Shown piece by piece: positions 1 to 32,448 of a DNA stretch of 32,448 nucleotides. A program made the translations under genes and the position numbers. Below the pieces are notes generated by a model. It was not told the DNA's origin, did not search any database, and saw nothing but the letters and a program-made list of their open reading frames with translations. Every line of letters starts with the position of its first letter. Position 1 is the stretch's first letter. The DNA comes from an uncultured Pirellulaceae bacterium (lineage in GTDB: Bacteria; Planctomycetota; Planctomycetia; Pirellulales; Pirellulaceae): NCBI GenBank assembly GCA_964583205.1, contig CAZOXC010000001.1, positions 1-32,448 on the forward strand, written 5' to 3'.

Positions 1-44
1 GTGCCACCAGAAACACGTCCGAAAATGTTAAATCGGTAACGCGC

Positions 45-1448
45 ATGTCGGTCTTCGAGACGTCTCAGCCCTCCAAAAAACTCCTTTTGTTTCTCAGTTC
101 TATTTCACCCGGCCGTTATGATCGCCAGACCACAGTCGGGATCAGCAAGTTTATCGAGAACTCCGTCTACCCGGAAATGCAGGGTTTCTATACAGCAGAT
201 GAACTGAGTGCTTTAGCCGAACTCCAGGAGACGGAACAGGATGTGGGCCAACGAATGCCGGTCAAAATCACACGGCATTACTTTGAACAAGCCAAATTCA
301 GTCGACCATTGCAACAACTGATCAAGGCCAGCCCCAATGAGACGGTCGACATGGCGGGCTCGCCCGACCCCGGAAAGCAAATGCACTACAGCCCGATCGA
401 GGGCTTGATTCACAAGTACGAAATCGGTTTGATCTACGTCGCAGCCACTTGTTCGGCCCATTGTCGATTCTGCTACCGGGAAGAATTGATTTCCGGAAAA
501 GACATCACTCATCCCGATGGAACAGTACAACCCAAAGGCCTGGCACAGGTCGACAAGGTCTGCAAATACATCCGGCAACACAATCAGATCGTCGCAAACA
601 ACAATGGAAAACACCCTGCCAGCGGGCGCGGCCGTTTGCGGGAAATCTTGCTGTCCGGCGGCGATCCAATGGTGCTGGGCAATAAGAAGCTGGCCAACTG
701 GATGGGTTCGCTTTCCGAAGCCGGGATCGATTCGATTCGTATCGGCACCAAGGAACTGGCCTTCTTTCCAGATCGTTTTGACGATTCATTCTTCGATATG
801 TTGGACAAGTTTCACGCCAGCTACCCACAAACCAACTTGAGATTCATCGTTCACTTCAATCATCCGGATGAATTTCTCAAGAAGGATCGGGATGGAAACT
901 TTATTCAACATCAGGGAGGCGGGTTGGTTTGGCTGGACAAAACCCTGCACAGCGTTCAGCGTCTGGCCAGCCGACACTGGATCAATATCGATAACCAGTC
1001 GCCCATCATTCGCGACATCAACAATGATCCGCAGGCGTTGCGGATCATGCAGCGAGAACTAAAACGCAATCGTATTGAGAATCATTACTTTTTCTGCGGT
1101 CGCGATATTGTTGGGTATCGAGCATTCAATGTGCCGATCGAGTCAGCTTGGCACATCCTTAAAGAGTCACAAACAGGGCTCTCGGGAATTGAAAGCCACG
1201 CTCGTCTGGTGGCAAGCCACTTCCTGGGCAAAATCGAAATCGTCTCGATCACCAGCAAACCTCTCCCGATTCCAGGCGCCGAAGAGGGAGCCGTGATTCT
1301 CAAACTGCTGCGATGCCCGGCTGACAATCCGCAGCAAGGCAGAATTGCGATTGTCGGCCGCAACCCGGATGCCCTCTGGTTTGACGACTACGAAGATCGA
1401 GTTCTGTTCGACGAGATCGGTTTGTTTGCCGAAACAGGCAATCAATAA
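45..1448 (+). CDS. KamA-family radical SAM aminomutase (lysine 2,3-aminomutase-like)
   Basis: 467-aa ORF. It has the CxxxCxxC cluster motif ATCSAHCRFCYRE and the LLSGGDPMVL block. Length and layout are typical of KamA/AblA-type enzymes. The substrate cannot be told from the sequence. Confidence 0.8.
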   Translation: MSVFETSQPSKKLLLFLSSISPGRYDRQTTVGISKFIENSVYPEMQGFYTADELSALAELQETEQDVGQRMPVKITRHYFEQAKFSRPLQQLIKASPNETVDMAGSPDPGKQMHYSPIEGLIHKYEIGLIYVAATCSAHCRFCYREELISGKDITHPDGTVQPKGLAQVDKVCKYIRQHNQIVANNNGKHPASGRGRLREILLSGGDPMVLGNKKLANWMGSLSEAGIDSIRIGTKELAFFPDRFDDSFFDMLDKFHASYPQTNLRFIVHFNHPDEFLKKDRDGNFIQHQGGGLVWLDKTLHSVQRLASRHWINIDNQSPIIRDINNDPQALRIMQRELKRNRIENHYFFCGRDIVGYRAFNVPIESAWHILKESQTGLSGIESHARLVASHFLGKIEIVSITSKPLPIPGAEEGAVILKLLRCPADNPQQGRIAIVGRNPDALWFDDYEDRVLFDEIGLFAETGNQ

Positions 1449-1472
1449 ACCTGACGAAGCGTTCCGGTAGTA

Positions 1473-2783
1473 TCAGAATTCCTGACGCAACACTTGCTCG
1501 ACTGCTACCACCAACTGCTCGACATGATCCTTGGTAATCGAGGTCGAAAGTGCGCCCGAACAAGTCTTAATCAGCATCAACCCGTGTTGATAAAGCTGTT
1601 CAACCAGGCGTCTCACCACCGATTGCTGACCCGCATCCTGATAGGTCTCTCGGTAACTTGAGGGTGGTTTAGCAAGTGGATGAATGCGAAACATCGATCC
1701 GCCGCCGGTCACACAAAACGGCTTGCCCGTCCTCTGGATGGCCTGTGACAATTCACGACGCGTCAGCTCACCCAACTCATTGAGCAACTTGATGCTGCCG
1801 GGATCGAAGCACTCCATGGTTGCCAGACCGGCAGTCATCGTCACCGGGTTCGCTGAAAACGTTCCCGAATATGGCAGCGGAATCGAAGCTTGACCGGGGT
1901 CCATGGCGTGCATGTACTCATCTTTGCCCGCCACGGCACCGACAGGAAACCCGCCACCGATAATTTTCCCAAGCGTAGTCAAATCCGGTCGTGCGTCAAA
2001 CCAGTCCTGCGCTCCCCCGTAGCTCATCCGAAACGAGATCACTTCGTCGAAGATCAACAAGGCGTTGTTTCGATTGGTCCAGTCTCTCAATGCCGAAACG
2101 AACTCGTTCTCTGCCGGAAATAATCCAACCCGGTGCGGCAAGGGGTCGATCATCACCGCCGCAAGATCATTCACATGGCGATCGAGAATCGCCAACGTAC
2201 GATTGATATCGTTGAAGGGAATTATCACCACTTCGTCCAGCGCAGATTGTGGCGTACCCTTTGCCAAGGGCACCGAGTTTGGTTGATCGATGCTGCCCCA
2301 ATTGTCGGGGCCGGGACTCTGACTGACCTCGGCAAAATCGTAGGTGCCGTGATAAGTTCCTTCGCACTTGGCAATTTTTGGACGCCCGCTGATCGCGCGA
2401 GCCAGCTTGATCGCACACATCACCGCTTCGGTCCCCGAATTCATGAAGCGGATTTTTTCAAACCCCGGATTGCGGCCGCACAAATGGCGAGCAAATCGAG
2501 TCTCGGCTTCGGTCGCCAAGGTGAAGGCCGTGCCGCGTTGCAACTGAGCAGTTACCGCATCAATCGTCGGCTGATGGGCGTGTCCATGAATCAGGGAACA
2601 CATGTTGTTGGCGAAATCAATTCGCTGGCAACCGTCGACATCGGTAACCACACAGCCAGCGCCTCCAGCCGCATAGTCCGGATGCGGTATTCGGTAGACC
2701 GAGTTGCGACTGACACCGCCGGGAATCATCTGACAGGCTTCCTGATGAAGCTGCTGCGATCGTTTGTGTTGTGGCGAATCCAT
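1473..2783 (-). CDS. Class-III PLP aminotransferase, glutamate-1-semialdehyde 2,1-aminomutase-like paralog
   Basis: 436-aa ORF with IPGGVSRN, MNSGTEAVMCAIKLARAISGR, FDEVISFR and LGKIIGGGFPVGAVAG (PLP-lysine context). It diverges from canonical HemL (no IPGGVNSPVRAF block), so I call it a paralog, not hemL. Confidence 0.75.
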   Translation of the reverse strand: MDSPQHKRSQQLHQEACQMIPGGVSRNSVYRIPHPDYAAGGAGCVVTDVDGCQRIDFANNMCSLIHGHAHQPTIDAVTAQLQRGTAFTLATEAETRFARHLCGRNPGFEKIRFMNSGTEAVMCAIKLARAISGRPKIAKCEGTYHGTYDFAEVSQSPGPDNWGSIDQPNSVPLAKGTPQSALDEVVIIPFNDINRTLAILDRHVNDLAAVMIDPLPHRVGLFPAENEFVSALRDWTNRNNALLIFDEVISFRMSYGGAQDWFDARPDLTTLGKIIGGGFPVGAVAGKDEYMHAMDPGQASIPLPYSGTFSANPVTMTAGLATMECFDPGSIKLLNELGELTRRELSQAIQRTGKPFCVTGGGSMFRIHPLAKPPSSYRETYQDAGQQSVVRRLVEQLYQHGLMLIKTCSGALSTSITKDHVEQLVVAVEQVLRQEF

Positions 2784-2807
2784 TGATTGACTACCTGCGG
2801 GCCAAGC

Positions 2808-3749
2808 TTAACGCCCCAACATTCCTGCCAGGTATTCTTTAATGGCCAGATGGGACAATCGCAAATTTGCAGCACTCGGCACGATCAACCCGGGTTCTCG
2901 TTTGAAAGGCAGGGATCGAAAATCGACCGGGACCGGCGTTGCATCGATTCCTACAGAATTCGCCAGTCTGGTTGCTCGTTTCATATGCCAGGCCGAAGTC
3001 AAAATTCCAATCTTCAACTGAGTGCGTTCCGGTTTCCCGGCCAGCCAGCGATCCAAAGCCTGGACCTCCTGTAATGTGTTGGCACCATCGATTTGATGCA
3101 GGTCGCTTTCCGGAACGCCCAACGAGACCAGCAATTTCACAGCGCCTTCTGCCTGAGTGAACTCGTTGCCGCTGGGCGGAAGTCCATGAGTCCCGCCGCA
3201 GACGATCGTTTTGACTTTTCCAAGCTTGTACAAACGAGCTGCTTGCAGAATCCGATCACCATTATTGCCGAGTTGTACCGCACCGTGTTGGTTAGTTGAA
3301 ATCCCGCCACCCAGAACCAGGGCAACATCAAGCTGCGGAACCTCTGCAAACTCCGAGCTGTTTTGGTAGGGCGATTCGAGCGTACCGATCAATTTGGAAA
3401 CGATAAATGAATTTCCACCGATCGTCAAAAGTATCCAGCAGACCAGCGAAATAACTGCCGGGTCACGAACTCGATTGAGAGCGCTAAAATAAAAAATCGC
3501 AAACAGGCCCAACCAGCTGAGACCCACCGGGGTCACCAGTGCTTGCATTGTTTTTTCGAACATCACTCGCCCGGCAACGCCCCAGATGACGGCCAGAAAG
3601 ATTGCTGTCAACAATGCCAACACGATCAAGTGTGGTAGCATCTTTACTTGAATTTTGCGACGCGGACCTTCAGCGCGATCAATACGATCGCCTTCCTCGT
3701 AGTAGTCCGAGTATTCGAAATCGCGGTCTCGACGGCGGCCAAAGAGCAT
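2808..3749 (-). CDS. DUF218 (YdcF/ElyC/SanA-like) membrane protein
   Basis: 313-aa ORF with N-terminal TM helices followed by the DUF218-type blocks DVALVLGGG ... IVCGG ... NTLQE ... ILTSAWHMKRA. It lies 24 nt upstream of the aminotransferase gene on the same strand, so the two are probably an operon. Confidence 0.7.
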   Translation of the reverse strand: MLFGRRRDRDFEYSDYYEEGDRIDRAEGPRRKIQVKMLPHLIVLALLTAIFLAVIWGVAGRVMFEKTMQALVTPVGLSWLGLFAIFYFSALNRVRDPAVISLVCWILLTIGGNSFIVSKLIGTLESPYQNSSEFAEVPQLDVALVLGGGISTNQHGAVQLGNNGDRILQAARLYKLGKVKTIVCGGTHGLPPSGNEFTQAEGAVKLLVSLGVPESDLHQIDGANTLQEVQALDRWLAGKPERTQLKIGILTSAWHMKRATRLANSVGIDATPVPVDFRSLPFKREPGLIVPSAANLRLSHLAIKEYLAGMLGR

Positions 3750-4020
3750 GGGAAATTCGCGAGCAACTCACTAGGTTGATTTTGTTTTGATGACTTCCTT
3801 GATTCTATGAACTTTCGCACCAGAATGCAGCCACCAGCGATTTTTGACCGCCCGGAATTGTCTCAGGCAACTCTGGCCGGTGCCGAACTGTCGGTACCAT
3901 TTCGAATCAGTTAAATTGTAGGGATTAAGGTAAATTTGTTCGGACACCCGGATGAGATTTCCAATTTAAGCCAGACTCGAATCCCGCTTCGTCAGCTGCA
4001 TTTTTACTTGAGGCTAAACC

Positions 4021-4689
4021 ATGCCAGATATTGAACTTAACCTGTCGCCTTTGCAGGGACTCGATGAGCAGATTGCCCAGTTGCAGGCTTGCGGGCGGTT
4101 GTTTTACCAACGCGGCTGGTCGGTTGGGACCAGCAGCAACTACAGTTGTGTCGTCAACAATGACCCACTTGAATTACTGGTCACTGCCAGCGGAAAAGAC
4201 AAAGGTAATCTGGCGGGTAACGACTTTGTCCGGGTCAACCGGCAGGGAAAACCGATCGTTCCCGATCAACCCAAATCCTCAGCCGAAACCATGTTGCACG
4301 TGGTCGCAGCCGAACATTGCCAGGCCAACGCCGTACTTCATACGCACAGCGTTTGGAGTACGATCCTTTCGGAAAAATATTTCGTCGATGGCGGGATCTG
4401 GATCGAAGGCTTTGAAATGCTCAAGGGCCTCTCGGGGGTAACCACCCATGAGCACAAAGAATGGCTGCCGATTTTTGACAACACTCAGGACATTCCTCGA
4501 CTGGCGGCCGATGTCACCGAAGCGCTCGACAAAAACCCTCAATCCCAATTTCACGGGTATCTGATTCGCAAACATGGTTTGTATACTTGGGGACGTGACC
4601 TGGCAGAAGCCAGACGTCATGTCGAAATTTTCGAATTCCTGCTGGAATGCCTGGGGCGTCAACTTTCACTGGACCCTACTCGCACTTGA
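4021..4689 (+). CDS. mtnB: Methylthioribulose-1-phosphate dehydratase (class II aldolase/adducin fold)
   Basis: 222-aa ORF with the GWSVGTSSNYS and LLVTASGKDKG blocks and the HTHS zinc-ligand motif typical of MtnB/APIP1. Confidence 0.8.
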   Translation: MPDIELNLSPLQGLDEQIAQLQACGRLFYQRGWSVGTSSNYSCVVNNDPLELLVTASGKDKGNLAGNDFVRVNRQGKPIVPDQPKSSAETMLHVVAAEHCQANAVLHTHSVWSTILSEKYFVDGGIWIEGFEMLKGLSGVTTHEHKEWLPIFDNTQDIPRLAADVTEALDKNPQSQFHGYLIRKHGLYTWGRDLAEARRHVEIFEFLLECLGRQLSLDPTRT

Positions 4690-4729
4690 ATACCGGCCAT
4701 ATAAACCCAATCAACCAGGACCAAGTTCT

Positions 4730-5092
4730 ATGCCAAAAATCACTGTAGACGGAAACGACTTTGAAGTTGCTCAGGGTAAACGGCTGGTCAAAGCCTTGAC
4801 CGAAGACGCCGCCACCGACCAGCTTCATGCTTGTGGCGGACAGGGAAAATGCACTACCTGTCGAGTCCGTTTTGTGGCGGGCGAGCCTGATAAAATGACG
4901 GCCGCCGAAAAGGAAACACTAAGCGCAAGGGATATCACCGAAGCCGGCGTGCGACTGAGCTGCCAGATCCTTTGCGATTCCGAGATGTCTGTCGAGGTGA
5001 TCAGTCGCCTGGAAGGTAGCGGGCGTCAGGATCAAGGCGGTGCTGTGTACGACGAAATACAACCGCAGCCTGTCGAGTGGGTTGAACGTTAA
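4730..5092 (+). CDS. Plant-type [2Fe-2S] ferredoxin
   Basis: Cys pattern ACGGQGKCTTCRVRF ... RLSCQI. I start it at the internal ATG 4730 (MPKITVDG...), because the tracked ORF start at 4574 would overlap mtnB by 116 nt. Confidence 0.75.
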   Translation: MPKITVDGNDFEVAQGKRLVKALTEDAATDQLHACGGQGKCTTCRVRFVAGEPDKMTAAEKETLSARDITEAGVRLSCQILCDSEMSVEVISRLEGSGRQDQGGAVYDEIQPQPVEWVER

Positions 5093-5100
5093 GCCAGACA

Positions 5101-5189
5101 GGAACCTCCAAACGGAATCTCGCCACTGGAATCCCGCTACTGGAATCCCGCTACTGGAATCTCGCTACTGGAAATGTCGCTGGAGAATC
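5101..5189. repeat. 14-bp tandem repeat, about 6 units (4 well-conserved units at 5114..5169)
   Basis: Units read ggaatctcgccact / ggaatcccgctact / ggaatcccgctact / ggaatctcgctact, flanked by degenerate units. The array begins 9 nt after the ferredoxin stop codon. Confidence 0.9.
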
Positions 5190-5233
5190 AAGCGGAACAA
5201 ATTACCTTCCGCAGCAATTTACAAAAACAGTCA

Positions 5234-5261
5234 TTTACAAAGACCGTTAATCACTTATACT
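5234..5261 (+). promoter_or_regulatory. Candidate sigma70-like promoter (TTTACA - 16 nt - TATACT)
   Basis: Each hexamer matches the consensus at 5 of 6 positions. The -10 element ends 8 nt before the ATG of the first Lys-rich mini-ORF, implying a near-leaderless transcript. An atttacaaa direct repeat occurs at 5217 and 5233. Confidence 0.3.
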
Positions 5262-5269
5262 TGGCCTCC

Positions 5270-5323
5270 ATGAACAGCCGCCTCAAGAAATACGGTAAGA
5301 AGAACAAACGCAAAGCGTTTTAG
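5270..5323 (+). CDS. Lys-rich leader mini-ORF 1 (MNSRLKKYGKKNKRKAF)
   Basis: ATG...TAG, 17 codons, 6 of them Lys (AAG/AAA). It is followed 30 nt later by an intrinsic terminator. It is not in the ORF track because it is too short. Confidence 0.5.
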   Translation: MNSRLKKYGKKNKRKAF

Positions 5324-5353
5324 GCCTGGCTGAGATATTGAGAGATTCATAAA

Positions 5354-5378
5354 CCCTGCCAGACGGCAGGGTTTTTTT
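5354..5378 (+). terminator. Intrinsic terminator / attenuator 1
   Basis: Perfect 7-bp stem ccctgcc-agac-ggcaggg followed by a T7 tract. The 13-mer ggtttttttgttt recurs 18 nt downstream at 5388..5400. Confidence 0.75.
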
Positions 5379-5419
5379 GTTTACCAAGGTTTTTTTGTTT
5401 GTCAGCGCCGACGGAACCA

Positions 5420-5488
5420 ATGTTAAAAAAATCTGAATTCAAAAAGAGTAAGTCTAAGCCACACCGCGGTGACCCGTTGGCCTGCTGA
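5420..5488 (+). CDS. Lys-rich leader mini-ORF 2 (MLKKSEFKKSKSKPHRGDPLAC)
   Basis: ATG...TGA, 22 codons, 6 of them Lys. It is followed 22 nt later by the second intrinsic terminator. Confidence 0.5.
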   Translation: MLKKSEFKKSKSKPHRGDPLAC

Positions 5489-5510
5489 TGATTTACTCAG
5501 TAATTCCAAG

Positions 5511-5537
5511 CCTGCGGGAAACCTCGCAGGTTTTTTT
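5511..5537 (+). terminator. Intrinsic terminator / attenuator 2, immediately upstream of hcs
   Basis: 8-bp stem cctgcggg-aaac-ctcgcagg (one G.U pair) followed by a T7 tract. The T-tract ends 23 nt before the hcs ATG at 5561. Confidence 0.8.
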
Positions 5538-5560
5538 ATTGCCATCTCAAAGAAAACACT

Positions 5561-6787
5561 ATGCACCAAATCAACATTCCTGACATGATCAACAGCCAGG
5601 TCCAACCGGCCATTGGCGACTTCAAGATCATCGAATCGACTTTGCGCGAGGGAGAGCAATTCGCCAACGCGTTTTTCTCGACCGAAGACAAAATTGAAAT
5701 CGCCAGATTGTTAGATGCGTTTGGCGTGGAGTACATCGAGCTCACTTCGCCCTGTGCCTCGCCACAAAGCGCCTCAGACTGCCGGTCGATTGCCGATCTG
5801 GGTCTGAACGCAAAAACGCTGACTCACATTCGCTGTGCCATGGACGATGCCCGGCAGGCCGTGGATACCGGTGTGGATGGCATTGATGTGGTGATTGGAA
5901 CTTCGAGTTTCCTGCGCGACTTTGGCCACAAAAAATCCATTGAACAGATTCTCGATCTGGCCATGGAAGTTATCGGCTGGTTGAAACAACAAGATGTTGA
6001 AGTTCGTTTCAGCACCGAAGATTCACTTCGCAGTGACTTGAAAGACCTGGTTCGAGTCTACCAGATGGTGGATGAACTGGGCGTTGATCGAGTTGGAATT
6101 GCCGATACGGTCGGCGTGGGAACTCCGCAAACCATTGGACGACTGGTCAGCATCGTCGGCCAATTGGTCTCGGCCGATATCGAGTTTCATGGACATAACG
6201 ATACCGGCTGTGCAATTGCAAACTCCTATGCCGCATTGGTCGCCGGCGCGAAATTCATGGACACCAGTGTGCTGGGAATCGGGGAACGCAACGGAATCAC
6301 TCCGCTGGGCGGACTTGTGGCAAGACTGTATGCCGAGTCCCCTGATCTGGTTTCCAAATACGATTTGCACTTGCTGGGCGAGCTCGATCACCTGGTCGCC
6401 CGCTTGGTGGGTGTCGATGTTCCTTTCAACAACTACATCACCGGGTTCGCAGCCTTCACACACAAAGCCGGCATCCATGCGAAGGCGGTTTTGAACAATC
6501 CTTCAACTTACGAGATTCTGAATCCGGAAGATTTTGGACTGAGTCGCTACATTCATGTCGCTCATCGCCTGACAGGATGGAACGCAATTCGCGATCGAGC
6601 CAATCAACTTCAGCTGAACCTCAGCGACGATCAAATCAAAGCCATCACTCGGCAAATCAAACAGATCGCCGACATCAAACAACTGACTCTGGACGATGTT
6701 GACCAGCTGCTTTACGCCTCTCAGTCAACCAAAGAGAAAACTGAAACCGAACTCAACGAGACTTGCCAACAGGGAGCACAATCATGA
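5561..6787 (+). CDS. hcs: Homocitrate synthase (LYS20/Thermus HCS type, DRE-TIM metallolyase)
   Basis: 408 aa with [39 protein letters not shown] and [14 protein letters not shown]...RLTGWNAI. There is no LeuA_dimer regulatory domain, which argues against IPMS or CimA. Confidence 0.85.
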
Positions 6788-8052
6788 GCCCGGACAATTC
6801 CACACCCGACAATTCAACAATGACACTGGCGGAACAAATTTTTTCCCGCTCGGCCGGACGACCGGTCCGCGCCGGAGAATTGGTGGTAACGCAGCCCGAT
6901 GTCGCCATGGGCCACGACTCGCTCACGCCCAGCATTATCAAGATCATGCGTGAAGAGCTGGAGATTGAAAACGTTCACAATCCTGATCAAGTCGTCCTGG
7001 TGATGGATCACGTTGCACCGGCTTCCACGGTAGGGACCGCCAACGCACAATCGAAGATTCGCAAGTTCGCAACGGAGCAAGGTATTCGCTTGTTAGATGT
7101 GGGCCGAGGGATCTGTCATCAGGTTCTGGTCGAAGAGAAAATCGCCTCGCCAGGAAAGATCATCATCGGTTCGGACTCGCATTCCACTTCTTATGGAGCG
7201 GTTTCTGCATTCGGCACCGGCATGGGCTCGACCGACATCGCTCTGTGCTGGGGTACTGGCCAAGCCTGGTTTCGAGTCCCCGAGACGATTCAAGTCCTGG
7301 TGCAAAACCGTTTTCAACCAGGCGTGGACGCAAAAGATTTGGCGCTCTGGCTTTGCCGGCAAATGACAATCAACGGCGCAACCTATGATTCGATCGAGTA
7401 CCAGGGGCTGGCATGGCTGCCTCTCAACGAGCGTCAGACAATCGCCAGTATGGCCATCGAGTTAGGGGCCAAGGCCGGCATCTTCGCACCCGAACCTACG
7501 GAATCCGATTGGCTGCAAGTCAACTCGAACGCCATTTACAAATCTACCTTCGACGTCGATCTAAATGAACTTGAGCCCCAGGTCGCAATACCGCACTCGG
7601 TGGATCATGTCGTAGGGATCTCGGAAATTGGCCAACGAGACATCGACGTTGTGTTTGTGGGAACTTGCACCAACGGTCGAGCCGAAGATATTCAACGAGT
7701 CGCCGATATCGTTGCCGGAAAACAGCTTCGCAGTCGCATGATTGTCACGCCGGCTTCCAGTCGCGAGATGGAGCGATCGATTGAAAACGGAGCAATGCAA
7801 AAACTGATTGCCGCCGGAGCAACTTTCACGACGCCCGGTTGTGGGCCTTGTATGGGTCGTCACCAAGGAGCATTGGCCGACGACGAAGTGTGTCTCTCCA
7901 CAGGCAATCGAAATTTCAAGGGTCGCATGGGTTCTCCCGAATCACAGATTTACCTGGCCTCGCCAGCCGTCGCTGCGGCAACCGCCCTGGCCGGTCAAAT
8001 CTGCGATCCTCGCGAATTCATCGATTCGGAATTGGAACTCCAAAACACTTAA
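6784..8052 (+). CDS. hacA: Homoaconitase / 3-isopropylmalate-dehydratase-type large subunit
   Basis: Aconitase-family motifs [14 protein letters not shown] and PGCGPCMG (Fe-S Cys ligands). The start is taken at ATG 6784, which forms an ATGA overlap with the hcs stop. Alternative starts are 6763 and 6820 (MTLAEQIF). Confidence 0.85.
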
Positions 8053-8123
8053 GCGGCCGCAACAGCCGCTACGACCAACTGCATATCTTGAACACTGATA
8101 ACTGAACACTGAAACTCAATCCC

Positions 8124-8666
8124 ATGAACAACACCAACCTGTCAACCATTTGGAAATTCGCTGACGACGTCGACACGGACCAGATTGTTCCCGGCCGCTA
8201 CGCACCGTATATGCGACCCGATGAAGATGTCGGCAACGCAGCGTTTATCGAAGCACATCCTGAGTTTAACCAGCAAGCCAAACCTGGCGACATCATTCTG
8301 GCCGGCAGTAATTTCGGTTGTGGTTCCTCGCGCGAATATGCACCATTGGCACTGCGGCGGCGTGAAGTCAAAGCCATTATCGCCAAAAGTTTCGCTCGGA
8401 TCTTTTTTCGCAACGCGATTAACCTGGGCATTCCCGTTTACACGGCGCCCGATCTCTACGATCAAATCGCTGATCAGGAGCAAGTCGAGTTTGATCTGCA
8501 GTCTTCTCTGGTTCGAGTTCAAGGTCGCGAGTTCGCGTTGCCGCCCTTGCCTGAATTCGCTCAGCAGACGATTGAAGCAGGCGGCATTTCCAACTTCGTC
8601 AAGCAACACGGTACATTTCCGGGCACCTTAAGTGACTCAAAAACATCGCTCGCAGGAGGCAACTGA
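8124..8666 (+). CDS. hacB: Homoaconitase / IPM-dehydratase-type small subunit (short LeuD type)
   Basis: 180 aa with the GSNFGCGSSREYAP swivel-domain motif. It directly follows the large-subunit gene. Confidence 0.85.
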   Translation: MNNTNLSTIWKFADDVDTDQIVPGRYAPYMRPDEDVGNAAFIEAHPEFNQQAKPGDIILAGSNFGCGSSREYAPLALRRREVKAIIAKSFARIFFRNAINLGIPVYTAPDLYDQIADQEQVEFDLQSSLVRVQGREFALPPLPEFAQQTIEAGGISNFVKQHGTFPGTLSDSKTSLAGGN

Positions 8667-9613
8667 TGGCCCGTCAACTGTGCGTGATCCCCGGCGATGG
8701 AATCGGACCGGAAGTGACTTCGGCCACAGTTTCCATTCTCAGATCGATCGACCCGGACTTGAACATCATCGAGGCCGAGGCCGGTTGGGGCACATTCGAA
8801 AAGCTTGGCACTTCTGTACCGCAAGAAACACTGGAGGCGATTCGCGAAACTGGAGCCGCTTTGTTTGGCGCTGTTTCATCGCCCTCGCGAAAAGTCGCAG
8901 GCTATCGCAGTGCGATCCTGACGATGCGACAGGAACTGAACCTGTTCGCCAACATCCGGCCGGTCGACAGCAACTGGTCGCAGGGCTCGCGCGAAGGTGC
9001 CAACTTTATCGTCGTCCGCGAAAATACCGAGGGACTCTATGTTGGTCGCGAAACTGAAACCGACGAAGGCGCGATTGCAGAACGAGTTATCACTCGACAA
9101 GCATCAACTCGAATCGGTCAACAAGCGGCTCGCCTGGCAATCCAACTGGGACTCCCCAACATCACCGTGGTTCACAAAGCCAATGTGCTTCCCAAATCCG
9201 ATGGCCTGTTTCGCGATTGCGTAATCGAGGCTATTCAGCGCGAGTGCGATCAAGCTTCACACTCGATCGAGGTTGATGAATTGTTGGTCGATATCGCCGC
9301 TTTTCATATCGCTTCGGATCCCAGTCGTTTTCGAATGATTGTGACCACCAACATGTTCGGCGATATCCTTTCTGATCTGGGAGCAGTCTGGTGCGGCGGA
9401 ATGGGACGAGCCCCCAGCATCAATCTTGGTGATCAGGTTGCACTGGCCGAACCCGTTCACGGTTCCGCGCCGGACATTGCCGGAAAAGGCCTGGCCGATC
9501 CCACCGCAACCATCTTGAGCGCCGCCCTGCTCTATCGATATCACTGGCGGGAAGAATCACTGGCCAACCAACTGGAAACTCTGGCCAACGACGTAACCAC
9601 AACTGTCGAGTGA
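8666..9613 (+). CDS. hicdh: Homoisocitrate/isocitrate/isopropylmalate-family beta-decarboxylating dehydrogenase (short form)
   Basis: 315 aa with the family signature NMFGDILSDLGA. A TGATG overlap with the hacB stop suggests translational coupling. Confidence 0.8.
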   Translation: MARQLCVIPGDGIGPEVTSATVSILRSIDPDLNIIEAEAGWGTFEKLGTSVPQETLEAIRETGAALFGAVSSPSRKVAGYRSAILTMRQELNLFANIRPVDSNWSQGSREGANFIVVRENTEGLYVGRETETDEGAIAERVITRQASTRIGQQAARLAIQLGLPNITVVHKANVLPKSDGLFRDCVIEAIQRECDQASHSIEVDELLVDIAAFHIASDPSRFRMIVTTNMFGDILSDLGAVWCGGMGRAPSINLGDQVALAEPVHGSAPDIAGKGLADPTATILSAALLYRYHWREESLANQLETLANDVTTTVE

Positions 9614-9739
9614 ATTGTGTTTAACATTCACATGAACAAGCGGTAAAAAAACGCAGTTGTGGAAGCCTCATTACGCTAGAATGGCAATAATGGAAACCAT
9701 GTTGCCGGGCTCGGAGTTCATTCCAGCGGGAGATGTCAC

Positions 9740-11743
9740 TTGAAAACCACCATCTGTGTAGCGCTATTGTTTTTGACCGGGTTGGCATCCGGATTATGCG
9801 CTCAAGACAGTACACAAGACAGTACTCAGCGCCTGGCATTCACTTCCCGTGATCTTGATGGCAATCAGATTGCTGTCGAACCGACTGATCAATCCGAATT
9901 TTTTGTGGTGTGCTTTCTGGGCACCGAGTGTCCGCTGGCCAAGCTTTATGCATCGCGACTTACCGAGCTCTCGCTTGAATTTGCCGAAGTAGAAAACTCG
10001 ACAGTCGAATTTTTTGGAGTCTGCAGCAACCATCAGGATACGCTCCAGGACTTGAAGTCCTACCAGCAAAAACACTCGGTCGGCTTTCCGCTGATCAAGG
10101 ATCAAAACAATCAGATCGCTGACGCCTACGATGCCCAGAGAACTCCGGAAGTATTCGTATTGGATCGCGAATTAAACATCATCTATCGAGGCCGGATTGA
10201 TGATCAATATCAACCGGGAGCAGCCAAGGCGGAACCCAGTCGCTTTGATCTCAAAATCGCGCTGAGCGAATGCACTCAAGGCAAGCCGGTTACGGTCGAT
10301 CGCACCGCAGCAGCCGGCTGTCTAATTGGTCGCGTAAAAAAAGAAGCGGAATCCGGGACAGTGACTTTTGCCAATCAAGTTTCCAGGATTCTCGACAATC
10401 ATTGCAGCGAATGTCATCGCCCCGGTGAAATCGGACCGATGGAATTTCAGAATTACGACGAGGTTGCCGGTTGGGCCGAGATGATTGTGGAGGTCATTGA
10501 TCAGGAACGCATGCCGCCCTGGCACGCCGACCCGGCTCACGGCGAATTTTCCAACGAAAGGCGGATGACTGAATCGGAAAAGCAGATGTTGCGCGACTGG
10601 CTGGCTGCCGGCACGCCGTTGGGTGACGAAGCAGAATTTCCTGACCCCAGAGATTTTACAGAATCGACTGGCTGGCGATTGCCGCGCGAACCTGACGTGG
10701 TTGTCGAGATGCGTGACCGCCCGTTCACCGTTCCTGACGAAGGCACGGTCGACTACCAATATTTTGTTGTGGATCCGGGTTTCAAAGAAGACAAGTGGGT
10801 CGTGGCGGCGGAGATTCTGCCGGGCGAGCGAAGCGTGCTACACCACAGCATCGTGTTTGTCCGCCCTCCCGATGGTGAATCCATGCAGGGAATCGGCTGG
10901 CTGGCGGCGTATGTGCCGGGTCAGAGCGCGCCATCCTACAACCCGAAACTCGGTCGACGGATTCCGGCTGGTTCCAGACTGGTTTTTCAACAGCACTATA
11001 CGCCTAACGGTGAATCAGTCGATGACATGACCAGAATTGGACTCGTTTTTGGTGACGAGCAGGAAATCGAAAACGAAGTTTTCACACTGGTGGCACTTGA
11101 TCAGGAGTTTGTCATTCCACCAGGTGCCGACGACCACCAAGTTGAGGCAAGTTTTAATTTCATTCCAACTCAGGGCCAGTTGATGGGGATCTCGCCGCAC
11201 ATGCATTATCGCGGCAAGTCATTCCAGCTTACGGCCAAAGCCAACGGTCAGCAGGAAGTGTTGCTCAATGTTCCAAAGTATGATTTCAACTGGCAACATA
11301 TCTATCAGTTGAAAAACCCCAAGTCGCTGAACAAAATCGAGTCGATGAGATTTGTCGCTGCTTTTGACAACTCGGACAATAATCCTCACAACCCTGATCC
11401 AACTCAGCAAGTGACCTGGGGCGACCAAACCTGGGAAGAGATGGCGGTGGCGTTTGTGATTGTTTCAGTACCTCGTATCAATAATAATGAAGTGTTGCCC
11501 CTCACACCCGAGCAAATCGCTGCGGAAGAATTGCGAGAGCAAAAACTACTGGCCAAGGCCGAGAGATTTACGGACGAATACTTTGATCGATTCGACAAGA
11601 ACCAGGACGGGAAAATCACCGTAAACGAACTACCTCGCTCGGTTCAAGCATTTGGCTCATGGGAAATTGACGGCAACTACGATGGTACGATCACTCGCGA
11701 AGAAGTGCTCGACGTCGCCAAATGGCGTTTCATGCACCGTTAG
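9740..11743 (+). CDS. Secreted multidomain protein: redoxin/thioredoxin-like + CxxCH (planctomycete cytochrome-c-like) + Cu(II) ascorbate-type monooxygenase-like + 2 EF-hands
   Basis: TTG start and a signal peptide (MKTTICVALLFLTGLASGLCAQ). Domain evidence: an AhpC/TSA-like N-terminal region, HCSECHRPGEIGPMEF...MPPWHADP, a VLHHSIVF...SPHMHYRGKSF block, and DKNQDGKITVNEL plus DGNYDGTITREEV at the C-terminus. Confidence 0.7.
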   Translation: MKTTICVALLFLTGLASGLCAQDSTQDSTQRLAFTSRDLDGNQIAVEPTDQSEFFVVCFLGTECPLAKLYASRLTELSLEFAEVENSTVEFFGVCSNHQDTLQDLKSYQQKHSVGFPLIKDQNNQIADAYDAQRTPEVFVLDRELNIIYRGRIDDQYQPGAAKAEPSRFDLKIALSECTQGKPVTVDRTAAAGCLIGRVKKEAESGTVTFANQVSRILDNHCSECHRPGEIGPMEFQNYDEVAGWAEMIVEVIDQERMPPWHADPAHGEFSNERRMTESEKQMLRDWLAAGTPLGDEAEFPDPRDFTESTGWRLPREPDVVVEMRDRPFTVPDEGTVDYQYFVVDPGFKEDKWVVAAEILPGERSVLHHSIVFVRPPDGESMQGIGWLAAYVPGQSAPSYNPKLGRRIPAGSRLVFQQHYTPNGESVDDMTRIGLVFGDEQEIENEVFTLVALDQEFVIPPGADDHQVEASFNFIPTQGQLMGISPHMHYRGKSFQLTAKANGQQEVLLNVPKYDFNWQHIYQLKNPKSLNKIESMRFVAAFDNSDNNPHNPDPTQQVTWGDQTWEEMAVAFVIVSVPRINNNEVLPLTPEQIAAEELREQKLLAKAERFTDEYFDRFDKNQDGKITVNELPRSVQAFGSWEIDGNYDGTITREEVLDVAKWRFMHR

Positions 11744-11788
11744 ACTAACGGGTTGCACGACTGAACAGAATTTTAGAGGCGACAAACT

Positions 11789-14116
11789 TTGGCTGACAGG
11801 TTTAGTCGAGCAACGAGTTGGATTGTCAATCAGCGCTGGCTATCGGCGCTGGCGATCATCACCATCAGCGCGATTGCTGTTGGCGGTTATGTCGCCCCCG
11901 ACGCCCTGGTTCAATACTTCAAATCACTCGTCGAATTCAATAACGAGGAAGAGCTTGATACTGAGGACTTTGTTCAGGACTTATTCCAGGAAGAAGACTT
12001 TAAAGATCCACCTGCTGTAGAGACACTAACCACATCTGGCTACGACGCCATTCTGGTCGCCGAATGCGAGAATTTATTCACTCCGCAGGGCGCTACGGCA
12101 ATGCGAGAAGTGATCCAGGATCTGGAAGCACTCGACTATGTACGGGACATATTGTGGGTCGATGAAATTCCTCCTTTAAATTTGTTTGGTTTGAACGAGT
12201 CTCTATTACCCAAGGGAAATTCTGCGCCGGCTCGATTTGAAATTGCACAAAGAAAAGCCCGCGACCACCCGCTGGTGAACGGTCGCTTGTTGTCGGAAGA
12301 TGGAAAAACGCTGCTGATTCTGATCGATGTCGACTACCTGTTCATTTTTGATGATACGCCATTTACAGAAGAGATCCGCAAGACCGCTGAACAAACTGCA
12401 GAGCGGCATCCTGAAGTGCAAGTCGACTTCTGGTTAACCGGTGGGCCTTCGGTTTATCTAAAGGCGATGCAAGCTCATCATGAAAATCAATTCAAATACC
12501 AGGCAATCGCCTATGGCATGATCCTGTTGCTCAGCATGATTCTGTTTCGTGGTGCAATTTCAGTCCTGGTTGTGGCGCTGGCTCCCGCATTCGGAATTTT
12601 TTGGACATCGGGAATCATTCGCTACTTTGAATTTCAACTCAATCCATTCAGCGATGTGGTACTGCCCGTTCTGGTGGCACTGATTGGATTCACCGATGGC
12701 GTTCATTTGATGGTGCAAATTCGGCACGAGCGAGCCAGCGGCTTGCTGCCATTCCAAGCGGCGAAGGAAGGCCTGCGCAAGGTTGGCCTGGCCTGCTTCC
12801 TGACTTCATTGACGACTGCTGTTGGGTTCGGCTCGCTTTCACTTGCCAATCACGAACTGGTTCGCGAGTTTGGATTTTGCTGCGTGATCGGCGTGGGCCT
12901 GTCGTTTGTCGCAGTCATCCTGACGATACCGCTGGCTTGCTCGACCTGGCTTGGACAACGAGTTCACAAAGGGCATGGGGCTGGATTCGTTGACAAACAT
13001 ATTAGCCGGATCAGTCTGATCATTGAATTCGTTTTGAAGCACAACAAATGGGTCAGCATCGTTGGCATTCTGGTTTCGATCGCCTTTTTCCTTACCTCAC
13101 TGACCCTGGAACCGGATGAACGGAGCAGCGACATTCTGCCTACCTCGAGCGAACCGGCGATTGCTCTAAAAAAAGTCGATAAGGCGATGGCTGGATTGCA
13201 AGAAGTTACCATCGACATCGTTTGGAATCGGGATGTCAAGGATCGCAAAGGTGGCGCTGAATTGATCACAGTGCTTGGCAAAATTGATGATGCCTTGAAC
13301 AAGGAACAATTGGTCGGTCATCCGATCTCATTGTTCAACCTGCTGGACGCACTTCCGGGTGACGCCAAGGCGGAGAACAAAGTCTCCATGCTGGAACTGT
13401 TACCGCCTTCGCTCAAGCGTACTTACTACCTTCCCGAATATCGTCGCGCTTCAGTGAAATTCCGAGTTCAGGATTTGGGCATTGCCAAGTACGGTCCGGT
13501 GTTTTACCGGATCGAAGATGACCTTGAAGAGATTTTCCAAGAGCACCCCAACTTTCACGGCTCGATGGAAGGCGAGATTATCTGGAAGTGGCGGAACATC
13601 TATCAAATCGTTGTCGATCTGGCGACCAGCCTGGGAATGGCCGCGATCATTATCTTTGTGATTCTGGCGGTGGTCTATCGATCGCTGCGTATCGGAATCA
13701 TTTCGATCCTGCCCAACATGTTTCCGCTTTGTGTTGCGGGAACTTTTCTGGCGCTCACAGGTCAGAACCTGGAAATTGTAACGGTTTGTGCTTTTACCTG
13801 TTGTCTGGGAATCGCTGTTGACGACACAATCCACTTTTTGACTCGCTATGCAGAAGAGCTGCGAGATACATCGGACGAGTCTTTAGCAATCCGCAGAGCT
13901 TTTACGACGGTCGGCACAGCGCTGGTCATGACAACGCTGGTTCTGGTTTCGGGATTCCTGACCGTGTTTATGAGCGATGCCCGCGAACACCGCATTTTTG
14001 CCTCGATGGGAGCGATCACTGTTGCCTCTGCCTTGTTTGGCGACCTGGTGTTCCTACCGGCAATTCTCGCCAGATTTAAGGGGAGATCCGCAAATCAAAA
14101 AAAGATCAAAGCATAA
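11789..14116 (+). CDS. RND-superfamily MMPL/HpnN-like transporter
   Basis: 775 aa with a TTG start. Two hydrophobic multi-TM blocks are each preceded by a large soluble loop. Blocks such as GFTDGVHLM and GIAVDDTIHFLTRY are typical of MMPL/SSD transporters. Confidence 0.75.
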   Translation: MADRFSRATSWIVNQRWLSALAIITISAIAVGGYVAPDALVQYFKSLVEFNNEEELDTEDFVQDLFQEEDFKDPPAVETLTTSGYDAILVAECENLFTPQGATAMREVIQDLEALDYVRDILWVDEIPPLNLFGLNESLLPKGNSAPARFEIAQRKARDHPLVNGRLLSEDGKTLLILIDVDYLFIFDDTPFTEEIRKTAEQTAERHPEVQVDFWLTGGPSVYLKAMQAHHENQFKYQAIAYGMILLLSMILFRGAISVLVVALAPAFGIFWTSGIIRYFEFQLNPFSDVVLPVLVALIGFTDGVHLMVQIRHERASGLLPFQAAKEGLRKVGLACFLTSLTTAVGFGSLSLANHELVREFGFCCVIGVGLSFVAVILTIPLACSTWLGQRVHKGHGAGFVDKHISRISLIIEFVLKHNKWVSIVGILVSIAFFLTSLTLEPDERSSDILPTSSEPAIALKKVDKAMAGLQEVTIDIVWNRDVKDRKGGAELITVLGKIDDALNKEQLVGHPISLFNLLDALPGDAKAENKVSMLELLPPSLKRTYYLPEYRRASVKFRVQDLGIAKYGPVFYRIEDDLEEIFQEHPNFHGSMEGEIIWKWRNIYQIVVDLATSLGMAAIIIFVILAVVYRSLRIGIISILPNMFPLCVAGTFLALTGQNLEIVTVCAFTCCLGIAVDDTIHFLTRYAEELRDTSDESLAIRRAFTTVGTALVMTTLVLVSGFLTVFMSDAREHRIFASMGAITVASALFGDLVFLPAILARFKGRSANQKKIKA

Positions 14117-14246
14117 CTCAATCTGCTTTTTGATCCGGTGAACCGAGAGTTGCCATTGAAACGAGGCAAGTGATTGGGCTTGAATTCACTCAAATTCGTC
14201 TAAAATGAATGTTGTATTCGTCAAGCCAAACTCAATAGGTGATGCC

Positions 14247-14831
14247 ATGGCACTCGTGCACGTTCCAGAAGAAAACCGCTCGATCAATGATCCAACCGAA
14301 ATCAATGAATTCCTGAACCCTTTTGGCATTCAGTTTGAGAATTGGGATGTTGCCGGACGAGTCACTCCAGATTCGACCGACGAAGAAATTCTGGCCGCCT
14401 ACAACGACGAGATCGAACGACTTAAGGAAGCTGGTGGTTTTGTCACGGCCGATATCATCAACGTCAATTCGGAAACACCGGGGCTGGATCAAATGCTGGC
14501 CAAGTTCGACAAGGAACACATGCACACCGAAGACGAAGTTCGCTTCACGGTCGAAGGCAGCGGCGTATTTCACATCCACCCGGAAAACGGCCCCGTGTTC
14601 AGTATCACCGTCAGCAGCGGCGATTTGATCAATGTGCCCAAGGGAACCAAGCATTGGTTTAACTTGTGCAGCACCAAGACCATCCGTTGCATTCGCCTGT
14701 TCGAAGATATGGCGGGCTGGACTCCTCACTATGTCGAAGAGGGTGTTCACGAGGGATACGATCCGGTTTGCATGGGCCCGCAATACTTGCAAGGCAACGA
14801 TGGCAAGATAGATTCGGTCATCGATATATAA
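14247..14831 (+). CDS. mtnD: Acireductone dioxygenase (ARD, cupin)
   Basis: Metal-ligand block EHMHTEDEVRFTVEGSGVFHIH plus the cupin C-terminal GTKHWF. The start is set at ATG 14247 (MALVHVPEE); the ORF track begins at 14205. Confidence 0.8.
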   Translation: MALVHVPEENRSINDPTEINEFLNPFGIQFENWDVAGRVTPDSTDEEILAAYNDEIERLKEAGGFVTADIINVNSETPGLDQMLAKFDKEHMHTEDEVRFTVEGSGVFHIHPENGPVFSITVSSGDLINVPKGTKHWFNLCSTKTIRCIRLFEDMAGWTPHYVEEGVHEGYDPVCMGPQYLQGNDGKIDSVIDI

Positions 14832-14971
14832 AGCGCCGTTTTGAATCCTTGTTTGTAGTACAGGCTCAGCCGGAAGTCACACCAATTTCGCCTCAAGGCG
14901 TTACTACGAACGATTATCCTCAACCTTACTCCTATCAAGGCGGCAGAATGCCGGTCTCAGGATTTTGAATA

Positions 14972-15700
14972 GTGATTGCGTTTAACGGCCAAGCCATCTT
15001 GTTGGATATCGAAGGCACCACCTCCAGTATCAGTTACGTCAAAGACGTGATGTTTCCCTTCGTGGGACAAAACGTTGCCTCGTTCCTGAATACCAACTGG
15101 GCAAGCGATCCCGTTCAAAATTCGATCGATCAAATGGCGCTAGACGCCGGATTGAGCCGAGTTGATTGGCTGGGTGACTTGCCAGACGAGCCGAATTCGA
15201 TCGTGACCAAAGTCAATGCACTAATGGATGGCGATTCGAAGACAACGGGCTTGAAAAGCCTGCAAGGTCAGATTTGGAAAGCTGGTTTTGAATCAGGGCA
15301 GTTGCAAGGTCACTTGTATCAGGACACGGCGCCCGCCATCAAAAGCTGGAACGAGTCAGGAATCAAGGTATTCATCTATTCGTCCGGTAGCATCGCCGCT
15401 CAAAAACTGTACTTCGGTTTCAGCGAAGCCGGTGACTTGCTGGATCAGTTCGCGGGCCACTTCGATACGACGATTGGAAACAAAAAAGAATCACCGAGCT
15501 ACCAGAATATCTTGAACGAAATTGGCTTGGCCGGAGATCAGGTCCTGTTTGTCAGTGATGTCGTTGCGGAACTTGAAGCAGCTAAAGAATCCGGTCTGCA
15601 AACAGCCCATTCGATCCGTCCAGGAAACGTCGAAGAAGATTCGCTTGGCCATCCGAGCATCAATAGCTTCTCCGAAATTCAGGCTACCCAACTTCAATAA
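14972..15700 (+). CDS. mtnC: Enolase-phosphatase E1 (HAD superfamily)
   Basis: GTG start. HAD motif I appears in AILLDIEGTTSSISYVKDVMFPF, followed by the YSSGS and FVSDV motifs. Confidence 0.8.
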   Translation: MIAFNGQAILLDIEGTTSSISYVKDVMFPFVGQNVASFLNTNWASDPVQNSIDQMALDAGLSRVDWLGDLPDEPNSIVTKVNALMDGDSKTTGLKSLQGQIWKAGFESGQLQGHLYQDTAPAIKSWNESGIKVFIYSSGSIAAQKLYFGFSEAGDLLDQFAGHFDTTIGNKKESPSYQNILNEIGLAGDQVLFVSDVVAELEAAKESGLQTAHSIRPGNVEEDSLGHPSINSFSEIQATQLQ

Positions 15701-16548
15701 TGTCGAGCGAAATTGAACTCGACTGGGTTACCGCAGACGGCTTGAAGATCTCGGCCGGATTGTTTCAAGCTGATTCTCCCCAGGCGTTTGTGTTGCTGGC
15801 CCATGGCTGGGGAGATCATCGAGGTCGCTATAATAAGGTGATCGAATATCTTGTCTCCAGTGGATACTCGGTGTTGGCTCACGACCTGCGTGGACACGGT
15901 CGATCTGAAGGTCAACAAGGATATGCTCCGGGCATCGATACGCTGTCTGACGATCTGTTGTTGGCATTCCAGCAGGCGACTCGGCTAGCCGGCGAGTTGC
16001 CGATCTTTCTGTACGCCAACAGTTTTGGAGGTTTGCTCGCGCTGCACAGTTTGCTCACACAACCACTCGAAAAACTGGCGAACAAGGTCCAGGGTGCGAT
16101 AGTTACCAGTCCCTTGTTGCGACTTTCAATGCAAGTTCCCGCCTGGAAAGTTCTGGTGGGAAAGACGATCGGCAAACTGCTGCCTCGCTTTACGCTGAAG
16201 GCTGGCATCGACATTAGCAAGCTGAGTCGCGATGAACGCGTGGCCGAAACGCTACTGGCCGATCCTTACCGCCATGGAAAAATCTGCGCTGGTATGTTTT
16301 TCGATATTTTGCGAGCCGGCAAGCAAGTCCTGAACTCCAAAACGCCCCTGCCCTGCCCTGTTTTATTGATGCACGGAATGGCCGATACAATCACCGACTG
16401 TTCGGCCAGCAATCTGCTCGCGGAGAGACAAGTAAACTCGATCAAGTTGATCATGTGGCCCGGCCTGTTTCATGAATTGCACAACGAGACCGGTAACTTG
16501 ATTGTTTTTGAAGCGGCAAAAGAGTGGCTGGAAAGCCAAATTGAATGA
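15700..16548 (+). CDS. Alpha/beta hydrolase (lysophospholipase / monoglyceride-lipase-like)
   Basis: LLAHGWGDHRGRY (oxyanion HG), nucleophile elbow ANSFGG, HGMADTI (Asp) and FHELHNE (His). A TAATG overlap links it to the mtnC stop. Confidence 0.75.
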   Translation: MSSEIELDWVTADGLKISAGLFQADSPQAFVLLAHGWGDHRGRYNKVIEYLVSSGYSVLAHDLRGHGRSEGQQGYAPGIDTLSDDLLLAFQQATRLAGELPIFLYANSFGGLLALHSLLTQPLEKLANKVQGAIVTSPLLRLSMQVPAWKVLVGKTIGKLLPRFTLKAGIDISKLSRDERVAETLLADPYRHGKICAGMFFDILRAGKQVLNSKTPLPCPVLLMHGMADTITDCSASNLLAERQVNSIKLIMWPGLFHELHNETGNLIVFEAAKEWLESQIE

Positions 16549-16675
16549 TTCGTTTTCGCTTACAATTCGTTTAAGATAAGTCCCAATGCATTTAACTCGG
16601 ACCTGCTTTCCACAACCAGAATCGCTGAATCCAACTACCGCCTGAACGCGGGAACACCAAATACTGGAGCATTTC

Positions 16676-18004
16676 ATGAGCACGCCCAAAATATTTGATT
16701 TCGGCCGTCGAACTTTTTTACAAGGCACCACAGCGCTGGCGGCCGTATCTTTGTTTCCTCACAAGCTTCGAACATCGGCCAATGAAAAGCTCCGCACCGT
16801 TCACATTGGCGTCGGTGGAATGGGAAACTCAGATTTGGGATCGATCGCGTCTCATTCCGGAGTCGAAATCGCTGGACTGTGTGACGTTGACAAGAATGCA
16901 CTTGGAAAGGCTCACGAGCAATTTGGAAACGCCCGGACGTTCGTCGACTTTCGGGAAATGTTGTCCGAACTGGGCGACTCGATTGACGCCGTCGTCGTAT
17001 CGACTCCCGATCACACTCATGCACCGGCTGCAATGATGGCAATGGGCATGGACAAACATGTGTATTGCCAGAAGCCGCTGACTCACGAAGTCTATGAAGC
17101 TCGCCAGTTGCGATTGATGGCCGAGGAAAAAGAACTGGTGACGCAGATGGGAATCCAGGTACACTCGTCTGCGGTTTACCGTCGTGCTGTTTTGATGATT
17201 CAACAAGGCGTTGTTGGCAAAGTCAGCCAGGTTCACGCCTGGTCCAACAAAAACTGGGGCTACGACGGCGGAGCTTTTACCACTACTGCCGAAGCTCCTG
17301 CACACTTGAATTGGGATCTTTGGTTGGGTACCGCAAAGGCTCGTGACTTTTCGCCGCGTGTTTACCACCCCGGTCAGTGGCGCAAGTTGATTGATTTTGG
17401 CACCGGAACGCTCGGTGACATGGGCGTTCATATTTTTGATTCGCCTTACGCTGCCTTGAAATTGACAGCGCCGAACTGGGTCAGTACGAGTTGCCGAGAA
17501 CCAACCAGCGTCGGGCACCCTGAACAAAACAAAGTGGAATACGAGTTTCCTGGCACTGACTACACAACCGAGAAACTGATGTGGACCTGGTACGACGGAA
17601 AGATGGCTCCGCCAAAGTCAACCGATGTGGGACTTGGTGAAGATGTTAAGCTACCGGGCCAAGGTTCACTGTTCGTCGGCGAAAAGGGAACGATGTTGCT
17701 GCCGCACGTTGGTGAAGCAGTTCTGTATCCAAGTGCTGATTTCGAAGGCTTTGATCGACCCCAAGTTGATGAGCGCAATCACTACCACGAGTGGGTCGAC
17801 GCCTGCATGGGCGAGGGTGAAACCAGCGCCAGTTTCGACTATGGCGGACCGCTGACCGAAGCACTGCTACTGGGCGTAGTCGCCAATCGATTCCCGGGTG
17901 AAAAGTTGACTTGGGATGCCGGGAAAATGGAAACCAACAACTCGAACGCCAATGAATTGTTGCGGCGCAGGTACCGAAAAGGTTTCGAGGTCCAGAATCT
18001 TTAG
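16676..18004 (+). CDS. Gfo/Idh/MocA-family oxidoreductase with twin-arginine signal
   Basis: GRRTFLQGTTALAAVSL Tat motif and Rossmann HIGVGGMGNSD. A GGAG SD lies upstream of the ATG. Confidence 0.8.
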   Translation: MSTPKIFDFGRRTFLQGTTALAAVSLFPHKLRTSANEKLRTVHIGVGGMGNSDLGSIASHSGVEIAGLCDVDKNALGKAHEQFGNARTFVDFREMLSELGDSIDAVVVSTPDHTHAPAAMMAMGMDKHVYCQKPLTHEVYEARQLRLMAEEKELVTQMGIQVHSSAVYRRAVLMIQQGVVGKVSQVHAWSNKNWGYDGGAFTTTAEAPAHLNWDLWLGTAKARDFSPRVYHPGQWRKLIDFGTGTLGDMGVHIFDSPYAALKLTAPNWVSTSCREPTSVGHPEQNKVEYEFPGTDYTTEKLMWTWYDGKMAPPKSTDVGLGEDVKLPGQGSLFVGEKGTMLLPHVGEAVLYPSADFEGFDRPQVDERNHYHEWVDACMGEGETSASFDYGGPLTEALLLGVVANRFPGEKLTWDAGKMETNNSNANELLRRRYRKGFEVQNL

Positions 18005-18043
18005 GAGCCGAAACCACAGGGCGGAACCGGCCTGGCAACTTTG

Positions 18044-18994
18044 TTAACGGTCAGCTTGTTCAACCGCCGCCGCCAGGATTGCTTGCACCGGTTCTACAAA
18101 TCGTTGAATCGACTCATTGGTTTCAACGTTCTCGACGCCCTCAACAAAGGAACGAGCCACCGCTGTGAATAGTAGATTCCTGTTCGATACCTTGAATTGC
18201 ACTTCTCGAGGATTCGCTCGGCCAATTAAAGCCAGTTGTTGATTCAGCGTTGCCTCGTCCGGAAACTCGACTAGTCGCATGTGAAACATCTGATGCCGCA
18301 TATCGGGATGGGCATCAAAATTGGTTCTGCTGACCAACCAAAACGCACCACGATTGGGCAGGATAGCGGGCGGTCTTCCTGATTCGATCTGTACAGACAC
18401 GGAAGAATAGAACTCGTCGGCTTTGACCAGTTCAACGATGTCGATCACTGCTTCCAGCAAATCGCACTTGGGTTCATAGGGTGCCGAGTCGCCATCCACC
18501 AACCCGGTTCCGAATCTGGTTTGCAGTTCGCGGAATCCTCGAGGTGTCGGGTTTTCATTGGGCTCCCGCTCAAATTGATTGCCGATCATTCGTTGCGTGT
18601 GCCGATCAGATATTGCTACATGCTCTCGCACAATATCGGGGACCGCAACACCCAGCTTGTCGGCAACGTAGAGGATTCGATTCGCGGCGATAATGATGTC
18701 TCGAGGATCGTTTCGATTCACAGCCATTGCCAACATTACAAAAGACGCCTGAACTTTATCTGGATCCTCTTCTCTGAGCGCGAACACTGCCGCGCGTTCG
18801 GCAAACACAACCAAGGTCCAGCATGTATCGGACGCCATCGACGCTTGAATCTCTCTTCGCCGAGCTAGTGGCAATTGACCCAGTTCCGTTGCAAGTTCAA
18901 AAAACTGATCATCCAGGTCATTGCGAATTGGATTGATCAAGCCGATTTCGTTTGTGGCAGGGCTTGAATAGACGACGCTGTTGCTGAGATCCAT
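18044..18994 (-). CDS. Hypothetical protein (no recognisable motifs)
   Basis: Open frame with protein-like composition. I prefer ATG 18994, which is preceded by a GAGGAA SD with a 6-nt spacer. The tracked ORF extends to TTG 19036. Confidence 0.6.
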   Translation of the reverse strand: MDLSNSVVYSSPATNEIGLINPIRNDLDDQFFELATELGQLPLARRREIQASMASDTCWTLVVFAERAAVFALREEDPDKVQASFVMLAMAVNRNDPRDIIIAANRILYVADKLGVAVPDIVREHVAISDRHTQRMIGNQFEREPNENPTPRGFRELQTRFGTGLVDGDSAPYEPKCDLLEAVIDIVELVKADEFYSSVSVQIESGRPPAILPNRGAFWLVSRTNFDAHPDMRHQMFHMRLVEFPDEATLNQQLALIGRANPREVQFKVSNRNLLFTAVARSFVEGVENVETNESIQRFVEPVQAILAAAVEQADR

Positions 18995-19050
18995 TACCAG
19001 TTCCTCAATAAAACTTTCGCCTGCCAATGTTTGCAATTATAATCACTTTA

Positions 19051-19112
19051 TCAATCCAGAAAGTCTTTGTCCTTCAAACGCGGTGGCACGTATTCCTCAG
19101 TGACGTAGCTGA
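19051..19112 (-). pseudogene. Orphan copy of the last 20 codons plus stop of top6A (direct repeat copy A)
   Basis: 59/62 nt identical to 21067..21128. It reads SYVTEEYVPPRLKDKDFLD* versus SYVTEEYVPQRLKDKDFLD* in the intact gene. It has no upstream coding continuation and is out of frame with the neighbouring ORF. Confidence 0.85.
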
Positions 19113-19123
19113 CAGAATGTGCC

Positions 19124-20950
19124 TTAATCTTGAAAGACCGAGTAGACTCTTACTGAGCCCATCTTTCGCGGAATATGCCAGCTTTCCGATTTCCGCATTC
19201 TATAGCGCACAAGTTTCTCACCACGATTTTTCAGCCAGTATTCTACAAAATCTGTCCATTCAATTCCTAAATGGCGTTCGATGGAAATTTGTTCGCTGTC
19301 ACTGAACTTCTCAAACATCTCTTCCAGTTCTGTTGCCACAATCTGATTGCATCCGTCGACCAGATGATCGCGAATGTGGCTTGCCTGTTCTTCAAATTTT
19401 CTAATTTGCACCCGCGAAATTTGAAAGTCGTCCTGGACATCCGGACGTTGAAAAAAGAGATAGGGGCCATACGAGCTGTATCTACGTTGAAATATGACTA
19501 CAGCCTGGATTGGAATCGCAATTTCTCCAAACTCCCGTATCATTTCATTGTTTTTCTCGATCCACTCCTGATATGACTCACATTCGTTTTCTAGTCGATT
19601 CCACCGATGATTCAACTTTGACAACAAACGCACTTGGTCAATCGAGAACAGTAATCGAGTCGACCCAGAGTACACGGTGACTTGGTTCGCAATATCCATT
19701 TGTAGAGTGCTTGAAAAAGCATTGCGCAGGCTTTCAGAGGGTCGATCCTGCGGGTTGTCAATTTCTACGGCGTGAAACAATGATGGTGAGTTCCTCAACC
19801 CTACCCATTTCCATGGTGACTCTTTAATTTCCTCATATTTGTGCAGGACTCTTGATAGCGAACGGAGCGCCCGATTAAGTTCAGCATTATCTTTTACCGA
19901 ATCCAAATCTCGCGCCTCGTCAACCTTTCGTATCAAATGTGTCAAATCTCCGAGGCAAGGTCCGTTTTCATCGACTAAAGATTCGATCTTGTCTGCCAAC
20001 TCAACAATCAAAACAGGACCTGGTTCCAGACTGAATTTTAGCGCACGAAGTTCCCCAACCAACTTGTTTTGTACCTCTTCTGCCTTTTCTTTCATAAAAC
20101 TACTGTTGGTGACCCAAACTTCTTTGCTGTCAAATTTTCTGGCAATTTTTTTAGCGGAACTAAGCTCTCCAATTTCCGGGAGGTATTCGACCGCCACGCC
20201 CAATCGCGAAGCCAGAGTCACCTGCTGTTCCATATTCAGGATGTCGATGAATTCGGCCAGCCTCTTGCGTTTTAATTGAGTTACTTTTTCATTAACTGCA
20301 GCCGATTTGTAATGTTCAACAACCTTAATCAATCTCTCATAGTCGATTTCGGTTGCCTCGATAAATGATGGCTGCGAAAACAGTGCTCGGGGCCCAAAAG
20401 CAGCAAGTAGTGCTAGATGATACGTGGAAATAAATTCTTCATGATTGGTTAACGATTTCTTGAGCTTGCCGTTTACACGATCAAAAATCTGGTACTGCTC
20501 TTCAAGTGTGGTAAACCCATCGCGGGCGGCTTCTTCTGCGCGAAATTCCTTTAGGAATTCTTTGAATCTATCCGAATCTCGATCAGCCAATTTTGTTTCT
20601 GATTCTGACTGCAAATACCTTTTTCGAATTATTTGAAAATAATATCTATAAACAAAATCATCATCGACTTTGATATCGGGTGCTCGTTCGAATTCTCTGG
20701 CAAGTTCTTCTGATGCTGAGCGCAAAACGTTGCAGTCAGCTTCATTTAGATCACTATGGAATAAATATTCGTCAACAAACAACTTGAATTCATCAATGAG
20801 CGTTCCTTCCAGCAAAACGATCTTACGATGTGGTCGCAAATGAGATCTTGCTTTAGAAATACTTTTTTGCTGCGCAACCGTTTCGGAACAAAGGACGACG
20901 AAGCCCAAGCAAAGCGTTAGAAAGCAACCTGATTTTGTTGCGGCGCTCAT
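19124..20950 (-). CDS. Hypothetical secreted protein, E/K/F-rich, probably helical
   Basis: 608 aa with an N-terminal signal peptide (MSAATKSGCFLTLCLGFVVLCSETVAQQ). G+C is clearly lower than in the neighbours: hand counts of two 60-nt lines gave 30% and 42%, versus 45-52% in flanking lines. Confidence 0.65.
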   Translation of the reverse strand: MSAATKSGCFLTLCLGFVVLCSETVAQQKSISKARSHLRPHRKIVLLEGTLIDEFKLFVDEYLFHSDLNEADCNVLRSASEELAREFERAPDIKVDDDFVYRYYFQIIRKRYLQSESETKLADRDSDRFKEFLKEFRAEEAARDGFTTLEEQYQIFDRVNGKLKKSLTNHEEFISTYHLALLAAFGPRALFSQPSFIEATEIDYERLIKVVEHYKSAAVNEKVTQLKRKRLAEFIDILNMEQQVTLASRLGVAVEYLPEIGELSSAKKIARKFDSKEVWVTNSSFMKEKAEEVQNKLVGELRALKFSLEPGPVLIVELADKIESLVDENGPCLGDLTHLIRKVDEARDLDSVKDNAELNRALRSLSRVLHKYEEIKESPWKWVGLRNSPSLFHAVEIDNPQDRPSESLRNAFSSTLQMDIANQVTVYSGSTRLLFSIDQVRLLSKLNHRWNRLENECESYQEWIEKNNEMIREFGEIAIPIQAVVIFQRRYSSYGPYLFFQRPDVQDDFQISRVQIRKFEEQASHIRDHLVDGCNQIVATELEEMFEKFSDSEQISIERHLGIEWTDFVEYWLKNRGEKLVRYRMRKSESWHIPRKMGSVRVYSVFQD

Positions 20951-21066
20951 TTAATCGTCACCCTCGTTTTGGATCCTTATTTCCACAATTGTCAAATTTG
21001 CTCTCGGCCACTAGTGAAAACCACCCACCAATGCGGTGAATGAGAAGTCCAATCGCGCCTGCTTTG

Positions 21067-21128
21067 TCAATCCAGAAAGTCTTTGTCCTTCAAACGCTGT
21101 GGCACATATTCCTCAGTGACGTAACTGA
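21067..21128 (-). repeat. Direct repeat copy B (native 3' end of top6A)
   Basis: Partner of 19051..19112, offset exactly 2016 bp, with 3 mismatches. Confidence 0.85.
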
Positions 21129-22266
21129 TGTCTTTCGAGATCAATGCTTCGACTTCCAGCTTGAAGTCGTTGTCGAGCATTTTTTTGAACTCTTTCTGCC
21201 ATTCGCGTTTCTTTTCGAACCAGGGATAACTGGCAATCTGCTTCGTTCGCTTCTTGTCTGAATCGCTCAATTTGATCTGCACACTGGGATTCAAGTCACA
21301 GCGTTCAAAGTCGAGGCTCCGCAAACCCATGAATTTGGCATCGGGAATCGCCATCCGCTTGGACTCGAACGCCAGGTTGATCGAACCCTGCTTGATCACG
21401 CTATAGATGTAGTACCCCCAAGGGTCATTATCGAGCAAGCAATAAATTGGCAGTTTGAATTCATTGTGCAAACGATTGAGCATCCGCCTAACGCCGCGAG
21501 GTGGCTGGCCGCTGCCGTGCGTCAACAGGCACTTGTGCTTGTCAAAAAACCGATCCTGCACGAAGCGATTGAACACCGTATCTTTTTCGACATGCAGGAT
21601 AAACTTGACGTTGTGCTTAACGAGCTTGATCGAGTTCGGCTCGACAATCGAAGGAATGCTGTATCCGTTTCGGCCCACATCCTCGCGACAATTGATTTCC
21701 TTATTGGAGTTCATTTCCAGATCGACCAGGGTCACATCACCGAACATGTTGCCTCGATTGGAAGCATACAGGTGCAGCTCTTCACGAAGTGCATCCAGCG
21801 TCACTTCCAGGTCTTCGATAATTGGATCGCAATCACCCTGATCGTCAAACGTTTCTTCCTTCGTGCCTTCGATCGTGTGTTTCAGCAAGTAATACATGCC
21901 ACGAATACTGGTAGTCTTGCCTTGCTCGATCAGTTGCTTGCAACCGCTGGAAACCAGCATCGTCTGCATATAACTTTTGGCCTGCGACAAGTTAAACAGC
22001 TCGCGCCGATTCTTGTTTTTCCCCATCTCAATGATCTTGCGCGATCGATTAAATTTGACGTTCGACAGTGACCGCGAGGGGATATCCAGATGCGGCGCTC
22101 GACTTCGCTGAGTGACCTGCACAACACCATTCGCCAGATCCTTGAGCGATTTCATCGTCTTCTTGTCGGCTGTCGACAGCTTGACCGACCCATTGGACTT
22201 GCCATTGGATTTAGTCTTCGGCTTTTTAACCAGTCGACGTTTTCGAGCTACTTTGCGTTTGGCCAT
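21067..22266 (-). CDS. top6A: DNA topoisomerase VI subunit A (Spo11/Top6A family)
   Basis: Catalytic-Tyr block SIRGMYYLLKH. Toprim Glu in ILHVEKDTVFNRF and the DxD motif in YCLLDNDPWGYYIYS. The N-terminal 40 aa or so are K/R-rich (MAKRKVARKRRLVKKPKTKSNGK...). Confidence 0.9.
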   Translation of the reverse strand: MAKRKVARKRRLVKKPKTKSNGKSNGSVKLSTADKKTMKSLKDLANGVVQVTQRSRAPHLDIPSRSLSNVKFNRSRKIIEMGKNKNRRELFNLSQAKSYMQTMLVSSGCKQLIEQGKTTSIRGMYYLLKHTIEGTKEETFDDQGDCDPIIEDLEVTLDALREELHLYASNRGNMFGDVTLVDLEMNSNKEINCREDVGRNGYSIPSIVEPNSIKLVKHNVKFILHVEKDTVFNRFVQDRFFDKHKCLLTHGSGQPPRGVRRMLNRLHNEFKLPIYCLLDNDPWGYYIYSVIKQGSINLAFESKRMAIPDAKFMGLRSLDFERCDLNPSVQIKLSDSDKKRTKQIASYPWFEKKREWQKEFKKMLDNDFKLEVEALISKDISYVTEEYVPQRLKDKDFLD

Positions 22267-22347
22267 GGAATCGAGTCTTCAGTTTCTGTATTCAAATGTT
22301 CGGATTCAATTGTTCTGATCTCTGCCGAACCGAGGTTGGACTTGGTG

Positions 22348-24501
22348 TTATTCAAACAATTCTTTTTGTTTGGAGCCGTTTTTTGCTCCGCTGGAAGCGC
22401 CGTTGATTGCGGGTTGTTGATCGACGATCAAAACGTTGTCGCCGTACAACTCTGATTCCTCGCCGATCTTTTTGCCTCGCTTGTCGAGTTTCGTATCGGC
22501 TTCCTTGGTTTTGCGCTGTGCGATTTTCAGCAAGTTGTCATACAGGTTCTGGCGACTGGCTCCGTTGATATCACTTACTGCATTGGCCACCTCGCCCAGG
22601 TAGCGAAGAAAAATACTGCGCCTTTCACCTTCCTGCTTGATACTCTTGCGCCTTCGCAAAAACATTCCCAGCTTTCGCCCGACTGCCTGAAGTGCCAGCC
22701 GCAATTCTTTTTCAATTTCCTCGTAGTTGGCGATTGCCTCTTTGGACTCGCTGGTAAAGGGGACCCACACGCTGGCCATGTGCACCATCACTGTGACCGG
22801 TCCGCTGGGCAAATTTCCTCGGGATTGCGTCAGCCCGTAGCTCTTCCAATTGGTACTCATGATGGTCTTGCTGATCGCACAGTCGCCCATTTTGAATTGC
22901 AAAGGAACCCGGTTTGCGTAGCGCAGAACCTGCATGGATTGCGAGTCGCTGACGCTGACTTCCTGCATCGCTTCAAACAACCTGACCCGTTCGTTTTTGT
23001 TCAGCTTGGACGGCGACTGGCGAGTTCCCAGTTTGGCGGCTTTGATAATCTTGTCAGCGCCGTCATTTCCCAAACCGTCAAAGGTGTTGATCAAGAACTG
23101 CTTAACCGTCCGCGAATCCGTTTCATCCAGAAACCGGTTCAATTCTTCTTCGTTGACTTTCTTGGTTGATACCGCTCCCCCGTAAGCGATGGCCACTTCG
23201 ATTTGAAAAGGGTTACCGCGATAGACGGCAGGTGGCCTGGTCGCAGCGGCATAAAATTCGCCCGGCACTACCTGGTACAAGCCCTTCAACAACAAAGCTT
23301 CGCCGATCGGGGCAATGCAGTCCGTGGAGGGCGATCCGATTTTGGTTTCTTGAATTGCCTGATAGAGCTTGTCCGCCTCGCTGCGGCCAATTTTTTTCGT
23401 GGATGCTCGAGTACTGATCTTGGCTGCATCGCAAATTCGCCGAGCGACGGCGCTACTGACCTTCGAGAAATTACTGGTCAGGAATTGCGAAATGGTTTTG
23501 GCTTCCTTTTCTTCCTTGAGCATCGAAAGCAGTCGGCCAAGCTCAACGCCGTAAGGGTGCGGCTTGATTTCCTTCGCTTCCGGCGGCAGCGAGGTCGTGC
23601 TGCGTTTGTAACTGGTCGTGTTGCCGTCCGGATCGGTGTAATGAATCGTCACATGCGGATTGGCAATCGCGGTTTGCTCCAGGTATTCATCGACGCTACC
23701 CTTGCCACGCTTGTAGGCCGCCTCCATTTCGATGGAAACCATCGTGCCACTCACCAGAGGTTTTGCGGTGCCATCTTCTTCGGCGGGTGGGATTTCAGTC
23801 TCCCAGCGAATCTGATTTTTCTCGCAAAACTTGGTCTGATCCTTCGGCAAGTCTTCGCCTTCACCTTTCCCGTTATGAATTTCCGGGTTGTTGGTTTTGG
23901 TGTTGATCTGAATCTTGAAAAAGTGAGCGGGCTTGCGTTTGGAAATTTTCGAAACGATCTTGATGGGCTTGCCGGTGGTCAACTGTCCATACATGCCGGC
24001 GGCGCTGATACCGATTCCCTGTTGGCCTCGACTCATCCGCAGACGATGGAACTTGGAACCATACAGCAGCTTGCCAAAGATCAATGGGATTTGTTTCTTA
24101 ACGATCCCGGGACCATTGTCCTGGATGGTGACGGCGAAGCGGTTCTTGGCAGTCGATTCGATATTCACCCAGATTTCTGGAACGATGCCGGCTTCTTCGC
24201 AAGCGTCCAGCGAGTTATCGACGGCTTCCTTGACTGTGGTCAGCAGAGCCTTGCGAGCATTATCGAATCCCAGCAAGTGTCGGTTTTTGGTAAAGAATTC
24301 ACTGACCGAGATGCTGCGCTGCTCGGCCGCCATGGTTTGCGCGGTGGCTTTGCGTCGGCGGCGAGGCGGCGCATTGTCGCCTGCAGTGTCGGCCGCGCTC
24401 TGCGACTTTGGGCCACCTGATTTCGCGCTGCTCGATTTGCTGCGGCGCTTTTTGATGACTTTCTTTTTCTTCTTTCGAGCTGTGGATCTGGTCTTGGGCA
24501 A
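22348..24501 (-). CDS. top6B: DNA topoisomerase VI subunit B (GHKL ATPase + transducer)
   Basis: Bergerat-fold motifs EAVDNSLDACEEAG, DNGPGI and SRGQQGIGISAA. The start is proposed at TTG 24501, preceded by an AAGGAG SD with an 8-nt spacer, giving 717 aa beginning MPKTRSTARKKKKKVIKKRR. Alternatives are ATG 24333 and the ORF-track start at 24897. Confidence 0.85.
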   Translation of the reverse strand: MPKTRSTARKKKKKVIKKRRSKSSSAKSGGPKSQSAADTAGDNAPPRRRRKATAQTMAAEQRSISVSEFFTKNRHLLGFDNARKALLTTVKEAVDNSLDACEEAGIVPEIWVNIESTAKNRFAVTIQDNGPGIVKKQIPLIFGKLLYGSKFHRLRMSRGQQGIGISAAGMYGQLTTGKPIKIVSKISKRKPAHFFKIQINTKTNNPEIHNGKGEGEDLPKDQTKFCEKNQIRWETEIPPAEEDGTAKPLVSGTMVSIEMEAAYKRGKGSVDEYLEQTAIANPHVTIHYTDPDGNTTSYKRSTTSLPPEAKEIKPHPYGVELGRLLSMLKEEKEAKTISQFLTSNFSKVSSAVARRICDAAKISTRASTKKIGRSEADKLYQAIQETKIGSPSTDCIAPIGEALLLKGLYQVVPGEFYAAATRPPAVYRGNPFQIEVAIAYGGAVSTKKVNEEELNRFLDETDSRTVKQFLINTFDGLGNDGADKIIKAAKLGTRQSPSKLNKNERVRLFEAMQEVSVSDSQSMQVLRYANRVPLQFKMGDCAISKTIMSTNWKSYGLTQSRGNLPSGPVTVMVHMASVWVPFTSESKEAIANYEEIEKELRLALQAVGRKLGMFLRRRKSIKQEGERRSIFLRYLGEVANAVSDINGASRQNLYDNLLKIAQRKTKEADTKLDKRGKKIGEESELYGDNVLIVDQQPAINGASSGAKNGSKQKELFE

Positions 24502-24881
24502 CGGTAAAACTCCTTTAACCACCAACACTTGCCAATTAGCCGGAGGTTCCTGATGCGACTTTCGAATCGCATTATGCGGCGGCAAACGACCCGAACTTAA
24601 ACTATGCCGATTATATCGGGCGCGAACTTTTCCTGACAGACGGTTTTGTGGGTTATAAGGCCACGGAATTACGTTTGCACGTGCATGCAGCACAAATGTC
24701 TCACTCGGAAATTGTCGTCTGACCGAATAATCACTGTGAAAACCTATGGCTGTTCCATCTGGTGCACCCGGAGAAATGTTTGCGAGACCTTTCTGGGGGT
24801 GGCCTTGCCGGGCAAGGAAGATTCCGATCAGGAATATCCCGGCGGATGCGGCTATCAAATCAGGTGAGAAGGAGCGAACCG

Positions 24882-25436
24882 ATGAAAAATATCGCAATGG
24901 CCCTGGCGATCGCCGTAAGCATGTTCGCCGGCAATCAACTCATGGCCCAGGATTCAGGCGTACTGCAAAATCGTCTTTTCCAAAACCAGTACACTCAAGC
25001 CGGTGCAAGTCAACACAATGCTGCGTTGTACATCGCACCCCAACCAGTACCCGGTCGAGTCGGCCATACGTACTACACTTACGAAGCCCTCTATCCACAC
25101 GAGCATCTCTACACACATAAGCGTCGTTACTTCAATTACTACGCCGGACCAGAAGCCTTCTATGGCGATTCCTGCAAACGCGGCGCAACCGGTGGTGGCG
25201 CCCTGAATCGCACGACTGTGATCTGGCAAAGTGGTAATCAGCATTTCGGTAACTTCCCGTTCTCGTTTAGCAAATTGCAAAATGCTCAATACAAATACTT
25301 CAACAGGAAGTACTGCCTGGGCGCAAGCTCCGGTGGCAACGGCTTGAAAAGCAGGATTCGCACAGCCGGTGGCTTAGGCGGATTCGGTGGCGGCGCGAGT
25401 GGCGGAAGCTGCCCAAGCGGCGACTGTGGCTATTAA
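24882..25436 (+). CDS. Secreted Tyr/Gly-rich hypothetical protein ending in CPSGDCGY
   Basis: AAGGAG SD 8 nt upstream of ATG 24882. Signal peptide MKNIAMALAIAVSMFAGNQLMAQ. It has a PQPVPGRVGHTYYTYEALYPHEHLY block and a Gly-rich C-terminus. Confidence 0.7.
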   Translation: MKNIAMALAIAVSMFAGNQLMAQDSGVLQNRLFQNQYTQAGASQHNAALYIAPQPVPGRVGHTYYTYEALYPHEHLYTHKRRYFNYYAGPEAFYGDSCKRGATGGGALNRTTVIWQSGNQHFGNFPFSFSKLQNAQYKYFNRKYCLGASSGGNGLKSRIRTAGGLGGFGGGASGGSCPSGDCGY

Positions 25437-25573
25437 AAACCAAGCCTATATAAAATAAGACCAATGCCGTTTTTAGAGAGTCACTAAATTCGGCATGTCA
25501 TTCAAGTGTTTGACCAACACGCCGCAAGCTCAAACAACAGACCATTCAGTGAAATTTAAACAGGAAGTTTAAA

Positions 25574-26260
25574 ATGAGAATCTCTAGTTTACTGGCGGCG
25601 CTGGTTGCAACAGGCGCTTTGCTGGTTGCCAACGTCGGCAATGCCCAGGAAAGTATGATTTCCAGCGATTGCCCAACCGGCGATTGTGGAACCAGCGGCT
25701 ATGACGACGGAAGCTACTCGGGAGCCTACGGTGGCGGTGGTACAGGTGTTTGTTGCGATCCCGGAACTCGCACACCTGTTCCCAGCCCATGGGGCGAGGC
25801 AGATCAATCCTGCCGCAATCCTGATGGGTCCCTGAACGCCAACTGTATCGGCAATGGACGATTGAAAAAAGCGTATCCTTCACCAATCTCGACTCTACGC
25901 AACGCTCGCAGGGATCCCTTTCATCCCGCACCCGTGTTTGCCTACGGTCGTCACGGAATCGATGCCACTCGCGTTCAAAATTGGAATTACAACCAGGCCG
26001 GTCAGTATTCCTGGCACGGAAACTACTACCACCGCCAATGGGGACAACCACTGGCACTAGTCGTTCCACCAACCGCCAGTTACCAAACTCGCTATTCATG
26101 GGGCGTTGGACAAACCACCAGCTTGCCAATCTATCACCAATACGGCCGACCCAATCCGGGCGGTGGAGCCGGACCTGGTGGAGCTGGACTATCGCCAACT
26201 CCTTACTGGCCATCCAACACCGACCAGTTCGGCGTTTATCCAGTACGAGGTCCCTGGTAG
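25574..26260 (+). CDS. Secreted Gly/Tyr/Trp-rich hypothetical protein starting with CPTGDCG after the signal peptide
   Basis: AGGAAG lies upstream of the ATG. Signal peptide MRISSLLAALVATGALLVANVGNAQ. A strong intrinsic terminator follows the gene. Confidence 0.7.
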   Translation: MRISSLLAALVATGALLVANVGNAQESMISSDCPTGDCGTSGYDDGSYSGAYGGGGTGVCCDPGTRTPVPSPWGEADQSCRNPDGSLNANCIGNGRLKKAYPSPISTLRNARRDPFHPAPVFAYGRHGIDATRVQNWNYNQAGQYSWHGNYYHRQWGQPLALVVPPTASYQTRYSWGVGQTTSLPIYHQYGRPNPGGGAGPGGAGLSPTPYWPSNTDQFGVYPVRGPW

Positions 26261-26318
26261 TCAATCAGATCGCGTTCAACAAACGTGTCTGACAATCACC
26301 AAACTGATTTGAATTCAT

Positions 26319-26350
26319 GCGATGGCTCGACTTGAGCCATCGCTTTTTTT
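26319..26350 (+). terminator. Intrinsic terminator
   Basis: Perfect 10-bp stem gcgatggctc-gactt-gagccatcgc followed by a T7 tract. Confidence 0.85.
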
Positions 26351-26517
26351 GTAAACTGATTTGAGGCTCGACCATTCCCACCCTGGCAATTGCAATTAGC
26401 CCGGCCGATATTGTGAATTCCAAATCTGCTTCGGCAAACTCTGGTGAATACTCCGTGAGCGCTCTGTGAGTGCTTCGCGAATCGAACTGGTTGCAGTGTT
26501 AAGTGGCTTGCGTTCGC

Positions 26518-26964
26518 TTAGTCGGAATTAGATTTGGCCTGCCACTCGGTCCAATAGGCCTGAGCTACATTCTTGAGTTCGTCAATCGACAGCTGGCGAC
26601 CGGAATCGAGCTGCAACAAAAAAGACTCGGATTGCAAATCCAACTGGCCGGTCTCCATAAAGACTCGGCTTCCCCGGTCCAGCTTCTCGGCATTGAGAAC
26701 TCCCAGTTGTTTCTCCTGGATGACCGGCAATCTCTCTTCAGTCGAGTTCGATTCGTACTCCTGATACACGAACTGGCTGCAATCTTGAAGTGTCAGAATG
26801 AACGCGTTGCCCTCATCCGGAATTCTTTCCCGCAAGTACTCCACGGAAATTTGCAGTTGCAACTTGCCAGGAACATGGCCCTGAATTTGTTCAATCGTCC
26901 CGTCGTGGAAGACGTTCCACATATCCGTGAACTCTTGAGACATTTTCTGCCCAAAACGATCCAT
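26518..26964 (-). CDS. Hypothetical acidic protein, translationally coupled to the upstream GNAT gene
   Basis: 148 aa from ATG 26964, with a TGATG overlap with the GNAT stop. Composition is protein-like. The opposite-strand ORF 26503..26970 is Leu/Arg-rich and looks like an antisense artefact. Confidence 0.6.
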   Translation of the reverse strand: MDRFGQKMSQEFTDMWNVFHDGTIEQIQGHVPGKLQLQISVEYLRERIPDEGNAFILTLQDCSQFVYQEYESNSTEERLPVIQEKQLGVLNAEKLDRGSRVFMETGQLDLQSESFLLQLDSGRQLSIDELKNVAQAYWTEWQAKSNSD

Positions 26965-27530
26965 CAATAACCTGGCCCCAGCAAATCAATGTCGCCCTCT
27001 GGCCAATCAGCATTCGCCGGATAGATCATTTCGCACTTGTCCCAGAATGGCCGCTTGTGAGGTTCTTGTTGATCGAAGCTATTCACGAAACGATTTTCGA
27101 TTCGGCGGCAATTCAGTTTCTCGTAGAACTCCTGTACACCAGTTTGGAACAAACAAACAGGTACCAAACCTTCGTCGATTTGCGCGAACGATTTTTCCAC
27201 TACAAGTTTACCTAACCCCAGCCCTCGTTTTTCCGGATCTGTGCAGACGGCCGCCAGCGCCAACACATTAAATTTCTGATCGCCACTTCGAACCTCTCGA
27301 AGAAAAGTCTGCGAGTGAGCAATTATGGTTTGAGGGTCGTCTTCATCCCACACAATAAAGTGACTCATGTCACCATACTGCGAATCATCGCGCTTGGAAT
27401 AATCGAGGACCTTGGCAACCAGTACTTCGTGCGAGTCCGGTTTGGGCCAGACTTTGGTTTTTAACTTGACAATTGAAAGAGCTAATTCTTGATCAAGTTT
27501 AACACCTTTAACAATCTCAACTTGTGGCAT
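26964..27530 (-). CDS. GNAT-family N-acetyltransferase
   Basis: 188 aa with the acetyl-CoA binding motif DPEKRGLGLGKLVVEKSF (R/Q-x-x-G-x-G/A). Confidence 0.75.
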   Translation of the reverse strand: MPQVEIVKGVKLDQELALSIVKLKTKVWPKPDSHEVLVAKVLDYSKRDDSQYGDMSHFIVWDEDDPQTIIAHSQTFLREVRSGDQKFNVLALAAVCTDPEKRGLGLGKLVVEKSFAQIDEGLVPVCLFQTGVQEFYEKLNCRRIENRFVNSFDQQEPHKRPFWDKCEMIYPANADWPEGDIDLLGPGY

Positions 27531-27801
27531 GACTTGTCCTAATAAAATTCGCTTGTCTGTGAGAACAGGCTTTCAACCGGCCGCTCGTTGTCGTCAGTTG
27601 AACGCCTTTGAACGACCTGGCGCAACGAGAACTCCTTGCGATTCAGTGCCTCTGAAAAGTTCATCGGCAGCGAGTGTCACGCCGCTTTGGTAACTCGGCG
27701 ACGGCGTCCCGGGTACCGATTGTACAGTTTGGAAGCCCGAACCGGCGTTTGGGGCTGGGCGGAGTTAACTTGGCCCTTCGAATTGCGGTCTTTTTGAGAT
27801 G

Positions 27802-27818
27802 AAAATGAGGGTCATTTT
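27802..27818. promoter_or_regulatory. Perfect inverted repeat aaaatga-ggg-tcatttt (candidate operator)
   Basis: 7-bp arms with a 3-nt spacer, 60 nt upstream of the acyl-CoA dehydrogenase ATG, in a 347-bp divergent intergenic region. Confidence 0.3.
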
Positions 27819-27877
27819 AGTGTAAAATCTGGTCAAGCCAACGGCGACCAAACGAAAAAATCCAGCGGAACTCAATT

Positions 27878-30001
27878 ATGTTAAAAACCGGCGAATCCGA
27901 TTCATCCAACACCGAATCCATCGAATCGACTACCCCTTCCAGCAACCAGCCGTCCAAAGATGCCGTTGCGATGATCCTGCAACAGGCCGGCAAGTCCGCC
28001 GAGGAAATCGCGGCTCTGTCGACATTGGATGCTGCAGACCGTTCCGCTGAAACCCAGTTCTCTGGCGAAGCGCCAACGATCGCTTCGCTGTTTGGTCAGG
28101 CACAAGCTCGCGAATTTGACGCTGGCAAATTTTCGCCCTCGGCAGAAGTCGCTGAAGTGATGGGCAAATCACTCGACTTCCTGATGGAACACAAAAAGAA
28201 CAACACTCTGTTTGATCTCGACCGCATGTTGTTCCGCGACGAAATCATTTCGGGGCTGGCTGAAGTTGGTTTCTTCGGACTGGCGATTCCAGAACAATAT
28301 GGTGGAAGCGGCGCAAAACTCGGTGACCTTGGCCCCCTGCTCCGCGCTTTAACCTTTGTGCATCCTGACCTGGCCGTGATGTTTGAAGTGCATAACTTCC
28401 TGGGGCCAGTGACTCCGATCCTCGACTTTGGTACCGATGAACAAAAGGAATACTTCCTGCCCAAAATGGCCAAGGGCGAATTGTTGGGCTCGTTCGCTTT
28501 GACCGAGCCAGGAGTTGGTGCTGACCCCAGTCGACTTTCCATGACGGCTCGACTGGAAGGTGACCAGTACGTTATCAACGGTGTGAAATGGCCGATCACC
28601 AACGTGATCTATGGTGGCATTTGCATTCTGATTGTGAAATTGCAAGGCCACGATTTAAAACCGGGTCGCGATTCGGGCATGATCATTTTCGAGGTGCCCA
28701 AGGAAGACAATGACAACTTCCGCATGAAACGAAATGACTTGACCGCATTCGATTTCCTTTGGAACGCTCGATTCCGTTTGATGGATTGTCGAGTCCCCGC
28801 GAAGAATTTGCTGGGACCGCCCAGCAAGGGGCTTGCTCAAGCTTTCAGTTCTCTGGCCAAAGGCCGCGGTGGAATTGGTGTTAACAGCGCCGCCAAGACA
28901 TTCAAATTGCTGGCTCACGTTATCCTCGACCCGGAACTGCGTCGTGAAAATCCAGAGAGTCCGCAGCTCAATGCCAAAGACGGCGAACCCAGCGGAGGTG
29001 GCTGGACTTCATTCCGCTCGACTTTCGGAAAACCGATCGGCAGCTCGCCCCGCATTCAAACCTGGGTCGGTCGAGCGATCTGTCATGGGCTGGCAGGCCG
29101 CATCCTGGGCGACTTGTGCTTCCGCTTGGCCGCCAACGGTGTGCGTGACGAAACGCAAGGCATGATTGCCAAGGTATACGCGACCAAAGGGCTACTGCAA
29201 ACCGCCATCAATTGTTACCAGATTCAAGGCGGACGCTCGGTCCATACCGACGAACGCCGCAAGTATACTCGCGCCACCGCACAGGGCAGCCAATCGCAGA
29301 TGCCCGACAACCCGATCGAAAATTACATCGGCGAAAACATGCACGAGTTCACAATTGCCACCGTATACGAAGGCCCCAACCCGGTACTGGCGGACGTGGG
29401 AGCTCCCAACGCGATGACGCGAAACATTCGTGGCAAATTCCTGGAACCCATCGGCGTTGCCGAAGTGGAAGGTGGTTTCGGTTTGGGACCGAAGGCCAAA
29501 TTCGGTTGGTTTGTGGCTAAATCAGTGATCGGTTCCTTCAATCCCTTCACCGGTTCATTACAAGGCGTTGACGAGTTGTTCACGGACAAGGAATCGTTCA
29601 TCCGCCGCGCCATGCGTCGCAACCGAGCACTCGGAAGAAAGATTCTGTTGATCATTGCCCGTTATCAAAAGTCGTTCATGGACCAGAGTTACCTGTTGGG
29701 AGATGAAGGCGGCGTGTTTGATCAGCTTTGTCACAATCTGGCCTCCATGTGTTTCGCATTGTCGCTCGACAAATCGCAAGACACGAAGGATAACGAATAT
29801 CTGAAAGTCGCGGCCGCACTGGATCTGGAATCGGCGATTCGCATGAAAGGCAAAACAACCACGCCCAAACTGCAAAAGGCCTGGGCCGAGATCGGACAAC
29901 TGGTGATGGATAAAAACTCGCAGTTGCATCGCGATCTGATTGCCGACATTGAAGTATCCGATATCCCTCTCGATCCTCGGTTCATCGATCGATTTATTTA
30001 G
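27878..30001 (+). CDS. Large acyl-CoA dehydrogenase family protein
   Basis: 707 aa. It has the ACAD signature-like block FALTEPGVGADPS and a low-complexity N-terminal region of about 100 aa. It is longer than standard 380-aa ACADs (FadE/AidB-like size class). Confidence 0.75.
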   Translation: MLKTGESDSSNTESIESTTPSSNQPSKDAVAMILQQAGKSAEEIAALSTLDAADRSAETQFSGEAPTIASLFGQAQAREFDAGKFSPSAEVAEVMGKSLDFLMEHKKNNTLFDLDRMLFRDEIISGLAEVGFFGLAIPEQYGGSGAKLGDLGPLLRALTFVHPDLAVMFEVHNFLGPVTPILDFGTDEQKEYFLPKMAKGELLGSFALTEPGVGADPSRLSMTARLEGDQYVINGVKWPITNVIYGGICILIVKLQGHDLKPGRDSGMIIFEVPKEDNDNFRMKRNDLTAFDFLWNARFRLMDCRVPAKNLLGPPSKGLAQAFSSLAKGRGGIGVNSAAKTFKLLAHVILDPELRRENPESPQLNAKDGEPSGGGWTSFRSTFGKPIGSSPRIQTWVGRAICHGLAGRILGDLCFRLAANGVRDETQGMIAKVYATKGLLQTAINCYQIQGGRSVHTDERRKYTRATAQGSQSQMPDNPIENYIGENMHEFTIATVYEGPNPVLADVGAPNAMTRNIRGKFLEPIGVAEVEGGFGLGPKAKFGWFVAKSVIGSFNPFTGSLQGVDELFTDKESFIRRAMRRNRALGRKILLIIARYQKSFMDQSYLLGDEGGVFDQLCHNLASMCFALSLDKSQDTKDNEYLKVAAALDLESAIRMKGKTTTPKLQKAWAEIGQLVMDKNSQLHRDLIADIEVSDIPLDPRFIDRFI

Positions 30002-30174
30002 AGAGCACTTCCAACTCGGCATGCAAAGGCTGGTTGCACACCAGCGTAGAGGTTGGATCGTCTCGATTTTCCCAATCCGGGCTGAAACTCGATCCACCCG
30101 CTCGTTACTCGCTGAAGGTCAATCAGCGATAACTTGAATCAACCAATACAATTCTGAACACTGAATCTAAAACA

Positions 30175-31848
30175 ATGTCAGGAACTCCAATGCGTTTGTG
30201 CCAAATTAGTCTCGCTACACTGCTGACCCTGCTGACTATTCCTTCAGTCTCAGTCTGGAGTCAGCAGGATGGCTACTCGCGGCAGGACCATCTGCGAGGT
30301 TCGATTACTCCCGAACGTGCCTGGTGGGACCTGCGCCACTATACGCTGAACGTGGATGTCTTCCCCGAGACCAAGTCACTGAAAGGTGATTGCACGATTC
30401 GATTCAAGGTTCTGCAAGCGGGTCAGAAAATGCAAATCGACTTGCAGGAACCACTGAAGATTACCGCCATCGATTGGTCCACACAAACAGACTCCGATTT
30501 GAGCTTTGAGCGCGAGGGCAATGTTTACTGGGTCAGCTTTCCGATGGAACTGGCCGAAGGCACTGAGCATTCGGTCAAGGTTTTCTATGAAGGTGTTCCT
30601 GTCGAGAGCACACGTCCGCCATGGAGCGGTGGCTTGACCTGGCAAAAAGACGAAAAAGGCAACGACTTTATCGCAACGACCTGCCAGGGCGATGGAGCAA
30701 GTATGTGGTGGCCCTGTAAAGATCACGGATACGATGAACCGGATGAAGGTGTCACGATGGAAATCACCGTTCCTGAAGATCTGGTGGCAGTCGGCAACGG
30801 CAGGTTAATCGACGAAACTCACAACGAAACCGACAAGCGAAAATCATACCGTTGGCAAGTGACCCATCCGATCAACAATTACTGCGTCAACATGAACATC
30901 GGTAATTACGTGAACTTCTCCGAAACCTTTGAAGGCGAAGGGGGAACACTCGACATGGACTATTGGGTGCTGGCCCATCAAAAAGATCGAGCCCAGGCCC
31001 AGTTCAAAGAAGCGCCTCGCACCATCAAGGCCTTTGAACACTGGTTCGGCAAATATCCGTTTTACGAAGACAGTTTCAAACTGGTTTCTGTGCCCTACCT
31101 GGGAATGGAACATCAAAGTTCGGTAACTTATGGCAATGGTTTCAAGAATGGCTACCGAGGTCGCGACCTGAGTGACACCGGGGTTGGGCTGCTATTCGAT
31201 TTTATTATCGTCCACGAAACCGGGCACGAGTGGTTCGGCAACAACATCTCGATGAAAGATGCCGCAGACATGTGGATTCACGAGAGCTTTACCAATTACT
31301 CCGAAAACCTGTTTGTCGAGTACCATTTCGATGAAGAAAAAGCGCAGGATTATGTGATCGGTTGCCGCCGCAACGTGCAGAACCAGTCGCCCATCATCGG
31401 CGTGTACAACGTCAACCAGCAAGGATCGGGAGACATGTATTACAAGGGCGGAAACATGCTGCATATGATTCGCCACATTATCGATGACACCGACAAGTGG
31501 CGGGAAATTCTACGCGGCCTTAATTCCGAATTCTGGCACCAAACAGTTACCACCGAACAAATTGAAGACTACATCAATCAAAAGTCGGGCGTCGATTTCA
31601 GCAAACTGTTTGATCAATACCTGCGGGAAACAGCGATTCCTGTTTTACGATACACCGTAGACGGAAACACACTTACCTATCACCTGGAAGATGCCGTCGA
31701 CGGTTTTGCCTTCCCAGTCAAGGTCTCCATCAATGGCCAGGAACAATTGATCACACCCAGGGCCCGGCAACAGTCGATCACCTGGGAAGAAGATATCGAG
31801 TCGTTTGAGCTTGACCGGAACTTCTATCTGGAAGTCAAACAAGACTAA
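30175..31848 (+). CDS. M1-family zinc metallopeptidase (aminopeptidase N-like), secreted
   Basis: HETGHEWFGN - 18 residues - E (WIHESF) zinc-binding pattern, a GAMEN-like YLGMEHQS block and a signal peptide. Confidence 0.85.
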   Translation: MSGTPMRLCQISLATLLTLLTIPSVSVWSQQDGYSRQDHLRGSITPERAWWDLRHYTLNVDVFPETKSLKGDCTIRFKVLQAGQKMQIDLQEPLKITAIDWSTQTDSDLSFEREGNVYWVSFPMELAEGTEHSVKVFYEGVPVESTRPPWSGGLTWQKDEKGNDFIATTCQGDGASMWWPCKDHGYDEPDEGVTMEITVPEDLVAVGNGRLIDETHNETDKRKSYRWQVTHPINNYCVNMNIGNYVNFSETFEGEGGTLDMDYWVLAHQKDRAQAQFKEAPRTIKAFEHWFGKYPFYEDSFKLVSVPYLGMEHQSSVTYGNGFKNGYRGRDLSDTGVGLLFDFIIVHETGHEWFGNNISMKDAADMWIHESFTNYSENLFVEYHFDEEKAQDYVIGCRRNVQNQSPIIGVYNVNQQGSGDMYYKGGNMLHMIRHIIDDTDKWREILRGLNSEFWHQTVTTEQIEDYINQKSGVDFSKLFDQYLRETAIPVLRYTVDGNTLTYHLEDAVDGFAFPVKVSINGQEQLITPRARQQSITWEEDIESFELDRNFYLEVKQD

Positions 31849-31878
31849 CGCTCGAAACAGTTCTCATCAACAATCGTC

Positions 31879-32436
31879 ATGAATCGCGAAACCCGGCACC
31901 ACTATTCTGACCCGCTCGATGTCATCTGGATCGAATGCGCCAGGCAGTTCGGGATTGCGATTGAACGCAGTTCGGATGTCTTCGCCTTCTATGATGGCGC
32001 CGGCCTGCTGAATATCGGCACCGCTGATACGCTTGACCCGGATGACTCGCTGGCCCAAATGATCTTTCACGAGCTGTGTCACTTTCTGATTCAAGGTCCC
32101 GAATCCATCCGGCTTCCTGATTGGGGATTGGACAACGACAATCCGCAAGACATTGTTCGCGAACATGCCTGCCTTCATTTGCAAGCCAAGTTGGCTGACA
32201 ATTTTGGGCTGCGAAACTTTTTCGCGACGACCACGGATTTTCGAACTTACTTCAATCAGCTTGATCAGGATCCGCTGCAAAACGATTGCGAAGCGGCTGA
32301 AATTGCCAAGGCAGGATTCGCTCGAGCCACTCATGGCCCAAATGCAAATGCACTCCAGGCAGCTCTGCAGGCCACTTCACAGATCCTCAATATCACTCGC
32401 CCTTTTGCTGACAAGCGATCGCTGTGGACAGTGTAA
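31879..32436 (+). CDS. Hypothetical protein with HExxH motif
   Basis: 185 aa with IFHELCHF. It lies 30 nt downstream of the M1 peptidase on the same strand. I prefer it over the antisense ORF 31867..32334 on composition and gene order. Confidence 0.55.
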   Translation: MNRETRHHYSDPLDVIWIECARQFGIAIERSSDVFAFYDGAGLLNIGTADTLDPDDSLAQMIFHELCHFLIQGPESIRLPDWGLDNDNPQDIVREHACLHLQAKLADNFGLRNFFATTTDFRTYFNQLDQDPLQNDCEAAEIAKAGFARATHGPNANALQAALQATSQILNITRPFADKRSLWTV

Positions 32437-32448
32437 ACGCCCGCTAAG

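Follow-up and report, generated by a model that had tools for sequence, protein, structure and literature searches.

Positions 5234-5537 of the window (the whole 32,448-nucleotide stretch of DNA analysed here) probably form the 5' leader of the hcs-hacAB-hicdh operon and, judging from sequence comparison and folding, carry two lysine-tuned, ribosome-mediated leader-peptide attenuators in series. The switch most likely turns the lysine operon on when lysine is short. The operon, responsible for the alpha-aminoadipate stage of lysine biosynthesis, occupies 5561-9613 (all features described here lie on the forward strand) and was delimited by NCBIfam matches to homocitrate synthase (5561 or 5585 to 6787; TIGR02146, 469.5 bits, above the cut-off), the large (6763-8052) and small (8124-8666) subunits of homoaconitase, and homoisocitrate dehydrogenase (8666-9613).

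Direct reading of the leader confirmed all of the mini-ORFs, hairpins, T-tracts and the promoter-like element that the first-pass annotation had located. A sigma-70-like promoter is predicted at 5234-5261 (TTTACA 5234-5239, 16-nt spacer, TATACT 5256-5261); with 10 of 12 consensus matches, it was the sole promoter-like match in a consensus scan of 4500-6000. With the -10 hexamer lying 8 nt ahead of the ATG of leader ORF1, this ORF would be leaderless or nearly so. ORF1 (5270-5323) encodes MNSRLKKYGKKNKRKAF, in which 6 of 17 residues are Lys (codon starts 5285, 5288, 5297, 5300, 5306 and 5312), and ends with the stop codon 5321-5323. A small stop-proximal hairpin, AAACGC-AAA-GCGUUU, spans its last codons (5306-5320). 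The antiterminator strand of module 1, CUGGC (5326-5330), begins 5 nt downstream of where the stop codon starts and has its partner GCCAG at 5358-5362, within intrinsic terminator 1 (5351-5378; stem 5351-5360/5365-5374, loop AGAC, U7 at 5372-5378), whose apex carries CCAG (5359-5362). The GC core of this hairpin comprises 7 bp at 5354-5371, 30 nt past the ORF1 stop and directly followed by the T7 tract (5372-5378); in the extended form given by the consensus scan, it covers 5351-5374 with 10 pairs. In MFE folds, a tentative 'region 1' (5275-5283) pairs with 5322-5332 and could thereby mask the antiterminator strand in RNA free of ribosomes.

Module 2 repeats this arrangement. Leader ORF2 (5420-5488) encodes MLKKSEFKKSKSKPHRGDPLAC, 6 of its 22 residues being Lys (codon starts 5426, 5429, 5441, 5444, 5450 and 5456), with the stop codon at 5486-5488. 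Two candidate antiterminator strands overlap its 3' part (5464-5481), AT-a (CCGCGGU, 5464-5470) and AT-b (CCCGUUGGC, 5473-5481), and both are complementary to the 5' arm of terminator 2, GCCUGCGGG (5510-5518). Intrinsic terminator 2 lies at 5508-5537 (stem 5508-5518/5523-5533, loop AAAC, U7 at 5531-5537); its core has 8 bp, one of them G.U, at 5511-5530, 22 nt past the ORF2 stop and ahead of the T7 tract (5531-5537), and its extended form in the consensus scan has 11 pairs (5508-5533). Upstream of ORF2, the 5' strand of a predicted helix P1 (5401-5414) pairs, in folds of the window only, with 5473-5491 and would sequester the module-2 antiterminator strand in ribosome-free RNA. By eye, a shorter GCCGAU:GUUGGC pairing in locus L002 is a possible counterpart of P1. 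From the T-tract of terminator 2 to the ATG at 5561 there are 23 nt; another gene call (P0001) gives the same HCS protein 400 aa and a start at window position 5585, so that the distance to hcs is 23 or 47 nt. The first-pass annotation had argued that no promoter fits downstream of terminator 2, and the consensus scan agrees, as it found no promoter-like site between 5262 and 5560.

The combination of a Lys-rich ORF with a terminator exceeds chance expectation. A scan of both strands of the 32-kb window gave nine terminator-like sites, and a Lys-rich mini-ORF precedes only terminators 1 and 2. Our survey for the element covered hcs and lysW-hcs loci: a Lys-rich mini-ORF plus terminator was found upstream in 33 of 144 hcs-anchored loci, as compared to 1 of 144 reverse complements and none of 144 shuffled sequences; with 33 of 144 loci passing this strict module test, the element is common but not universal. 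Lys-rich ATG mini-ORFs alone occurred in 76 loci, versus 7 antisense and 3 shuffled. CTGG was located 8-80 nt upstream of 41 of the 44 terminators with an apical CCAG (22% in shuffled sequences, 36% at other hairpin-plus-T sites), and only three elements offered more than one candidate CTGG in the CTGG/CCAG count.

These elements constitute what we define here as the CUGG/CCAG lysine leader family, comprising a Lys-rich mini-ORF with CUGG at its stop codon or close by, and an intrinsic terminator whose 5' arm carries CCAG at the apex. Members were found ahead of the homocitrate synthase gene in genomes of Pirellulaceae-like bacteria and of Chloroflexota, with many Chloroflexota loci among them, and module 1 of the window combines the Lys-rich ORF, the CUGG near the stop and the apical CCAG. 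The expectation of the first-pass annotation that mini-ORFs, Lys codons and hairpins would be kept upstream of hcs orthologues was borne out, module 1 being found in 13 and module 2 in 7 planctomycete-like loci. All 13 planctomycete-like module-1 loci have a promoter counterpart (8-10 of 12 matches) whose -10 box ends 6-10 nt before the start codon, and the -35 box reads TTTACA or TTTACG in 11 of them. Their ORF1 homologues are Lys-rich and have 15-22 codons; beyond Lys/Arg richness, the peptide sequence is not conserved in the 13 loci.

The CUGGC/GCCAG pairing, proposed by eye in the first-pass annotation as the competing structure of module 1, proved to be identical with the antiterminator that is conserved and covaries in the family. 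Of the antiterminator cells in 44 sequences, 90.5% are paired (81.7 +/- 1.1 in shuffles), 35 cells are changed on both sides (14.5 in shuffles), and the covariation score is 0.241 (0.118 in shuffles); none of 500 shuffles reached any of these values, although such controls overstate the significance because related sequences share ancestry. Slid registers of the helix were only 25-41% paired. The covariation sits in the flanks of the CUGG:CCAG helix; the pair directly 3' of CUGG, for example, is U-A in 18, C-G in 10, U-G in 9, G-U in 2 and A-U in 1 case. The terminator helix is 93.7% paired in the 44 sequences, with compensatory changes at 8 of 9 pairs. The reading of CUGG varies with the locus: it gives Trp-stop, Ser-Gly-stop or Leu-Val where the ORF extends into it, and elsewhere it falls 3' of the stop codon; the constraint therefore acts on the RNA, not on the peptide. 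Tests of the antiterminator against shuffles of single sequences were uninformative (median p = 0.28), and only the family-level comparison was informative. Since whole-leader MAFFT alignments (A1, A2, A3) were too ragged, they were replaced by an anchor-based analysis and a trimmed alignment (A4).

The position of the ORF relative to CUGG is restricted as well. In 45 of 48 elements, a Lys-rich ORF has its stop codon at -11 to +36 nt from CUGG; its last core Lys codon precedes CUGG by 13-28 nt in 44 of the 45, and by 6 nt in the remaining one, L056_22. With this spacing, in module 1 as in the family, a ribosome stalled at the last core Lys codon would free the antiterminator strand, and a ribosome at the stop codon would cover it. 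When nascent module-1 RNA was folded with a 29-nt ribosome footprint blocked, CUGGC:GCCAG was predicted to form with the ribosome at any Lys codon and not with the ribosome at the stop codon; it was also predicted in nascent RNA free of ribosomes. The antiterminator of the window is a minimal version, with 5 bp closing a 27-nt loop. As terminator 1 always wins at equilibrium in the folds, the switch must be kinetic. A 1:2 anti-antiterminator helix can be drawn in the window (-13.5 kcal/mol, p = 0.07), but across the 13 loci it showed no conservation beyond chance (mean -8.2 versus -7.5 kcal/mol in shuffles). A stop-proximal hairpin of 4-9 bp, equivalent in position but not in sequence (AAACGC/GCGUUU, GGCGC/GCGCC, CAUCA/UGAUG and ACGUUUCGU/ACGAAACGU), recurs in all 13 module-1 leaders and is a candidate pause hairpin.

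Taken together with these folds, the anatomy suggests the following sequence of events. Transcription would begin at about 5268, right after the TATACT box, and the mRNA from which ORF1 is translated would therefore be leaderless or nearly so. With ample lysyl-tRNA, the ribosome would reach the stop codon 5321-5323 and cover CUGGC (5326-5330), so that terminator 1 (5351-5378) could fold and transcription would halt. When lysyl-tRNA is scarce, the ribosome would stall on the Lys codons (5285-5314) and leave CUGGC free to pair with the apical GCCAG (5358-5362) before the 3' arm of the terminator is made; this pairing would block nucleation of the hairpin, and RNA polymerase would read through. 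On transcripts that got past module 1, module 2 would repeat the decision: stalling at its Lys codons (5426-5458) would free CCGCGGU and CCCGUUGGC (5464-5481) for GCCUGCGGG (5510-5518), and a ribosome at the ORF2 stop codon (5486) would cover the antiterminator strand, allowing terminator 2 (5508-5537) to form. Expression would then be the product of two read-through probabilities, which implies a lower basal level and a steeper lysine response than a single module would give.

The pairing within module 2 is suggested by a smaller set of sequences. Apart from the window, module 2 was found in six planctomycete-like loci (L001, L002, L004, L161, L164 and L165). Relatives were sought in genome contigs, metagenome contigs and a 5.8-billion protein index; the nearest ones share at most 77% identity, except for one 2.7-kb contig with an identical HCS, and because closer relatives were not found, module 2 can be compared in only seven loci. 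The ORF2 homologues encode MPQFNKSFSKKSKKRRGLPLA in L002, MTQRPNFLKKKFKKSRGNPLA in L164, MNQELKQTAKKAKKTRGPP in L161, MKTTKKNKKKSKRRRPGDS in L165 and MFKPKQKSKSHLKRYPRLRPRHD in L001; the homologue in L004 runs without a stop codon ahead of the terminator. A Pfam search with ORF2 gave no match. The module-2 peptides have a C-terminal RGxPLA motif in common, in which the codon for x always ends in C, part of a CCCG, and the constraint is therefore at the RNA level. Near-identical terminators, AGCCUGCGGG...CUCGC(A/G)GGCU, are present in L002, L161 and L164, with a variant in L004. The pairing suggested by eye in the first-pass annotation, CCGCGG (5464-5469) with the 5' arm of the terminator, survived as one of the two overlapping candidates, CCCGUUGGC (5473-5481) giving a slightly better fit: across five loci, 88.9% of the AT-b cells and 77.4% of the AT-a cells are paired. 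Both sequences are conserved, and among the five sequences no both-sided change, and hence no covariation, was detected in AT-a or AT-b. In the blocked-footprint folds, a ribosome at Lys 5456 led to formation of AT-b and a ribosome at Lys 5450 to an AT-a-based helix, while helix P1 persisted when the ribosome was placed on early ORF2 Lys codons, a fold that would still end in termination. When the ribosome was placed at the ORF2 stop codon, the trailing edge of its footprint fell on AT-a; AT-b is then masked, and an AT-a helix (5464-5470/5510-5517) is still predicted in nascent RNA, so this fold does not demonstrate masking of the module-2 antiterminator. Module 2 of the window lacks the apical CCAG; by eye, its core is the degenerate pairing UUGGC:GCCUG, extended by CCCG:CGGG, and at best it is a diverged relative of the CUGG/CCAG family.

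Tandem modules were detected in at least 14 loci of two phyla. The planctomycete-like ones are the window, L001, L002, L004, L161 and L165; those in Chloroflexota (L010, L013, L022, L090, L094, L106, L121 and L156) each have two full CUGG/CCAG modules. Thus the duplicated module, which the first-pass annotation had regarded as unusual, is not peculiar to the window. The literature consulted gave no prior account of lysine leaders from either Chloroflexota or Planctomycetota, which does not prove that none exists. Gene calls, inspected for eight loci, include none of the mini-ORFs, and a leader of this kind is absent from the hcs locus of Deinococcus maricopensis (L173). The number of modules differs among close relatives, seven planctomycete-like loci having module 1 only and L164 module 2 only. 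An apparent promoter of its own was seen, by eye only, ahead of module 2 in L164, and the window may have a weak internal promoter as well. In L001, ORF2 follows terminator 1 after only 16 nt, and there is therefore no room for a second promoter. In the window, the scan likewise showed no promoter-like site separating the two ORF-plus-terminator units, whose arrangement is conserved; both modules may be transcribed as one unit. On the whole, the sequence comparisons support the proposal of the first-pass annotation that the leader is a double lysine attenuator.

Single-module regulation of hcs, with the other module a decaying duplicate or an independent unit, appears unlikely; in a variant of this explanation, module 1 would yield a self-contained short transcript, and module 2 and hcs would be expressed from a separate weak promoter. 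The variable module number of close relatives, the solitary module 2 of L164 with its by-eye promoter, and the absence of covariation in the module-2 switch would all fit such a scheme, which, however, is difficult to reconcile with the lack of a promoter-like site in 5262-5560 and with the 16-nt gap in L001. Moreover, Lys-rich ORFs, strong terminators and complementary strands are present in both modules of six planctomycete-like loci, and the two full CUGG/CCAG modules of eight Chloroflexota loci would be unexpected if one copy were decaying. Somewhat less probable still is attenuation that responds to the state of translation in general, through polybasic or poly-A stalling or translation capacity, and not to lysine specifically. 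Lys, not Arg, recurs in the leader ORFs, in cores such as KKSKK, and KK.{1,2}KK occurs in 40 of 90 ORFs; the element is found upstream of hcs or lysW-hcs operons, albeit in a survey of such loci only, and the Thermus leader discussed below reportedly depends on its Lys codons. These points outweigh the observations that the ORFs are also Arg-rich, that some Lys codons lie in A-runs (AAAAAAA at 5425-5431), and that module 1 of L002 contains only three Lys codons.

Two further explanations would dispense with a translating ribosome as lysine sensor. It is very improbable that the mini-ORFs encode functional small basic peptides, or that the hairpins are ordinary terminators accompanied by chance ORFs, attenuation being absent. 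The common RGxPLA terminus of the module-2 peptides might argue for a function of the peptide, but its constraint is at the RNA level, the x codon always ending in the C of CCCG; the peptides are otherwise not conserved, the conserved nucleotides fall in different frames, the antiterminator covaries, Pfam has no match, and the enrichment over antisense and shuffled controls is large. The least probable explanation is a riboswitch binding lysine or another metabolite, or a protein-dependent antiterminator, governing the terminators. Lysine riboswitches are the usual means of lysine control in many bacteria, but no evidence supporting such a mechanism was found here, and each leader segment, of about 90-110 nt, is mostly taken up by its ORF. 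Rfam at the gathering threshold yielded no family match in the whole window; in E-value mode, 5050-5620 gave only sub-threshold leader and sRNA models, the best being amino-acid leader models with E = 0.08-0.3. With nothing above threshold, the lysine riboswitch (RF00168) and the other known Rfam leaders were rejected. The lysine riboswitch, or L box, likewise causes lysine-dependent premature termination upstream of lysine genes, but by another mechanism.

The nearest known parallel to two lysine attenuators in series is a single one. Tsubouchi and co-workers are said to have described, in 2005, a leader-peptide attenuator of the lysine (alpha-aminoadipate) cluster of Thermus thermophilus that reportedly depended on its Lys codons. 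We read the hcs leaders of Thermus (L169, L170) and Oceanithermus (L172) directly: they contain an ORF of 14-15 codons with two adjacent Lys codons, an antiterminator and a terminator. The Thermus leaders encode MLAREKKLGRRGLG followed by a stop codon and have the antiterminator GCCGGGGG:CCCCCGGC, and the pairing GCCGG(G/A)GG:CC(C/U)CCGGC covaries between both genera. Like that of the window, the Thermus leader is located upstream of hcs in the same pathway, with a sigma-70-like promoter very near a short ORF with Lys codons, an antiterminator strand that lies within the ORF at its 3' end and, ahead of hcs, an intrinsic terminator; it follows the same logic. However, it has one module with two Lys codons, as compared to two modules with six Lys codons per ORF in the window, and its switch sequence is unrelated, as it lacks CUGG/CCAG and its antiterminator covers the base of the terminator arm instead of the apex. 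The Thermus HCS is also only distantly related to that of the window when compared with the Chloroflexota and Pirellulaceae group. Assignment of the window leader to a Thermus-type RNA family was rejected, given the absence of CUGG/CCAG from Thermus and Oceanithermus, the different helices and the single module.

The leader shares with the trp, his, leu, thr, pheA and ilv leaders of Proteobacteria an ORF rich in codons for the regulated amino acid, and mutually exclusive terminator and antiterminator structures which would be chosen by ribosome position. It differs from them in the amino acid, lysine; in the leaderless or nearly leaderless translation predicted for it; in its very short, apex-directed antiterminator; and in having a small stop-proximal hairpin instead of a conserved 1:2 helix, and Rfam leader models match it only below threshold. 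The leader of Salmonella mgtCBR contains two short ORFs, each controlling attenuation with combined effects, in response to ATP and prolyl-tRNA (Lee and Groisman 2012, PMC3641672). Two short ORFs each governing attenuation in one leader would be common to both systems, if, as we infer, the window modules lie on a single transcript. Each window module, however, has its own canonical intrinsic terminator, and since both of its ORFs are Lys-rich, the same signal would be read twice, unlike the two signals of mgtCBR. Tandem riboswitches and T-boxes are two complete sensor-plus-terminator units for the same ligand in series, and are thought to sharpen the response. Their RNA senses the metabolite or tRNA directly, whereas the sensor in the window would be the translating ribosome.

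To our knowledge, Thermus is the single experimental case of lysine control by a leader peptide, control otherwise being exerted by riboswitches or proteins. The window and its relatives would make ribosome-mediated lysine control widespread in two poorly studied phyla, by means of a compact, well-defined and often doubled switch with covariation support. A joint transfer of operon and regulatory leader between phyla is indicated by the leader in common and by the 70-77% identity of HCS. The chances seem evenly balanced that these leaders represent an uncatalogued family of lysine-sensing attenuators, in Planctomycetota (Pirellulaceae), Chloroflexota and closely related hcs operons, based on a ribosome-gated CUGG:CCAG block of the terminator apex and a leaderless, promoter-proximal ORF, with tandem units that recur under selection for low basal expression and a steep response to lysine. 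Such a family would help genome annotation, as Rfam has no model for it and the mini-ORFs are uncalled. What serial attenuation contributes to dynamic range, steepness of response or noise could be studied in these naturally doubled leaders, and close relatives with one or two modules allow the comparison. If the proposed mechanism is true, the leader would be a ribosome-based counterpart of tandem riboswitches.

Both lysine-rich mini-ORFs, their hairpins and T7 tracts, and the promoter-like element which the first-pass annotation had placed before the homocitrate synthase gene (hcs) were recovered at the same positions by reading the sequence and by a consensus scan. ORF1 (5270–5323) encodes MNSRLKKYGKKNKRKAF and ORF2 (5420–5488) encodes MLKKSEFKKSKSKPHRGDPLAC, each with six Lys residues; they are followed by GC-rich hairpins at 5354–5371 (stem 5351–5374, 10 pairs) and 5511–5530 (stem 5508–5533, 11 pairs), respectively, each running into seven T. 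TTTACA-16-TATACT at 5234–5261 is the sole promoter-like site found between 4500 and 6000, and together with ORF1 and terminator 1 (5351–5378) it constitutes module 1, while ORF2 and terminator 2 (5508–5537) form module 2. A scan of the entire 32-kb window on both strands returned nine terminator-like sites, among which only terminators 1 and 2 are preceded by a Lys-rich mini-ORF; no Rfam family matched in the window. The hcs product matches TIGR02146 with 469.5 bits, exceeding the curated cut-off. Its start lies uncertainly within 5561–5587: ATG 5561 gives 408 aa, and ATG 5585 gives 400 aa, as in the identical protein P0001 of the protein index. Genes of the large and small subunits of homoaconitase and of homoisocitrate dehydrogenase follow, and with hcs represent the alpha-aminoadipate stage of lysine synthesis.

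Positions 5114–5173 consist of 4.3 tandem copies of a 14-nt unit, GGAATCCCGCTACT (93% matches), the last of which stops ~60 nt short of the −35 box. Short tandem arrays also occur near other lysine leaders, with a 12-nt unit at ~1131–1210 in locus L161 and a 13-nt unit at ~1113–1151 in L163; L162 contains ~100-nt repeats at 700–1100. These arrays may be regulator binding sites or a mere trait of intergenic DNA in these genomes.

Relatives were collected as 160 loci from genomes and metagenomes via an HCS protein anchor, and eight planctomycete-like loci were added through the protein index. The closest relatives of the window HCS are merely 70–77% identical and belong to Pirellulaceae/Mariniblastus MAGs, followed by many Chloroflexota. 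A search of the 700 nt before hcs found a Lys-rich mini-ORF with a hairpin and T-tract no more than 90 nt downstream in 33 of 144 loci, as compared to one in the reverse complements and none in shuffled sequences; Lys-rich ATG mini-ORFs alone were present in 76 loci (7 antisense, 3 shuffled). Mini-ORFs, Lys codons and hairpins are kept upstream of hcs orthologues, module 1 in 13 planctomycete-like loci and module 2 in seven, the window included.

The 13 module-1 loci (the window, L001–L004, L006, L161–L163 and L165–L168) share a common layout. All have a sigma-70-like promoter, with TTTACA or TTTACG as −35 hexamer in 11, and the −10 hexamer ends 6–10 nt before the start codon of a Lys-rich ORF of 15–22 codons. 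A hairpin of 4–9 bp (5306–5320 in the window) covers the last ORF1 codons in every locus, its sequence varying (AAACGC/GCGUUU, GGCGC/GCGCC, CAUCA/UGAUG, ACGUUUCGU/ACGAAACGU); it is a plausible candidate for a pause hairpin. In 12 loci CUGG lies 4–11 nt downstream of the stop codon's first base, and in L165 it overlaps a terminal Trp codon; the terminator 5′ arm ends with CCAG(A) throughout.

The CUGG...CCAG arrangement is also present in Chloroflexota leaders. CTGG occurs 8–80 nt upstream of 41 of 44 terminators with a CCAG apex, against 22% in shuffled sequences and 36% near other hairpin-plus-T sites, and only three elements contain more than one candidate. Further pairs, which vary from locus to locus (e.g. 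CCGUUUUUCUGGUU/GACCAGGAAAACGG and GAUCUGGUAAGUU/GACUUACCAGAUC), lengthen the helix from its four-pair core to a total of 5–14 bp. In the trimmed alignment A4 of 44 sequences, 90.5% of antiterminator cells form standard pairs (81.7 ± 1.1 shuffled), two-sided changes amount to 35 cells (14.5 shuffled), and the covariation score is 0.241 (0.118 shuffled); none of 500 shuffles attained any of these three values, counts which overstate significance because the sequences are related by descent. The slid-register control (25–41%) points in the same direction, as does the variety at the pair 3′ of CUGG, where U-A, C-G, U-G, G-U and A-U all occur. In the terminator helix, 93.7% of cells are paired and eight of nine pairs show compensatory changes. 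The pairing of CUGGC (5326–5330) with GCCAG (5358–5362), picked out by eye in the first-pass annotation, thus proved to be the window's copy of an antiterminator which covaries across the family. Loci differ in whether CUGG is translated and, where it is, in whether it yields Trp-stop, Ser-Gly-stop or Leu-Val, so the conserved entity is the RNA and not the peptide. Another motif conserved among the Chloroflexota leaders, GCTT(G/A)C, lies ~8 nt past CUGG on the 3′ side (A4 columns ~21–26); by eye, it is complementary in some loci to the Lys-codon region GCAAGAAG.

The Lys-rich ORF ends between −11 and +36 nt from CUGG in 45 of 48 elements, and the last core Lys codon starts 13–28 nt before CUGG in 44 of 45 (6 nt in L056_22), a spacing such as ribosome gating predicts. 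A ribosome whose A site contains a Lys codon would protect ~12–15 nt downstream and just spare CUGG, and on advancing to the stop codon it would cover it. When the window's nascent RNA to 5364 was folded with a 29-nt ribosome footprint kept single-stranded, the CUGGC:GCCAG helix was predicted with the ribosome at every Lys codon and was absent with the ribosome at the stop codon. This helix has just 5 bp; as terminator 1 wins at equilibrium, the choice in module 1 must be kinetic. A classical 1:2 helix (5275–5283 with 5322–5332, −13.5 kcal/mol) is predicted in the window, and across the 13 module-1 loci its conservation was not beyond chance.

In the window, L001, L002, L004, L161 and L165, a further Lys-rich ORF with its terminator comes after module 1; L164 has module 2 alone, preceded by what by eye is a promoter-like sequence. 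The conservation of module 2 as a unit of Lys-rich ORF and terminator has good support; how it switches in detail is a model. The window, L002, L161 and L164 share (C/U)CGCGG, (N)CCCGU(U/G) and a near-identical terminator, AGCCUGCGGG...CUCGC(A/G)GGCU. The 5′ arm of terminator 2, GCCUGCGGG (5510–5518), is complementary to two adjacent candidate antiterminator strands, AT-a (5464–5470) and AT-b (5473–5481). The CCGCGG pairing noted earlier by eye corresponds to AT-a, which is paired in 77.4% of cells; AT-b fits slightly better with 88.9%, and neither strand covaries in the five nearly invariant sequences. In the folds, helix P1 (5401–5414:5473–5491) sequesters the antiterminator strand when no ribosome is present or when it occupies early Lys codons; placed on the last two (5450, 5456), the ribosome lets the antiterminator form. 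With the ribosome at the ORF2 stop codon AT-b is masked, but the AT-a helix (5464–5470:5510–5517) is still predicted; the footprint's trailing edge falls at AT-a, so this fold does not show masking of the module-2 antiterminator. GGTTTTTTTGTTT occurs twice (5370–5382 and 5388–5400), and folding without a ribosome pairs the second U-tract with the A-rich start of ORF2 (5424–5434). This pairing encloses the ORF2 start codon and might gate initiation there.

The module-2 peptides of the window (5462–5488), L002, L161 and L164 end with RGxPLA(C), L161 having RGPP. The codon of residue x always has C in third position, and since this C belongs to CCCG, it argues for constraint at the RNA level. Such constraints account for most of the conservation of the peptide ends, although the nascent peptide may also play a role. 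Chloroflexota hcs-proximal peptides end with KKPDxxLVSC(A). In L004 (2523–2690) the module-2 ORF runs on through the terminator without meeting a stop codon first; either the assembly is wrong there or the locus departs from the attenuation model.

Serial pairs of units are present in six planctomycete-like loci (the window, L001, L002, L004, L161, L165), and two full CUGG/CCAG units in eight Chloroflexota loci (L010, L013, L022, L090, L094, L106, L121, L156); the terminators of tandem loci typically lie ~200–400 nt and 6–82 nt from hcs. The consensus scan of 4500–6000 revealed no promoter-like site between the window modules, and the gap between terminator 1 and ORF2 in L001 is only 16 nt. 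As close relatives with a single module exist (L003, L006, L162, L163, L166–L168), module number shifts readily in evolution. The simplest reading of serial modules is multiplicative control of read-through.

The HCS proteins of Pirellulaceae-like loci (L001–L006, L161–L168) are 70–77% identical to those of Chloroflexota (L005–L160), and both groups have the CUGG/CCAG leader, which suggests that operon and leader were transferred together between the phyla. A lysW gene (Zn-ribbon protein with C-terminal EDWGE) lies between leader and hcs in L002, L004, L161 and L166–L168; the window has none there.

To our knowledge, the sole lysine leader-peptide attenuator is that of Thermus thermophilus, reportedly described by Tsubouchi and colleagues in 2005. 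Direct reading of the hcs leaders of Thermus (L169/L170, 853–990) and Oceanithermus (L172, 835–985) revealed a promoter near an ORF of 14–15 codons with two adjacent Lys codons (MLAREKKLGRRGLG-stop and MKYREAKKLYAGGAG-stop), an antiterminator, GCCGG(G/A)GG:CC(C/U)CCGGC, which covaries between the two genera, and one terminator each. The Oceanithermus ATG comes 8 nt after the end of the −10 box, once more suggesting leaderless translation. These leaders share the window's logic without being homologous to it as RNA, and they have one module where the window has two. The hcs locus of Deinococcus maricopensis has no leader of the lysine-attenuator kind. The literature searched yielded no account of lysine leaders for either Chloroflexota or Planctomycetota, which does not prove that none exists. 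The tandem attenuators documented for Salmonella mgtCBR (PMC3641672) read two different signals, whereas the window tandem would read the same signal twice.

Conservation, module-1 covariation and geometry support the interpretation of the leader as a serial double attenuator. Probably, the transcript starts at ~5268 and passes two ribosome-mediated, Lys-codon-dependent attenuators, the first belonging to the cross-phylum CUGG/CCAG family and having an ORF1 that is leaderless or nearly so. The tandem is a variant on a known principle and not a new one. The CUGG/CCAG family is uncatalogued and its covariation is clean, and the occurrence of a same-signal tandem alongside relatives with one and two modules renders the value of serial attenuation directly testable.
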